Source: Planctomycetota bacterium
GTDB lineage: Bacteria > Planctomycetota > SZUA-567 > H5-PLA8
Direction: 5' to 3'
NCBI GenBank assembly: GCA_045863855.1
Contig: BTVV01000003.1
Coordinates: 32,001 to 96,000 of the forward strand
Length of the DNA stretch: 64,000 nucleotides
Notes under the pieces: model-generated
What the model saw: the letters and a program-made list of their open reading frames with translations, nothing else
The model's database searches: none
Told to the model about the DNA's origin: nothing
Part shown: in pieces, positions 1-64,000 of the stretch
How the letters are laid out: every line of letters starts with the position of its first letter
Numbering within the stretch: the stretch's first letter is position 1
Program-made: the position numbers and the translations under genes

Positions 1-408
1 CTTGACCTTCAGGCGCGTCTTTTCTTCGATGGTGTTGATCGCGCGACGATTGAGCGGGTTGCCCATGACCACGCAAAGCAGATTGCCCAGGCGCTCGAAC
101 GGGCAGAGCTTGTCGGCATCGCACTGGTCGGCGGGAACCGTCTTGAGCACCGACGAGCCAACCTGGAGATCTTCGCAGTGAATGTCGGTGACTTGGACCT
201 GCTTGAGCAGCGCGGCGCCGACGGCATGCTCGTCGCACGCGCCGAGGCTGCGCAGGATCTGTCCGATCAGGCCGCCTTCTTTTTCCTGGATCTTGAGCGC
301 TTTGGCGATCTGCTCCGCCCCCACGTCGCCGTTGTCCTGCAGCAACTGGCCGAGTTGCTTGGAGCGCATGGAAAAGCGCGTGGAGCGCCGTGATGGGCTG
401 TTCGCCAT
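1..408 (-). CDS. MshEN (T2SSE/PilB N-terminal) domain protein, truncated at window edge
   Basis: Not in ORF track. Manual translation from ATG at 408: MANSPSRRSTRFSMRSKQLGQLLQDNGDVGAEQIAKALKIQEKEGGLIGQILRSLG...LCPFERLGNLLCVVMGNPLNRRAINTIEEKTRLKVK. Open to position 1, with the MshEN LGxLL/ALxxQ pattern. Confidence 0.8.
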   Translation of the reverse strand, partial: MANSPSRRSTRFSMRSKQLGQLLQDNGDVGAEQIAKALKIQEKEGGLIGQILRSLGACDEHAVGAALLKQVQVTDIHCEDLQVGSSVLKTVPADQCDADKLCPFERLGNLLCVVMGNPLNRRAINTIEEKTRLKVK

Positions 409-441
409 GGGGTCAACACTCTCCCGGATGCGCGTCCCGGA

Positions 442-1488
442 TCACTCCAGGACCTTGATCAGCGTCAGCAGGTTTCCGCCGCGCGGGTTGGGGCGGTGTT
501 CCACGGTGTCCATCGACTGAATCACGCTGGCGAAGCGCTGGTCGGCGTAGATCGAGCCGCCCGCGCCGAAGTCGAACGGCTTGCCGTGGTCGGAAATCTT
601 GACGGTGAGCGTCTTTCCGTTGGGCACGATCAGCAGGTGGAAGCTGCTCTTGGAATCGCTCTCGTAGGCCAAGTCGATCACGCGCTCGCAGGCATCCACC
701 ACCGCTCCGCTGATCTGGTCGAGGTTATCGCCGTTGAATCCGCAACCTTCGGCACAGCGCGCGGCCAGTTCACCGACACCGCTCAGCAGTTCCTTGCGCG
801 TGGGCAGGCTGAGTTCGACGGGCGTGCCCTTTTTGGAAGCGAAGAAGCGGACCTTGCCCGTCGGTTCGACGGCCAGCACCGTGCCGCAGCGCGGGCACTT
901 GTACTTACCGACGGCCGGAATATCGAGCGTCACGCGGCAGCGCGCGCACTGGGCCTGAGTCGGGAACGCGGCCGGAGCCGCGGCTGCGGGGGCCGGAGCG
1001 GGCGCGGCGTGCGCCGCCGGAGCCGCGTAGTGCGAAGGGGTCGCCGGGTAAGCCGGGGCCGCCGGAGCGGGCGCGGCGTACGACGGCGCCTCCTGATGCA
1101 CTTTCACCGAGGCCGGCGGCGCGGTTTCGCCGCTGAAGCTGCGCAGCGCGGTCGCCTCGTCCGGAACGATGTTGAAGAGTGCGTTGAAGCCCAGCATTTC
1201 CATCACGAGCATGACCTTGCTCGGTACGCGGCAGAACGCGATATGCCCGCCGATCGATTCGAACGTGTCGGCGTACTTGAGCAGCGTGCCCAGACCGGTC
1301 GAATTGATGTACTTTACGCTGGTGCAGTCGAGGATCAGGTTCTTGACGCCGCGCTCGATCAGCTTGTCCATGACCTGCTGGAACTGCTGAATGGTCGTCG
1401 CGTCGATGGAGCCGTCGATCTCGGCCAGCGTCGCCGTGGTTCCCGAGGGGGACTTGATGACTTTGACTCGAAACTCAATGGATGCCAT
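442..1488 (-). CDS. STAS anti-anti-sigma domain + Pro/Ala linker + C4 zinc ribbon + degenerate RsbW-like HATPase fusion
   Basis: LILDCTSVKYINSTGLG (STAS phospho-Ser motif), CARC..CPRC, and C-terminal ISDHGKPFD..MDTVEH..GNLLTLIK. Confidence 0.85.
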   Translation of the reverse strand: MASIEFRVKVIKSPSGTTATLAEIDGSIDATTIQQFQQVMDKLIERGVKNLILDCTSVKYINSTGLGTLLKYADTFESIGGHIAFCRVPSKVMLVMEMLGFNALFNIVPDEATALRSFSGETAPPASVKVHQEAPSYAAPAPAAPAYPATPSHYAAPAAHAAPAPAPAAAAPAAFPTQAQCARCRVTLDIPAVGKYKCPRCGTVLAVEPTGKVRFFASKKGTPVELSLPTRKELLSGVGELAARCAEGCGFNGDNLDQISGAVVDACERVIDLAYESDSKSSFHLLIVPNGKTLTVKISDHGKPFDFGAGGSIYADQRFASVIQSMDTVEHRPNPRGGNLLTLIKVLE

Positions 1489-1563
1489 GACCGCTCCACC
1501 TCACCCTGCGCGCGCCACCGGTTGTCGTTCCGCCCCCCACGGCCCTGGACCGGGCCTCGCGGG

Positions 1564-2670
1564 TCAGGCTTTCTGGATGTACTTCGTCAGCGTGATTTTG
1601 TTTCCGGCGTAGTTGTACTCCAGCTTGTCGACGCAGCGCAGCATCAGCATGATGCCCAGCCCGCCGGCGCCGCCGGCCAAGTTGCGTTCGCGCGCCGCTT
1701 CCACCGGGTTCCCGCCCACGCCGCGGCTCAGGTAAATCTCCGTGTCGAAGCCTTCGCCGTCGTCCATCACCGAAACCGTCACCTTCTCGCGGTCCACGAA
1801 GTATTGGATATCGACGGGCCGCGCTTCGTTGTACTTGTTGCCGTGCCGGGAACCGTTGTCCACGGCTTCGCGGAACGCGATCGCCAGCGCCTCGCGCGAC
1901 TCTTCGGGCAGCCCCGACTGCTGCAGCATCTCGCCGAACAGATCGTTGCAGCGCTCGATGCAGTCTTCCTTCGTCTGCAGGCGGAAATGAATCGAATGGT
2001 CGAAGTAGTTGCGTTCCTCGGCGAAGCGCGCCAGCTCCGACTCGGCCAGCCGCACCAGCTCGGAAAGCTCGAACGGCTCGACGATGGACTCGTCGTGCTG
2101 GACCTGCAGGCCGGTCACGGCCTGCGGATCTTCGCCTTCCGCGAAGATGCGGACGATGGCGATCATGCTCGATTCTTTGCGCTTCTTGACCGCTTCGCAG
2201 ACCTTCCACGGTTCGGAGAGTCCGACGTCTAGCACCACGAGGTCGGGCGGCTCTTTGCGCAGTTGAGCGACCGCGTCGTCTTCGCCCTGCACCACCGTCA
2301 CGTTGCTGCGCGGGCTCGTCAGCCGCGCGGCCATCACGCCGGTGAAAAAATTCTTCTTCGGGACCACCAGCAGAATCTGGTAGACGCCCGTTCCTTCAAG
2401 CTTCTTGCGGAACTCTTCGTCGAGATCGAGATGCACGCGCCGCACGGCGGGCAAATGCATGTTGGAACCCGCGGCGCTTTTCGCCGCCACGGTTTGCCCC
2501 TGCTTCAATTGGACGGTGAGGAATTGTGGCAGTTCGATTCGGTTGCCGCGCTGAAGTTCTTTCTTCATCACGTCAATGGCCCGGTCCAGCACCGCCAAGG
2601 CCGTGGCTTCGGGCTGATTCAGCTCCTGAGCCACGCGCTGTGCCAGCTCGGGTGTCGATAGGCTCTTCAT
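1564..2670 (-). CDS. HU/IHF-like domain + atypical receiver domain + RsbW/SpoIIAB-like Ser kinase
   Basis: Start at MKSLSTPEL with GAGG RBS. N-terminal ~90 aa aligns by eye to HU; PPDLVVLD receiver motif; EAVDNGSRHG, MDDGEGFD and GGLGI HATPase boxes. Confidence 0.85.
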   Translation of the reverse strand: MKSLSTPELAQRVAQELNQPEATALAVLDRAIDVMKKELQRGNRIELPQFLTVQLKQGQTVAAKSAAGSNMHLPAVRRVHLDLDEEFRKKLEGTGVYQILLVVPKKNFFTGVMAARLTSPRSNVTVVQGEDDAVAQLRKEPPDLVVLDVGLSEPWKVCEAVKKRKESSMIAIVRIFAEGEDPQAVTGLQVQHDESIVEPFELSELVRLAESELARFAEERNYFDHSIHFRLQTKEDCIERCNDLFGEMLQQSGLPEESREALAIAFREAVDNGSRHGNKYNEARPVDIQYFVDREKVTVSVMDDGEGFDTEIYLSRGVGGNPVEAARERNLAGGAGGLGIMLMLRCVDKLEYNYAGNKITLTKYIQKA

Positions 2671-2784
2671 GTACGCCTCGCGCTCCGCAACACCCCCAGC
2701 GCCGGGTCTCGGCCCGGCGTCTGCCCCAACTCGAATCGCCAATAGAGCTTCTAGTATACTGCCCCGCGTGCATTCCGGTCAATG

Positions 2785-3408
2785 CTACTTGTGCCGAGCT
2801 ACCCGCGCGAACAGTTCTTCCCGAGAGATCACCTGCTTCTCGGCCAAAAGCTCCACCAGCGCCTTCAACAAAACCGTCGGCGCCACCTCGACCCGGCCCT
2901 TGGCGCCGCCCGAACCGGCCGCCGCCGCCACGCCGCCCGAAGCACGGTACGCCGCTTCGGCTTCTTCCAGCTCCGGGTTGGATCTTCCATGACAGTAGTA
3001 GTCGATCGCCTTTTGGATATCCAAGCGCGTCGAGACCGCCAGATCGGTCCGCAATCCGGTTAAAAATCGAATCTCATCGATGGCCGCGAAATCGAGCGGA
3101 TCGGAAACTGCCAGGATCAACGCATCTTCGGTCCGGCGCAGGGGAAGCAGTTGATGCTTTTCCAGCACCTCTACGTCGATCAGCGCCGAGACCTGCGGCG
3201 AGACCACCAGGTCTTTCAGGCCCAGCATCGGGAGGCCCATCTGCTTGCTCATAAGCTGCGTCAGTTGCTCTTCGGTGACGTAGCGCAGCTTGGCCAGGAT
3301 GACCGGAAGCTTACCGCCGACCTGCTTTTGAGTATCCTGAGCGGTCTGTAGTTGTTCGGGCGTAACCAAGCGCGCTTGAGTGAGCCATTCGGCCAGCTTA
3401 TCGCTCAT
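2785..3408 (-). CDS. stand-alone MshEN-domain protein with short C-terminal helical domain
   Basis: MSDKLAEWLTQARLVTPEQL..GGKLPVILAKLRYVTEEQL..LAVSDPLDFAAIDEIRFLTG. No ATPase domain. AAAGGGG RBS. Confidence 0.8.
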   Translation of the reverse strand: MSDKLAEWLTQARLVTPEQLQTAQDTQKQVGGKLPVILAKLRYVTEEQLTQLMSKQMGLPMLGLKDLVVSPQVSALIDVEVLEKHQLLPLRRTEDALILAVSDPLDFAAIDEIRFLTGLRTDLAVSTRLDIQKAIDYYCHGRSNPELEEAEAAYRASGGVAAAAGSGGAKGRVEVAPTVLLKALVELLAEKQVISREELFARVARHK

Positions 3409-3633
3409 CGTGCAGCCCCTTTCGCCTGAGCCCATATCTATGCGGCTCGGAAACGGAAGATTCATAGCTGTCAAGGCTTTACGGAAACTAGCCAGGACCG
3501 CGAAGACTGTCAAGCCTTTTCATGCTTTACGTACGGGCATGAGATAGGTCGCGATCTGCATCGAATGTGCGGCAGGCGGAAAAAAGATTTCGAGCGGATT
3601 CAGGCGGGACTTGCAAAGGCCTGTGCGCCCAGA

Positions 3634-6600
3634 TCAGCGCAACTGGGACACCAGACCTTCCATTTCACGGGCGACCTGCAGGAACTGATCGCCTTGCTTG
3701 TGGATCTCTTTGATCTTCTGGTCCGAGGCGTTCATGCCGCCGTCCACGCTCACTTCGCCGATCTCGCGGCTGTGGTGCGGTTGAGCGGTGGTGCTTTTTA
3801 GTTCATTGCCCTTCGAATTGATCTTTTTGCGCACTTCGTCGAGGCCGCGGCGCGCGGTGTCTTTTGCGCCGTTCGAGGTGGCCTGAGCCAGACGATCGGC
3901 TTCCACAAAGCGGCTGGCCAGGATCTCCTGGTTGGCTTGCGCCAGGTTGCCTTGCACGGCGTTAACCGTACCCTGGAGTTCCGGTTCGTAGTTGCGCGCG
4001 ATGGACTTGCGCAGAAGCGTGCGGGCGCTCTCGATCGTCTGCTTGGCCCGGTCGACATCTTGCTTGGCTTTGGACATGTTTCCTAAAGCCAAAGCGAGCG
4101 TGGCCAATTCGCCGGGATTGGCGCCCACTTTACGCACCGCGCTATCGGCCGCGGACTTGGCTTGATCGTAGTTACCGTTATTAACCGCCGAGGTGACGGT
4201 CGGCCAGATTTCGGCTTTGGCCAGGCGGATTTTGCGTTGGTGAATGGCGGATTGAACTTGGCTGATGAGTCCGTCGGCTTCCTGGACGAAAGGCGGCCCA
4301 TTGGTCTGGTCTTTGGCGAAGACCGTTCGGGCGGCCGTCGCTTTTTCCAGCGCCGTATCCAGGCCATTGTCTCCTTGCCCGTAGGCCGTGCGCGCGGCAG
4401 TCATGAGTTCCTTGAACGCGGCCTGATTCTTTTCGAACTCGATCTGAAGCTGGCGCTGCACTTTGGCGTTGGCCAGCAGCGGTTCGTACCCCGCCTTGCC
4501 CAAGGCGTTTAGTTCGATCAGCGACTCGTAGGTCTTGATCGCCCCGGCCCAGTTCTTGCCGGTCTCTTCCTGCTTAACCTGCGTCTCGAGCTTGTTCGTT
4601 TCGCGCGACTTCTTCAGGTGCGTATCGAGGTACTCGCGGATTTTCTGGCCGACGGCGGGCACCTTTTGCTTGCTCTCTTCCAGCTTTTTCAGGGCTTCGC
4701 CGTACTTGCGGTCCGCGCGTTCCAGTTCCTCGACCGCGCTGAACGCTTTCAATTCCTGCAGCGCTTTTTCGCCCCGCACCGCGTGCTCCTGGACCTCCGC
4801 CAGCACGTTGCGGAACGCCACCGCGGCTTGGGCGACTTCGTCGCTGCGATGCTTAAGCGCCTCGGCGTAGGACGTCCGCGCTTCACTTGCTTTGCGGGCT
4901 TCGAGGTACGAATCGCCGGAGATTATGGCGTTCTTGTACTGGAGGAGATTGTTCAACAGCCCCAGCTTGGCGTCGAACTCGCCCCGCTTTGCCGGATGTT
5001 CCTGGCTCAAGCCCTTGAAGATCTCGATGGACTTGGCGTAATCCTCCTGGGTTTCCGCATCCAGCCCCTGCTTCTCCAGGTCCGCCAATTCCTTCAACTT
5101 CATTCCGAGGTTCGCGATCTTGGTTTCCAGCTCTTTGATAAGTTCGGCCTGATTGGAATCCTTCGCCAGCGCCTGCGCGCCTTGGAATTCCTTAAGCGCG
5201 GCTTCCCATTCCTTATTCTCTTCCTGCTTGGCCGCTCCCACCATCTTGGATCGCGAGCGGGCCGCCGCCAGTTTTTGCGTAGCCGGCACGTCGTCGGGCT
5301 GTTTCTGCAGCGCTTCTGTGTAGTACAGTTCGGCGTCCTGGTACTTACCGTCGCGCATGCGCGAATCGCCGTCGCTGACCAGCCGGACGTAGTCCTTGCC
5401 CTTGAAGACTGCCTCACGCGCCTGCTGGAGTTGCGTCTTCAAGCCTTCGTCGTCCGGAATCATGCTCGAAGCCAGCGCGATCTGGCTCAGCGCGCTTTCC
5501 AGTTCGCCCTTCTCCTTAAATTTGGCGGCTTGGTCCAAGTACCCGTCGGCACGCGCGCGCGCCGACTCTTTGAGCAGGATCTGGCGCAGTTCGTCGTCGT
5601 TCCCCAAGGCCAGCGAGGCCGCTTGGCGCAAATTCTCCGAAGCCGTTTCGAAATTCCTGCCTTCGGCCAGCGTCTTGGCGGTCGTTCGCAGGCGCTCGAT
5701 GTCGATGCGCGCTTTCCAGCGGGCGATGTGAGCGGCAGCGGCTTGGTAATCTTCCTGCCCTGCTCGCTCGGCGAAATCGCGCGCGCCTTCGAAATCCTGC
5801 TTCTTGGCCGCGGCTTCCATTTCGAGCATGGCCTTCTCGAATTTCACCTTCGACAGCAGCGCCGCGGCTTCCTTGGTGGAAAGCCGTTTTTGCTCCAAGG
5901 AATCCGTTTGCGTGAGTATTGAAATCAAGTTTTGCCAGTCCGCATCGGACTTCTCTTTTTTCTTGTAAATCTCCAGGGCCTCATCCAGCTTTTCTTGCAC
6001 GACCAGGAAGCCGGATTCGGTCGCCCGCGTCAGTTCGCCGTCGGTGTGCTGGTAGAGTTCGCTGAGCAGTTTGCTTGCGGCGAAATCGCGCTGCGCCTGG
6101 TAGGCCAGGTTTTTCGCTTCCTTGTAGCGCTTGGCGTCGATGAGCGTGCGGACTTGGTCCTGGGTCTGCGTTTCGATCCCTTTCAGCGCGTCCTGCTCCA
6201 GCTTGAGGAGCGATTCGTCTCCGCTGAAGCGCTGCAACGCGTCCTTGGCCATGGCATAGGCGTCGGAGAACTCTTTCTTGTCGATCTTGCCTTGGACTTC
6301 TTCCGTCCAGCGCCCGCGGATATCGTCCTTTAGCTTCAGCAACGAGCTGTCGTCGCGGAAATCGCCCAAAGCGTTGGAGACCGTTTTAAGCGCTTCTCCG
6401 AAACGTCCGTCGGCCATCTTCTGGTTGGCCTCATTGACGTATTCGTTCAGCCGGGAATTCCGGTACGCCCAAAAGCCTCCGCCGGCAACGACCACCAAAA
6501 GCGCCGCGGCGGCGACGCCGATCCAGAGGAAGGAGCTCTTGGCGCTGGGGCCGCCCGGCCCCGTCGGCGTGGCGGGCGTATACCCGCCGGGCAAGGGACC

Positions 6601-7761
6601 GGGGCGCGGCGTGTGCGTCCCGCCCGGGCCGTGGATCATCGTCGGTTCGAAGCCCGTGGTCGCGCGAGCCGTCCCAGGCGTGGACCCGGATGCGCTCGGG
6701 CCGCTGGGCGGCGAAATCAGCGTCGGCGTCATGGCGTCGCCGTAGGTGCCCGGCGTCGAGACCCCTTGGCCGCCCTGCGTCGAATAGACCGATCCGCCCG
6801 TGGCCGTTTGAGGCACCTGGGTCCGCTGTGTCATCGGCGTCGGACCGGGCGTCATCTCGCTGGGATCGAGGTCTTTGGCCGCCGGAATCGAGGCTTCGAT
6901 CACCTTCAGGAAATCGAACTCGGAGGGCGGCTCGGGAACGATCTTTTTGGCCTTCTCGACATCCTTGAACAGCTCATCGGCCGTCTGGTAGCGGTCCTCG
7001 CGCTTCTTGGCCATCAGCTTGAGGACGATGCGGCAGGTTTCCTCGTGCAGATTAGCCACGAGCGTTCGCGGATCGGGTACCGCTTCGAACTTATGTTTGT
7101 ACAACACGCCCAGCGCCGTGGGCGCCGTGAACGGCGGCTGTCCCGTCATCACCGCGTAGAAGGTGGCGCCGAGCGAATACAAATCGCTGCGTACGTCGGC
7201 CACGTCGCCGTCGCACTGCTCGGGGCTCATGAACGTCGGCGTGCCCAGGAAGGTTCCGGTGCGCGTGAGATGCGATTGGCTGGAGGACTCGAGCACCAAG
7301 CCGAAGTCCACCAGCTTGAGCGTGCCTTCCTGATTGACGAGCATGTTCTCGGGCTTGATATCGCGGTGGATCAAGCCGTGCTTGTGCGCGCCGCCCAGCC
7401 CCTTGGCCGCCTGTGCGAGGCAGTCGAGCATCACCGATTCGGGCAGCGGCCCGTAGTCGCGTACGATGCCGCCGAGGCTCGCGCCTTCGATCAGCTCCAT
7501 CGCGATGTAGTAAAGCCCTTCGGCTTCACCGGCGTCGTGGACGGCAACGATATTGGGGTGGTTCAAGTTCGCGATGGCGCGCGCTTCCCGCATGAACCGC
7601 GCGACGTATTCGGGCGAACGGGTGAACTCGCTGGGAAGAACCTTCAACGCGATTTTGCGGCCGAGCGTGGTGTGCACGGCGCGATATACGCTGCCCATGC
7701 CGCCGGCGCCGATTTTGCCGACGATCTTACAGTTGGCAATAACTCGTGCACTGCTTTCCAC
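3634..7761 (-). CDS. Hanks-type Ser/Thr kinase with TM helix and long TPR-like extracytoplasmic region
   Basis: GAGGMG, ALK, HRDIKPEN, DFG, MSPEQ; Pro/Thr linker; TM FLWIGVAAAALLVVVAGGGFWAY; about 900 aa of helical repeats. Confidence 0.93.
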   Translation of the reverse strand: MESSARVIANCKIVGKIGAGGMGSVYRAVHTTLGRKIALKVLPSEFTRSPEYVARFMREARAIANLNHPNIVAVHDAGEAEGLYYIAMELIEGASLGGIVRDYGPLPESVMLDCLAQAAKGLGGAHKHGLIHRDIKPENMLVNQEGTLKLVDFGLVLESSSQSHLTRTGTFLGTPTFMSPEQCDGDVADVRSDLYSLGATFYAVMTGQPPFTAPTALGVLYKHKFEAVPDPRTLVANLHEETCRIVLKLMAKKREDRYQTADELFKDVEKAKKIVPEPPSEFDFLKVIEASIPAAKDLDPSEMTPGPTPMTQRTQVPQTATGGSVYSTQGGQGVSTPGTYGDAMTPTLISPPSGPSASGSTPGTARATTGFEPTMIHGPGGTHTPRPGPLPGGYTPATPTGPGGPSAKSSFLWIGVAAAALLVVVAGGGFWAYRNSRLNEYVNEANQKMADGRFGEALKTVSNALGDFRDDSSLLKLKDDIRGRWTEEVQGKIDKKEFSDAYAMAKDALQRFSGDESLLKLEQDALKGIETQTQDQVRTLIDAKRYKEAKNLAYQAQRDFAASKLLSELYQHTDGELTRATESGFLVVQEKLDEALEIYKKKEKSDADWQNLISILTQTDSLEQKRLSTKEAAALLSKVKFEKAMLEMEAAAKKQDFEGARDFAERAGQEDYQAAAAHIARWKARIDIERLRTTAKTLAEGRNFETASENLRQAASLALGNDDELRQILLKESARARADGYLDQAAKFKEKGELESALSQIALASSMIPDDEGLKTQLQQAREAVFKGKDYVRLVSDGDSRMRDGKYQDAELYYTEALQKQPDDVPATQKLAAARSRSKMVGAAKQEENKEWEAALKEFQGAQALAKDSNQAELIKELETKIANLGMKLKELADLEKQGLDAETQEDYAKSIEIFKGLSQEHPAKRGEFDAKLGLLNNLLQYKNAIISGDSYLEARKASEARTSYAEALKHRSDEVAQAAVAFRNVLAEVQEHAVRGEKALQELKAFSAVEELERADRKYGEALKKLEESKQKVPAVGQKIREYLDTHLKKSRETNKLETQVKQEETGKNWAGAIKTYESLIELNALGKAGYEPLLANAKVQRQLQIEFEKNQAAFKELMTAARTAYGQGDNGLDTALEKATAARTVFAKDQTNGPPFVQEADGLISQVQSAIHQRKIRLAKAEIWPTVTSAVNNGNYDQAKSAADSAVRKVGANPGELATLALALGNMSKAKQDVDRAKQTIESARTLLRKSIARNYEPELQGTVNAVQGNLAQANQEILASRFVEADRLAQATSNGAKDTARRGLDEVRKKINSKGNELKSTTAQPHHSREIGEVSVDGGMNASDQKIKEIHKQGDQFLQVAREMEGLVSQLR

Positions 7762-8228
7762 CAGCGAGCAACCTTATGTAAGGGTGGCGGATGCGAGGCG
7801 GTCCTGGGCGAATACCCAACCATCCGCCAGACCGGAAAGATCCCCGGCGGTCGCCTATCGCCTTACGCTCCTTATCGTTGGATTTCGTCTCAATGCAATC
7901 CTATTTTCGGAGCCAATCTCTACAGGGTGAGGTATGGCTTTGCCGAGACCCCATGCAGGTGAAGTGAGGATGAAGAAAAATAACACTTGTTCAGCACGCG
8001 TCGAAAGCTAAGAGCGGGTGTTGTCGGCCTTCGAAATCACGTAAATGGTTGTCGGCAAAGGGTACTCATGGCTGTCCAAAATGGAGCAGTCGAACTCCGA
8101 ACATGTGCAAGCGAGGGTCGATTTGACTCTCGAAAAATGAGTAAGCAGGGTCGCCGTGTTTCTGTAAAATGTTTCAAGTAAAGGGATTACAAGCAAAATG
8201 AGGACTCTTTATTATGCGCGAAACCATA

Positions 8229-8256
8229 TTGACTTCCGATGGAAGGTCGTTAGATT
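8229..8256 (+). promoter_or_regulatory. sigma70-like promoter for porin gene
   Basis: TTGACT-16 nt-TAGATT in an AT-rich intergenic region. Confidence 0.5.
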
Positions 8257-8322
8257 CTTTGCATCTTGCTACTCGGCAGTAACTGAATTGGCCGTATGCA
8301 CGGTCCTTGGAGGGGCTGCAAC

Positions 8323-9942
8323 ATGCAGAGCCTGGTTCGTTTGTGGGTCTTGTTCGCGGTGTTGGGCTGTGTAGGCCTGATCGCTGCGGCAGAGGGCGTT
8401 TCCGATAAAGATCTCTCGGATGTGAAGAAGGAGATCGAGTCGCTTCGGGCGCGCTTGGCCAAGAAGAATTCGACACCCACGACGGCGGGTCCGATCGGTC
8501 GTGCGAACGATCTGGTCGACAACAAGTACGGCCCGAACTCGACGGTGACCACTAAGGACGGCAAGCTCACGATGGGCGGGCTGGTCCAGGTGTGGTGGTA
8601 CAACATTCAGAACGATTCGAAGGACTTCCGCGCGGTTCCGCCGGCGCTTGGCGGGCAGACGGGCGAAGTGAGCGATAACGACGGTTATCGCGTTCGCCGC
8701 GCCGAGCTGAAGTTCACCTTGGACATCACTCCTCATATTACGGCGGTGGTGATGATCGACCCGACGGGTCAGGACGAGTTCAACTCGTTCCCAGGCGCGC
8801 CGACGAACCAGGGCATCGTGATCAAAGGCCAGTCGGAATCGGCCTTCATGGGCAGCATGCCGTTCAACAACTTGGTTGGCCCGCGCAATCCGATCTTCGG
8901 CGGGAGCAATTCGAGCTCGAACAGCGACCCGGCCAATCCGCTGGGCGGCGGCACGACGGACGTGACTCGCGTGCGCGTGCAGAACGGTACGGTCGTGGCG
9001 AACCGCCTGCTGCAGGACGCGTACATCAACTACCACCCGCACTTCATGCCTGAGCACGACTTCACGATCGGCCAGTTCAAGCCTCCGATGAGCGAAGAAG
9101 GCTGGCGCAACACGGGGCAGCTCGACTTTGCCGAGCGCGCGATGATCAACCAGTTCCCGAACCAGCGCGACTTGGGCCTGATGGTCCACGGCACGTGGTG
9201 GGAAGGCCGCTTCCAGTACTGGTTGGGCGCGTTCAACGGCGCCGGTTCGTTCCAGAACACGTTCGGCGGCTACCAGAACCGCTCGGATGACAACGATCCG
9301 TTCGATGTGGCTTGGCGCGTGCAGGTTCGCCCGGTTTGGCACAACGAAACTTGGGGCAGCTTGGAATTGGGCGTCAGCCGCCAGGACGGCGTGCACGGCG
9401 AAGCGAAGCGCGGCGGGAACTTCCTCGGCGGGGACCCGCTGGACGGCCTAGGCTTCACCGAGACGCATGCGTTCCGCCAGTGGGCGTGGGCGTGGTACCG
9501 CCCGGGTTCGGTGATGCGCGGCTTCTGGTTGCGCGGTGAGATCGGGCAGATGAAGGACCGCTTGCAGCCGATCTTCCAGAACGATCCCAACAGCTTCGAA
9601 CGCCACGGCTGGTACGCGGCGGTTGGGTACCACCTGGGTCAGAGCATCTGGGCGGACGATCTGGAGAACGGCGGCTGGTTCTGGAAGATGATGAAGGATG
9701 TGGAGTTCGCCTTCCGCTACGAGCAGTTCCAGAACATGATCCTGGAAGACCTTGACAATCCCAGCGTCGAGACGGACCGCTTCAAGAGCGAGGCGATGAC
9801 GGTGGGCTTCAACTACTACTGGAAGGGCCACAACGTCCGCTCGCAGGTCAACTACATTTGGGTCAACGAGCTGGAGAGCGATGCCCGGATTCGCGAGGTT
9901 CACAACAATACGTTCATCGTGACCCACCAGGTTCAGTGGTAA
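8323..9942 (+). CDS. outer-membrane porin, phosphate-selective porin O/P-like
   Basis: Signal peptide, short coiled coil, YRVRRAEL, LQDAYINY, IGQFKPPMSEE, DFAERA, RDLGLM; terminal aromatic residue (QVQW); GGAGG RBS before ATG 8323. Confidence 0.8.
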   Translation: MQSLVRLWVLFAVLGCVGLIAAAEGVSDKDLSDVKKEIESLRARLAKKNSTPTTAGPIGRANDLVDNKYGPNSTVTTKDGKLTMGGLVQVWWYNIQNDSKDFRAVPPALGGQTGEVSDNDGYRVRRAELKFTLDITPHITAVVMIDPTGQDEFNSFPGAPTNQGIVIKGQSESAFMGSMPFNNLVGPRNPIFGGSNSSSNSDPANPLGGGTTDVTRVRVQNGTVVANRLLQDAYINYHPHFMPEHDFTIGQFKPPMSEEGWRNTGQLDFAERAMINQFPNQRDLGLMVHGTWWEGRFQYWLGAFNGAGSFQNTFGGYQNRSDDNDPFDVAWRVQVRPVWHNETWGSLELGVSRQDGVHGEAKRGGNFLGGDPLDGLGFTETHAFRQWAWAWYRPGSVMRGFWLRGEIGQMKDRLQPIFQNDPNSFERHGWYAAVGYHLGQSIWADDLENGGWFWKMMKDVEFAFRYEQFQNMILEDLDNPSVETDRFKSEAMTVGFNYYWKGHNVRSQVNYIWVNELESDARIREVHNNTFIVTHQVQW

Positions 9943-9964
9943 TGTGAAGCGGCTTCGGCCGCGG

Positions 9965-9998
9965 AAAAGCGCCCTCCGCACGGAGGGCGCTTTTTTTT
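9965..9998 (+). terminator. intrinsic terminator
   Basis: AAAAGCGCCCTCC-gcac-GGAGGGCGC followed by T8. Confidence 0.9.
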
Positions 9999-10007
9999 GA
10001 AATGCAG

Positions 10008-10035
10008 TTGCACACGCGCGTGGGCTAGGTATTCT
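10008..10035 (+). promoter_or_regulatory. possible sigma70-like promoter of rpsO-pnp
   Basis: TTGCAC-16 nt-TATTCT directly after the terminator. Confidence 0.4.
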
Positions 10036-10183
10036 CCGAAGCCCAGAGAGTGAGCGCGTGAAGAACAAGGCGGTGTGCTCCATCGAGGGAGTGCGCCGAG
10101 GTCTCCGGTGTGGAGATCCAGTCGGGTCTGTGACATTGACCCGCCGAAGGATGAGTCCGTTGGGTGGAGCGATTTAAAGTCCC

Positions 10184-10453
10184 ATGCCTCTGACCGTAGA
10201 AAAACGTCAGGAACTGGTGAAGCAGTACCAGCGCAACGACAAGGACACCGGGAGTTGCGAGGTCCAGGTGGCGCTGCTTACCGAGCAGATCCAGAGCATG
10301 ACCGGACATTTGAAAACGCACCGCTTGGATAATCATTCCCGGCGCGGGTTGGAGGCCATGGTCTCCAAGCGTACCCGCCTTCTTACCTACCTCCGCAATA
10401 CGGATGCGGGGCGTTACAAGGCGCTGATCGAGCGTCTTGGGCTGCGCAAGTAG
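10184..10453 (+). CDS. rpsO: 30S ribosomal protein S15
   Basis: [26 protein letters not shown]; 89 aa; upstream of pnp. Confidence 0.98.
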
Positions 10454-10575
10454 CCCCTTCACCGCTTGTTTTGGTATGAGCAGCAGGATGCCTCGCGGCG
10501 GGTTTGTGCCCGTCGCGCGATGGCGTTGGCTGCATTGCCGGCGGCCGGGCCGCCAGAGCGAAAGGATTGGGATAG

Positions 10576-12780
10576 ATGAATCACGTCGTTGTGGAGCGTG
10601 AGATCGGCGGTCGTACGCTGCGGATCGAAACGGGCAAGTGGGCGAAGCAGGCGGCCGGTTCGGCGGTGGTGACGCTGGGCGAGACGATGGTGCTGGCGGC
10701 GGTGGCCGAGCAGCCGTTACGGGAAGGCATGGACTTCTTTCCGATGACGGTGGATTACCGGGAGCGCGGTTACGCGGCGGGGATGATTTTCGGCGGGCGC
10801 TTCATGAAGCGCGAGAGCCGGCCCAGCGAAAAAGAAATTCTGACGATGCGGCTGATCGACCGGCATATCCGGCCGCTCTGGCCCAACGGTTACGCCAGCG
10901 ACGTGCTGATCCAGTGTCTGGTGCTTTCGGCGGAGCAGGACGTGGATCCGGACGTGGTGGCGATGATCGCGACGAGCGCCTCGCTGGCCGTATCGAACCT
11001 GCCATTCCAGGGTCCGACGGGCGGCGTGCGCATCGGCTGCGTGGACGGCCAGTACGTGGTCAATCCGGGCATCGAAGCGCTGAAGAAGTCGACGATCGAG
11101 CTGGTGGTCGCGGGCACGAAGCATGCGGTGACGATGGTCGAAGCCGGCGCGCAGTGCGTGACGGAAGATCAGATGTTCGGCGCGATCCAGCATGGGCACG
11201 AAGTGATCAAGACGATCGTAGGGGCGATCGAGGAACTGGCCTCCAAGGGCGGGGCGAAGAAGCTCGAGTTCGCCGAGACGCCGTCCGATCCGCTGGTGAA
11301 CGACCTGTGGGGCAAGCACGAAGCCGAGTTCATGACGGCGGGATACACGGAAACGAAGTTCGGCCGGGCCAAGGCGCGCAAGGCGCTGACCGAGAAGATG
11401 GTGGCAACGTACGCGGCGAAGGACGAGACCGAAGAGAAGTCCGGCAAGCCGAGTAAGGGGCGCGTGAAGGAGCTTTGCAGCGCGCTTTGGGAGCGGACGA
11501 TCCGCAAGATGATCACGCTGGACAAGCGCTGCGACGGACGTTCGCGCAAGGGCATCCGCCCGATCTGGTGCGAGGTGCAGTTGCTGCCCCGCGCGCACGG
11601 TTCGGCGCTGTTCACGCGCGGCGAGACGCAGGCGCTGGTGGCGATGACGCTGGGCACGGTGGACGACCAGCAGCTCGTGGAGAGCCTGACGGGCGAGTTC
11701 AACGAACGCTTCCTGTTGCATTACAACTTCCCGAGCTTCTGCGTGGGCGAAGTGAAGATGCCGCGCGGTCCGGGACGGCGCGAGATCGGGCACGGCCGGC
11801 TGGCCAAGCGCGGTCTGGAAGCGATGCTGCCGGACTACGAGAAGTTCCCGTACACGATCCGCTTGGTGAGCGAAATCCTGGAGTCGAACGGGTCGAGCTC
11901 GATGGCGACGGTCTGCGGCGGGACTTTGGCGCTGTACGACGCGGGCGTGCCGATGAAGGCGCCGGTGGCGGGCATCGCGATGGGCCTGGTGGAAGAGGGC
12001 GGGAAGCACTACGTCATCAGCGACATTCTGGGCGACGAAGACCATTACGGCGACATGGACTTCAAAGTGGCCGGCACGAAGGACGGGATCACGGCGCTGC
12101 AGATGGACATCAAGAGCAGCGGGGTTCCGAGCGACGTGATGCGCCAGGCGCTGGATCAGGCGCGCGAAGGGCGCATTCACATCCTCGACCAGATGGCGCA
12201 GACGATGGCGGCTCCGCGCGAGCAGATTTCGGAGCACGCTCCGAAGATCGTGCAGCTCAAGATCGACCAGGAGAAGATCGGCAAGCTGATCGGCCCCGGC
12301 GGCAAGACGATCCGCGGGCTGGAAGAGAAGTACGGCGTGACGATCAACGTGGAAGACACGGGGAACGTGGTGGTGGCGGCTCCGAAGCGCGACAAGGCGG
12401 ACGAGGTCGCGGCGCTGATCGAAGCGATCTGCGGGACTCCGGAAGTGGGCCGCGTGTACCACGGCGAAGTGGTCAACATCAAGGATTTCGGCGTCTTCGT
12501 CGAGATCATGCCGGGCGTGGACGGGATGTGCCACGTTTCGGAACTGGATGTGGCCTACGTCAAGAGCCCCGGCGATGTGGTGAAGGTGGGTGACAAGATC
12601 GACGTGAAGTTGATCTCGATCGACGACCTGGGCCGGATGAAGCTGTCGCGTAAGGCGCTTCTGATCGAGCAAGGCGTACCGGTACCGCCGCGTCCGGAAG
12701 GGGCTGAGGACCGTGGCGGCGGTGGCGGCGGCGGGCGCGATCGGCGACCTCCGCGCCGGCGCGAAGGCAGTCCGGAGTAA
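10576..12780 (+). CDS. pnp: polyribonucleotide nucleotidyltransferase (PNPase)
   Basis: DFFPMTVDY, RREIGHG, ESNGSSSMA, DHYGDMDFKVAGT, KH domain (IGPGGK) and S1 domain. Confidence 0.98.
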   Translation: MNHVVVEREIGGRTLRIETGKWAKQAAGSAVVTLGETMVLAAVAEQPLREGMDFFPMTVDYRERGYAAGMIFGGRFMKRESRPSEKEILTMRLIDRHIRPLWPNGYASDVLIQCLVLSAEQDVDPDVVAMIATSASLAVSNLPFQGPTGGVRIGCVDGQYVVNPGIEALKKSTIELVVAGTKHAVTMVEAGAQCVTEDQMFGAIQHGHEVIKTIVGAIEELASKGGAKKLEFAETPSDPLVNDLWGKHEAEFMTAGYTETKFGRAKARKALTEKMVATYAAKDETEEKSGKPSKGRVKELCSALWERTIRKMITLDKRCDGRSRKGIRPIWCEVQLLPRAHGSALFTRGETQALVAMTLGTVDDQQLVESLTGEFNERFLLHYNFPSFCVGEVKMPRGPGRREIGHGRLAKRGLEAMLPDYEKFPYTIRLVSEILESNGSSSMATVCGGTLALYDAGVPMKAPVAGIAMGLVEEGGKHYVISDILGDEDHYGDMDFKVAGTKDGITALQMDIKSSGVPSDVMRQALDQAREGRIHILDQMAQTMAAPREQISEHAPKIVQLKIDQEKIGKLIGPGGKTIRGLEEKYGVTINVEDTGNVVVAAPKRDKADEVAALIEAICGTPEVGRVYHGEVVNIKDFGVFVEIMPGVDGMCHVSELDVAYVKSPGDVVKVGDKIDVKLISIDDLGRMKLSRKALLIEQGVPVPPRPEGAEDRGGGGGGGRDRRPPRRREGSPE

Positions 12781-12815
12781 GGCTGACCTTTCGTTAGTAA
12801 ACTTAATAAAGTGGG

Positions 12816-12850
12816 ATACGCCCCGTGCATGCACGGGGCGTATTTTTTTT
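12816..12850 (+). terminator. intrinsic terminator after pnp
   Basis: ATACGCCCCGTGC/GCACGGGGCGTAT inverted repeat followed by a T-run. Confidence 0.9.
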
Positions 12851-12966
12851 ATTGGCCTGGGGACCCTTTTTAGTCCTTGTTTCGAGACTATAATGATACG
12901 TGCACGCACTGACTTTGGGTGCGTTCGGCGGTGTAAAGACAGTAGAGTCACCCCTTGGACGCTTCG

Positions 12967-14631
12967 ATGCTTCCGATTCGCCATCCCCACAGCCTATTCG
13001 TTCTGCTCGCGGCGCTGGCGCCGTTGGTTTGTCCGGGCGCGGCGCGGGGCGGCGAGGTCTCGGCGGATTCTCCGGAGAGCGGCGATTGGCTGCGGGTGGA
13101 GCCGTCGGATTTCACGGTGGTCTGCCGCGAGGACGGCTGGCTGCTTCCGGTCAAGGTGACGACGATCGGGTTCATGACCTCGGGCAGTCTGGCCTGGATG
13201 GTCGAAGAAGGGACGCGGGTGAAGAAGGGCGATACGATCGCGCGGCTGGATACGGCTCAACTGGAAACCACGATCGAGGCGATTCGGGACGAGCTGGCGG
13301 TGGCGGAGCGGGATCTGGCGCAGCAGCAGCAGGCGCGCGAACTGGAGGTGAAGCGCCTGGACGCGGAGTTGCAGGCGGAGCGCGACAAGGCGGCGCTGGC
13401 CGAGATGAAAGAGCGCGAGGCGATCGAGCATCCGACGGAGCTGGAGCGCGAAGAGGCGGCGAATTTGAAGGCGGGGGCCGAGGCGCGGGTGGCGGCGGCG
13501 CGCGCGGACTGGGAAGCGATGCGGCCGCTGATCGAGAAGGGCTACGCGAACCGTTCGGATCTGGAAGCGAAGGAGTTGGCGCTGAAGCTGGCGGAGACGG
13601 AGCTGGAGCGCGCGCAGATGCAGGCGCGTGCGATCCTGGACGGCGCGCGTTCGGAAACACGGCGGCGGGCGGCGCTGGAGCGCTTGCAGGCGGAGACGGC
13701 GCTTAAACTGAAGGATCTGGACCGGCGGTTGGCGCTCGAGAAGCTGGAAGCGAAGATTCAGAGTTTGCGTCACAAGCTGAAGCGGGTGGTGGAGAAGCGC
13801 GACGACCATATCGAACGGCTGGAGCGCTGCACGCGCACGGCGCCGCACGACGGCATCGTGGTGTACCGCGAGATCGGCTGGCGGAGCAAGAAGAAGGTCA
13901 CGCTGGGCGAGCGGGTCAACGAATGGCAGCCCCCGTTCGATCTGCCCAGCTACGACAAGATGAAGGTCCGGACGCAGGTTCCGGAAAGCGTGGTGCGGCA
14001 GCTTAAGGCGCGGCGCGAAGGCCAGGCGGGTTCGAAGGCGCTGGTGCGGATCAAGACGCTGCCGGACGTGGTGTACCACGGGGAAGTGACCTGGATCGAC
14101 GGCTGGGCGCGGGACCGTAACGCCAAGCTTTCGGACGCGGACATCAAGGCGCAGGGTCTGGCGGGGCTGCGCGTCTTCGACCTGGAAGTGGAACTCGAAG
14201 AGAGCGATCCGACGCGGCTGCGCGAGGGATTCAAAGCAAGCGTCGCGTTCCCGATCGAGACGCTTCCGAATACGCTGGCGGTACCGCGGCAGGCGGTTCG
14301 TTACGCGGGGCGGCAGGCGGTGGTCCGGGTGGCGGGGGCTTCGGGGGGCTCGGATCGTCCGGTGACGCTGGGTCCGGAATCGAACGGGCAGGTGGTGATC
14401 CGCGAGGGCTTGAAGGCGGGGGACCGGGTGTGGGTGCCGCCCGCGCCGGTGGAACGCGAAGCGCCCACGGCGGGTCCGGCGAAGGCGACGGCGGCTGGCG
14501 GAGGGGCTCCGGCGGCCGGCGGGGGCAACGGGGACGCGGGGGCGGCGCCGGCGGGGAAGACCGGCGGGGAAGGCAAACGCCGCGGCGGCGGGAAGCGTGC
14601 GGGAGGAGGCGGCCCGCCGGCGGGGCCGTGA
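12967..14631 (+). CDS. membrane fusion protein (periplasmic adaptor) 1
   Basis: Signal peptide, VEEGTRVKKGD lipoyl half, long coiled-coil hairpin, APHDGIV, LAVPRQAV, GLKAGDRV. Start may be 12955. Confidence 0.85.
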   Translation: MLPIRHPHSLFVLLAALAPLVCPGAARGGEVSADSPESGDWLRVEPSDFTVVCREDGWLLPVKVTTIGFMTSGSLAWMVEEGTRVKKGDTIARLDTAQLETTIEAIRDELAVAERDLAQQQQARELEVKRLDAELQAERDKAALAEMKEREAIEHPTELEREEAANLKAGAEARVAAARADWEAMRPLIEKGYANRSDLEAKELALKLAETELERAQMQARAILDGARSETRRRAALERLQAETALKLKDLDRRLALEKLEAKIQSLRHKLKRVVEKRDDHIERLERCTRTAPHDGIVVYREIGWRSKKKVTLGERVNEWQPPFDLPSYDKMKVRTQVPESVVRQLKARREGQAGSKALVRIKTLPDVVYHGEVTWIDGWARDRNAKLSDADIKAQGLAGLRVFDLEVELEESDPTRLREGFKASVAFPIETLPNTLAVPRQAVRYAGRQAVVRVAGASGGSDRPVTLGPESNGQVVIREGLKAGDRVWVPPAPVEREAPTAGPAKATAAGGGAPAAGGGNGDAGAAPAGKTGGEGKRRGGGKRAGGGGPPAGP

Positions 14632-14641
14632 GTGGGCGAGG

Positions 14642-16078
14642 GTGGCTTTGAAGCGTATTGCTTGGGCAGCCGGATTGGGGGCCGCGGCGGTGTTGGCCGC
14701 GGGTGTGGCGTTCGGTCTGCGCGGATCTCCGGGGTTTGGCGAAGACCCCCGGGTGGCGCGTGTGGAGTCCCGTGCGTTCGTGCAGTCGATCCGGCGCTCG
14801 GGGATGCTTACGCCTTTCAGCCAGCAGGATATCAACGCTCAAGTTCAAGGCACGCTGCTGGAGATCGTCGCGGACGGCGCGTCGGTGGCCGAAGGCGCTC
14901 AATTGTTCCTGGTGGACCCGAAACCGCACGAGGAGGCGCTGACCGAGCACGAGTCGAAGATGCGTCGCGTGCAGGCGGAGTGGACCAAGGAACGCGAGAC
15001 GCTGGCCAAGGAGCTGCAAAAGGCGCGCAGCGAGCAGGAAGACCGGCGCCTGAAGCTGGACCTCGAGACGCTGCGCCTGAAAGAGATGGAACTGGGGCCG
15101 AGCACGAGCGACGAACTGAACGCGAAGAACCAGCTCGAGAACGCGCGAAACCTGTTCGAGGCGTTGAGCGAAGAGCTGACGATTCTGGAAAGCCTGGCCC
15201 AGGACGGGTTCGTCTCGGAGGCCGAACTGCGGCAGAAGCAGCTCGATACGACCGAGCAGGGGCTGAAGGTGAAGGACGCGGAGATCAAGTACCGCAAGCT
15301 GCACCAGCCTGATCCGATCAAGGTGGGGGAGCAGAAGCTGAAGGTCCAGGAAGCGTCGAAGGCGCGTGAGCGGGCGGCGGAGCGGGTGGAGGTTTTGGAT
15401 CGGAATAAGGCTCAGGCGGAGGAGCGCTTCAAGGCGCGCTGGACGGCCGAAGAGAAGCGGTTGGCGGACCTGAAAGCGAACATCGGCAAGACGAAGCACG
15501 TCGCGCCGACGCCGGGCGTGGCGATGGTGCAGTCGCGCTGGGGGATGCGCTACGGACCGGGGGCGGAGGTGCAGCCGGGACGGGACGTGATCCGTCTGAG
15601 CGATTTGAGGCGGATGAAGGCGGTGCTGACGGTGGACGAAGGGCGGATCGGGCGCGTCACGAAAGGTCAAGCGGCGCGGCTTTATCTGCCGGGTCTTCCG
15701 GACCGCGCGTTCGCGGGGAAGATCGTGCGGGTGGCCGAGAAAGGGCGGGACGAATTCGAGAGCTTGCGCGGCGAGACGCGCGAGTACACGGGGATGGCGG
15801 AGCGGCAGGTCTTCGACGTGGAAGTGGAACTGACGGAGGAATCGGACGCGCTGCGGCCGGGTCTGCGGGTGGAGGTGGAACTGGAACTGGGCCGCCTGGA
15901 AAAGGCGCTGGTGGTTCCGCGCGCGGCGCTGGTGCGCGAAAAGGACGCGGTGTACGTGCGGCTGGTGACGAGCGCGGGATCGGAGCGGCGGAACGTGACG
16001 GTGGTGGGGGAGGACCGGCTGTACGTGGCGGTGGAGGGCGTGGAGGAGGGGGCGCGCGTATGGCTGGTGACGCCCTGA
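14642..16078 (+). CDS. membrane fusion protein 2
   Basis: N-terminal TM, VADGASVAEG, APTPGV, LRPGLRV, LVVPRAAL. Start codon uncertain (GTG 14642 chosen). Confidence 0.85.
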   Translation: MALKRIAWAAGLGAAAVLAAGVAFGLRGSPGFGEDPRVARVESRAFVQSIRRSGMLTPFSQQDINAQVQGTLLEIVADGASVAEGAQLFLVDPKPHEEALTEHESKMRRVQAEWTKERETLAKELQKARSEQEDRRLKLDLETLRLKEMELGPSTSDELNAKNQLENARNLFEALSEELTILESLAQDGFVSEAELRQKQLDTTEQGLKVKDAEIKYRKLHQPDPIKVGEQKLKVQEASKARERAAERVEVLDRNKAQAEERFKARWTAEEKRLADLKANIGKTKHVAPTPGVAMVQSRWGMRYGPGAEVQPGRDVIRLSDLRRMKAVLTVDEGRIGRVTKGQAARLYLPGLPDRAFAGKIVRVAEKGRDEFESLRGETREYTGMAERQVFDVEVELTEESDALRPGLRVEVELELGRLEKALVVPRAALVREKDAVYVRLVTSAGSERRNVTVVGEDRLYVAVEGVEEGARVWLVTP

Positions 16079-17712
16079 AGCACTCCGAGTCTTCGGGTTC
16101 GACCCGCCTGGTTCCTCCGGGCGCTCCGGAATTGAACGGCGCGTCGGCCTCGGCATTGCTGCTGGAAGCCCGATTGAGCGCGCGGCGCAAGCGGACGGCT
16201 CGGCGGCGCGGGCTGCTGGCGGCGCTGGGGGTGGCGGCGTTATGCGCGCTGGGCTGGTGGCTGGGCAGCGCGCGGCCCGAAGCCGGGACCTGGTACAAAG
16301 TCGAGCGCAAGACGCTGCTGCTGACGCAACACGAGTTGGGCGAGGTGGTGGCGCGCCTGGAAACGCCGGTGCTTTCTACGTTTTCCGGGGAAGTGGTCTG
16401 GAAGATCGAGGAAGGGACGAACGTGCACGCGGGCGAACCGATCGTGCGCTTCGACGCCACACGCGCGAAAGATGACCTGAGCGAGCGCGAGAAAGACCTT
16501 TTCGACAAAGAACAGAACGTGCAGCAGGTGCGGCGGGACGCCGAAGCGGTGGCGGAGCGCTACGCGCTGGAATTAAGCCGCCGCGCGGCGGCGCTGGAGT
16601 TGGCGCAGATCGCTCGGGCGGAGACGTACGAGCATCCCACGGCCGATGAGCGGCTGACGGCGGACCTGGACCTGCGCAGCGCGGAACTGAAGCATTCGAA
16701 GGTACTCTCGGATTACCTGAGCCACGAGGATTTGAACCGGGCGGGGTTCGTCACGGAAGCGGTGCTGAAGCAGAAGCGGCTGGCGTGGGCGCGCGAGAAG
16801 GCGGAGCTGGCGAAGGCGAAGATTTTGCATCAGCTCACGCTGGCCGGATCGAGCCGGGACAGCAAGCGTCTGGCGGATCTGGCGGTGGCGGAGGCCGAGT
16901 TGAATCTGAAACTGGGGGAGTTCGAGCGCGACGCGGACGTGGCGATCGCGAAGGCGGATCTGGATCTGGCGGAAGTGGAACTGGCGGACTTCAAGCTGGG
17001 ATTGGAGCGTAAACGGCGCGAACTGGAACAGGCCGAGGTGGGGGCTCCGGTGGGCGGTCGGGTGGCGTTCGTGGACGTGTGGAAGGGATCGGACACGCTT
17101 TCTCCGATCCAGGTGGGTGAGACGCGTAACCGCGGGCAGGATCTGGCGAAGATGGTCGATACGGCGGGCCTGCGGGTGCGCGTGCTGGCGAGCGAAGCGG
17201 ACGTGCTGAAGTTGAAGGTGGGCCAGCGGGCGGAAGTGCGTCTGCCGGCATATCCGCAGCGGCTGTACAAAGCGCGCGTGGCGGAGATCGCGGTGGTGGC
17301 GACGGACAAGAACGTGGCGCTGACGCGTCTGGCGCTGCAGAAATCGGGCGAGGCGTTCGTGAACGTGGTATCGGTGTGGCTCGACTTCGACGACTTGACG
17401 GAAGCGGACCGGCAGGCGATGCGGCTGGGATTCACGGCGGAAGCGGAGATCGAGTGGGGGCGCGTGGAGTCGGCTCCGGCGATCCCGTGGGGCGCGGTGG
17501 AGTACGGGCCGGCAGGCGCGGCGTACGTGCGGGTGCGCGGCGGCTTGGGCGGGAACGAGCGTCGCGCGGTCGAACTGGGCCGGGGCAACGCGTTCTTCGT
17601 CGAAGTGCGTTCGGGCCTGAGCGAAGGTGAAGACGTTCGCGTGCCGCGGCACGCGCTGCCTCCGGAAGCTCAAGGCGCGAACGCGGGGCCTCACGAGGAG
17701 AACCGTTCGTGA
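16060..17712 (+). CDS. membrane fusion protein 3
   Basis: TM, IEEGTNVHAGE, APVGGRV, MRLGFTA, SGLSEGEDV. Confidence 0.85.
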   Translation: MAGDALKHSESSGSTRLVPPGAPELNGASASALLLEARLSARRKRTARRRGLLAALGVAALCALGWWLGSARPEAGTWYKVERKTLLLTQHELGEVVARLETPVLSTFSGEVVWKIEEGTNVHAGEPIVRFDATRAKDDLSEREKDLFDKEQNVQQVRRDAEAVAERYALELSRRAAALELAQIARAETYEHPTADERLTADLDLRSAELKHSKVLSDYLSHEDLNRAGFVTEAVLKQKRLAWAREKAELAKAKILHQLTLAGSSRDSKRLADLAVAEAELNLKLGEFERDADVAIAKADLDLAEVELADFKLGLERKRRELEQAEVGAPVGGRVAFVDVWKGSDTLSPIQVGETRNRGQDLAKMVDTAGLRVRVLASEADVLKLKVGQRAEVRLPAYPQRLYKARVAEIAVVATDKNVALTRLALQKSGEAFVNVVSVWLDFDDLTEADRQAMRLGFTAEAEIEWGRVESAPAIPWGAVEYGPAGAAYVRVRGGLGGNERRAVELGRGNAFFVEVRSGLSEGEDVRVPRHALPPEAQGANAGPHEENRS

Positions 17713-18440
17713 GCGGCGACCACGCGATCATCGAGATTCGGGATCTGGTGAAGGTGTACACGCTTCCGGGCGGTCTGGAGGTTCCGGCGCTGCGCGGGGT
17801 GACGTTCACGGTGCGGCGGGGCGAATTCGTATCAATCATGGGACAGTCGGGTTCGGGCAAAAGCACGCTGCTGCATGTGGTGGGCTGCCTGCACCAGCCG
17901 ACCGAAGGCATGTACCGTCTCGACGGCGTGGACGTGAAAGGCCTGGACGACGAGGAACTTTCGCGACTGCGCAACGAGAAGATCGGATTCGTGTTTCAGA
18001 AGTTCAATTTGCTGACGCAGGAAGACATCGTGGACAACGTGGCGCTGCCGCTGGTGTACGCGCGGGTGGGCCGCGACGAGCGGCTGAAACTGGCGCGCAA
18101 CGCGCTGCGGCTGGTGGGGCTGGGCGACCGCCTGCAGCACAAGCCCTCGGAGCTTTCGGGCGGGCAATCGCAGCGGGTGGCGATCGCTCGCGCGCTGGTG
18201 ACGGAGCCGGCGCTGCTGCTGGCGGACGAGCCGACGGGGAACCTCGACAGCCGCACGGGCGACGAGATCATGGGCGTCTTCCAGGCGCTGCACCGGATGG
18301 GCCGTACGATCGTGCAGGTGACGCACGACCGCGAGAAGGCCGAGTATTCGCAGCGGATCGTTCATTTGAAGGACGGCTTGGTGGAGCGCGAAGAGCCGAT
18401 CGCGTCGCCGCGGACGTCGGAGCATGTGGCGTTGGCGTAG
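17709..18440 (+). CDS. ABC transporter ATP-binding protein (MacB/LolD family)
   Basis: GQSGSGKS, LSGGQ, LLADEPTGNLD, VTHD. Confidence 0.95.
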   Translation: MSGDHAIIEIRDLVKVYTLPGGLEVPALRGVTFTVRRGEFVSIMGQSGSGKSTLLHVVGCLHQPTEGMYRLDGVDVKGLDDEELSRLRNEKIGFVFQKFNLLTQEDIVDNVALPLVYARVGRDERLKLARNALRLVGLGDRLQHKPSELSGGQSQRVAIARALVTEPALLLADEPTGNLDSRTGDEIMGVFQALHRMGRTIVQVTHDREKAEYSQRIVHLKDGLVEREEPIASPRTSEHVALA

Positions 18441-18453
18441 GGGTGAGGTCGAG

Positions 18454-19725
18454 ATGGACTGGTTGAGCGCGCTGCGCATCGGTTTGAAGGGGCTGGCGGT
18501 CCACAAGGTCCGCGCGGCGCTTTCGATGCTGGGGATAATCTTCGGCGTGGCGAGCGTGGTGGCGGTGATCGCGGTAAGCCAGGGCGCTCAGACGGAGATG
18601 CTGAAGCAGTTGGCGGCGCTGGGCGCGAACAACGTGATCGTGAAGGGGATCGACTGGCGCGGGAAGACGCCGGAGGAGCGGCGGCTGAAGAAGGCCGCGC
18701 GGCTGAACAGCGACGGGTTGACGGTACGCGAGGCGGAGGTGCTGGCGGCGTCGAGTCCGCTGATCGACCGTTTCGCGCCGCTGCGCCGGGTGGTCGCGAC
18801 GGTGCGGCACGGCGAGGCGGCGGTGCAGGCCGAGGTGGTGGGGACGACGCCGGATTTCCTAGAAGTGATGAATTTCAAGCTGCGCCTGGGGCGCTGGCTG
18901 AATCCGGGCGACGAGGCGGAAGCGCGTCGCGTCTGCGTGATCGAAGAGGCGCTGCAGTTCGAGAACTTCGCCGAAGCCGATACGCCGATCGGGCGGACGC
19001 TGGTGATCGATTACGAGCCGTATCTGGTGGTCGGCGTGCTGCAGGGTAAGGAAGAGACGGACGAGAAGTTCGACGTGGCGCAGGTTCGGCAGCTTAACCG
19101 GCGCGTCTACGTCCCGCTTTCTGCGGCGCTGCGGCGGACCACGCAGGCGCCGCTGGACGACGAGATCACGGAGGTGATTTACCACTGCCGCAGCTTGACC
19201 GAAGTCTCCGCGGCGAAGGTGCTGATCGACCGCTTTTACGAGACCGCGCACGGGATGTCGGGGCGTCCGCACGAGGACCGCGATTTTCAGGTGGTGGTGG
19301 CGCAGGAGTTGTTGAAGCAGGTCGAGCAGGCGCAGCAAATCTTCAACATCGTGATGCTCTGTTCGGCCGGAATTTCGCTGGTCGTCGGCGGCATCGGGAT
19401 CATGAACATCATGCTCGCGAACGTCTCGGAGCGGCGGCGCGAGGTGGGCATCCGTCGCGCGGTCGGCGCGACGAAGGCGGATATCCTCAAGCAGTTCCTG
19501 TTCGAGTCGCTGATCATCTGTCTGGTGGGTGGGATCATGGGCTGTTTGGTGGGGATCGGTTTCGCTTACTTGGTGCATCAATTGACGGGCTGGCAGGTCA
19601 CGCTGGCGCTGTGGGGCATGTTCGTGGCGGTAGGGGTGTCGCTGCTGGATGGGGTGGCGTTCGGGACGTTTCCGGCATGGAAAGCGGCGAGTCTGGACCC
19701 GATTGAGGCGCTGCGGTACGAGTAG
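18454..19725 (+). CDS. MacB-type ABC permease
   Basis: RAALSMLGIIFGVASV, VGGIGIMNIML, ERRREVGIRRAVGA, PAWKAASLDPIEALRYE. Confidence 0.95.
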   Translation: MDWLSALRIGLKGLAVHKVRAALSMLGIIFGVASVVAVIAVSQGAQTEMLKQLAALGANNVIVKGIDWRGKTPEERRLKKAARLNSDGLTVREAEVLAASSPLIDRFAPLRRVVATVRHGEAAVQAEVVGTTPDFLEVMNFKLRLGRWLNPGDEAEARRVCVIEEALQFENFAEADTPIGRTLVIDYEPYLVVGVLQGKEETDEKFDVAQVRQLNRRVYVPLSAALRRTTQAPLDDEITEVIYHCRSLTEVSAAKVLIDRFYETAHGMSGRPHEDRDFQVVVAQELLKQVEQAQQIFNIVMLCSAGISLVVGGIGIMNIMLANVSERRREVGIRRAVGATKADILKQFLFESLIICLVGGIMGCLVGIGFAYLVHQLTGWQVTLALWGMFVAVGVSLLDGVAFGTFPAWKAASLDPIEALRYE

Positions 19726-19823
19726 TCCGCACGACGTGCAACTTCTTTGTAACGTATTGTCCGAAAAGGCCTCCCACGGATAAGATACGAGGCGTCTCAA
19801 GTAGGAACCGTGGAGATGGAACG

Positions 19824-21011
19824 ATGTCGCGACTGAAGCTCTGGGCGAGCGTGGGGCTGGCGCTTTGCGCCGGTTGGTCGAGCGCCGAAGAGGGCATGGT
19901 GCCGGACCGCGGGTACTCGTTCGAGCGCGGGACGCGCCACGACCTCGAGAGCGGCGTACGCATCGTCGACGAAGAGAAGAAGGACGGCTACGACAAGAAC
20001 AAGAAGGCGGAAGCCGAGCGCAACGCGCGCGCGGTGGCGATGCATGTCCAGAATCTGTCCGATCCCGACGAGAAGATTCGCGAGACGTCTGCCGAGATGC
20101 TGGGCTATTTGACGGCGGTGGAAGCGATTCCGAATCTGATCGAGGCGCTGAACGACCAGCACATCAACGTTCAGATCAAGGCGCACGGGGCGCTGAACAA
20201 GATCACGGGCCAGAACTTCGGCTACAAGAATTATGCGGCGTGGAAGAAGTGGTGGATGAGCAACAGCAAGGAATTCCTTGCGAAGCAGCAGGCGGGCGTC
20301 TCGCAGCTTAACGAGACGCGCGGGATGTACATGAACACGCTGGGTCTGGAAGCGCTGAAGTCGGCGCAGTTCGCGCAGGCGACGCGGATGTTCCAGGAAG
20401 CGGTGAACGCGGACCCGAAGATTCCCGACTACCGCAACAACCTGGGCCTGGCGCTGATGGAACAGGGCCGCCCGATCGACGCGATCAACTACTTTCAGGA
20501 AGCGCTGGGGCTGAACGACCGCCTGCCGCAGCCGTACATGAACATCGGCTCGTGCTTCGCTCGGCTGAACCGGCACATCGAGGCGCAGCACTGGTACCGC
20601 AAGGCGATGCTGACGGACAAGGAAGGCAAGCTCTGGGAGCCGTTCTGGACGCTGGGCAAGGAGTTCCTGCGCAAGGGTAGCTTCCCGATGGCGATGGAAT
20701 TCTTGGAGCAGGCGCAGTTGAAGGCGCAGAAGAACAACATATTCGATCCGCGCATTTACCGAGACTTGGCGCTGACGTACTACGGGCTCGACCAGTACTA
20801 CTCGGCGTGGATCGCGGTGAACGACGTGAAGCGCCTGGGCTACGAACTGGACGAAGGGTTCGTGAAGAAGGTACGCCAGGCGCTGATCGCGCAGGGCTAC
20901 GATCCGGATAACCTGGACCCGATGGGCAATCCGGGTTCGCCTTCGCCGCCCGCTGCTTTCGCGCCCAAGGCGCCCGCCACGCCGCGCGAGACGGCCAACT
21001 CCGGACAGTAG
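19824..21011 (+). CDS. secreted HEAT-repeat/TPR protein
   Basis: Signal peptide; LSDPDEKIRETSAEMLG HEAT-like repeats; RNNLGLAL and YMNIGSCF TPRs. Confidence 0.8.
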   Translation: MSRLKLWASVGLALCAGWSSAEEGMVPDRGYSFERGTRHDLESGVRIVDEEKKDGYDKNKKAEAERNARAVAMHVQNLSDPDEKIRETSAEMLGYLTAVEAIPNLIEALNDQHINVQIKAHGALNKITGQNFGYKNYAAWKKWWMSNSKEFLAKQQAGVSQLNETRGMYMNTLGLEALKSAQFAQATRMFQEAVNADPKIPDYRNNLGLALMEQGRPIDAINYFQEALGLNDRLPQPYMNIGSCFARLNRHIEAQHWYRKAMLTDKEGKLWEPFWTLGKEFLRKGSFPMAMEFLEQAQLKAQKNNIFDPRIYRDLALTYYGLDQYYSAWIAVNDVKRLGYELDEGFVKKVRQALIAQGYDPDNLDPMGNPGSPSPPAAFAPKAPATPRETANSGQ

Positions 21012-21052
21012 TCCCGCCGCCGCCGGAGGGTTCGCCGCTTCCGTTCGCCGCC

Positions 21053-22501
21053 ATGTCCGCCACTCGCACGCTGTCCGTACCCGGCGCCGCCAAGGCGCCC
21101 GAAGCCGAACCGCTTCCCGAATCCGAAACCCGGCGCAACTTCGCGCTGGGCGTGGCGAACGGTTCGCTCGTCCAGGGTTCCTTCGCCTGCATCGCGCCGT
21201 CGATCATCCTCGCTCCGCTGATACTCGACTTGACCGGCTCGGTGATGCTGGCCGGCGTGGTGGGCGTCTTGCAGCAGGCGTTTTTCATGCTTCCGCAAAT
21301 GGCGGCGAGCGCCTACATCGAATCGCTGCCGCGCAAGATGACCTGTTACCGGATCTGTTCGGCGCTGCGCGCCTTGAATTGGATCGTCATCTGCGCGGCG
21401 GTGGCGTGGCTGGGTGCGGATCCTTCGGGCTTTCGCGGGCCGCTGCTGGCGGGGCTGATCGTCGCGTTTCTGTGCGTCCATGGGATGCTCGTCGGGACGT
21501 CGATGCTAGCGTTTCAGGATATCGTCGCGCGGGCGGTGCCGGTGACGGGGCGCGAACGTTTCTTCGGGCTGCGCACGTTTTTCGGGCGGCTGATCCAGAC
21601 GGCGCTCACCTTTATGTGGATTCCGTTTGTGCTTCAAGACCAGGATTGGCTGCCGTATCCGCATAACCACGTGCTGCTCTTCTGCACCGGCTTGGCGTTC
21701 GAAGTGCCGGCGATGCTCTGCTTTCTGCTGGTGCGCGAACCGCCGGGTCCGCCGCCGGAGCCGCGGCGGAAGATGACCGAGCAGTTCCGGCGCGCGCGGA
21801 CGATGCTGGCCGAAGAGCCGCATTTGCGGCTGCTGGTGGCGTTCCGGGTGCTGGGGTTGATCAGCGTCATGGCGCTGCCGCTGATGGCGGTGTACGCGCT
21901 GGCCGAACCGTCGCAGGGCGGGCTGGGGCTGGGCGGATCGGGGGCGGAACGGACGGAGCTGACGGCGCGGGCGCAGTCGCGTTTCGTGGTGACGCTGGCG
22001 GTGAGCGAGGCGGCGCTGGCGGGCGTTTGGTCGTGGATCGGCGGGCGCTGCAGCATCGGGCTGGGGCTGGCGCTGGGCGTGGGCGCGCGGTTGCTGCTCA
22101 CGGCGCTGCTGGCGCTGGCCGTGCCGCTGCTGGGCTGGTGGGGGACCGATTGGGAGACGCGCCTGAACGCGGTGACGGTGCTGTACGTTCTGCAAGGATT
22201 CCAAAACGTGCTGACGATGATCGAGATGCAGTCGCTGGTGCTGGAGCTTGCGCCGGCCGACAAGCGCCCGACGTTCTTCGGCTTCCTGAATACGCTCTCG
22301 TTTCCGCTGATGCTGGGCCTGCCGGTCCTGGGGGGCTGGGTGGCGCATGCCTTCGGGTACGCGGCGGCGTTCGCGGCGATGACGGTTTTCGGCGTGGGTA
22401 CGCTGGTGGTGGCGCGCCGGCTGGGCGCGGCGAAGCGGCATCTTCGCGAGCGCCTCGCGCCGCCGCCTGCTGCGCCTCTGGACCTGACAACGACGCGCTG
22501 A
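21053..22501 (+). CDS. MFS transporter
   Basis: About 12 hydrophobic segments, FQDIVARAVPVTGRERFFG, ELAPADKRPTFFG. Confidence 0.85.
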   Translation: MSATRTLSVPGAAKAPEAEPLPESETRRNFALGVANGSLVQGSFACIAPSIILAPLILDLTGSVMLAGVVGVLQQAFFMLPQMAASAYIESLPRKMTCYRICSALRALNWIVICAAVAWLGADPSGFRGPLLAGLIVAFLCVHGMLVGTSMLAFQDIVARAVPVTGRERFFGLRTFFGRLIQTALTFMWIPFVLQDQDWLPYPHNHVLLFCTGLAFEVPAMLCFLLVREPPGPPPEPRRKMTEQFRRARTMLAEEPHLRLLVAFRVLGLISVMALPLMAVYALAEPSQGGLGLGGSGAERTELTARAQSRFVVTLAVSEAALAGVWSWIGGRCSIGLGLALGVGARLLLTALLALAVPLLGWWGTDWETRLNAVTVLYVLQGFQNVLTMIEMQSLVLELAPADKRPTFFGFLNTLSFPLMLGLPVLGGWVAHAFGYAAAFAAMTVFGVGTLVVARRLGAAKRHLRERLAPPPAAPLDLTTTR

Positions 22502-24249
22502 TGAGCCAAGATACGGGCATGAACGGAATGCGCGCCTTGGCGGCGCTGGGTGTGGCGCTGGCCGTGGCCGCGGGGGCGTACGCGCTGCGGCACCGCGCGG
22601 CGGGCGGCTCGGACGGGCCGGACCTGCCGCCGGGCAACGCGGTGAGCCTCGTGCTGGGGCGCGGCGGGATCGTCGTCGAAGGCGATGCGGCCGATCCGAT
22701 CGCCGGCGTGCGCGTGACGCACGAAGGCGCCGAGCGCGCGCTGGACGGTAGCTGGACCTGGCCCGATGCCGGCCGCGCGGCGCTTTTCTTCGATACCTCC
22801 GAGCGCCCGCTGGATGTGCGTGTCGAGACGAAGCACCGCGAACAGTCCTTCCGCGTCGACGGGTCGTGGGCGCCGGCGCCGGTGCTGCTGCGCAGCATCG
22901 ATCTGACGCTGCCCGCCGACTACGCCGCCGATCAGGTGCCCGATGCCGTGGCGGCCTTCTCGCCCGACGGCCAATGGCTCGCTTACGCATCGGCCGGCGG
23001 CGAACTGGCGCTTCAGAACGTCACAGGCTCGACCGAACGCCTGCGCCGGCCGCTCGCGGAAGGTTACGTCAAGGATCTGGCCTTTGCCGCAGACGGTTCG
23101 ATGCTGGTGGCCGGCGAGCAATCTCCGGACGGCTTTGTATATGGATTCGACGTCGCGAGCGGGAAGGAAGCGTGGCGCTTCCGGCTTGCGGACGAACTGG
23201 AGTCGTCGCCGCCGGAAGGCGGAGCGTACGGCGTCTATGCGTTTCCGGGCGCGTACCGCGTGCTTGCGGCCGGCGCGGACGTGCTGGTTCTGGGCCTGCA
23301 TTCGTGGCGGCCCGGCCCGCAGCAGAAGCGTTCGCTTTCGCGGATCTACCGGCTCGATGCGAAGACCGGCGCGGTGCGCTGGCGCTTTCCGGCCGCCGCG
23401 CCGCTGCCGCGAAACCTGACCTGGCTGAGCGCCTCCGCCGACGGGAGCCGCGTGGTCTGCGTCAGCAGCATCCCCGGCGCGGGCCAGCAGACCGGGGACG
23501 ACGCGGACCTCGAAGTTCTGGCGCTGGATGGCGTGAGCGGCGCGGAGACCGGACGGCTGACGCTGCCGCCGCTGGCTCCGCACTTCAAGAGCGCGTATTC
23601 GTGGCAGTCGCTTGCGGTGGTTCCGGACGGTTCGTGCGCGTTGCTGGGTGCGAACGACGGCCGCGTCTGGTCGCTGGACTTAAAGGACGGCCAACCTTCC
23701 GTGCGCTGGCGCTGCGACGTGGGTACGCCGATCCAGGCCGGTACGCTGAGCGTGCATTGCCATATCGGCTGGGGCGCGGCGTCGGGCGAGGCGTTGTTCG
23801 TGACGGTGGATAAAAATTACGAGCCATTCGGCGCGGTGACGCAGCCCAGCCGCCCGCCGGACGTGCATCCGGAAGCCGCGACGGTGCAAGCCTTCGCACC
23901 CGGCGGAACCGAAGCCCAGCGGTTGTGGCGCTTCGACGTGCCCGGCCGCCCGCAGGGCCTGTGGCTTTCGCCCGACCGGCGCTGGCTGGCGGCCGGCTAC
24001 CACCAGCCCGCCGGGACCAACGCCTTCAATCAAGCCACGCCGCCCGATTTCGGTATCGCGCTGCTGGATCTATCCAGGCCCGGCTCGGGACGCGAGAAGC
24101 TCGTCTGGGCCTACGCGACCGAAGGTCCGGTCTTTTTCCGCGCCGCCTTTTCGGCCGACGGACGCTACCTGGCGGTGATCGAAGGTCCGAAGCCGAGCCC
24201 CGACCGATTGTCGGCGACGCGGACGTACCGGTTGTTGGTGCTGCATTGA
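22501..24249 (+). CDS. membrane-anchored WD40/PQQ-like beta-propeller protein
   Basis: ATG overlaps the MFS stop; N-terminal TM; AFSPDGQWLA, DAKTGAVRW and AFSADGRYLA repeats. Confidence 0.75.
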   Translation: MSQDTGMNGMRALAALGVALAVAAGAYALRHRAAGGSDGPDLPPGNAVSLVLGRGGIVVEGDAADPIAGVRVTHEGAERALDGSWTWPDAGRAALFFDTSERPLDVRVETKHREQSFRVDGSWAPAPVLLRSIDLTLPADYAADQVPDAVAAFSPDGQWLAYASAGGELALQNVTGSTERLRRPLAEGYVKDLAFAADGSMLVAGEQSPDGFVYGFDVASGKEAWRFRLADELESSPPEGGAYGVYAFPGAYRVLAAGADVLVLGLHSWRPGPQQKRSLSRIYRLDAKTGAVRWRFPAAAPLPRNLTWLSASADGSRVVCVSSIPGAGQQTGDDADLEVLALDGVSGAETGRLTLPPLAPHFKSAYSWQSLAVVPDGSCALLGANDGRVWSLDLKDGQPSVRWRCDVGTPIQAGTLSVHCHIGWGAASGEALFVTVDKNYEPFGAVTQPSRPPDVHPEAATVQAFAPGGTEAQRLWRFDVPGRPQGLWLSPDRRWLAAGYHQPAGTNAFNQATPPDFGIALLDLSRPGSGREKLVWAYATEGPVFFRAAFSADGRYLAVIEGPKPSPDRLSATRTYRLLVLH

Positions 24250-24384
24250 GTGGCGAAAAGTAAAAAGTAATAACGGCAACGGCGCGGCTTCCAGGAGCGC
24301 GTTACGTGCTTGAGCCTCCTGCATGCACTCTGCGCTCGCATCGCACGCAAAACCTAAGCGCCTCGCCCCTTTTATTACCTTTTG

Positions 24385-25536
24385 CTATTTGCCCTCCGCC
24401 CGCCCTCCCACCGACTCCCGCTCCACCCATTCCACCGCCACCGATTCGCGTTGCGGCGGGCGGGCGGGTTGGGCGAGTCGCGCGGTAATCAGGCCGGCGG
24501 CGCGGCGACCGTAGGCGGCGCGGTCGATGCGAAGGGTGGAGAGCGGCGGCGCCAGTCGGGCGGCGATCTCGTTGTCGTCGAAGCCGATCACGCTGAGCGC
24601 TTGGGGGATGCGCAGTTCGCGGGCGGCGGCGGCTTCGTAAAGGCCGCAGGCCAGGCGGTCGTTGCCGCAGAAGACGCCGGCGGGGAGCGCCAGACGATCG
24701 AGGAGTTCGGGCGCGGCGGCGCGTCCGCTGGGTTCGTCCCAGCCGCCGGCCCAGACGGGTGCTTCGACGCGGACGCCTCGTTCTCGTGCGGCTTCGCGAA
24801 ACCCTACGTAGCGCGCTTGGGCGCGCGGGTCGTCCGCGGGACCGCCCAGATAGGCTAGGCGTTTGAGGCCGGCTTCGGCGAGGCGTTCGGCCGCGCGGCG
24901 GGCGCCGGGTTCGTCGTCGACGAGGAGCGCGTCGCTGCCGGGTGTGCGTGCGGTCCCGAAGCCTTCGGGCGCGCCGTGGACGGCGAGCATGGGCAAGAGC
25001 GGGCAGCGCGCGCGGGCGCGGGCCAGAAAAGCCGGGCGGTCCAGACCGACGAGGAGCGAGACGCCACCGCCTCCGGAACTTAGTTCTTCCAGCAGCGCCG
25101 TCTCGCCGGCTTCGCTGAGCGGCGCGTAGCGCACGCGCAAACCGGCGTGGGTGAGGGCTTCGTCGAGCGCCTCGGCGATGGGATAGCCAAAGCGCCCGCG
25201 CACGAGCGCCTGCGGATCGAGGGCCAGGAGGATCGTGGCGCGCGCGGCTTCGCCGGGTCCGGAGGCTTCCATGGGCGGGCGCGGCGCGACGAAAGTCCCG
25301 CGACCCTGCTGCCGGACGAGCCAGCCGCGTTCGACGAGTTCGTTCAGTGCGCGGACGACCGTCTGGTAGCTGATGCCGTATTGCTTACTGAGCGCGGGGC
25401 CCGACGAGACGAGCGCGCCGGGGGGCAGGCGGCCGTCTCGCATTTGGGCGATCAGGTCGGCGACGAGGTCGGCGGCGGCTCGGCCGCGCGAGAGCGCAGG
25501 CGAGGCGGGGGCCGGTGAGCGGCGCGGGCGGGGCAT
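24385..25536 (-). CDS. GntR-HTH + LacI-type sugar-binding domain regulator (AraR-like)
   Basis: YGISYQTVVRALNELVERGWLVRQQGRGTFV; FCGNDRLA, SVIGFDD, PPLSTL. Confidence 0.9.
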   Translation of the reverse strand: MPRPRRSPAPASPALSRGRAAADLVADLIAQMRDGRLPPGALVSSGPALSKQYGISYQTVVRALNELVERGWLVRQQGRGTFVAPRPPMEASGPGEAARATILLALDPQALVRGRFGYPIAEALDEALTHAGLRVRYAPLSEAGETALLEELSSGGGGVSLLVGLDRPAFLARARARCPLLPMLAVHGAPEGFGTARTPGSDALLVDDEPGARRAAERLAEAGLKRLAYLGGPADDPRAQARYVGFREAARERGVRVEAPVWAGGWDEPSGRAAAPELLDRLALPAGVFCGNDRLACGLYEAAAARELRIPQALSVIGFDDNEIAARLAPPLSTLRIDRAAYGRRAAGLITARLAQPARPPQRESVAVEWVERESVGGRAEGK

Positions 25537-25593
25537 GAGATAGGTTGTAGATAAGTTCGGGAATGCCCGCAAGGGCGGGCGCGCGCGTTGAAT

Positions 25594-27145
25594 TCAGACG
25601 TGCGAAGACGGGATGGGCGCGGCATCGGGTTCGGGTTCGGGGTGTGGCGGTTCGACATTCAGCGCAAGGCGCGCGGCTTCGGCAGTGGATTGCATGCATC
25701 GAACTTCATGCACGGCGGCGCCGAGCCATAGGAACGGATACGAGCCGAGCATCACGAGCAGGTTGAAGCCGAAGACGAACATGAGCAACTCGTCGAAATC
25801 GTTCATTCGGCCGAAGTTGAACAAGATTTTGAGGAAGGTCAAGAACCCCAAGAGCGCGCAGGCGCAGCCCGTTCCAATCAACAAGTAGATCCCCCAAGAC
25901 TCCGGAGCCGATCTTGCGTTGCGTACCCCCGCAGCGTTGCGAGTACTTCCCATGAGGAGTGTTTCGAGGCCGCGCCGGCCGGCGTGGAGGCGCTTGAGCG
26001 CGATCCAGAACAGAAAAGCGAGGCCGCCGAAAGCGAGGTCTATCGAGAAAGTGACAAGGAACTCCTTGAAGTTGACGCTGCTTTCGTTGAGCCAGGCGCC
26101 AAAGTTGACCATGATGCCGGCGGGGAATGCGGCCAGTGCGATGCGGCTGATGGTGTCGGCCCAGGCCGGTTGCGGGGGTTGGCGCAGGCCGGCGTAGGCG
26201 CATTCAGAGAGGGCGGCATCGAAGGCACGGCCGAGCAGCGTGGCGCTGAAGCCGAGGGCGACGAACGAGAGCAAGAACAGGACCGGCGGAAGGATCGCTT
26301 CGTTGTTGCGGGAGAACCAGAACCAGCGGTCGACCATGAAGAACACGGTTAACAGGGCCGCGCCACCAAAGACCAGCATCCCGGCGATGGCCGAGGGACT
26401 CTCGAAGATCGGGCTGATGCGCGACTTGCCGTGCCTGCCGTTCAGGTGCAGCGCGAGGACACGCAAGCGAAATGAGGAACAGGTTGAGGTTTTCGAAGAG
26501 CAATCCCACGAGCATGCCGGCTCCGGCAATGAGCAAGCCGCCGATGACGACCAGAAACTCCTCGGATTCGAAGCCCGCGAACGCGACCATAAGGCCGCCG
26601 ACGCCGCCGGCGACGGAGGGCGGCAGAATGAATGGGAGATTGGAGCCGACGGGGCGCGGGAGCGAACCTTGGAGCTTGCCCCTGCGCCAGGCGAGGTGAA
26701 CCAGCGCGGCATCCAGCGGCCCCAAGCTGCGCGCGAGCGCCCAGAGGCCCCAGGCGAAGATCACGCCGCCGGGCCAATACAGCAAGCCCCAGCACCCTTC
26801 GACCTCCAACCTTCCGTACTGGAAAATCTCGGGGATGGCGAAGACGCCAAAAGCGAGCGCGCCGACGGCCGACGCCAGCAGCAGCACCGATGCGCAGACG
26901 GTGACGAGCACGAAGCCGCCGCCGGCGGGCTCACGCGTCGGAGGCGGATCCTCCGAGAACGAGCCGGTGCGCGGAGTTGGTTCGAGGGCGGCGTTCACGG
27001 CGAAGCGCATGCCGCAGTTCAGGCACTTCGTTTTGCCGTCGGCGCCCGGCACGACGTTGCGCAGCGTGGTTTCGCATTGCGGGCAGACGGCGGAGTCGAT
27101 GGCGGCGGGCGGGGCTTCCGGCGGCGACGCTTCGGGATCGGACAT
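25594..27145 (-). pseudogene. zinc-ribbon multi-pass membrane protein with a single frameshift near 26470
   Basis: 5' half (MSDPEAS..CPQC..CLNC..LFENLNLFLI) and 3' half (RLRVLALHL..SSHV) lie in different frames. Removing one base from ATTTCGC joins them. Confidence 0.7.
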
Positions 27146-27168
27146 GCGCGGAGTCTCCGGCCGGCGCG

Positions 27169-29304
27169 TCAGGGCTGGGCGGGCGCGGGCGGCTTTCGAT
27201 ACACGGCTTCGATCACGTGGAACGGCAAACGTACTTCGCTGCCCATCAATTCGGCGACGAGATGCGTGGCGCCGATGGAGCGGATATCGAGATCGAAGGC
27301 GCTGCCTTGACGGAGCACCAGGCGCCAGAGGCGCGGCGCGGCCTGCGCCGGCTGCGCGCTTTCGGGGAAGACAAGATAGCGCGCGCTGGACAGATCGATG
27401 GGCCACTCGCCCGCGCCGTCCTTGGGATCGACGACCAGCTCGTTCGTTTCCAGATTCACGCGCAGGATCTCGGCGAGGTCCATGCGCGGGAGGCCCTGGG
27501 TAGGAAAGACGTTGGGGTCCTTGGGCTTGGCGGCTTCTTCGGGGGTTTCTTCGATCTGCGGGGAGGCCTCATCCTTCAAGGCCTGCTTCTGGCGGAATTC
27601 GACGCCGGTCTTTTCGTCCTTCTTCACGGCCAGCGCGACGGGCTCGGCCGTATCCAGCGCGGGATCGGGCCAGAGGTCGACCTTGCGCAGCAGGGCGCGC
27701 GGGAGGGTGAGCGTCACGCCGCCGGCGAGGCCGAGTTCGCAGGATTTGTCGTCGAGCTTGCGAAGCTGCGCGCGGAAGCATTCGCCGCTTTGCATCAGGA
27801 CGTCGTGCTGCAGGCGAACGCGCAGATCTTGCGCGGGGCCGTCCGGGGCGATGGTTTCGAGCGGCGGCTCGAACCGCGCGATGCGTTCGAGCGCGACCGG
27901 CCACGGCGCAGCTTGCGGATCGAGGAATGCGGGGCGCAGCGCCGCAGCCGAACCGGCCGGCGGATCGGCGGCTTCGCCCACGAGGCGTTGTCCGTCGGCG
28001 AGTTCCAGCAGCGCGAAGCGCTCGTCGCGCTCTACGGGCACGACGCGGTCGAAGAAGAGGTCGTCGATGCGCAGCACGGTTTCGCTTTGCGGATCGGTGC
28101 GGAAGAAACGCACGCGGTGGATGGGAATCTTGGATTTCACAGCCAGCCATTCGTGCCCCATGGCGCCGCCGGCGACGAGGTCGCTTTCCTGGCGGCTGAG
28201 CACGCGCAGGATGAGCTGCCCATGGCGGTCGAAGGCTTCCAGCCCGATCTGACCCGCGCCGGCGTTGGCAATCACGCAGCCGACGGCGTGCACGGCTCCG
28301 GGGCGGCCAGAGTTCTTTCCGGCTTCGAAACTTCCGGGGCGGATAAAGCGCGCTTCGATATCCCCGCGTCCACGCGGCGGATCGGCGGCGGCCGAGAGGC
28401 CGCGCGAGAAGCCCAGCAATTCTTCTCCGCCGTCGGCGACGACTTGCTGCGCGGCTTCGGTGGCGCGCAGTAGCAGACCCCATTCGGCGTAGGCGTGGCT
28501 CAGGTTCGCGCCGGCGGCCAGGTCGGACTTGCCATCCGACGGCTTATCGAACCCCGCGAAGCGTATGTCCGCCATTCCGGCCCACGGCGAGGCCGCCTGG
28601 CCGGCGGCCACCAGCGCGGTCTGTTCCCGATCGGCCAACGGATCGAAGCGTTCGGCGGCATCGTTGAGCGCGCGGGGCGGCGGCGCGCGCGCGAGGAGCG
28701 CTTCGCCGGCCGGAAGCTCCGGCAGCGCCACTCCTTCGGGTGCGGCGGTTAACGCGTGCAGCGTCTCGGGCGGAAACGTGACCGCATGCCAAGCGGTCTC
28801 CAGCGCCAGAGCCGTCAACTCGACCTTCCCAGACAGCGTGCGGCCGTCGGCGAGTCGGACGCGGTCGCCGCCGCCGGCTTCTTCGCTCAGGCCCAGCGCG
28901 CCGAGCAACTGCGCCGCTCGGGCCTGAACTTCGGCATCCGGCGAAGCGAGGGCCGCCTGTAGCGAAGGCGCGGCGCTGCGGCCCAGCGCGCGCAGCGCCT
29001 CCAGCGCTTTGCGCCGCGTCTCGTAGTTGTCGTCGCTGAGAGCCTGCACGGCCGCGCGCGCCTGTTCGTTGAGTGCGGGGGCTACGCGCATGCCCATCTT
29101 GAGTTCGCGCAGATCGATCCAGGGCAGCACGACGGGATCGGGGCTGGAGGTGCGCAGCGCGAGCGGCTCGGCATGGCGGACGCGCACGAACAGGCGGGTC
29201 CCGTCATGCGATTCGAGCGTCATGACCGGCGCGGGCGCTTCGCCGCTCCAACCGGGAGCCGCGAAGCCGGCCAGCGCCAGCAGGATCGGCAGCGCACGCT
29301 TCAT
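27169..29304 (-). CDS. secreted hypothetical protein with HEAT repeat
   Basis: Signal peptide MKRALPILLALAG; LSDDNYETRRKA..LASPDAEVQARA; repeated LxDGxxLxG beta motifs. Confidence 0.7.
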   Translation of the reverse strand: MKRALPILLALAGFAAPGWSGEAPAPVMTLESHDGTRLFVRVRHAEPLALRTSSPDPVVLPWIDLRELKMGMRVAPALNEQARAAVQALSDDNYETRRKALEALRALGRSAAPSLQAALASPDAEVQARAAQLLGALGLSEEAGGGDRVRLADGRTLSGKVELTALALETAWHAVTFPPETLHALTAAPEGVALPELPAGEALLARAPPPRALNDAAERFDPLADREQTALVAAGQAASPWAGMADIRFAGFDKPSDGKSDLAAGANLSHAYAEWGLLLRATEAAQQVVADGGEELLGFSRGLSAAADPPRGRGDIEARFIRPGSFEAGKNSGRPGAVHAVGCVIANAGAGQIGLEAFDRHGQLILRVLSRQESDLVAGGAMGHEWLAVKSKIPIHRVRFFRTDPQSETVLRIDDLFFDRVVPVERDERFALLELADGQRLVGEAADPPAGSAAALRPAFLDPQAAPWPVALERIARFEPPLETIAPDGPAQDLRVRLQHDVLMQSGECFRAQLRKLDDKSCELGLAGGVTLTLPRALLRKVDLWPDPALDTAEPVALAVKKDEKTGVEFRQKQALKDEASPQIEETPEEAAKPKDPNVFPTQGLPRMDLAEILRVNLETNELVVDPKDGAGEWPIDLSSARYLVFPESAQPAQAAPRLWRLVLRQGSAFDLDIRSIGATHLVAELMGSEVRLPFHVIEAVYRKPPAPAQP

Positions 29305-29488
29305 CGCGTTCAAAGCATACGCTTGTTCGCGCGCCGAATCCATCGGTAGCCCGGCCTCCGTAAGTGCACGCCATGTAAAAGTTAATACGCAGATTCGGGT
29401 GCTTCTTTCGCTCCGGATCGAGCACCATCGTTTGGACGCCGGAGCGGGTGGCGCGTATGCTCACGGAATAGGAGGCCGAGCGGCGAAA

Positions 29489-30088
29489 ATGGTGGGTGCA
29501 ATTCTCGTGGGCGGGCGCTCCCAGCGCCTGGAAGGCGGCGATAAAACGCGTCTGCAGGTGCACGGCGAGCGTCTGATCGTGCGGCTGGCGGAATTCCTGA
29601 AGCCTTGGTGCGACGAATGCGTGCTGATCGGTCGGGAGGAGCAGTTGCCGGAGTTCGAGGCGCTGGGCGTTGGGGAAGGGCTGGCCGATCTGTACCCCGG
29701 CTGCGGCCCTTTCGGCGGCTTGTATACGGTGCTTGAAGACCGCGACGAGGATGTCTTCCTCGTGGCCTGCGACATGCCTTATCTGACGCCTTCGCTGCTG
29801 GAACGGTTGGTGCTGGCTTATCGCATGCCGCCGAAGTCGTTCGGTGCGCTCTTTAGGGTGCCGGATGCAGGCCGGTATCGGCTGGAGCCGCTGTGCAGTA
29901 TTTGGTCCCGCCAGTGCCGGCGACCGGCAAACGTGGCGTTGGAAGCCGGCGAGCGATCCGTCAGTGCGTTCGCCCAGAGCATGAACTTGCGCACCGTAGA
30001 TCTGAATTTAGAAGAGGCCGGCCTGCTGGCGAGCGTGAATTTCCGCCGCGATTTGGAGGGCCTGACGGGTATCATCGAGCTGCCGTAA
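29489..30088 (+). CDS. mobA: molybdenum cofactor guanylyltransferase
   Basis: ILVGGRSQRL..DK, GPFGG, VACDMP, LEPLC. Confidence 0.85.
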   Translation: MVGAILVGGRSQRLEGGDKTRLQVHGERLIVRLAEFLKPWCDECVLIGREEQLPEFEALGVGEGLADLYPGCGPFGGLYTVLEDRDEDVFLVACDMPYLTPSLLERLVLAYRMPPKSFGALFRVPDAGRYRLEPLCSIWSRQCRRPANVALEAGERSVSAFAQSMNLRTVDLNLEEAGLLASVNFRRDLEGLTGIIELP

Positions 30089-30766
30089 TTCGTGTAAGTC
30101 ATTGATGTGTTATGGGTTGAATGAGACATGGGTCGGCGAAGGCAGGTGCTAATAATGCTTACGCCTTGGAAAGATGCCCAAACGCGAGGGGGAACGCATC
30201 TTTTAAATGCCAGTTCTACCGATTGACCGCGTTTGATGGTATATAGGTGAAGGGCATTCGGGGACGGTTAAGGGATCGCAACATGCAGAGCGAATTCAAC
30301 GACCGCAGCCTTGGCGGCGAGTCGTCGGAAGATCGTGGCAGCGGTTTCATGCCTCTCCAGCCTCCGATTTACATCAGTCTTTGGCGCATTCGAGCCAACG
30401 TCTTTCCACTCCTGACGGCCACGCTGGTTCGCTCTGTGGCGCCGCGCCTCTCTATTAAGACCAAGAAGGGCAAGGGGTTAAAGACTCCCCGGATGATGCT
30501 GCCCAACTTGCTTGGTTAGCCTACCCAGCAATCTCCCATTTAACGAGCCTGCCGCCGCCTGAATACTTCAGGTGGTGCATGCGTTATAACGTGCAGCAGG
30601 TGAAAAGTCCGAAGCGTCCTCCACTTCGGTAGCTTAAGATTTCAACCGCATGGCCTGGCATTTAAACCGATACGTCCGGCGCAACCAGGACGCCGCCGGA
30701 TGGGAAGAGCGCTCCGCCGTAGGACGCGAGCCGGCCGGCTCGCCGCGGGGAACGCGCGAGGGAGGT

Positions 30767-31342
30767 ATGGGGATGGTACGGAACGAAACGAGGACTTGGG
30801 CGGTGGCTGGGCTGTTGGCGTTGGCGCTGTGTGCGCTTCCGGGGTTGCGCGCGGAAGAAGGCATGGGCGGCGAAGGCGGACCCAAGCCGGAAGGCGAAGC
30901 CAAGCCCGAAGGCGATAAGCCCAAGGCCGAAGGGCAGGGCTTCAACCTGGCCACGGTCGAGACGATTCAGGCCAAGCTGGGCGACGACAAGCTGACCGAC
31001 GAACAGAAGACCAAGATCGAAGCGCTGCGCGAACAGCTCAAGGCGAAATGGGAAGAGCTGCGCGGAAAAGAAGAAGTGAAAGCGGCGATGGATAAGATGA
31101 AAGAAGCCGCCGAGAAGAAGGATCGCGATGGCTTGAAGGCCGCGCGCGAGGAGCTGCAGAAGGCCACGGGCGGTTTCCAATTGATCGGCGAATACCGCAA
31201 GGGGCTGGGCGAAATCCTGACGCAGGAGCAGGTCGATAAGGCGATTCCGGCCCGCGCGCCGCGCGAAGGCAAGCGTGACGGCAAACGCGAAGGCGAAAAG
31301 AGCGGGGAAGGCGCGCCGGCCGAAGGCGGAGAAACCAAGTAG
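30767..31342 (+). CDS. periplasmic LTxxQ-motif (Spy/CpxP-like) helical protein
   Basis: GGAGGT RBS, signal peptide, LTDEQ and LTQEQ motifs. Confidence 0.65.
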   Translation: MGMVRNETRTWAVAGLLALALCALPGLRAEEGMGGEGGPKPEGEAKPEGDKPKAEGQGFNLATVETIQAKLGDDKLTDEQKTKIEALREQLKAKWEELRGKEEVKAAMDKMKEAAEKKDRDGLKAAREELQKATGGFQLIGEYRKGLGEILTQEQVDKAIPARAPREGKRDGKREGEKSGEGAPAEGGETK

Positions 31343-31367
31343 GTCAAGGCTTGGACGGTTGAAGCCC

Positions 31368-31400
31368 AACGGCCTCCCGCAAGGGAGGCCGTTTCATTTT
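31368..31400. terminator. terminator between convergent genes
   Basis: AACGGCCTCCC-gcaa-GGGAGGCCGTT followed by a T-rich tail. Confidence 0.8.
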
Positions 31401-31419
31401 GAGCGTTCTCGGAAACGCT

Positions 31420-32076
31420 TTAGCGGTCGTTACCGAAGATCCCGAAGCCGCCGCCGTCGGGCGGCGGGGCGCTGGACGCGTCGGTGGCGGCGTGTCCCGA
31501 GCCGCTGGCGCCGGCGGATTTGGCTTTGGGCGGCGGTTCGGCCGGAGCGGGCGTTGGCGGGGGTGCGGGCTTCATGCGCAAGCGCGTCGGCGGGCGCGTC
31601 TTCTGTGCGGCGGGCGCCGCGGATTCGGCGACGTCCTCGGTGTCGTCGCCTTCCGGGCCGGCGTCGAATTCGTCGTACTGCGCGGGAACGTAGCCGGGCT
31701 GGCGGCTGCGTTCGAGTTCTTCGTTAAAGTTCTTGAGGATCGCGTCCTGGAGTTCGTTGCGGCAGCGGCTGTTGATGGGATGGGCGATGTCGGCGTGGAG
31801 CTTGGCCCGGCCGCGGCTGTCGGTTCGGGAGCGGTTCTCGCCCTGACGCTTGCCGCACTGGTTGCAGTACTGCGCTTGCAGATGGTTCTTGGTTCCGCAC
31901 TGCGGGCAGCGGTCGGTCATTTTGCGGCTGGGCATGGCGACGAAGAGCGCGTTGTTGCCTTGGATCACGCGGATATCGCGCACGACGAAGCTCTGGTCGA
32001 AGGTGACGCTGGCAAAGGCGAGCAGCTTGTCGGTTTGCCTAGAGACGAGCTTGATCTTGATTTCCGTGATGCGCAT
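31420..32076 (-). CDS. spoVG: SpoVG family nucleic-acid-binding protein with C4 zinc-ribbon insertion and disordered tail
   Basis: MRITEIKI, LLAFASVTFD, LFVAMPSRK, CPQC..CNQC, DIAHPIN. Confidence 0.92.
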   Translation of the reverse strand: MRITEIKIKLVSRQTDKLLAFASVTFDQSFVVRDIRVIQGNNALFVAMPSRKMTDRCPQCGTKNHLQAQYCNQCGKRQGENRSRTDSRGRAKLHADIAHPINSRCRNELQDAILKNFNEELERSRQPGYVPAQYDEFDAGPEGDDTEDVAESAAPAAQKTRPPTRLRMKPAPPPTPAPAEPPPKAKSAGASGSGHAATDASSAPPPDGGGFGIFGNDR

Positions 32077-32204
32077 AGAGCATCCTGTGGCCGCGTACCG
32101 GGCGGTCGAATTCAATAATGGGACTCGTCCGCGTCTCCTTAATACGGCAGGATCAAGCGACAGGGTCGAGCCCGTTCGATTTAGCCATCCACTTCACCAG
32201 CCGG

Positions 32205-33095
32205 TCATGGTCTACGTGTAGTAGCTTGAGTTCGAATGAGTCGCACCTTTGAAGGCAGGCTCGACTCCAGTTTTCGATGCACGGTTGCCGCATCCACTGT
32301 TGAACTGACTACAAAGTGAACGGCTCCACTGCCCGATAATTGCCAACGACCCGGCACCGTAGCATCCAACCACTGGTGAAGTTCCACCAATCGCGGCTCG
32401 GCATCCCGGGCCGCTTTCTGTAAACCGTTGTGAGGCCAGCCCGGCATAGGATCGTTATTGTACAGTTTAACAAGTTGCATCCTAATGTTGTCCGAAACTT
32501 CTGTCAAGACGCGGGCAGGCCTTTTGTCGCTCCATGCCGGCGCCTGTAGGACTTTATACACCAGCGGAGTGGGAATGCCAAAAGCCGGAATAACAAGAAA
32601 AAAGACGGGCGTTTTCGTTTCAGGCGTTTCAGGTAGGCGTTCGATAACTTCCCCCCGGCCCAAGCAGCGGCACCACCCGCCCCACAGGAAGAAAGCCACG
32701 TCGCTGCCCAAGGTTGCGGCCACTTCGGCGAGGCGTTCGCGCGGCCAATGCAGTCCCCAAAGCTCATTCAGGGCTTCCAGGGTGCAGGCGGCATCGCTGG
32801 AGCCGCCGCCCAACCCGCCGCCCGCCGGAACGTGCTTTTCCAGGTGTATCGCCGCTCGCGCCGGAACCCCGGCGGCTTCGGCCAAACGCTTGGCCGCACG
32901 GACAACCAAATTCGTATCGTCGGCGGGCAGGCTGGGGTCAGTGCATGTGAAGTGGAGCGTCGCGGCGGGCTCGAAGCGAAGCCGGTCGGCCAACGCGATG
33001 CTGACCATGACCGTATCCAGCTCGTGGAAACCGTCGGGGCGCTTACCGAGGATGTGGAGGTCCCAGTTGAGTTTGGCGTGTGCGAGTCGTTCCAT
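32205..33095 (-). CDS. ispE: 4-diphosphocytidyl-2-C-methyl-D-erythritol kinase
   Basis: AKLNWDL..DGFHEL, PAGGGLGGGSSDAA, LGSDVAFF, LSGSG. Confidence 0.95.
   Translation of the reverse strand: MERLAHAKLNWDLHILGKRPDGFHELDTVMVSIALADRLRFEPAATLHFTCTDPSLPADDTNLVVRAAKRLAEAAGVPARAAIHLEKHVPAGGGLGGGSSDAACTLEALNELWGLHWPRERLAEVAATLGSDVAFFLWGGWCRCLGRGEVIERLPETPETKTPVFFLVIPAFGIPTPLVYKVLQAPAWSDKRPARVLTEVSDNIRMQLVKLYNNDPMPGWPHNGLQKAARDAEPRLVELHQWLDATVPGRWQLSGSGAVHFVVSSTVDAATVHRKLESSLPSKVRLIRTQATTRRP
32479..32507 (-). promoter_or_regulatory. sigma70 promoter internal to ispE, oriented towards spoVG
   Basis: Minus strand TTGACA-17 nt-TAGGAT. Confidence 0.7.
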
Positions 33096-33293
33096 AAGGG
33101 TCGTTCTAACGGGAGAGCTTGCTTAGCTGCAAGTACCGGCTGGGTCGGTAAGCACGGTGCATGAGAGAGGCGCTTTCCGTTCCTTACAGGTCTGATGCAA
33201 ACAAACCATCCAAGAGACGCCTAACTTTCTCTTGATTACAAATTCGAGTCGCCGGAACGGTTTATGCAGTCTTAAGCGAGGAGCAATTATCCC

Positions 33294-34811
33294 ATGTTGA
33301 TGAACAGAGCACTAGGGTTCGGGCTGCTGGTCTGGTGCGCCCAAGCAGCGGCGCTGGAGATCGCCGTGGACGGCAGCAAGCCCCGGCAAGTGATGCACGG
33401 TTTCGGCACGTGCATGAAAAACTGGGGCGATCCGGCGAAGGATCCGGTGAGCAAGTGGACTATGGATCCGAAGGCCCTCGCGCTTTACCTCGAAGACATG
33501 GGATTCAACATGGCTCGGATTCCGATCAATCGCTGGGTGATCGAGGGCGAGAATCCGTACGGCGGTCCGGTGCGGGTGACTGAGGAGATCAAGAAGGATC
33601 CGACGAAGCTGACGTACGAAGCGTTCGGCTGGGAAGGGCAGGGCGGGCGGGTGAAGGAGATCGATCGCGCCGCCGTTTGGGCGCAGGCGTTGAAAAAGCT
33701 GAATCCGGAGCTCAAGGTCTTCGGCTCGGTCTGGAGTCCGCCGCATTGGATGAAGAAGGCGGACGCGAAGCGCAAACTGGAATGGAGCAAGTTCGGGGCG
33801 AGTTCGTGCGGCGGCTATTTGGATCCCCAATACTACACGCATTACGCGCACTACCTGGCCGCATGGAGCGTTGCCATGGAGAAGAAGTTCGAGACGCCGC
33901 TGTACGCGGTGAGCATCCAGAACGAGCTTCACTTTTTCGAGCCTTACGACTCGTGCATTTACGTACCCCATGAGTTCGCGGCGGTGGTGAAGGAGGTGGG
34001 CCGTGTCTTCAAGGCGCAGGGTATCGCCACGCAGGCGATGGGTCCGGAGGATATGACCAAATTTCCCGATCGGTTGATGTCCTTCGTGCGTCCGGTGCTG
34101 CAGGATCCGGAAGCGAACGCGGCGCTGCCGATCATCTGCAGCCACGGGTATTCGGACGGGATCGATTCGAACTTGCAGAAGGAGGATGCGTTCAAGCTTT
34201 GGGAGATGATTAAGGATACGGGGAAAGAGTATTGGATGACCGAAACGGGCGGCGGCATCGGGTCCTGGAAGGATGGAGAAGTCATCGCCGATTCGGGGAA
34301 GAACAAGGGCCAGAAGACGAAAATCGCCGGCGCCTTTAACGGTCTGGCGACGATGCTGCATAACGCGATCGTGTACGGGCACGCCAGCGTCTGGACGACG
34401 TGGCAGTTCCTCTCCGCAGGCGACGATTGCCGGCACGGCTTGGTGCTGTGCACGATGGACGAGCTGGCGCCCACGAAAAAGTATTACATCCAGAAGCAGT
34501 ACGCGAAGTTCATACCGGCCGGCGCCCGGCGCGTGGAAGCCGGTCCGGACGGAAAGGAACAGGTGTTGGTGAGCGCTTACGTGCATGAGGGGCGCAAGAC
34601 GCTGACGGTGGTGCTGCAGAACCACGGCGCGGCGGAGCAGACCGTGGCGCTGGCGTTGAAGGACGTGCCGGCGGTGGCCAAGTTGGCCGTGTATGTGACG
34701 AGCGAGCAGAAGAACTGCGAGGCGGGAGCGGAGGTGACGGTGAGCGGCGGGAAGGCGAGCGTGACGGTTCCGGCGCAGAGCGTGGTGACGCTGACGGGGA
34801 AGGCGGAGTAG
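33294..34811 (+). CDS. secreted GH30-family glycoside hydrolase
   Basis: Signal peptide, QVMHGFG, WSPPHWMK, SIQNE (acid/base), WMTE (nucleophile), C-terminal beta domain. Confidence 0.85.
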   Translation: MLMNRALGFGLLVWCAQAAALEIAVDGSKPRQVMHGFGTCMKNWGDPAKDPVSKWTMDPKALALYLEDMGFNMARIPINRWVIEGENPYGGPVRVTEEIKKDPTKLTYEAFGWEGQGGRVKEIDRAAVWAQALKKLNPELKVFGSVWSPPHWMKKADAKRKLEWSKFGASSCGGYLDPQYYTHYAHYLAAWSVAMEKKFETPLYAVSIQNELHFFEPYDSCIYVPHEFAAVVKEVGRVFKAQGIATQAMGPEDMTKFPDRLMSFVRPVLQDPEANAALPIICSHGYSDGIDSNLQKEDAFKLWEMIKDTGKEYWMTETGGGIGSWKDGEVIADSGKNKGQKTKIAGAFNGLATMLHNAIVYGHASVWTTWQFLSAGDDCRHGLVLCTMDELAPTKKYYIQKQYAKFIPAGARRVEAGPDGKEQVLVSAYVHEGRKTLTVVLQNHGAAEQTVALALKDVPAVAKLAVYVTSEQKNCEAGAEVTVSGGKASVTVPAQSVVTLTGKAE

Positions 34812-34817
34812 GTAAGC

Positions 34818-34846
34818 AGGCACGCAGGCTATGAGCCTGCGTGCCT
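34818..34846. terminator. hairpin between convergent GH30 and rtcB genes
   Basis: AGGCACGCAGGCT-atg-AGCCTGCGTGCCT, a 13-bp stem with no clear U-tract. Confidence 0.5.
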
Positions 34847-34857
34847 TCGTATTCGAT

Positions 34858-36027
34858 TCAACCTTTCAAGGCCATGAGCGGTTCCAGTCTTAGCCACGGC
34901 TTGGCCAGTTCCGCTTGTTGATTCAAGACGGCCTTGATGTCCTTGTAAGCCTGTGGCGCTTCTTCGAGCAGGGCGCTTTCCATGCCGGGCATTTTCGAAT
35001 AGACGACGTGGGCCATTTGGCGCCGTACGTCCCGCGGCCTGATTCTCCTATGAGCCTCGGCCCGCGAAAGCGCGCGCCCCGCTCCGTGGGCGCAAGAAGC
35101 GTACGCTGCGGTGAAACCCAAGCCTTCAACGATATAGCTGGCCGTGCCCATGGAGCCCGGGACGATCCCGCGGCGCCCGGATTCGGCCGGCATCGCGCCT
35201 TTGCGGTGAACGAATAGGCTCTTTCCTCCATGGCTTTCCAGGGTGATGAGATTATGCGCCACGTCGAAGACTTCGCCCGTTTCCAACGGTTGTTGAGTGA
35301 GTTCCGAGAGGGCTTCGACAACGCGCTCCTGCATGCGTAGGCGATTTTGCCGAGCGAACTCCAGGGCCCATGCCAGATCCGAGAAAAACGCGCGTGCATC
35401 GGCGCCGCCGGCTTCGAAATACGGCAACGGTTCGCGCCAAGCGGCGCACGTGTTTCGCGCACGAGCCGCTTGGCCGTGGTGAGCCGCGATCGCGGCGCCC
35501 AGCCCGCGCGAGCCGGAATGAACCGTGGACCAGAGGCGGCCTTGGGTATCGCGTTGGAGTTCGACGAAGTGGTTGCCTTCTCCGAGCGTGCCCAAGTGGC
35601 GACCCCCGAGCCAAGCGGCGAGGTGCCTAAGACTGGGAGTGCTGAGGTCGCCGGGCCGCAAATTGCCGGGAAGTTCTTGCGGCCGCTTGTGAGCTCGCCG
35701 TCCGACGGGGATGCGCGAGCCGATCCGTGCGAGCAGCGCCTCGAGGTGTTCTCGATGCAGCGAGGCCGCATCGAATTCGAAGCGTCGCGTATTCATGCCG
35801 CAGCCCAAGTCTTGTCCGATGGCGCTGGGCAGCACGCAAGATTCGGTCGCGAGAACCGTGCCCACGCAGACGTCGCCGGCGAAATGGATGTCCGGCATGA
35901 CGGCGATGGGACCGGCGAGCCGGTCCCATCGCGCCAAGCGCTTCAGGAGTTGCATGCTCTTCTGGTCCACCCGCTCGGCCCAGCAATAAATGGGCACGGC
36001 CTGCGTCTCTTCCATGATGGTATTCAT
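34858..36027 (-). CDS. rtcB: RtcB family RNA ligase
   Basis: MPDIH, DLGCG, GTLGEGNHF, HSGSRG, HRKGA, PGSMG, HGAGR, EAPQAYK; ATGA overlap with the upstream gene. Confidence 0.95.
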   Translation of the reverse strand: MNTIMEETQAVPIYCWAERVDQKSMQLLKRLARWDRLAGPIAVMPDIHFAGDVCVGTVLATESCVLPSAIGQDLGCGMNTRRFEFDAASLHREHLEALLARIGSRIPVGRRAHKRPQELPGNLRPGDLSTPSLRHLAAWLGGRHLGTLGEGNHFVELQRDTQGRLWSTVHSGSRGLGAAIAAHHGQAARARNTCAAWREPLPYFEAGGADARAFFSDLAWALEFARQNRLRMQERVVEALSELTQQPLETGEVFDVAHNLITLESHGGKSLFVHRKGAMPAESGRRGIVPGSMGTASYIVEGLGFTAAYASCAHGAGRALSRAEAHRRIRPRDVRRQMAHVVYSKMPGMESALLEEAPQAYKDIKAVLNQQAELAKPWLRLEPLMALKG

Positions 36028-36374
36028 GCGTCGCCTCCGATCCGGGCATCCGGATGCCAAGGAAGGTAATTGAGGCGCAGCACGGGCATCCGTTTCATGC
36101 GCAAGGACTCCGCCAACTCCATGCGCAGTCTGCGTTCGACGCGGGATAAAGCGTATTCGATCCGGTGGGACTCCTGGGACGGCGCGGACGATTGAGGTCC
36201 CAGCCAGACGTGAATGCACGCCAGGCTTCTGACTTCCACATTCACGAGGCGCAAATCCTGCAAAACCGGATCTTCCAGTGCGGGCAACAGGCCGGTAACG
36301 AACAACTCGGCGACGGCGTGCGCGATGCGGTCGTTGCGGTAGCCGCGCCTCGGCGAATCGTGAGGCGATGACAT
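36024..36374 (-). CDS. RbfA-like (ribosome-binding factor A paralog)
   Basis: RNDRIAHAV..LEDPVLQDLRLVNVEV..LRMELAESLRMKRMPVLRL matches the RbfA pattern; AAGGAG RBS. Confidence 0.75.
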   Translation of the reverse strand: MSSPHDSPRRGYRNDRIAHAVAELFVTGLLPALEDPVLQDLRLVNVEVRSLACIHVWLGPQSSAPSQESHRIEYALSRVERRLRMELAESLRMKRMPVLRLNYLPWHPDARIGGDA

Positions 36375-36477
36375 GACACGACGCTCCTTGCGGCTTCAAG
36401 CCGCGGAATGGGATGACCCCACGCCGCTAAGCGTTCAGCCGGAAAGAGCCTTAAGCACGATGCTTACGGCGAGTCGA

Positions 36478-36525
36478 CTAGCCGCGGACGTGGAGGAACG
36501 GGGAAGGAGCGGATGAGGCACGCAA
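36478..36525 (-). CDS. putative 15-aa leader peptide MRASSAPSPFLHVRG
   Basis: AAAGGAGG (36533-36540) lies 7 nt before TTG; stop TAG at 36478-36480. Confidence 0.55.
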   Translation of the reverse strand: MRASSAPSPFLHVRG

Positions 36526-36668
36526 GGAAGTTCCTCCTTTGATCGTCCGAAAGCCCATGGAAATATCCAACGAGACAAAACGTACCCCATCAAAGCACGC
36601 GGCGCAAGTTTTGGGTACGCTCCGGTTCCTCACCCAGGTAAAGGACCCCTTCAAGCGGAGCCGGCGTC

Positions 36669-37754
36669 TCAGATGACTTCCAGCCCGTCGCGGTCGGGGA
36701 GTTTCGGGAAGGGCGCGTGCGGTTCGGTCTGGTACCAGAAGGCCGTCGAGGCAATGTCGTCTTGCAGGGGCAGGTAGCGCCCGCCGCTGCGCCAGCCCAA
36801 TGCCTGAATCGTGACGCGCAGGTCTTTCTCGAAGCGAATCGGGTCCATGATGTGGAAGCGGTACAACCCGAAGCGCTGATTGCAGCGGTACATGTCGCCG
36901 GGCTTGAGAACCTGGCAGAGACCCGCGTAAGGCGTGGAGAATTCGCAGTATTCGCGTTTGCCTTCTCCGCGCGGCCATTCGAAGTTGTACGAGCCCAGGA
37001 AATAGTCTTCGGTGCCGGTGCCGCAGATCGTCGGCCACTCGTCGCCGTCCATGAAGAATTTGATCTCGCCTTCGCCCCACCAATTGTTGTTGTTCACCTG
37101 CCAGGCCAAGTAGGTTCCGACGTACTGGCCCCAGCCTTCGACGCCTTCGAGGAGGGTATGGTCGGTCTTATAGGGCAGGGGGTTGCTGCGTCGCCACTGC
37201 GCGTGGAGGTAAGCGGCGTCTTCGGGCACGTCGGTGAGCGTGTAGTTGACCTGGTAATAGAGGGTCTGTTCTTCGTCGTGGAGGCTTTCGACGGTGATTT
37301 TAGCGGACTTTTTGAAGGGCATTTCCCAGAAGCAGTTGAAGGCGCTGCCGGGGTTGACGTTGACGGGCAGGGCGTTGACCTGCGCGTATTTGCCCCAGCC
37401 CATGCAGAAGAAGTCGCCCATCGGGCATTCGATCGAGGGCGTCTTTTCGCCGTCCCAGTAGAAGCGCAGGATCCAGTAGCGCCAGTTGCCCGAGGGCGTC
37501 ATCCAGATCTGCTGGATCGCACCGGGGCCTTTGATCTCGGCCACGGTGAAGGTCTTGCCGGGTCCGATGCGGACGCTGGGCGAGACCTTCCAGGAGCGGC
37601 CCAGGTCGCGGGCGCATTTTTCGCCCGTGCCTTTGGTGGCCATGCCGCCTTTGCCCTTCTGGCCTTTGAAGTTTTCGGCGCTGATGCTGCGCGATTGCGC
37701 GCGGCTGAGGCGCGAGAGGTTACCTAGATGCATGCCGAGTCCGTTGAAGGCCAT
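36669..37754 (-). CDS. DUF2961 / GH172 family glycoside hydrolase
   Basis: SRSISAENFKG, GPGAIQQIW, WWGEGEIKF, GTGTEDYF, YRFHIMDPIRF. Confidence 0.9.
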   Translation of the reverse strand: MAFNGLGMHLGNLSRLSRAQSRSISAENFKGQKGKGGMATKGTGEKCARDLGRSWKVSPSVRIGPGKTFTVAEIKGPGAIQQIWMTPSGNWRYWILRFYWDGEKTPSIECPMGDFFCMGWGKYAQVNALPVNVNPGSAFNCFWEMPFKKSAKITVESLHDEEQTLYYQVNYTLTDVPEDAAYLHAQWRRSNPLPYKTDHTLLEGVEGWGQYVGTYLAWQVNNNNWWGEGEIKFFMDGDEWPTICGTGTEDYFLGSYNFEWPRGEGKREYCEFSTPYAGLCQVLKPGDMYRCNQRFGLYRFHIMDPIRFEKDLRVTIQALGWRSGGRYLPLQDDIASTAFWYQTEPHAPFPKLPDRDGLEVI

Positions 37755-37870
37755 GGTGGAAAGCGCTCCGATCAGGTGTACTGGTTCCTCGTAATATACC
37801 CATGCACACTCGATTGCGCAAGTTAAATCGGACTATCGAAGGCGAAAGGGCGCAGGTCTGGCGAGGTCTA

Positions 37871-39139
37871 TCAGTCGGAGCTGCTGACGGCGTTCGTGTC
37901 GCGCCACCAGGTGAAGCCTTCTTTCTTGCCGTTGCGGTAGCGCTGCCCCCAGCGAGCGGTGAAGCCCCGGCAATCGACGTGCACGTGGCTGCCTACGGAG
38001 TGTTCGCCCGGCCAGTGGTAGAGGCCGATGCCGCCGGCCACGACGCGCCCTTCGCGTTCGAGGTCTTCGGCGGCCTGTGCGATGATGAGGCCGTCGAGTT
38101 CGTCGCCGCGGCCGTCGCCGTTGAGGTCGTCGATCTTCAGGTCGCCGTCTTCGTCGATGCACAGATCCACGGCGTCGCCGTAACAATGCCGGCTGAAGGC
38201 GGCTCCGCCGATCTGCTTGTTGAACGCGGGCGTTCGGAAGCCGCTGGTGATGTAAAAGCGCGTGACGGTGTGGCCCTGTTCGCGGAGGCGTTGGCGCAGC
38301 GCCGTGAGCTTGTGAACCAGCGCGGGGATGACGGGCGTCCGGTCCGTGTGGCGGCGGTTGGTCTGGATCTTGCGGCCGTCGGGCGCGCGTTCGTCGAGGA
38401 ACGCGACCAACTGGCCGAGCTGCAAGCCTTCGTCGAGCGGGAGGGTCTCGGTCTGCTCGTTGATGATCGCGAAAAGGGTGGGCGGACGGTAGAGCGCGGC
38501 GTACTTGCGCACGTCCTCGCTGGGGCTCTTGAGCGGATCGAGGTACGGCCCGATGGGTTCGCCACAAACGGTGAGCGTGGTGTTCCCGGCGTTTTCGCGG
38601 ACGGCGGCGGGTTCGAGCACGAGCAGTTCGAGGGCGCCTTGGCGAGCGGTGGCGGGATCGTTCCAGACGAGGCGGTAGCGACCGGCTTGCGCGGGGGCGC
38701 GCCCGAAATGCGCGCCGCCGCCCGCGGCCGCGGGTCCGAATTCGCCTCCCGCGTGGTCCCAGGCGTCGGAGTTTTCGAGCGTCAGGCGGCCGGTCCACGC
38801 GACGGGATTGGGATCGAGCGTGAAGGCTTGCCCGGCGGTGAGCAGAATGAGGCCGGTTTCGCCGATGCTTTGCGCCAGCGCTTCGGTTCCGCCCTCGGGC
38901 AGCGTGATCGTCCAACCTTGGAGTGCGTGCGGCGTTTCGAAGCGGCGCACAGGCGCGGAGAGCGGTTCGGCGCGCAGCCAGCAGATCGTCAAGGTGCTCA
39001 AGGCGAGCGCCAGCCCCAGCACCACCCAGGCGCCGGGATGTGCCTGGAACCACGCTCCGAGCGAAGTGGCCGGACCGTATTCGAAGCGCCGCCAGCCGTG
39101 GCGCAACGGCTTCAAGGCTTTCAGAATCAGCGTGCCCAT
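37871..39139 (-). CDS. membrane-anchored peptidase M15 (Zn D-Ala-D-Ala peptidase fold) protein
   Basis: TM; ITSGFRTPAFN, SRHCYGDAVD, HVHVDCRG. Start may be 39175. Confidence 0.85.
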   Translation of the reverse strand: MGTLILKALKPLRHGWRRFEYGPATSLGAWFQAHPGAWVVLGLALALSTLTICWLRAEPLSAPVRRFETPHALQGWTITLPEGGTEALAQSIGETGLILLTAGQAFTLDPNPVAWTGRLTLENSDAWDHAGGEFGPAAAGGGAHFGRAPAQAGRYRLVWNDPATARQGALELLVLEPAAVRENAGNTTLTVCGEPIGPYLDPLKSPSEDVRKYAALYRPPTLFAIINEQTETLPLDEGLQLGQLVAFLDERAPDGRKIQTNRRHTDRTPVIPALVHKLTALRQRLREQGHTVTRFYITSGFRTPAFNKQIGGAAFSRHCYGDAVDLCIDEDGDLKIDDLNGDGRGDELDGLIIAQAAEDLEREGRVVAGGIGLYHWPGEHSVGSHVHVDCRGFTARWGQRYRNGKKEGFTWWRDTNAVSSSD

Positions 39140-39345
39140 CGTGAGGCTCCCGGACGAATGCAGACCAATGGCCAACGAGCGGCCGGGGTCAGGCCGATAT
39201 TTCCCCTAACGGTGTATCGGCATTCGGGGTGCGTCGGGTTGAGGGAATCCAAGTCACGCGGGGGCGTGGAGCGCCACCCTTAACGCGAGTCGAGCACGAT
39301 CGAAGTCCGCTCAAAATTATTGCAGGGCCTGGCCCGGACAGGACA

Positions 39346-39942
39346 CTAGGGCGCGGGCGGGGCAACCGGCAGGCCGAGTCGCGTGCGGAGCAGCTGGATT
39401 TCTTGGTGCTGTTCGGGCGTCATGTCCGGTTTCAGGTCGAGCGGAACATTCAACTTGCGCAGCGCGGCTTCAAGGCCGCCCTCCTCGTAAGAGAGCCATT
39501 CGACATGACCGTCGCCCATAAGCGCATTAATACCCCTGCCTGCTCCGCAGTGCGGGCAAATGGCGAGTACGGCATGCCCATGGGATTGAGTGTGTCCAGG
39601 CACGTACTTATAGACGTGGCTGGAGTGTGGTGGGGGGCCCGACGTTTCGTTCGCCGTGGGGCATTCCAGGATGTGCGGGTGTTCAACGAATCCATCGAGC
39701 AGAAGATCCAAATCAGGTGGATAGCGCCCCATGCTCGCACCCGCATCGGCGTACATGCTCAGGGCTTTTCCGATTCGAGATAGGTTCGAGGCGCATTGTG
39801 CGCGCGCGCGTTGTTCGTACGCCCGTGCCGATACACGGCTGATGAAAATTGCGACCGAGCCGCCCAATAAGATCAGGGTCAACCCCAACAACCATGCCCG
39901 ACGAGGCTTGGAGGCTTGTGAAGGCGGGGCTTCTTCGCGCAT
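39346..39942 (-). CDS. DUF1559/H-X9-DG-type pilin-like protein
   Basis: TM, then ARAQCASNLSRIGKALSMY, LECP, GINALMGDGHVEW. Confidence 0.7.
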   Translation of the reverse strand: MREEAPPSQASKPRRAWLLGLTLILLGGSVAIFISRVSARAYEQRARAQCASNLSRIGKALSMYADAGASMGRYPPDLDLLLDGFVEHPHILECPTANETSGPPPHSSHVYKYVPGHTQSHGHAVLAICPHCGAGRGINALMGDGHVEWLSYEEGGLEAALRKLNVPLDLKPDMTPEQHQEIQLLRTRLGLPVAPPAP

Positions 39943-39980
39943 ACAAGCGACTATACGCGCGAAGAAGCCCAGCGGTTCGA

Positions 39981-40823
39981 TCAGCCGCAACACTTTCCAG
40001 ACGCCGGCTTGCGCGCGGCGATGGAGAGGCTGGTGATGTAGTCGCTCGCGCGGTGTCCGTCGGGCAGGTGGCTCAGGATTTCCCTGTAGAGCGGATCGCC
40101 GGAGCCGAGCATCGCTTCGACGTAGCCGGGGCGCGGTTCGAGCGCCAAGGCGGTCAGGCCCACAGCCCGGATGAGTCGATCGACCTCGGCCAAGGTGAGC
40201 GCTCCGGCGACGCAGCCCACCAGCGCTTCGACGCTGGAGCGGAGCGCTTCGGGCAAGGGACGCAGGAGCGCCATGTCGCTGATCGCCACGCGGCCCCCGG
40301 GCTTCAGCACGCGGGCGATCTCGCGCCACACTTGCGGCTTATCGGGAGACAAGTTGAGTACGCAGTTCGAGAGAATCACGTCAACGCTGGCGTTCTCGAC
40401 CGGAAGATGCTCGATCTCGCCGAGGCGGAATTCGACGTTGTCGTAGCCCATACGCGCGCGGAACGTCACGGCGTTGGCGCGTGCGCGCGCGAGCATCTCG
40501 GGCGTCATGTCCACGCCGATGGCGCGTCCAAGCGGACCGACTTTCTCGGCGGCCAGGAAGACGTCGAAACCTCCGCCGCTGCCCAGGTCGAGTACGACCT
40601 CACCCGCCCGGAGCTCGGCCAGCGCGGTGGGATTCCCGCAGGAAAGCCCGAGGTTGGCGCCTTCGGGTAGCCTTTCCAGTTCGCCGTTCTCGTAGCCCAA
40701 CTTGAGCGCCAGTTGGTCCGGCGGCAGTCCACCGCAGCAGGCGCCCCCCGCGCATGGCCCGTTTTCGGCCACCTTGGCGTAGCCCTCGCGCACCTGATCG
40801 CGGATTTTTTCCGAAGCGTTCAT
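39981..40823 (-). CDS. arsM: arsenite S-adenosylmethyltransferase
   Basis: [37 protein letters not shown]; coupled to arsR. Confidence 0.92.
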
Positions 40824-41227
40824 CGCATTTTCCTTTCGTCGCAGCATGCGGACTTCGATGGAAGGGGCCTTTTCGGCGGTGCGCAGCACTCGCGCTGCTC
40901 CCGCGCCCGGTACAGGCGTTGGCGGTCGCGCTCGGCCGGCGGCGCGGAGCCGCCGCAACAGGTGAGGCATTCCAGCAACTTTCGATGCAGGATGCCTTGC
41001 GCCGGCGCGAGCTTGTAATGTACCCAGAGGCCTTTCTTACGCGCTTTCACCAGTCCCGCCCGGCGCAGGTACGCCAGATGGCGCGAGATCTTGGGCTGCG
41101 GCGCTCCGATGGCGGCGACGAGATCGCAGACGCAGGATTCTCCTTCCCGCAGCAGCGCCAGCAGGCGCAAGCGGGTGGAGTCGGCTACGGCGCGAAAGAG
41201 TCGATCGGCCTGGGTCATGGGCGCCAT
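40820..41227 (-). CDS. arsR: ArsR/SmtB family repressor
   Basis: FRAVADSTRL, ESCVCDL, QPKISRHLAYL, GLWVHY. Confidence 0.92.
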   Translation of the reverse strand: MAPMTQADRLFRAVADSTRLRLLALLREGESCVCDLVAAIGAPQPKISRHLAYLRRAGLVKARKKGLWVHYKLAPAQGILHRKLLECLTCCGGSAPPAERDRQRLYRAREQRECCAPPKRPLPSKSACCDERKMR

Positions 41228-41230
41228 TCC

Positions 41231-41246
41231 ATTCGCCTAAGCGAAT
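41231..41246. promoter_or_regulatory. putative ArsR operator
   Basis: ATTCGC-ctaa-GCGAAT inverted repeat immediately upstream of arsR. Confidence 0.6.
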
Positions 41247-41311
41247 ATACTTTGCCTGCTTGATGATGTCCAGGACGGTGCGGCCCATTCCCGCATTTGC
41301 AATATTTCGGC

Positions 41312-42646
41312 TTACTTCGCTTTGATGGGTTTGCCTTTGGCCGATTCGCGCATCGTGACGCCGATGGCGTCGAAGCGCTTTCCGCCGACGAGGGTGTAGA
41401 CGGGCGCGCCTTTGAGCTTCCAGCCGGCGAAGGGGCAGTTGCGGGCTTTGCTCTTGAAGCGCGCGGGATCGACCTGCCAGCGCAGGTCGAGGTCGAGGAT
41501 CGTGACGTCGGCGGGGCCGCCGACTTTCAGGCTACCGCCGGGCAGATCGAGGACGCGGGCGGCCGAGGCCGTCCAGGCGTCGACGAAGCGCTTGAGCGGC
41601 AGTTTGTTCTTGTGGACGAGATGCGTGAGCAGCACGCCGATGTTGGTCTCGAGGCCGATGACCCCGTTGGGCGTCTCGACGAATTCCTGCGACTTTTCTT
41701 CGGTCGTGTGCGGCGCGTGGTCGCTGGCGAAGCAGTCGATGGTGCCGTCGAGGAGGCCTTCGAGGCAGGCATCGAGATCACTGGGTTCGCGCAGCGGCGG
41801 GTTCATCTTGTAATTCGCGTCGAAATCGCGGCAGCATTCGTCGGTGAGCAGCAGGTGATGCGGGGCGACTTCGGCGCTGACCTTGGCGCCTTTCTTCTTC
41901 GCTTCGCGCACGAGACTCACCGAGCCCTTGGCGCTGATGTGCTGGACGTGAATCCGCGCGCCGGCGAGTTTGGCGAGGCGGATATCGCGTGCGACGATGA
42001 TTTCTTCGGCCGCCGACGGATAGCCGTTGATGCCGAGCGCGGCGCTGACCTTGCCTTCATGCATCACCGCGCCGTTGGAAAGATCGTGGTCCTCGCAGTG
42101 CTCGACGACCACCTTGCCCAAAGCGCGGGCGTACTCGAGAGCGCTGCGCACGAGAAAGCTGCTGTTCACGCAAGCGCCGTCGTCGGTGAAGCCGACCGCT
42201 CCGGCGCGCGCGAGCAGGCCCAGCGCGGCAAGTTCCTCGCCCGCGCGCCCCTTGGTGATGCAGCCCATCGGAAAGACGCGCGCCATGCCGGCCTGTTCGG
42301 CCTTGAGGTACTGGTAGGCGATCGCGCTGGAGTTATCCAGCGGCGGGTCGGTGTTGGGCATGGTGACCACGGTGCTAAATCCGCCGTGGACGGCGGCGGC
42401 GCTGCCGGAAGCGATGGTCTCTTTGGCCGTGAAGCCTGGTTCGCGGAAGTGGACGTGGATGTCGAGGAAGCCTGGGCAGACAAGAAGGCCGGTGCAGTCG
42501 AGAATCTCGGCGCCGAGCGGAGGCTTGAGGTTTTTGCCGATGGCTTCGATGGTTCCGAGCGCGGTATCGATCAGGACGTCGGCGGTTTTGTCGAGCTTGC
42601 TCGACGGATCGAAAACGCGGCCGCTTTTTAGAAGCAGTGAAGACAT
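41312..42646 (-). CDS. pyrC: dihydroorotase (type I)
   Basis: DIHVHFREPG, MPNTDP, HCED, KMNPPLR, SDHAPH. Confidence 0.95.
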   Translation of the reverse strand: MSSLLLKSGRVFDPSSKLDKTADVLIDTALGTIEAIGKNLKPPLGAEILDCTGLLVCPGFLDIHVHFREPGFTAKETIASGSAAAVHGGFSTVVTMPNTDPPLDNSSAIAYQYLKAEQAGMARVFPMGCITKGRAGEELAALGLLARAGAVGFTDDGACVNSSFLVRSALEYARALGKVVVEHCEDHDLSNGAVMHEGKVSAALGINGYPSAAEEIIVARDIRLAKLAGARIHVQHISAKGSVSLVREAKKKGAKVSAEVAPHHLLLTDECCRDFDANYKMNPPLREPSDLDACLEGLLDGTIDCFASDHAPHTTEEKSQEFVETPNGVIGLETNIGVLLTHLVHKNKLPLKRFVDAWTASAARVLDLPGGSLKVGGPADVTILDLDLRWQVDPARFKSKARNCPFAGWKLKGAPVYTLVGGKRFDAIGVTMRESAKGKPIKAK

Positions 42647-42711
42647 GCCTATTCCCTTTTTCTCTTGCTTGATCGCCAAACGACAACCTCAATGTGTGAA
42701 GCCGCAAGAAG

Positions 42712-43671
42712 CTATGCTTCAACTTCCTCACGCGCGGCTTCGCTTTGCGCGCCCACGCCCATGCACAGATAAAGCACCGCCATGCGCACGGCCAAACCGT
42801 TGCTCACTTGCTGCAGAATCACACTTCGCTCGCCATCGGCGAGTTCGGGGGTCAGTTCGATACCGCGGTTGATTGGGCCGGGGTGCATGATGATCGCACC
42901 GGGTTTGGCGCGTTTCATGCGTTCTTCGTTCAGGCCGTAAATGGCGGCGTACTCGCGCACGCCGGGGAAGAAGCGGCCGGCTTTGCGTTCGAACTGGATG
43001 CGCAGGCAGTTGAGCGCGTCTGCCTGTTCGACGACGGCGTCGATATCGTGGCTCACTTCGACCCCCAGCGCGGCGGCGATGGCCGGAGGTACGAGCGTGG
43101 GCGGGCCGGCGAGGATTACGCGCGCGCCGAGTTTGCGCAGGCCGTGCGCGTTGCTGCGCGCGACGCGGCTGTGGCGGATATCGCCCAGGATGGCGACGGT
43201 GAGTCCGGCGACTTTGCCGAGCTTTTCGCGGATCGTGAAGATATCCAGCAGACCCTGTGTGGGATGCTCGTGGCAGCCGTCGCCGGCGTTGATGACGCTG
43301 CATTGGGTGTGCCGCGCGAGCAGGTGCGGCGCTCCCGGCGCGCTGTGGCGGATCACGAACGCATCGACGCCCATCGCTTCGATGTTCTTCGCGGTGTCGA
43401 TCAGCGTCTCGCCCTTCGAGACGCTGCTGCCTGAACTGCTGAAACTCATGGTGTCGGCGCTAAGGCGCTTGGCGGCGAGCGCGAAACTGTTGCTCGTACG
43501 CGTGCTGGCCTCGTAAAAGAGGTTCACCACCACGCGACCGCGCAGCGCGGGGACTTTCTTAACGCTGCGCCCGGAAACCTCCTTAAAGGAAGCCGCCGTA
43601 TCGAGAATCTCGACGATCTCGGCCTTGCTCAGGCTTTCCAGGTCGAGCAGATGCTTGCGCGTCCATGCCAT
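42712..43671 (-). CDS. pyrB: aspartate carbamoyltransferase catalytic subunit
   Basis: [40 protein letters not shown]. Confidence 0.97.
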
Positions 43672-43811
43672 CGGATTTTGGATTGGGGCTTTTGGAGTGG
43701 CCGGCGGTTCATCCGGAAGCGCCTGCCACGATCCTCTTTCCCAATGCTCCTTTGTGGTTTGGCCGAACCGTTGCCGCTCCAGCGCCCTGCACGCATCGAA
43801 AAACGAACCGC

Positions 43812-44417
43812 TTACCGCATCCCGCCCAGCACCACGAAGACGCCCTCTTCGCCGTCGGTCTCCTCCAGACGCACCTCGACCCGATCGGCGTGCGGGATGC
43901 TCAATCGTTCGGCCACGCGGTCGGGCTGGATGGGCAATTCGCGTCCGCCACGGTCGATGAGGCTGAAGAGCCGGACGGCGCCGGGGCGGCCGTAATCGTT
44001 GAGGATGTCGAGCGCCGCTCGGATGGTGCGGCCGGTACAGATCACGTCGTCGATCAGGAAGACGACGCGGTGATCCACGGGACCCTCGATGACGGTGCCT
44101 TTTTTGCCGGTGTGCAGGCGCGGCCCGCGCAGCGCGACGTCGTCGCGGTAGAGCGTGATGTCGAGCGCGCCGTAGGGCACGGGATGGCCCCATTGCTTCG
44201 AGACGCGGTCGCGCACGCGGCGGGCGAGTTCGGCGCCGCGGCGGCGGATGCCGGCGATCAGCGCGTGGTCGAGGACGCCGCTGGCGAGCAGTTCTTTCGA
44301 GAACGCGTCGATCTGCTTGGCGATCCACTTCGCGTCGTGAATCGCGCGCTCCTGTTTCTGGCGCTTAGGCGCTTCGCGGTCTTCGTGCGCGGCCTTGCGT
44401 TTATTCTTCTTGCTCAT
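43812..44417 (-). CDS. pyrR: PyrR family uracil phosphoribosyltransferase/regulator
   Basis: [40 protein letters not shown]. Confidence 0.9.
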
Positions 44418-45739
44418 GGTTGTGCCGGGTGCGCATGCGCGCCCGCTTCCTCCGCTTCCCGGAAGACGGTATCCAGTTCGCTTTCGTTGGGCCGGGTGCC
44501 TACGAAGGTCCGAATATGCCCGAGGAGGTCCACGCCGTCCACGCCTTGTTCGAGGCCGATTTTCAGCGCCTGGAGCGTGCGCTCCTGGCGCGGGGTAAAG
44601 GGCCCGCCGGGTTCCGCGGGTGCACCGTTCACTAAGGCGGATTCCATCGCCGCTTCCAAGGCTTCCAGCGCCGTGCCGTCGCGCGCCGCGATACGGTACG
44701 GCGTGGCCGCCAACGCGAAGGCGAGCCCTTCGGCTTCTTCGTGGAGTCCTCGATCGGCTTTGTTCAGAACGAGCAGAAAAGGGCGCGCGGTCAGCGCGGC
44801 CAGCGCCTCGAATTCGGCGGGGCTCGGCGCGCGCGAGCCGTCCACCACGAGCAAGCAAAGATCCGCTTCAGCCGCGGCCTCGCGCGCCTTGGCCTGTCCG
44901 GCGCGCTCGACGGCGTCGCCGGCTACGTCGCGCAGTCCGGCGCTGTCGATCAGCAGCAAACTCAGCCCGCGCAGGGCGGCCGGGCGTTCCAGGCGGTCGC
45001 GCGTCGTCCCGGCTTCGGCGCTGACGAGCGAGGCGTTCTCGCGGAGCAGGCGGTTGACCAGCGTGGACTTGCCCGCGTTGACGGGACCGGCGACCAGGAC
45101 ACGGTGGGTGCGAAGCAGGCGCCGCGCGGCTTCGTAACGGGCCAACTCGTCGGCGGCGGCGGTATGCGTGGGCGCGTGCCAAGCGATCTCGCGCTGGCGA
45201 AGCCCCAAGGCGGCTTCCATACCCAGCCGCTCCCAGCGTTCCTGCAAGTTCGTGTGGGCCAGGAGCAGATCGAGCTGGCGCGCTGTGACGCACGCGCCGA
45301 GGCGCAGGCGCGCTTCGAGCGCCAACAGGCTCAGGCGGCCCGCACGATGCGCTCGGGCGTGGAGTTCGCCGGGCAGGGCTTCGCGGAAGCCGGCGGCTTC
45401 GAATAGCTCGCGGACGGCGGCGGCGGTGCCGCGCCCGCCGTGGCAGGAGACTTCGATCTGCGCGCGCGCCGTCTCGCTTCGATCCTTAGTGACGACCGCG
45501 CAGACGACCTCGTCGACCGTGGCTCCGGCGGCATCGACCAGACTGCCGTAAGCCAACTGGCCTTCCCGCCCGGGACTCAGCGTCTGTTTGGACCTGAAGA
45601 GCGGCGCGAAGCGTTCGAAGAGTCCTGCGCCGTCGAGCACGAAGGCGGCGATGGCGGCTTCGCCGGGTGCGGTATCGAGTCGAAAAATAGCGTCGGACGA
45701 CGGGGGTGGTGCGGAGGAGGTTCGCTCGGCTTCGGCCAT
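44414..45739 (-). CDS. MnmE/TrmE-like GTPase, divergent
   Basis: TAPGEAAIA, VDEVV, EVSCHGG, GPVNAGKS, GTTRD, DSAG, NKAD; no terminal FCxGK. Confidence 0.85.
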   Translation of the reverse strand: MAEAERTSSAPPPSSDAIFRLDTAPGEAAIAAFVLDGAGLFERFAPLFRSKQTLSPGREGQLAYGSLVDAAGATVDEVVCAVVTKDRSETARAQIEVSCHGGRGTAAAVRELFEAAGFREALPGELHARAHRAGRLSLLALEARLRLGACVTARQLDLLLAHTNLQERWERLGMEAALGLRQREIAWHAPTHTAAADELARYEAARRLLRTHRVLVAGPVNAGKSTLVNRLLRENASLVSAEAGTTRDRLERPAALRGLSLLLIDSAGLRDVAGDAVERAGQAKAREAAAEADLCLLVVDGSRAPSPAEFEALAALTARPFLLVLNKADRGLHEEAEGLAFALAATPYRIAARDGTALEALEAAMESALVNGAPAEPGGPFTPRQERTLQALKIGLEQGVDGVDLLGHIRTFVGTRPNESELDTVFREAEEAGAHAHPAQP

Positions 45740-45750
45740 GCGCGAGAATT

Positions 45751-46632
45751 CTATGCCTTTCGGCGTTCGTTCCAGATGATCCATGCGGCGAGCAATCCGT
45801 TGGGCACCGCTTCGGACGAGACTTCGGGCTTGTAGCGCTTCAAAGCGGTGAGCGCGTACGGATACAGCGAGGCGAGTCCGCCGCCGGTAAGGAGCACGCG
45901 GGCGCCTTTGCCGAGGCGTTCGGCCTGGGCTTTGGCCAGTTCCAGCGCCGCGTGGATCTGCTGCCAGCGCACGCCCGCGCGGATCGCATCGGCGGTATTT
46001 TCGCCCACCAGCGGGAGCTTGTCGCGCGTTCCGTAGCGTTTGGCGGAAAGATCGGGAAGCTGCGCGGTCCCTTGCGCGAGCGCCTTAAAGGCCAGCGCTT
46101 CGCCGGGCATGATCAGCCCGCCTTCGAAGGAGCCGACGCGCGTGCCTTTGAGCGCGCGCACCGAATTGACCGTCAGCGCGGTGCCGCTGTCGACGATCAC
46201 CCACGGGTGGTGCCCCAGGAAGCAGAGCGCGTCGAGCGCCGCGAGGAGGCGGTCGTCGCCGACGTTTTTCGCCGGCTTGGGCTTGATCGAGATGGGGCAG
46301 GGGAGTTGTTTGCGAAAGCGCATGACCTTGAGCTTCGTGTGCGTACGCAAGTGGCGTTCGAAGGCATCCAGCGCCCGCGGCACCACGCCGCCCAGGAGGA
46401 CCGCCGTATCGGCATTCGCTTGAGCCGTATGTTCGAGCCACTTCCAGACGACACCGGGGCGGCGGAGCAGGTCGGGCGTCGGGATGTCGTCGCAGGGCGA
46501 GTCGATGTACTCTTCGGTGAGCGCGCGAAAGGATGTATTCGTATTGCCGACGGCGACGGCCAGCGCGCGCGCGGGTCCGCGTTGCGTGTGGGCGCAGTCG
46601 TGTTGGTCGTGCGCGTGCCCGGAGTGAGCCAT
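45751..46632 (-). CDS. coaX: type III pantothenate kinase
   Basis: VGNT, VGDDR, VDSGTALT, GGLIMPG, LTGG. Confidence 0.85.
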   Translation of the reverse strand: MAHSGHAHDQHDCAHTQRGPARALAVAVGNTNTSFRALTEEYIDSPCDDIPTPDLLRRPGVVWKWLEHTAQANADTAVLLGGVVPRALDAFERHLRTHTKLKVMRFRKQLPCPISIKPKPAKNVGDDRLLAALDALCFLGHHPWVIVDSGTALTVNSVRALKGTRVGSFEGGLIMPGEALAFKALAQGTAQLPDLSAKRYGTRDKLPLVGENTADAIRAGVRWQQIHAALELAKAQAERLGKGARVLLTGGGLASLYPYALTALKRYKPEVSSEAVPNGLLAAWIIWNERRKA

Positions 46633-46729
46633 ATTCGAGTGCCGCCGATGCAGGTGACAAGAAGGGAAACAAGCGGCAGACTGTTTACCGGATTCTTCAG
46701 CTTCCTACCAGTCCGACCGGAGTATTCCG

Positions 46730-48160
46730 ATGCCTGAGCCGCGCCCCAACCTCTTATTGATCACCACCGACCAGCAGCGCTGGGACGCGCTTGGGTACAA
46801 CGGCAACCCGATCCTGGAGACGCAGAACCTCGACCGGCTTGCGGCCAGCGGGGTGAACTTCACGCGTGGCTACACCACGTGTCCGACGTGTATCGCGGCG
46901 CGGCGCACGATTCTGACCGGCCAGGCGCCCGCGACGCACGGGCTGGTGGGGTACAGCGAAGAGGCGCCGTTCGATCCGAAGTTCACGCTGCCGCAGTTGC
47001 TCCGCGATGCCGGCTACCAGACGCAACTCGTCGGGAAGCTGCACCAGATGCCGCAGCGGCGGCGCTTCGGCTTCGACCACATGATTCTCAGCAACGGGCC
47101 TTCTTTCCGCCCCGATTCCAAGTGGCAGAAGGAAAACGACTGGATCGATTACTTGCGCGGGATGAACGTTCCGATCGAGCCGAATTTTCACGGCATCAAC
47201 GGAAACGGACGCCTCGCCCGGCCGTGGCCGCTGGAAGAGCACCTGCATCAGACGACGTGGCTGACCACCCAGGCCATCGAGTTCATGACGCGCAAACGCG
47301 ATCCGTCGCAGCCGTTCTTTTTGCATCTGAGTTACTGGGCTCCGCATCCGCCGCTGATTCCGCCGCGCGACTACTACGACCGCTACGTCCGGCGCATGCA
47401 CGAATACCGACCGCATCACGGGACTTGGGTGCCGAAATCGGATGCCTGGGTGCCGGGCATCGCACCGGACGACAAGTTCGGTCCGTTCCGGCTGGAAGAG
47501 ATCCAGAATGCGATGGCCGGCTATTACGGGCTGATCAACCACATCGACGACCAGATCCAGCGGCTGTTGGAGTCGTTTTACGTGTACGGCGGGACGCGTG
47601 GAGCGGAGCCGATGTACGTGCTCTTTACCTCCGATCACGGCGAGATGCTGGGCGATCACCATATGTTCCGCAAGACTGTGGCGTACGAAGGGAGCGCGCA
47701 CGTCCCGTTCTTCGTTTCCGGTCGCAACGTTCCGATCAAGAAGAGCAGCAGCGACGAACTGGTCTGCCTGGAGGACATCCTGCCGACCTTGTGCGAACTG
47801 GGCGGCGCGAAGATTCCCGAGGGGGTGGACGGGAAGTCGCTGGCTCCGATTCTTCGAGGCGAAAAGCTTAAGGTGCGCGAGGATCTTCACGGCGAGCACA
47901 CCGGCAAGACGATCGGGCACCACTACCTGGTTCACAAGAAGCACAAGTACATCTGGTACGTGGATCAGAACGAGGAGCAGATCTTCGATCTGGAGGAGGA
48001 TCCGTACGAGCGCGTCGATATTTCGGGCAATCGCGCGCTGCTGAAAGAATTGCGTTCGCGGATGAGCAAGCATCTTCAAGGGCGCAGCGATTTCAGTTAC
48101 GATCTTAAGAAGCTCAAGCCGTTGGAGAACGGCCAGCCGGCGGGCTTCTGGGCGCATTAG
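46730..48160 (+). CDS. formylglycine-dependent sulfatase (no signal peptide)
   Basis: PNLLLITTDQQR, CIAAR..LTG, GKLH, PHPP, SDHGEMLGDH. Confidence 0.92.
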   Translation: MPEPRPNLLLITTDQQRWDALGYNGNPILETQNLDRLAASGVNFTRGYTTCPTCIAARRTILTGQAPATHGLVGYSEEAPFDPKFTLPQLLRDAGYQTQLVGKLHQMPQRRRFGFDHMILSNGPSFRPDSKWQKENDWIDYLRGMNVPIEPNFHGINGNGRLARPWPLEEHLHQTTWLTTQAIEFMTRKRDPSQPFFLHLSYWAPHPPLIPPRDYYDRYVRRMHEYRPHHGTWVPKSDAWVPGIAPDDKFGPFRLEEIQNAMAGYYGLINHIDDQIQRLLESFYVYGGTRGAEPMYVLFTSDHGEMLGDHHMFRKTVAYEGSAHVPFFVSGRNVPIKKSSSDELVCLEDILPTLCELGGAKIPEGVDGKSLAPILRGEKLKVREDLHGEHTGKTIGHHYLVHKKHKYIWYVDQNEEQIFDLEEDPYERVDISGNRALLKELRSRMSKHLQGRSDFSYDLKKLKPLENGQPAGFWAH

Positions 48161-48206
48161 CCGGCGGCAGCATTCCCCGTTTCCGCTCGCTCCGTGGTGA
48201 ATCGCC

Positions 48207-49448
48207 ATGCCCGTCGTTCCGTGGACTCGCGCGATCGCGCATGTGGACCTCGACCAGTACTACGCGGCCGTGGAGGTTCTGGATTTTCCGGAGCTGAAGG
48301 GCCTGCCGGTGATCGTCGGCGGCGCGCCGGGGAAGCGCGGGGTGGTCAGCACCGCCAGCTACGAGGCGCGCAAATTCGGCGTGCACAGCGCGATGCCCAG
48401 TTCGCAAGCGGCTCGGCTGTGCCCGCAGGGCGTCTGGCGCACGCCGCGGATGGCGCGGTACGTCGAAAAGTCGCGCGAGATCCGGCGCATCTTCGAACGC
48501 TACACCGACCGCGTGGAGCCGCTCTCGCTGGACGAGGCTTTTCTGGATCTGACCGGAAGCCAGCGGCTATTCGGGACGCCCGAGAAGATCGCACAGCGCA
48601 TCAAAAACGAGATTCTGGCCGAGACGGGGCTGGTGGCCTCCGTTGGCGTGGCGATGAACAAGTATCTGGCCAAGGTCGCCAGCGATCTGCGCAAGCCCGA
48701 CGCGCTGGTGGTGGTGGCGTACGGGGAGGCCGAGGCGCGCGCGTTTCTGGCGCCGCTTCCGGTGAAGCGCCTGTGGGGCGCGGGTCCGAAGACTTGCGCG
48801 CGGCTTGAGGCGCTGGGATTGCACACCATCGCCGATGTACAGCGCGCCGAGCCGGAGTGGCTGGCGCGCCGAGTCGGCGAGCACGCGGCGGCGCATCTGC
48901 GCGGTCTGGCGCTGGGACTCGATACACGCGAGGTGGAAGTCGGGGATCGCCCCAAGTCGATCGGGAAAGAAAACACGTTTGCCGAGGATATGCGCGATCC
49001 GCGGGCCATGGAGCGGGAACTGCTCGGGTTCGCCGAAGACGTCTCCACCCGGCTGCGCGCGCGCGGCCTGCTGGCGCACGGCGTCACCTTAAAGGTGCGC
49101 TTTGGCGACTTCACGACGCTCACCCGTGCGCACAGCTTCGAGGAACCCACCGACCTGACTGAGCCGCTGTATCGGGCCGCGGTGGACCTGCTGCGGCATA
49201 AGGTGGCGCTGGAGGGCCGGGGCGTGCGGCTGCTGGGAGTGCAGGCTACGCGGATGGTGGCGCCGGGAGAGTGGACGTCGGGCCTCTTTAAGGACGAAGA
49301 CGACGAGAAGCGCCGGCGCACGGCGCGGACGGTGGACCGCTTGCGCGCTCGATTTGGAGACGGCGCGGTGACGCGCGGGCGGCTTTTGGAAGAAAAAGCG
49401 GAAGATACGGGGAGCATGAACGACAAGCCGCCCTCTTTAGGTCGTTGA
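48207..49448 (+). CDS. dinB: DNA polymerase IV
   Basis: HVDLDQYYAAVE, SYEARKFG, SLDEAFLD, ASDLRKPD. Confidence 0.95.
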   Translation: MPVVPWTRAIAHVDLDQYYAAVEVLDFPELKGLPVIVGGAPGKRGVVSTASYEARKFGVHSAMPSSQAARLCPQGVWRTPRMARYVEKSREIRRIFERYTDRVEPLSLDEAFLDLTGSQRLFGTPEKIAQRIKNEILAETGLVASVGVAMNKYLAKVASDLRKPDALVVVAYGEAEARAFLAPLPVKRLWGAGPKTCARLEALGLHTIADVQRAEPEWLARRVGEHAAAHLRGLALGLDTREVEVGDRPKSIGKENTFAEDMRDPRAMERELLGFAEDVSTRLRARGLLAHGVTLKVRFGDFTTLTRAHSFEEPTDLTEPLYRAAVDLLRHKVALEGRGVRLLGVQATRMVAPGEWTSGLFKDEDDEKRRRTARTVDRLRARFGDGAVTRGRLLEEKAEDTGSMNDKPPSLGR

Positions 49449-49534
49449 CCATCCGGTCGCTAAACGTATATTCGTCGTGTTCGCCCCGGCCCGGCGCCTG
49501 GCGATCCGGGACCGTGCATACGGAGTCGATCAGC

Positions 49535-50257
49535 TTGCGTTACGCCATCTTCGGCGACATTCACGGCAATTACGATGCCCTCGAGGCTGTCCTGACGTTC
49601 CTGGATAAACAGGATATCGACGTCTTCCTGTGCACTGGCGACGTGGTGGGCTACGGGGCGGAGCCGAGCAAGTGCATCGAGACGGTGCGCGAGCGCTGTG
49701 TCGTCTGTCTGGCGGGCAACCACGATCACGCGGCCTGCGGCAAACTGGACACCGAATTCTTCAATATCTTCGCGCGGCAGGTCGCGAACTGGACGCGCCA
49801 GCATCTTTCGAACGAAGAGCGGCAGTGGCTGGCGGGGCTGCCGTTCGTCTGCCACTTCGAGGACTTCACGCTCAGCCACGGCAGCGCGCACAGCCCGGAA
49901 GTCTTCAACTACATCACGACGATTTTCGACGCCGAGCTTTCCTTCGAGTGCCTCGACAAGCCGCTGCTTTTCTACGGGCACACGCACATTCCGCTGGCCT
50001 TCTTCGACACGGTCCCGATGACGTACACGATGGACCAGGAGATCAAGATCAACGCGGAAGGCAAGACGCTGGTGAACGTGGGATCGGTGGGGCAGCCGCG
50101 CGACGAAGACCCACGTGCGAGCTTCGCGATTTACGATTCGAACAAGCAGATCGTGCAGCTTCACCGGTTGCCGTACGACGTAAAAAAAGCCGGCCAGAAG
50201 ATCATTGACGCCGGGCTTCCAGAAGCCTTGGCGATCCGGCTGGAACTGGGCAAGTAG
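49535..50257 (+). CDS. calcineurin-like metallophosphoesterase
   Basis: GDIHGN, GDVVGYG, GNHD, GHTH, GSVGQPRD; TTG start with GGAG RBS. Confidence 0.9.
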   Translation: MRYAIFGDIHGNYDALEAVLTFLDKQDIDVFLCTGDVVGYGAEPSKCIETVRERCVVCLAGNHDHAACGKLDTEFFNIFARQVANWTRQHLSNEERQWLAGLPFVCHFEDFTLSHGSAHSPEVFNYITTIFDAELSFECLDKPLLFYGHTHIPLAFFDTVPMTYTMDQEIKINAEGKTLVNVGSVGQPRDEDPRASFAIYDSNKQIVQLHRLPYDVKKAGQKIIDAGLPEALAIRLELGK

Positions 50258-50293
50258 TCCGGTTCATTCCGCGTTTCCGCGATCAACTCTGCA

Positions 50294-51127
50294 TTAAGTA
50301 GGAATCGCTTCGCGTACGAGCGCGCTCGCGGCCGCTTGCTCGGCTCGCGGCTTGTCGCCCGGCGCGCGGTGGCCGGTCTCCAGGAGCCAAGTCCGGCTGC
50401 GCGGCGTTTCGACGGCGTCGTGGAGTGTCGCGCGGCGGCGGTAGGGCAGATAGTTGCCCAAGTGCCACATGCCGCTTCGGTACAGGCAGAAGTCGCCGGC
50501 TTGGAGGAACAGTTGAACGGCGCCGGGCATGCTATTCGCATATCGCAGGCAAGCTGCCTCTCGTTCCTCGGCGCCCCATCCATCCAAGGAAGGGCCAGCC
50601 GGTGGATCGTCCGGGAAAGCGGCGCGTTCGCACGGCAAGTCTTCGCGCAAATGGCTGCCTGGCACCACCCAGGTGCTGTCGTCCGCGTACAACGCGCAGT
50701 TGATCTGGTTGAAGTAGTCGAGGTCGAAGCGCACGCGTTCCCATGCCGCGCGCTTTTCGCCCGTCGTGTGGTGCCTGAAATCGCGGTGCCAGTTCGTGCA
50801 CCACGGCAGACTCGCCGGCTCAATCAGGACGCCCAGCCAGCGGTCGAGATCCCCGTACGTATGCCTGGGAGAGAGCACTCTTGCGAGGGCGTCGCGGAGT
50901 TCAGGCAGATCCCGGTACGCTTCGAACGGCTTGCGATCCAGATCGTACGCTCCGACCGGCTGAAAGCGCTGGACCTGGCTTCCGCTGGCCTTGCGCGCCG
51001 ATTCGCGCCCTTTTTCGGTTTCTCGGCGCAGGTCTCGGACCAAAGCCGGCGGCAAGATGCCGCGGAAAACGGTGAACCCGTCGCGCAGGAACTCGTCCTG
51101 GTGCCGATCTTCGTAGCGGAAGGTCAT
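50294..51127 (-). CDS. phytanoyl-CoA dioxygenase (PhyH) family 2OG-Fe(II) oxygenase
   Basis: FLRDGF, WHRD, VVPGSH, AGD..WHLG..RATL. Confidence 0.85.
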   Translation of the reverse strand: MTFRYEDRHQDEFLRDGFTVFRGILPPALVRDLRRETEKGRESARKASGSQVQRFQPVGAYDLDRKPFEAYRDLPELRDALARVLSPRHTYGDLDRWLGVLIEPASLPWCTNWHRDFRHHTTGEKRAAWERVRFDLDYFNQINCALYADDSTWVVPGSHLREDLPCERAAFPDDPPAGPSLDGWGAEEREAACLRYANSMPGAVQLFLQAGDFCLYRSGMWHLGNYLPYRRRATLHDAVETPRSRTWLLETGHRAPGDKPRAEQAAASALVREAIPT

Positions 51128-51200
51128 GACTATTCTCCGTAGCGGTACCGTGTGCTCAAACTACCCCAATCCGGGATGAGTTCGCGATGGTGCGAATGCG

Positions 51201-52139
51201 GTGAGTTGGGGTACAAAACCGGACTGGGATGAACGGGGTGCGCGAGCAATGGCACGGCTCCAGCGGGCATTACCTTCCAAGGTGGCCTATCCAGCGGGCT
51301 TGCCGCGCATCGTCGCGGCCGGGTTCTCTAAACTGCGCGAGCCGCAAGAGATTCCCCGCTACACGCTCGCGCATTTCGAACTCGACTTTGGACCGGTGCG
51401 GCCGTTCTGCATGCGTTCGGAGCTGAACGGACAGGCCTTCGAAGCCTTGCCCGGTGCGGCGTATCTTTTTCGCCCGGGCGATGTCTACGCTTCGACCATC
51501 GAACCCGGGAAACAGCCCTACACCTGCCACTGGGTGCGCTGGGATTTATCCGGTGGGGACGGGCTGGCGACGGGTGCATCACGCGTGATGGGCTTGCCTC
51601 GATGCATTCGGCTGGGGCTGAGCGAGCAACGCGAACTGATTGAAGCGTATGACGCGCTGCGGGAAGCGCACCATGGCGGCCGGCCGGGGTGGGCGGAAGT
51701 GGCGGCCGGGCATCTGCTGGTCGCGCTGGGCATCTTGCGCCGGGCCGTGGAAAGCCCCGCCGTGGACACCACCGCCGGTCCGGCCGTGGAACGCAGGCTG
51801 GGCTTAAGCCTATCCTTCATCGAAGGACATTTCGCGGAACGCCTGAAACTGGCGGATTTGGCGCGCGCGAGCGGGTGGAGCGAAGACTATTTTGGGCGCG
51901 CATTTCGCCGGGCATTCGGACGCTCGCCCTTGCAGCATCTGCTTGACCGGCGCGTGCAGGAAGGCCGCCGCCTGTTGGCTGCCGATCCGCGCCTTACGGT
52001 GCCCGAGGCCGCGCACCGTTCCGGCTTTGACGATGCGCGGTATTTCGCGCGCCAGTTTAAACGCCGGTATGGCCTGAGCCCCGCGGCGTTTCGGGATGCC
52101 TTGGCGCAGTACCGGATTCCCCCGCTCCCCGGCGTTTGA
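51201..52139 (+). CDS. AraC family transcriptional regulator, divergent from the dioxygenase
   Basis: LADLARASGWSEDYFGRAF, GFDDARYFARQFKRRYGLSP. Start uncertain. Confidence 0.9.
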   Translation: MSWGTKPDWDERGARAMARLQRALPSKVAYPAGLPRIVAAGFSKLREPQEIPRYTLAHFELDFGPVRPFCMRSELNGQAFEALPGAAYLFRPGDVYASTIEPGKQPYTCHWVRWDLSGGDGLATGASRVMGLPRCIRLGLSEQRELIEAYDALREAHHGGRPGWAEVAAGHLLVALGILRRAVESPAVDTTAGPAVERRLGLSLSFIEGHFAERLKLADLARASGWSEDYFGRAFRRAFGRSPLQHLLDRRVQEGRRLLAADPRLTVPEAAHRSGFDDARYFARQFKRRYGLSPAAFRDALAQYRIPPLPGV

Positions 52140-52249
52140 CACCCTCCGCTTGCGCCTTACCTTATAGGAGTTGCCCCGGAGCCGTTCGAGGGCCCCGTTT
52201 TTTTTCCGCCGCCGGGTTTTTCCGAGCGCTCATGCGAAGGAGAAGGGAC

Positions 52250-52990
52250 ATGCCGAAGGGCTTCACGCTGTGGTTCACGGGGCTGTCGGGGTCGGGCAAA
52301 TCCACCCTGGCCAACGCGGTCGCACAGGAACTGCAGAAGCAGGGCCGCCTGATCGACCTGCTGGACGGCGACGTCGTGCGCCAGCATCTGAGCAAGGGCC
52401 TGGGCTTCAGCAAGGAAGACCGCGACACGAACATCCGGCGCATCGGGTTCGTCGCGCACTTGATCACGCGCCACGGCGGCGTGGCGATCACCGCCGCGAT
52501 CAGCCCCTACCGCGCGATTCGCGACGAGAACCGCAAGCTGATCGGCGATTTCGTCGAGGTTTACGCCAAGTGTCCGATCGAAGAATGCGAGAAGCGCGAC
52601 GTGAAGGGCCTGTACAAGAAGGCCCGCGAAGCCGTCGCGGCCGGGAAGGGCATGCAGTTTACCGGCGTGGACGATCCGTACGAAGAGCCGAGCAAGGCCG
52701 AGATCGTGGTCGACACGAGCACCTGCACGGTCCAGGACGGCGTGAAGATCATACTCGACGCCCTGAATAAGCTGGGCTACCTCGAAGCGGGCGCCGCGGC
52801 CGGCGACGATCACCGCGCGCACCACGAGTACGTGCCGGACGAACTGCTCAAGAAGGCCGAAGCCGCGTTCAAGAAGGCCGGCAAGGTGCATACCGACGTG
52901 CTGCTGAAGGAGTTGCACATCGGCTTCAGCACCGCCGCGCACGTGATCGACAAGCTGGCGGAACAGGGGAAGGTTTCGTTCAAGGGCTAA
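52250..52990 (+). CDS. cysC: adenylyl-sulfate kinase with C-terminal FtsK-gamma-like winged helix
   Basis: WFTGLSGSGKST, LDGDVVR, ISPY, RDVKGLY, FTGVDDPYE; about 50-aa extra C-terminal domain. Confidence 0.93.
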   Translation: MPKGFTLWFTGLSGSGKSTLANAVAQELQKQGRLIDLLDGDVVRQHLSKGLGFSKEDRDTNIRRIGFVAHLITRHGGVAITAAISPYRAIRDENRKLIGDFVEVYAKCPIEECEKRDVKGLYKKAREAVAAGKGMQFTGVDDPYEEPSKAEIVVDTSTCTVQDGVKIILDALNKLGYLEAGAAAGDDHRAHHEYVPDELLKKAEAAFKKAGKVHTDVLLKELHIGFSTAAHVIDKLAEQGKVSFKG

Positions 52991-52996
52991 GTTCGC

Positions 52997-53039
52997 GGAA
53001 ACGGAGCCCGGAGCGTCTTCGCGCTTCGGGCTCCGTTCC
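52997..53039. terminator. long hairpin after cysC
   Basis: ACGGAGCCCGGAGCG / CGCTTCGGGCTCCGT stem with a weak U-tract. Confidence 0.5.
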
Positions 53040-53045
53040 ATTTAT

Positions 53046-53489
53046 ATGCGCTTCGTCGTCCTGCACCACACGGGCTGGCCGGACCACGGCGATCACTTCG
53101 ACCTGATGCTGCAGGCCGAGGCGGGCGATTCGGATGCCGCGCAGGTGCTCAAGACGTTCGCGACGCTCACGCACGAATTTCCCGACGGCAAGAGCCACGC
53201 CGACGTGCGTCAGCGCGACGAGCAGGCCCTGGGGCCGGACGCGCAGACCAACTTGCTGCGGCTTATCGACGATCACCGCCGCGCGTATCTCGAGTTCGAG
53301 GGCGAGGTGAGCGGCGGGCGCGGGCGCGTCGCGCGCGTGGAATCCGGTACGCTCGCGTGGCTCCAGCCGCCCGAGGCCGATGCGCTGCTACTACGCTTCG
53401 AATTGCAAGGCTCGAGGCTCAAAGGCGGCTATCGCTTGCGCCACATGGGCGGCGGGATTTTCAGTTTCGAGCGGCTTAAGCGCGTCTGA
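53046..53489 (+). CDS. stand-alone LigD 3'-phosphoesterase-like domain protein
   Basis: RFVVLHH..DHFDLML..LKTFA..DHRRAYLEFEGEV..GRGRV..ESG. Confidence 0.7.
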   Translation: MRFVVLHHTGWPDHGDHFDLMLQAEAGDSDAAQVLKTFATLTHEFPDGKSHADVRQRDEQALGPDAQTNLLRLIDDHRRAYLEFEGEVSGGRGRVARVESGTLAWLQPPEADALLLRFELQGSRLKGGYRLRHMGGGIFSFERLKRV

Positions 53490-53587
53490 GCTTCCGGCGC
53501 GCTCAGACTGGACAGCGCCCCCCGCATCGGGGAAAACGGGTTTGTATGCCCGCGTAATGGATCGTTCCAACAATCACGAGGCGTGTC

Positions 53588-54955
53588 ATGGCCATCGAGT
53601 TCGATTGTCCTCAATGCCGCAAGGGTCTTTTTGCGCAGGATCAGTACGTCGGGCGCGAGATCGCCTGCCCGGATTGTAAAACGCGGGTGAAGATCCCGAC
53701 GGCCAGCGGCCAACCGGCGCAACGCGCCGGCGAAGCGGCGTTTACGCCGACGTACGTGCCGCCTTCGGCGCCGGCCGCTCCGCGGACGCCGTCGTCGACG
53801 CCGCAGCCGCAGGCGGTGGGTTCGAGCACGCCGCAGCCGTACACTCCGGGCGGGACGCCACCGCCGTATCCGTCGGGTCCGGCGGCGCCGCAGGGCTATG
53901 CGCCGCCGCCGCAGGGATATGCCGCGCATGGGCAGGCTCCGCCGGCGGGGCAGGTGCTTCCGCCGCTGGGCTACGCGCCGCAGGGTGCGGCTCCGGCTGC
54001 CGGAGCGGACCGTCCGTGTCCGGCGTGCGGGCAGCAAATCAAGGTTGAAGCGCGGCAATGCCGCTTCTGCGGACATGTGGTCGACCAGGCGTTGCAGCAG
54101 CAGTTGGGCGCGGCGCAGGCGCAGGATCAGTATCCGGCGTGGCGCGGCGCGCGGGGTGGCGTGGAGTTCGGCGCGACGCTGGATGTGGGCATCGCGGTGC
54201 TGCGGCGCTTCTGGGGTATGGGCGGCGCGATGATCTTCCTGTTCGGCATCATCGTGAGCATGATCGCGATGATCGCACTAATTCCGATGGGCTTGATTCT
54301 GGGCATGGCGGGCGGAGCCGGAGGCGGCGGTGGTGCGGCCGCGGGTATCCTGATCGCGGTTGTTGGGGGGCTGGTGGCTTTTGCAGTCATCTGGCTGCTG
54401 AGCTGCGTATTTATCGCGGGCTTGTGGAAAGTGAGCATCACGATGGCCGATAACGTGATGGGCAAACCCGTCGAACCGCGCTTCGAAGACCTCTTCTCGG
54501 GCTTTTCGTGCATCGGAAGCGTGCTGGGTGTTAACCTGGTAATGGTTCTGGTGGGCATTCTTTCCGGTCTGGTTGGCGCGGTGCTGGCCACTTACTTGGG
54601 CACCGCGGGCCAGATCGTTCAGTTTGGGCTCAACATCTTTAACTATTGGATTACCTTGCGGCTGCTGATCGCCGTTCCGTTGATCATGGATCGGCACCGC
54701 GGCGCGATGGAGGCCTTGGGCGAGAGCTGGCGGCTGACCAGCGGTAATGCGTTGATCATGTTCTGCGCGGTGTTGGTGGGCACCATCATCGCCGGACTGG
54801 GCATCATCCTGCTCGTGATCGGGTATATCTTCACGTCTGTGGTGTTGATGGGCATCTTCGGCAGTATGTACCGCCAACTGACCTGGCACGGTGCGCAAAC
54901 GCAGGCGCCCGCTCCTGGCGGGTATGCGCCGCAGCCGCAAGCCCCGGCGTACTGA
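53588..54955 (+). CDS. double zinc-ribbon, Pro-rich, multi-pass membrane protein
   Basis: CPQC..CPDC, P/A/Q/Y-rich linker, CPAC..CRFC, about 5-6 TM segments with AMEALGESWRLT. Confidence 0.75.
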   Translation: MAIEFDCPQCRKGLFAQDQYVGREIACPDCKTRVKIPTASGQPAQRAGEAAFTPTYVPPSAPAAPRTPSSTPQPQAVGSSTPQPYTPGGTPPPYPSGPAAPQGYAPPPQGYAAHGQAPPAGQVLPPLGYAPQGAAPAAGADRPCPACGQQIKVEARQCRFCGHVVDQALQQQLGAAQAQDQYPAWRGARGGVEFGATLDVGIAVLRRFWGMGGAMIFLFGIIVSMIAMIALIPMGLILGMAGGAGGGGGAAAGILIAVVGGLVAFAVIWLLSCVFIAGLWKVSITMADNVMGKPVEPRFEDLFSGFSCIGSVLGVNLVMVLVGILSGLVGAVLATYLGTAGQIVQFGLNIFNYWITLRLLIAVPLIMDRHRGAMEALGESWRLTSGNALIMFCAVLVGTIIAGLGIILLVIGYIFTSVVLMGIFGSMYRQLTWHGAQTQAPAPGGYAPQPQAPAY

Positions 54956-54980
54956 TTCGCCTTCGCGAAGGAGCACGTGC

Positions 54981-55973
54981 ATGCATTACCGGCATCTGGG
55001 TCGAGCGGGCGTGCAGGTCAGCGAGATCGCGTACGGTTCGTGGATCACCGCCGGAGGGCAGTACGCGGCGGAAGCGTCCATCGCGTGCCATGAACGCGCG
55101 TACGAACTGGGGATCAACTGCTTCGACACGGCCGATGTGTACAACGCGGGGCAGGCCGAGACGATCGTGGGGCGGGTTCTGAAAAGCATTCCGCGCCGGA
55201 GCATCGTGCTGGCGACGAAGTGCCATGGGCGCATGGGCGAGGGAGTCAACGACCGCGGGACGAGCCGCAAGCACGTGCGCGAAGCCTGCGAAGCGAGTCT
55301 GGCGCGGCTGGACGTCGAGTATATCGACGTGTACCAGGCGCACAGCTACGACGCCGAGACGCCGATCGAGGAGACGTGCCGGGCCTTCGACGATCTGATC
55401 CGGCAGGGCAAAATTCTGTATTGGGGCGTGAGCAACTGGGGCGTGCGGCAGGTCGCGGAAGCGGCGGCGGTCTGCGCGCGCCGCGGCTACGACGCTCCGG
55501 TCAGCCATCAGCCGCGCTACAACCTGTTCGCGCGCGAGATCGAAGCCGACCTGATGCCGCTGTGCAAGCAGCACGGGCTGGGCTTCATCGTGTATTCGCC
55601 GCTTGCGCAGGGGCTGCTCACCGGCAAGTACGCAAACGGCACGATCCCGGCAGGCTCCCGCGCCGAAAAGAGCGATAATTTCAAGGACCGCCACCTCACT
55701 GCGTACAACCTTGCCGCCGTGCAGGAACTTCAGTCGCTGGCATCCGAATGCGCTCTGAGCGTTTCGCAATTAGCGCTGGCGTGGGTGCTGCGGCGGGACG
55801 AGCTGAGCGCCGCGATCGTAGGCGCTTCGCGCCCGGAGCAGCTCGACGAGACGGTGAAGGCGGCGGGCGTAAAGCTGGACGAGGCAACGCAGCAGAAGAT
55901 CGAGAAGATACTGAATAGGCGGCGCGCGGCGGTGCATGACGAAGACGCGGCGAAGTTGCGGACGGAGAAGTAG
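54981..55973 (+). CDS. aldo/keto reductase (Kv-beta-like)
   Basis: YRHLGRAG, FDTADVY, LATK, IDVYQAH, GVSNW, YSPLAQG. Confidence 0.93.
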   Translation: MHYRHLGRAGVQVSEIAYGSWITAGGQYAAEASIACHERAYELGINCFDTADVYNAGQAETIVGRVLKSIPRRSIVLATKCHGRMGEGVNDRGTSRKHVREACEASLARLDVEYIDVYQAHSYDAETPIEETCRAFDDLIRQGKILYWGVSNWGVRQVAEAAAVCARRGYDAPVSHQPRYNLFAREIEADLMPLCKQHGLGFIVYSPLAQGLLTGKYANGTIPAGSRAEKSDNFKDRHLTAYNLAAVQELQSLASECALSVSQLALAWVLRRDELSAAIVGASRPEQLDETVKAAGVKLDEATQQKIEKILNRRRAAVHDEDAAKLRTEK

Positions 55974-57387
55974 GCGCTTGGTCATTTTACCAAACAGATG
56001 CATCCATCTTATTGGATGCATACTTAGCCTGACATTCCTAGTCAGGCGACTAAGTGCGGAGCAAGGCCACGAACTTCCTGCTCGTCCCGCCGATTTAAGT
56101 GGACTTAGCCTACTTAGGGGAGATCTAAATAAGAGGTTAGAGCAATCTAATCGAGAAATCGACAAACCGGATAGTACTGCGAAGGACTGGGCACTGCGGA
56201 GCCAATTTTTGCTTCGTGCTGGTCGCATTGAAGACGCCGAAGAGGCTGCGGCAAAGGCTTTACAATTGAACGGACGTTTGGCTGAAGCTCACTTTGTGAT
56301 GGCACTGATTAGAGAAGCTGAAGGCAAGGCAGAAGAAGCTGCGAAATTTAATGAAGCAGGTTGGCGAGATGGGTATCCTGATCTGAAGTCGTATCGAATC
56401 CTTCCGACATTTCCGATCGAAGTTCCCAAGCTAGTTCGCCAAGCCCGTGCCGAATTGATTATAAGGAGTTTGAATGATGACGATCCGCAGCGAAAGACAG
56501 TTGAAAGTATCAGGGCTTGGCGGGAAAGGTTTCCTGCCAGTATGCGCTTTTATTCGATTGGCGAATTGCCTATCCCGATGTCTGAAGAATTGGGATTCCG
56601 AAATCGCATTCTGTATATAAGAACTCGAACTGAGGAAAGGGAATTTCGCCTACACCTGGACACTGGGGCATGGGATGCCTCCTTGGTTACAAGTGTTTTT
56701 GAAGAAAGTACCAAGTTGAGAATTGAGAGTCATAGTTGGGGCATGCATGGATGGGGGATTAGAAAGGGCTCCGTGTTGCCTTCGATGTGGATAGGAAGCT
56801 GGAAGGTGAGAAACATACCTGTTGACGAAGCCGGCCGCAGTTACTTGGGATTAGGTTTATTTGTCGTAAATAGATTGTGCGTGGGATTGGATTTAAAGAA
56901 CGACAAGTTCGTGGTATGGAAATCGCCCCTTCCTTCGGAGAAGGGCCTCCGCAGAACAACTCTCCCCATATTGCTTTTCGATGGGCATATATACTTGCGT
57001 GTGAAATTGGCGAATGGTCGAACTGCAATCTTTATCTTCGACACAGGCGCTACAGCCACCTTTCTAGATTCCGATCCCCACTTTGAGCTTCGAATGAACG
57101 AGAAGGTGAGTGGACGAGAAGTTCGGATTCAGATCACCGATATCCACCGTAAGGAAATCGTGCCGGTATGGAAATTGGACTCGTTAGAAGTAGTCTTGAC
57201 CGAAAATGCGACATTAAAAATTTCCAAGACACCATTTTCCTTAAACTTGCTTCCTCTTTCCCAATTAACCGCTGTAATTCCTGATGGGATTTTGGGTGCA
57301 GACATATTTTCTCAAACCCCTTTGAAGAAGGGCTGCGTTTGGCTAGACTTTGATTCATACCAAATACACTTCGATTTGCCGGACTAA
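55936..57387 (+). CDS. TPR + two retropepsin-like aspartic protease domains, low GC
   Basis: TPR (AEEAAAKALQLN..AEAHF), LDTGA..YLGL, FDTGA..DGILGAD. Start uncertain. Confidence 0.75.
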   Translation: MTKTRRSCGRRSRRLVILPNRCIHLIGCILSLTFLVRRLSAEQGHELPARPADLSGLSLLRGDLNKRLEQSNREIDKPDSTAKDWALRSQFLLRAGRIEDAEEAAAKALQLNGRLAEAHFVMALIREAEGKAEEAAKFNEAGWRDGYPDLKSYRILPTFPIEVPKLVRQARAELIIRSLNDDDPQRKTVESIRAWRERFPASMRFYSIGELPIPMSEELGFRNRILYIRTRTEEREFRLHLDTGAWDASLVTSVFEESTKLRIESHSWGMHGWGIRKGSVLPSMWIGSWKVRNIPVDEAGRSYLGLGLFVVNRLCVGLDLKNDKFVVWKSPLPSEKGLRRTTLPILLFDGHIYLRVKLANGRTAIFIFDTGATATFLDSDPHFELRMNEKVSGREVRIQITDIHRKEIVPVWKLDSLEVVLTENATLKISKTPFSLNLLPLSQLTAVIPDGILGADIFSQTPLKKGCVWLDFDSYQIHFDLPD

Positions 57388-57706
57388 GCGGGTTCGTATT
57401 CGTTTATTAGCTATTGAGCGCGCTTCGCGCGGTATGTTGTGTTCACTTCTCCTACCTGTCCTTTGCAAGGACGGGAATCTTACTGGTCAACGGCGAAGAG
57501 CCTGGCCGAGGCCGGATCGTACCTAACAATCGGCCAATGAAGTCAAATTCTTTTGCTTAAAGTGAGTTGCTAGTGAATAAGCTGCTTCCCCTGCGGGTTG
57601 CACACCCGCAATACCTGGCGAGTTTGGCGGATGCGCAATGAATTCGCCGCAAGCGTCTGCAATTCCGCATTCCTCAAGGCGCAAACGTGCGCTATAGTCT
57701 CCGCCC

Positions 57707-59617
57707 ATGAGCACGCCTCAACCACGGTCGCCGGGCGGGTCGGGGGCCGACCGGCCCCACGACCCCGATGCGACGGTGATGCGCCCTTCGGACCCGCCTC
57801 CGCCGGCGCCGCGCCCCATCGTCGACGCCGAAGGCGACGGCGAACTGGACCTGCCCACCGAACGCTCGCTGCCGCCGCAGGACCTTTCGCGCGATGCGCT
57901 TTTGGCGCTGGCGCCGCGGCATGCGATGGACGGGCTTACGGTTCCGGTGCTGGGCGGCGTTTTTCTGGTCGCCAAGATCGGGCAGGGCGGGATGGGAGCG
58001 GTTTACTACGGGCTGCATTCGCGGCTGCGCAAAGAAGTCGCGCTCAAGGTATTGCCGCCGAATCTGGCCGAGCAAGATCCCGACCTGATGAAACGCTTTT
58101 TCCGCGAGGCGCAGATCGCATGCCGCGTCAGTTCGCCGCATGTCGTGAACGTGCTGGATGTGAACCGCGACGAAGCGAGCGGGCTGTGCTACCTCGTGAT
58201 GGAGTACGTGCGCGGAACCTCGGCCGGCGGAGTGCTGAAGCAGGTCCAGAAGGACAAGCGAGTGGGGCTTGACGAGGCCACGGCGCTGACGCTGATCGCC
58301 TCGGCCAGCGAAGGACTGGCGGCGGCGCATGCCGAGGGGATCGTGCATCGGGATATCAAGCCGGACAACATTTTGATTCCGTTCGCGCGCGGAGGGCACG
58401 AACCGCAATTCGGGCGTTCGAAGCTCGCGGACTTGGGGCTCGCGCGCTGCGGGGAGAGCGGTTTATCGCTGACCGGTGCGCAGATGGCGATGGGCACGCC
58501 GGGGTACCTTGCGCCGGAGCAGGCCATCGACGCGAAGACCGCGGGGCTGCCCGCCGACGTCTACGGCATGGGCGCGACGCTGTACGCGCTCCTGAGCGGC
58601 CACGCACCGTTCACGGGCTCGAGCGCAATGAAGATCATCCTCGACACGATGCAGAATCCGCACCGTCCGATTCGCGAACTGCGGCCGGACGTTTCTGAGG
58701 CAACGGCTGCGCTGCTGGAGCGCTGCTTGCAAAAGAAGCCCGAGCACCGACCGCGGGACGGCGGAGCCTTATGCGAGGAATTGCGCGCCTGCCGGGCCGC
58801 TCCAAGCCGTTCGGCGCCGCGTTCGGATGCGGAATTCACGCCCACCGTTCGCGCCGCTCCGTCGCCGGCCGGTCCTGCGCCGTCGCCTTCGGCCTGGCGG
58901 CAGGAAGTGGTGCCTTCGGTGAATGCCGCTCCGCCGGCTTCAGGCCCGCCGGTATACACACCGCCGGCCGCTTACGCTCCGCCGCAGACGCCCGCGCCCG
59001 CGGCCGGTTCGTACGGGCCTCCGCCGGTGTATTCGCCCCCCGGTGCGTATGCGCCGCCGGGCGGTTATCGCCCTTCGGGGCCGCCCGCTCCCGCGCCGAA
59101 GCAGGGCTCGTCGAGCGCGGTGGTCTTAGGCATTGTGGCCGCGGTGCTGCTGCTGCTGCTGGGCGGGGGGATCGGCGGCTTGTTGCTGCTGGGCATAGAG
59201 TCCGATGCGCCGCCTGCCGAAGACGGTCAATCCCTGCAGATGCGCACGGGCGCCACGGACCTCATGGATTCGGACTATCCGGAGTTCGAGCGCGCCGCGC
59301 GGCGCTGGTTCGAACAGTTCATGACGGGGCGCTTTAGCGAAGCTTACAACGGGACGGACGACGGATTCCGGGCCAACGTCACGGAAGCGGACTTCATCGC
59401 CAAGGCGAAGGGGATGCAGACCGGCGGCTGGCCGAGTTCGTTCGAATTTGACGATGCGCAGACGTTCCCGGATCCGCAGGGGAACCCGATGCTGCGGCTG
59501 CGGTTCGAGGTTCATTATCCGAACGGCGAGGCGTGGAACTTCGATTTCCAGTTCCGGCAGAACATCCAGCCGCCACGGATTTACCGGTTCGACTATACCC
59601 CGCGCACCGGGAATTAA
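57707..59617 (+). CDS. Hanks-type Ser/Thr kinase with TM and small extracytoplasmic domain
   Basis: GQGGMG, ALK, HRDIKPDN, DLG, LAPEQ; Pro-rich linker; TM. Confidence 0.93.
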   Translation: MSTPQPRSPGGSGADRPHDPDATVMRPSDPPPPAPRPIVDAEGDGELDLPTERSLPPQDLSRDALLALAPRHAMDGLTVPVLGGVFLVAKIGQGGMGAVYYGLHSRLRKEVALKVLPPNLAEQDPDLMKRFFREAQIACRVSSPHVVNVLDVNRDEASGLCYLVMEYVRGTSAGGVLKQVQKDKRVGLDEATALTLIASASEGLAAAHAEGIVHRDIKPDNILIPFARGGHEPQFGRSKLADLGLARCGESGLSLTGAQMAMGTPGYLAPEQAIDAKTAGLPADVYGMGATLYALLSGHAPFTGSSAMKIILDTMQNPHRPIRELRPDVSEATAALLERCLQKKPEHRPRDGGALCEELRACRAAPSRSAPRSDAEFTPTVRAAPSPAGPAPSPSAWRQEVVPSVNAAPPASGPPVYTPPAAYAPPQTPAPAAGSYGPPPVYSPPGAYAPPGGYRPSGPPAPAPKQGSSSAVVLGIVAAVLLLLLGGGIGGLLLLGIESDAPPAEDGQSLQMRTGATDLMDSDYPEFERAARRWFEQFMTGRFSEAYNGTDDGFRANVTEADFIAKAKGMQTGGWPSSFEFDDAQTFPDPQGNPMLRLRFEVHYPNGEAWNFDFQFRQNIQPPRIYRFDYTPRTGN

Positions 59618-59695
59618 GCGGACCGGAATAGGGCGCGCCGCGCTTCGTTTTCGTCCGATACTTGGGGATAAAGAGGAGCCCCATCCGGCGTCGCC

Positions 59696-60958
59696 ATGTA
59701 CGTGATTCCTGTCGCCCTCCGCTTTCTGCGCAAGCGTCCCATCTCTTGGATGGCCGCGGCGATCACGATGCTGATCGTGATCCTGTACCTGCTCATTATT
59801 TCTGTGATGGAAGGCTTCAAGGCGCTGCATATGGACAGCTTGCAGTCGGTGCAGGCGCACATGACGGTGCAAGCCGGTTCGATCGCGCGCGGGATGTGGC
59901 ATCCCGAAAAGTGGGCCGCAGAAGTTGCGGGCGTCGAGGGCGTGAAGGGGGTCACGATCGGGCTGGAGATTCCGGCCATCGCGATCTTCGACGAGAGCCG
60001 CACGATCGGCGCGCTGCGCGGGGTGGATCTGGACCGCGAACTGGCCTTGGGGCGCATGCGCGAACTGATCTCGCCCAAGGATCTGAGCGAGTTCGGGGTG
60101 CATGACGTGGGCGGAAAGACGCTCCGGGGGTGCATCGTCGGCGGGATGTGGAAGCGGCGGCATAACTTGAAGACGGGCGATCACGTCACGTTCCTATTCA
60201 CCGACGAAGAGGGCGATCCGCGGCCGGTGGCGTTCCGCATCGTCGGCTTCTTCGAAGGGAAAGACCCGTATTACGAGAATGCGGCCTTCGTGGACCGCTC
60301 GTACCTGTCCGACAAGCTGGGCATTCCGGGGCAGGCGAAGACGCTGAGCGTTTGGGTCGTCGGCGATCCGGACCGTCCGGACCTCGACGAGATTCGCTCG
60401 AAGGTGAAGGGGACGGTCGACGCGGCGATGGCACGCGACGTGCCGCACTTGAAGCAGCTCCGCGAGGTGCTGGAGGTCGAGACCTGGCGCGAGAAGGGCG
60501 ACAACTGGTATCAGGCGATCACGCGCGAGAACCAGATCATGCGTTTCATCATGGGCATTTTCCTGGTCTTCGTGGTGATCATCATCATGCTGATCCTGAG
60601 CCGGATGGTGGCCGAGAAGGTGCGCGATATTGGCGTGTTGCGCGCGATGGGCGCGACGCCGCGGGGCATCCTGGCTTTATTCCTGGTGCAAGGCCTGTGC
60701 ATCACCTTGGCCGGGCTGGCCTTAGGGTTGCCGCTGGCGGTGTTGCTGATCCGGAACCTCAACGAGTTGGAAAAGGCCTTTCAGGTGAACATCTTTCCCA
60801 AGGCGGCGTTTCTGATCGAGACGATTCCCTCACGTCTGCTGCCGCAGGACGTGGCGCTGATCGTGGTCCTTACGCTGGGGGCGGGTTTCCTGGGCGCGCT
60901 GTATCCGGCGTGGAAGGCCTCGCGGTTGGATCCGGTCGAGTGTTTGAGGCATGAGTAA
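59696..60958 (+). CDS. lipoprotein-releasing ABC permease (LolC/E family)
   Basis: VALRFLR, ISVMEGF, EKVRDIGVLRAMGA, YPAWKASRLDPVECLRHE. Confidence 0.88.
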   Translation: MYVIPVALRFLRKRPISWMAAAITMLIVILYLLIISVMEGFKALHMDSLQSVQAHMTVQAGSIARGMWHPEKWAAEVAGVEGVKGVTIGLEIPAIAIFDESRTIGALRGVDLDRELALGRMRELISPKDLSEFGVHDVGGKTLRGCIVGGMWKRRHNLKTGDHVTFLFTDEEGDPRPVAFRIVGFFEGKDPYYENAAFVDRSYLSDKLGIPGQAKTLSVWVVGDPDRPDLDEIRSKVKGTVDAAMARDVPHLKQLREVLEVETWREKGDNWYQAITRENQIMRFIMGIFLVFVVIIIMLILSRMVAEKVRDIGVLRAMGATPRGILALFLVQGLCITLAGLALGLPLAVLLIRNLNELEKAFQVNIFPKAAFLIETIPSRLLPQDVALIVVLTLGAGFLGALYPAWKASRLDPVECLRHE

Positions 60959-61706
60959 CGTGGGCGAGCGCACGGAGGCGGCGATGGCGGCGAACGATGC
61001 GAAGCGCTCCGGCGCGGCACTGCTGCGCGCGACGGAGATGCGCCGCACGTTCATCGACGGCGAGCGGCGGCTGGAGGTGCTGAAGCAAGCCACGCTGACG
61101 GTGCATGCCGGCGAAGTAGTTGCGCTGATCGGGAAGAGCGGGAGCGGGAAGTCCACGCTGCTGCATCTGCTGGGACTGCTCGACCGGCCCGACGGGGGCG
61201 AAGTGGAACTCGACGCCACCCCGACGGCGAAACTGGGAGAGGCCGAACGCGCGGAGCTGCGCAACCGGCTGATCGGCTTCATATTTCAGCACTATTTCCT
61301 GCTGCCCGACTTCAACGTACTCGAGAACGTACTGATGCCGGCGCGGCTGGCAGGGATCTCGGCCGCCGCGGCCCGAGGACGCGCGGAGGAGTTGCTGGAG
61401 GCGGTGGACTTGAAGGATCGCGCCCGGCAGCGCCCGCTTACGCTTAGCGGAGGGGAGCGGCAGCGCGTGGCGATCGCCCGGGCCTTGATGCAGCGCCCGC
61501 GGGTGCTGCTTTGCGACGAGCCCACAGGCAACCTTGACCCGGCCACGGGTACACGTATCATGGCGCTGATCTTTGAGTTAGCGCGCCGAGACGGAATGGC
61601 CGCCGCGGTCGTGACTCACGACCCGGCGCTGGCCGAACAAGCCGACCGTATTCTGCGCCTGGAGTCCGGAACGCTGCAACTCCAGGCCAAGCGCACTCAA
61701 GTTTAG
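60951..61706 (+). CDS. lolD: lipoprotein-releasing ABC ATPase
   Basis: GKSGSGKS, LRNRLIGFIFQ, LSGGE, DEPTGNLD; follows the lolC/E-like gene. Confidence 0.85.
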   Translation: MSNVGERTEAAMAANDAKRSGAALLRATEMRRTFIDGERRLEVLKQATLTVHAGEVVALIGKSGSGKSTLLHLLGLLDRPDGGEVELDATPTAKLGEAERAELRNRLIGFIFQHYFLLPDFNVLENVLMPARLAGISAAAARGRAEELLEAVDLKDRARQRPLTLSGGERQRVAIARALMQRPRVLLCDEPTGNLDPATGTRIMALIFELARRDGMAAAVVTHDPALAEQADRILRLESGTLQLQAKRTQV

Positions 61707-61786
61707 CCGCGCCCAAGGAGGCGCGGGGACGTTCAAGCCGGGCGCGGCCGCGCGGGCGGGGCGCCTTCATCTTGTTGGAGTTCGTG

Positions 61787-62674
61787 ATGAGCATTCAGGT
61801 GTGGATCGACGGCGAGTACTACCCCAAGGACCAGGCGAAGGTTTCGGTCTTCGACCACGGCCTGCTGTACGGAGACGGCGTCTTCGAAGGCATTCGCTCG
61901 TACCACGGGAAAGTCTTCCGGCTCAAGCAGCACGTCGACCGGCTCTACGCCAGCGCCAAGGCGATCTGGCTGGAAGTACCGATCTCGAAGGCCGAGATGA
62001 GCCAGCGGATCGAAGAGACGGTGAAGATCAACAAGCTCACCGATTCGTACATTCGCGTGCTGGTCACGCGCGGCAAGGGCGACTTGGGGCTCGACCCGCG
62101 CAAGTGCCCGCGTCCGACAATCGTGATCATCGCCGATACGATTCAGCTCTATCCGCCCGAGTTCTACCAGAAGGGTCTGGATGTGATCACCGCTGCGACG
62201 CCGATTAGCCACCGCGAGAACCTGAATCCGCGGATCAAGTCGCTGAACTACCTGGGGCACATCCTGGCCAAGATCGAAGGGATCCAGGCGGGCGTGCATG
62301 AGGTGGTGATGCTGGACCCGGCCGGCTTCGTGGCCGAATGCAGCGGCGATAATATTTTCGTGATCAATCCGCCGGATCACAAGAGCGGCGGGAAGAAGAT
62401 CCTGCGCACGCCGCACGCCAACGCCGGCATCCTGAAGGGGGTGACGCGCGACGCGGTGATCGAATTGGCCTCATCGGGCGGATACGATGTCCGAGAAGAA
62501 CTCTTCACGCGCTACGACCTGTATACGGCGGACGAGATGTTTCTGACGGGCACAGGTGCAGAGATCATTTCGGTCGTAAAGGTGGACGGGCGAACGATTG
62601 CCGACGGCAAACCCGGTCCGGTAACGCTCGATCTGCTGGCGCGGTTCCGCGAATTGACCAAGACGGGTGGATAA
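61787..62674 (+). CDS. ilvE: branched-chain amino acid aminotransferase (fold type IV)
   Basis: DHGLLYGDGVFEG, IKSLNY, ECSGDNIF, ILKGVTR, FLTGTGAE. Confidence 0.92.
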   Translation: MSIQVWIDGEYYPKDQAKVSVFDHGLLYGDGVFEGIRSYHGKVFRLKQHVDRLYASAKAIWLEVPISKAEMSQRIEETVKINKLTDSYIRVLVTRGKGDLGLDPRKCPRPTIVIIADTIQLYPPEFYQKGLDVITAATPISHRENLNPRIKSLNYLGHILAKIEGIQAGVHEVVMLDPAGFVAECSGDNIFVINPPDHKSGGKKILRTPHANAGILKGVTRDAVIELASSGGYDVREELFTRYDLYTADEMFLTGTGAEIISVVKVDGRTIADGKPGPVTLDLLARFRELTKTGG

Positions 62675-62827
62675 AGGGCGTGTTGTCGCGAGTGGCGGCA
62701 GCATGGGCTTTACGAGGTGCGTCCACTTTTTAAGGGCATAGCTCGGGAACGATATATCTTTTGCACCGGTGGTTCGGGGACCGTCGGGCGAAGAGGTCGG
62801 TCCGCGAGAGCGAGCCAAGCGTTCATT

Positions 62828-64000
62828 ATGCCGCAGTTGCGTATTAAAAACGGTCCGCAAAAGAACTCCCTCGTTCAAGTCGAGGGGGATAAGCCGATTA
62901 TTATTGGCCGCGATCCGACCACCTCATTGCAGGTAATCGACAAGGGCGTTTCGCGCGAGCACGCGGAAGTGTTTCGCGTGGGCGAGATGGTCTTCATCCG
63001 CGACCTGGGAAGCCGCAACGGGACGTTCGTCAACGAAGAGCAGATGGAAGAGGAACTGCTGCGCGAAGGCGACGTGATCCGCCTGGGCAGCACGCAGATC
63101 GTTTTCGAGTCGTCTGGCAAGACGCAGAACAAAGATGTCGAGTACGACGAAGCGGCCGAGTTCAAAACTTCGCTGGAGTTGAAGGTCGAGGATCTGTTCG
63201 TCGGCGAAGGCGAGAACAGCGCGCGGGCGGGGGAGCACTTCCGCGCAATCTGCCAAGCCACGCAGTTGATGGCGCGCAACATCGACGAGGATGAACTCTT
63301 CGGGCACATCACGACGCTGATCCAGGAGTACGTGCCCGCCGATCACCTGTACCTGTTCCTGAAGGACGAGGAGACCGGCGCGATCGTTCCGCGGGCGACG
63401 AAGCAGCAGGGCGAGAACCGCCAGATCCCGATTTCTCGGACGATCCTGAAGCGCGTGATCACCGAAGCGCGGGCGATCCTTACGGCCGACGCGATGCAGG
63501 ACGAGCGCTTCAAGACGGGCGATTCGATCGTGATGCACCAGATTCGCAGTGTGCTGTGCGTGCCGGTGATGTCCGGCCGCAAGGCGCTGGGCGCGCTGTA
63601 CGCCGTCAACGCGCGGCTGGCCGAGACTTTCGACCAGGAAGACCTGGAACTGCTGACCGCGATCTGCACGCAATTGGGCGCGCACCTGACGCTGCTCTCC
63701 GCCACCAAAGGCCGGCGGCGGATGTTTATGGGCCTGATCGGCAAGCTCGTCGCGCTGTTGGAAACCGCGGAGACGGGCCGAGGCGGGCATGCCGAGCGGG
63801 TCGGCACGGCGTCGGCGGCGATCGCACGGCAGATGAACCTCGATGAGTTGGAAGTTCTGCGCGTCACCGTCGCCGGCTACCTGCACGATATCGGGAAGTT
63901 CAAGAGCGTGGTCTCGAGCGCCCCGGACAAGGGCGAAGTCAAGAAGGGCGATCCGCACGTACATTACGCCACGCTTCTGCTCGAGACGCTCCCCGGACTG
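62828..64000 (+). CDS. FHA + GAF + HD(-GYP-like) signalling protein, truncated at window edge
   Basis: Not in ORF track. Manual translation gives IGRD..VSREHA..DLGSRNGT (FHA), DAMQDERF..SVLCVP (GAF) and GHAERV..YLHDIGK (HD). Confidence 0.88.
   Translation, partial: MPQLRIKNGPQKNSLVQVEGDKPIIIGRDPTTSLQVIDKGVSREHAEVFRVGEMVFIRDLGSRNGTFVNEEQMEEELLREGDVIRLGSTQIVFESSGKTQNKDVEYDEAAEFKTSLELKVEDLFVGEGENSARAGEHFRAICQATQLMARNIDEDELFGHITTLIQEYVPADHLYLFLKDEETGAIVPRATKQQGENRQIPISRTILKRVITEARAILTADAMQDERFKTGDSIVMHQIRSVLCVPVMSGRKALGALYAVNARLAETFDQEDLELLTAICTQLGAHLTLLSATKGRRRMFMGLIGKLVALLETAETGRGGHAERVGTASAAIARQMNLDELEVLRVTVAGYLHDIGKFKSVVSSAPDKGEVKKGDPHVHYATLLLETLPGL

Follow-up and report, generated by a model that had tools for sequence, protein, structure and literature searches.

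The window, by which is meant the whole 64,000-nucleotide stretch of Planctomycetota DNA analysed here, carries on its minus strand a conserved unit of three parts. These are a short leader open reading frame (ORF), a gene for a paralog of the ribosome assembly factor RbfA, and a gene for a dedicated RtcB RNA ligase. The leader ORF (36478..36525) consists of 15 codons and a stop, has a TTG start, and is preceded by a strong Shine-Dalgarno (SD) sequence at 36533..36540. From its stop to the ATG of the rbfA-like gene (36024..36374, 116 aa) the distance is 103 nt, and the SD of the latter gene lies at 36381..36388. The rtcB gene (34858..36027, 389 aa) follows at once, since the stop codon of the paralog and the start codon of rtcB overlap in the sequence ATGA at 36024-36027. 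Together with a GGAGG site in the last codons of the paralog, this overlap forms a coupling junction (36024..36039). A preliminary description of the locus had reported an RbfA-like gene coupled to rtcB, and both ORFs and the overlap lie where it placed them. The leader ORF sits inside the coordinates of that description, which missed it. The possibility that the 116-aa ORF is a mis-called frame was rejected.

The neighbours of the pair are a GH30-like hydrolase gene and DUF2961. Neither infB nor truB adjoins it, as had been remarked before, and no rtcA or rtcR stands beside the window's RtcB. Neither a GH30-like gene nor DUF2961 was found beside the pair in the four listed loci of the family that are more distantly related. 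Beyond the rtcB stop, and before the GH30-like gene that converges on it, lies an 18-bp inverted repeat (34813..34851, assigned to neither strand), which may be a shared terminator; the output of a consensus terminator scan does not include it. A scan for sigma-70 promoters detected none at the locus, and PADLOC returned no match.

The window's RtcB scores 288 bits against PF01139 (cut-off 27). When it is aligned with Pyrococcus RtcB, residues D73, C76, H153, H170, H258 and H314 fall on D95, C98, H203, H234, H329 and H404, positions that comprise the Asp, Cys and three His manganese ligands and the guanylylated His (PMC8051266). All metal ligands and the catalytic histidine are present and the active site is intact, in line with the recognisable catalytic motifs noted in the preliminary description. 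The Asp, the Cys and the four His are invariant in all 56 members of the RtcB clade described below.

The upstream gene can be recognized as RbfA-like by several routes. Against the Pfam RBFA family (PF02033) the 116-aa protein scores 21.6 bits, below the cut-off of 34.7, which some linked paralogs at other loci do exceed. A family profile made from 22 sequences matches eight solved RbfA sequences, with a best E-value of 1.5e-8; its ninth match is an unrelated designed coiled coil. The AlphaFold2 model (pLDDT 82.6) has the order helix-strand-strand-helix-strand, which is the KH type II topology. The top 20 Foldseek matches of this model are all RbfA or RBFA-bound mitoribosome entries, the best being 1jos (E 1.5e-4, TM 0.66). 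The nearest clusters in the ESM Atlas are RbfA-like and are commonest in Planctomycetota and Myxococcota (score 0.91).

The same genome has a separate, housekeeping rbfA on contig C20 (19735-20043), which reaches 85.7 bits and is thus above the Pfam cut-off. It is preceded by ORFs that are presumably nusA and infB, and the window's paralog lies outside this nusA-infB operon. A separate housekeeping rbfA is also found in four of five close relatives and in five of five distant carriers. That the window's gene is the only rbfA of the genome is ruled out by the copy on C20, a canonical second gene of the kind that the preliminary description had suggested looking for. Fold and second copy together bear out the identification of the window's protein as an RbfA paralog.

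Three rtcB genes are present in the genome: that of the window, one in an rtcR-rtcB-rtcA locus on contig C34, separate from the pair, and an rtcB2 on contig C247. The last of these has 86% DNA identity to the rtcB2 of the closest relative (G002), carries an in-frame stop at a position occupied by Trp in that relative, and is not followed by prfH. Neither an archease nor a prfH above the cut-off was found in the genome, which is 94% complete. The earlier statement that rtcA, rtcR, archease and prfH are missing from beside the pair therefore stands.

The conservation of the pairing was surveyed from the RtcB side in a pool of 144 distinct RtcBs, the family loci included. The pool was drawn from 80 GTDB loci among the matches listed, all 34 matches from 151 Myxococcota genomes, and, for 301 Planctomycetota genomes, the best 30 of 70 matches. 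The 80 GTDB loci are mostly unrelated RtcBs and serve as a control set, not as a census. One clade takes in 56 of the 144 sequences, 29 of which belong to a single Myxococcota subclade and are not independent. It is recovered with FastTree on all sequences and with IQ-TREE on 47 (UFBoot 100), and its hosts are Planctomycetota and Myxococcota. On the tree RtcB2 is its sister (UFBoot 92), a placement that may be an artefact, given a branch of 2.13 substitutions per site and a distant root.

In 55 of the 56 clade members the RbfA paralog lies directly upstream, and in the remaining one (L165) a transposase gene of an insertion sequence (IS) has come between paralog and rtcB. Outside the clade a paralog was found near 1 of 88 RtcBs, 3 of the 88 having less than 450 nt of upstream DNA. 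An in-frame NTGA overlap joins the genes in 49 of the 55 linked loci, while RtcB identities among paired loci fall to about 40%. Likewise, five of 40 relatives searched carry the paralog, and rtcB follows immediately in all five. The survey of rtcB neighbourhoods that had been suggested for this locus thus shows a pairing with RbfA paralogs that is conserved across two phyla.

Within these phyla, the unit occurs in 34 of the 151 Myxococcota genomes sampled, and the pair in at least 18 of 301 Planctomycetota genomes, as judged from the best 30 of 70 matches. No prfH above the cut-off was found in the same Myxococcota sample, where the unit is common. Named carriers are a Planctomycetaceae genome and Cystobacter fuscus (L019), which is an example of a carrier in culture. 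Three other phyla, which we take to be Acidobacteriota (151 genomes), Verrucomicrobiota (121) and Desulfobacterota (121), gave 26 listed loci; among the top 22, two of which repeat earlier loci, none falls in the clade and none has a paralog nearby. The confirmed spread is therefore two phyla. The preliminary description had named three findings on which its proposal would fall, and the opposite was found in each case: the protein has the RbfA fold, it is not the sole rbfA, and its pairing is conserved.

The third part of the unit, the leader ORF, has 15 codons in six of six family loci and in one further locus (L219), and its GGAGG-type SD is kept in seven of seven aligned loci. If leaders are counted as ORFs of 8-35 codons with a strong SD and no more than 520 nt upstream, one precedes 49 of the 56 linked paralogs (6/6, 30/30 and 13/20 by subfamily). 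The same rule gives 3/29 for housekeeping rbfA, 17/84 for other rtcB genes and 6-9% for shuffles. Because leaders precede so many of the linked paralogs, the leader points to a translational attenuator. The sequences of the leader peptides vary between subfamilies, and Rfam has no match for the leader RNA.

A consensus structure predicted with RNAalifold contains three helices. In helix 1, an anti-SD segment within leader codons 5-7 (36505..36512) pairs with the SD of the paralog (36381..36388). In helix 2, the 3' end of the leader (36482..36493) pairs with a downstream segment (36419..36429), for which an alternative pairing just downstream is possible. Helix 3 is a hairpin (36390..36404) that abuts the 5' side of the paralog's SD. 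In seven sequences, helix 1 has 92.9% of cells paired, with three of eight pairs changed on both sides, helix 2 has 94.8%, with two of 11 pairs compensatory, and helix 3 has 97.1%, with no covariation. For the whole consensus 94.6% of cells are paired, a value reached by 3 of 500 shuffles, and five of 24 pairs are compensatory, a number reached by none of 500; slid controls have 31-52% of cells paired. These figures are support for the structure and not proof, because it was derived from six of the same seven related sequences.

A degenerate pattern taken from the non-coding part of the leader RNA alone was also scanned against metagenomes. Of its three matches, one (L219) is a locus not met before, complete with leader, paralog and coupled rtcB; one is an apparent repeat of a locus already in the set (L217, repeating L014); and one is a chance match inside another gene (L218).

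The behaviour of such a leader can be modelled by folding the RNA with and without a ribosome. In ribosome-free single-sequence folds the SD of the paralog is 85-99% paired. Masking by a ribosome at codon 5 lowers the energy needed to open it in five of six sequences (from 10.9 to 7.2 kcal/mol in the window), whereas masking at codons 13-16 mostly gives no drop. In the model, this contrast has the direction that attenuation requires. The modelled switch is only partial, as opening of the SD stays at or below 36%, and helix 1 is absent from the lowest-energy fold of the window itself (z -1.93). Of 46 loci in which the duplex between leader and ribosome binding site (RBS) could be compared with matched controls, 11 reach p<=0.05; the window has p=0.47, and the duplex is missing from an RNAalifold consensus of 15 Myxococcota leaders. 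Leader–SD pairing with covariation was found in the window's subfamily only and is weak in the other subfamilies. Overall, attenuation by ribosome stalling is regarded as likely.

A shared switch need not imply a shared task. One alternative is that the attenuator turns on both genes, which then do separate jobs: the paralog, like RbfA, would reactivate or mature idle 30S subunits, and RtcB would repair tRNA or other RNA alone. The survey from the RbfA side offers some evidence of this kind. Among 16 classified paralogs, which are part of the RbfA-side matches and not all of them, 11 are linked to rtcB and five have no rtcB downstream, yet a leader ORF still precedes two of these five. The one paralog found near an RtcB of another clade (L045) lies 665 nt upstream of it, with another ORF in between. 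Moreover, in Anabaena both rtcB and rbfA are induced by translational stress although the genes are unlinked (PMC8421152).

This division of labour is nevertheless somewhat unlikely. Every clade RtcB has its upstream paralog, if the IS-split locus is counted, and the codon overlap persists in two phyla. The same three subfamilies are recovered on the RbfA tree and on the RtcB tree. The trees also differ: on the 112-column RbfA tree the paralogs are not recovered as monophyletic, the Myxococcota copies grouping with housekeeping RbfA, but the ligases paired with these copies join the window's subfamily on the RtcB tree. Finally, the genome already has its separate rtcR-rtcB-rtcA locus.

What the paralog itself may bind can be judged from the motifs by which RbfA holds the ribosome. 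In solved RbfA complexes, residues of the AxG and D-P-R motifs contact the 3' end of 16S rRNA (PMC8177701, PMC9917171). In the window's paralog AxG is replaced by V79-E80-R81, and the D-P-R loop reads D35-P36-V37, so that D-P is retained and the Arg is gone. The residue after the AxG position, which probably corresponds to Phe78 of E. coli, is Arg and not aromatic. AxG is kept in two of six linked and three of 16 unplaced copies of the window's subfamily and in seven of 20 copies of the third subfamily, compared with 29 of 30 Myxococcota copies and 25 of 30 housekeeping RbfAs. The Arg of D-P-R is kept in none of the six linked copies of the window's subfamily, 21 of 30 Myxococcota copies and 28 of 30 housekeeping RbfAs, and an aromatic residue follows AxG in all 30 Myxococcota paralogs.

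Other features are common to the paralogs as a whole. The basic residues of helix 1 are retained across all groups, as is a K/R-K/R-x-P loop, represented in the window by the widely kept K94-R95-x-P97. This loop is the element that wedges at h28. The core of the paralogs has a net charge of +0.5 to +2.1, compared with +6.3 in housekeeping RbfA, and in place of the long C-terminal helix by which the latter contacts S7 the paralogs have a short tail. As the motifs are kept in the one case and lost in the other, binding to the 30S subunit is, on motif content, well supported for the Myxococcota paralogs and doubtful for the window's. The window's copy may have a low affinity for 30S, may favour a damaged conformation, or may have turned to another target.

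A changed target is the core of another alternative, in which the paralog has left the ribosome and either loads RNA onto its own RtcB as an adaptor or activates this enzyme, in a role like that of archease and on non-ribosomal RNA. The erosion of the 16S-contact motifs in the window's and third subfamilies, the lower positive charge and the loss of the S7-touching helix all fit such a role, as do the lack of a detected archease in the genome and the codon overlap, which suggests matched amounts of the two proteins. Nevertheless, the 16S-contact motifs are almost complete in the Myxococcota copies, the helix-1 basic residues and the K/R-K/R-x-P loop persist in every group, and paralogs without an RtcB partner exist, which together make an adaptor of this kind unlikely. 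A prediction of the RtcB–paralog complex scored 0.02 (mark 0.32), which speaks neither for nor against contact. The lost motifs and the Pfam score below the cut-off might also be taken as signs of a decaying duplicate, or of chance neighbours with no common role. Such an explanation is hardly credible in view of the counts given above, which contradict it by showing the pairing, the overlap and the leader to be conserved in two phyla.

The preferred reading is that the three parts make a stall-switched unit, in which the 3' fragment of 16S rRNA is held on the free 30S subunit by the paralog while RtcB reseals the break; we give it about an even chance of being correct. At rest, pairing of leader codons 5-7 with the RBS of the rbfA-like gene, for which the segments are in place, would keep that site shut. 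Slowing of a ribosome near the beginning of the leader would place it over the anti-SD segment and loosen the RBS. Through the ATGA overlap, RtcB would then be made together with the paralog. Judging from the structures of RbfA, the paralog would occupy the mRNA exit channel and hold the 16S 3' end there; it would stop the h44 linkers from becoming fixed and the subunit from entering initiation. RtcB would meanwhile reseal the cut 16S on free 30S subunits.

The proposal of 16S as the substrate comes from the damage itself, because both known repairable cuts release a 3'-end fragment at the known site of RbfA. One of the two is made by MazF, whose specialised-ribosome model is disputed. The MazF cut releases a 43-nt 3' piece of 16S, which E. 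coli RtcB religates (PMC5416887), and the colicin E3-type cut at A1493/G1494 releases a 49-nt piece (PMC9304027). Housekeeping RbfA takes hold of the 16S 3' end, and with it bound the h44 linkers stay disordered (PMC8177701, PMC9917171). That the window's paralog would hold damaged 30S for its RtcB is plausible. RtcB2 reseals the cut at A1493/G1494 on the 30S subunit after PrfH has freed the peptide, and is described as repairing 30S without a partner (PMC9304027, PMC13166195); a holder protein may therefore be unnecessary.

The preliminary description had gone one step further and suggested that the paralog stands in for PrfH. Taken literally, the paralog would rescue or split stalled, damaged 70S ribosomes and in this way give RtcB access to the cut. 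In favour of this, prfH above the cut-off is rare where the pair occurs, being present in none of the 151 Myxococcota and four of the 301 Planctomycetota genomes, one of the four being G002. The window's genome, with its interrupted rtcB2 and no prfH adjoining it, also fits. However, PrfH hydrolyses peptidyl-tRNA by means of a GGQ motif (PMC9304027), and the paralog is a single KH domain without one. RbfA is moreover known to act on free 30S and not on 70S (PMC8177701), and G002 has both PrfH-RtcB2 and the RbfA–RtcB pair. A literal replacement of PrfH is not supported, given the absence of GGQ and this co-occurrence, and a 70S-rescuing paralog is highly improbable.

Burroughs and Aravind (2016) is reportedly the main survey of RtcB neighbourhoods, and Maughan and Shuman (2015) is said to deal with the RtcB paralogs of Myxococcus. 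Outside these two papers and the supplement of PMC9304027, full-text literature searches found no description of an RbfA–RtcB pair. The main texts of PMC10630183, PMC9304027, PMC6514570 and PMC12776372 do not mention RbfA. The unit is apparently undescribed: a case of RtcB repair assisted by a partner, here an unusual one, and with a switch that probably senses stalling. It may, somewhat more tentatively than the mechanism above, be regarded as a second ribosome-repair route not described before, with a stall-sensing leader, an RbfA-paralog clamp on the severed 16S 3' piece, and a dedicated RtcB clade.

Of eight RtcB clusters, Tian et al. could assign substrates to no more than three (1a, 1b and 2), and the other five are open (PMC9304027). 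For one distinct RtcB clade, the unit supplies a partner together with a candidate regulator and a substrate that can be tested. If the preferred reading is true, myxobacteria and planctomycetes have turned an assembly factor into a chaperone for ribosome repair, and RNA repair is switched there directly by ribosome stalling and not by RtcR. Because the unit is common in Myxococcota and cultured carriers exist, both genetics and reconstitution are within reach.

Several known systems resemble parts of the unit. With housekeeping RbfA the paralog shares the KH type II fold, the helix-1 arginines, the D-P residues and the K/R-x-x-P loop. Unlike it, the paralog is a second copy, located outside the infB operon, coupled to rtcB and placed behind a leader ORF.

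Another comparison is with leader-peptide attenuators of the erm/msr type. These have a short, strongly initiated ORF, pairing with the downstream RBS, and alternative helices. The window's leader is likewise short and has a strong SD, and part of it can pair with the downstream RBS, but it precedes a candidate RNA repair pair instead of a resistance gene.

The RtcR-RtcB-RtcA operon (PMC12776372) has in common with the unit the chemistry of RtcB and a role in stress-related RNA repair. That operon is switched by RtcR, whereas the window's unit is apparently controlled at translation. Closer to the proposed substrate is the action of E. coli RtcB on MazF-cut 16S, where the short 3' fragment stays on the 30S subunit (PMC5416887); this fragment is the piece that RbfA binds. 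In that case, unlike the window's unit, repair is carried out by the ordinary E. coli RtcB, in an account that names no RbfA partner (PMC5416887).

The closest parallel is the PrfH-RtcB2 module. It too is a two-gene unit, similarly compact, in which a distinct RtcB clade is joined to a ribosome-related partner. The partner in the window is an upstream KH-domain RbfA paralog and not a downstream release-factor homolog, no prfH adjoins the ligase gene, and the ligase itself is under the RtcB2 cut-offs (140.4 bits against 271.8 for TIGR03073, and 175.3 against 407 for PRK09588). Because G002 has both systems, the pair is not a one-for-one replacement of PrfH-RtcB2, and the two may instead cover related damage.

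The gene downstream of an RbfA paralog, the diverged extra copy of RbfA, may be something other than an rtcB of the RbfA-linked clade. An example can be found in a Polyangiaceae genome (L045:3806-6188), where the gene order is a leader ORF, the RbfA paralog, a conserved-looking ORF of approximately 225 aa, and RtcB. This RtcB falls in a different clade from the RbfA-linked RtcBs, and the arrangement is possibly a partner swap. Another example is seen in genome G166 (L200:2025-3120). Here the place of rtcB is taken by what is presumably a QueE-like radical SAM gene, and the paralog, a near relative of the window's subfamily, is coupled to it through an overlap.

The junction between paralog and rtcB can also be interrupted or spaced. 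In genome G358 (locus L165), a transposase gene, which we take to be IS630-like, separates the RbfA paralog from the clade rtcB. A unit of approximately 65 nt, present three times, lies between the paralog stop and the rtcB start at L017:1213-1407 and abolishes the overlap that is usual elsewhere.

On the other side of rtcB, an ORF in genome G001 (L013:3018-3333) begins 3 nt past the rtcB stop. We assume that it encodes an AAA-type ATPase; no such ORF was found in the remaining family loci listed.

Elsewhere in the window, an ispE-like GHMP kinase gene precedes a gene for SpoVG that carries a zinc ribbon insertion (31420-33095), and an ArsR-family regulator precedes a methyltransferase (Pfam Methyltransf_31; 39981-41227) that resembles ArsM.

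The window's genome carries other rtcB genes. One is rtcB2-like (G000:C247:1477-2604; loci L005 and L007), with an in-frame TGA at the position of a Trp in the closest relative, G002. Directly after this gene prfH is absent, and the 330 bases downstream of it contain a tandem duplication of approximately 80 nt. The gene looks like part of a decayed rtcB2-prfH operon, or else an assembly error. Another belongs to an rtcR-rtcB-rtcA locus (G000:C34:5176-12116), in which RtcB is longer (502 aa) and a 202-aa ORF sits between rtcB and rtcA.
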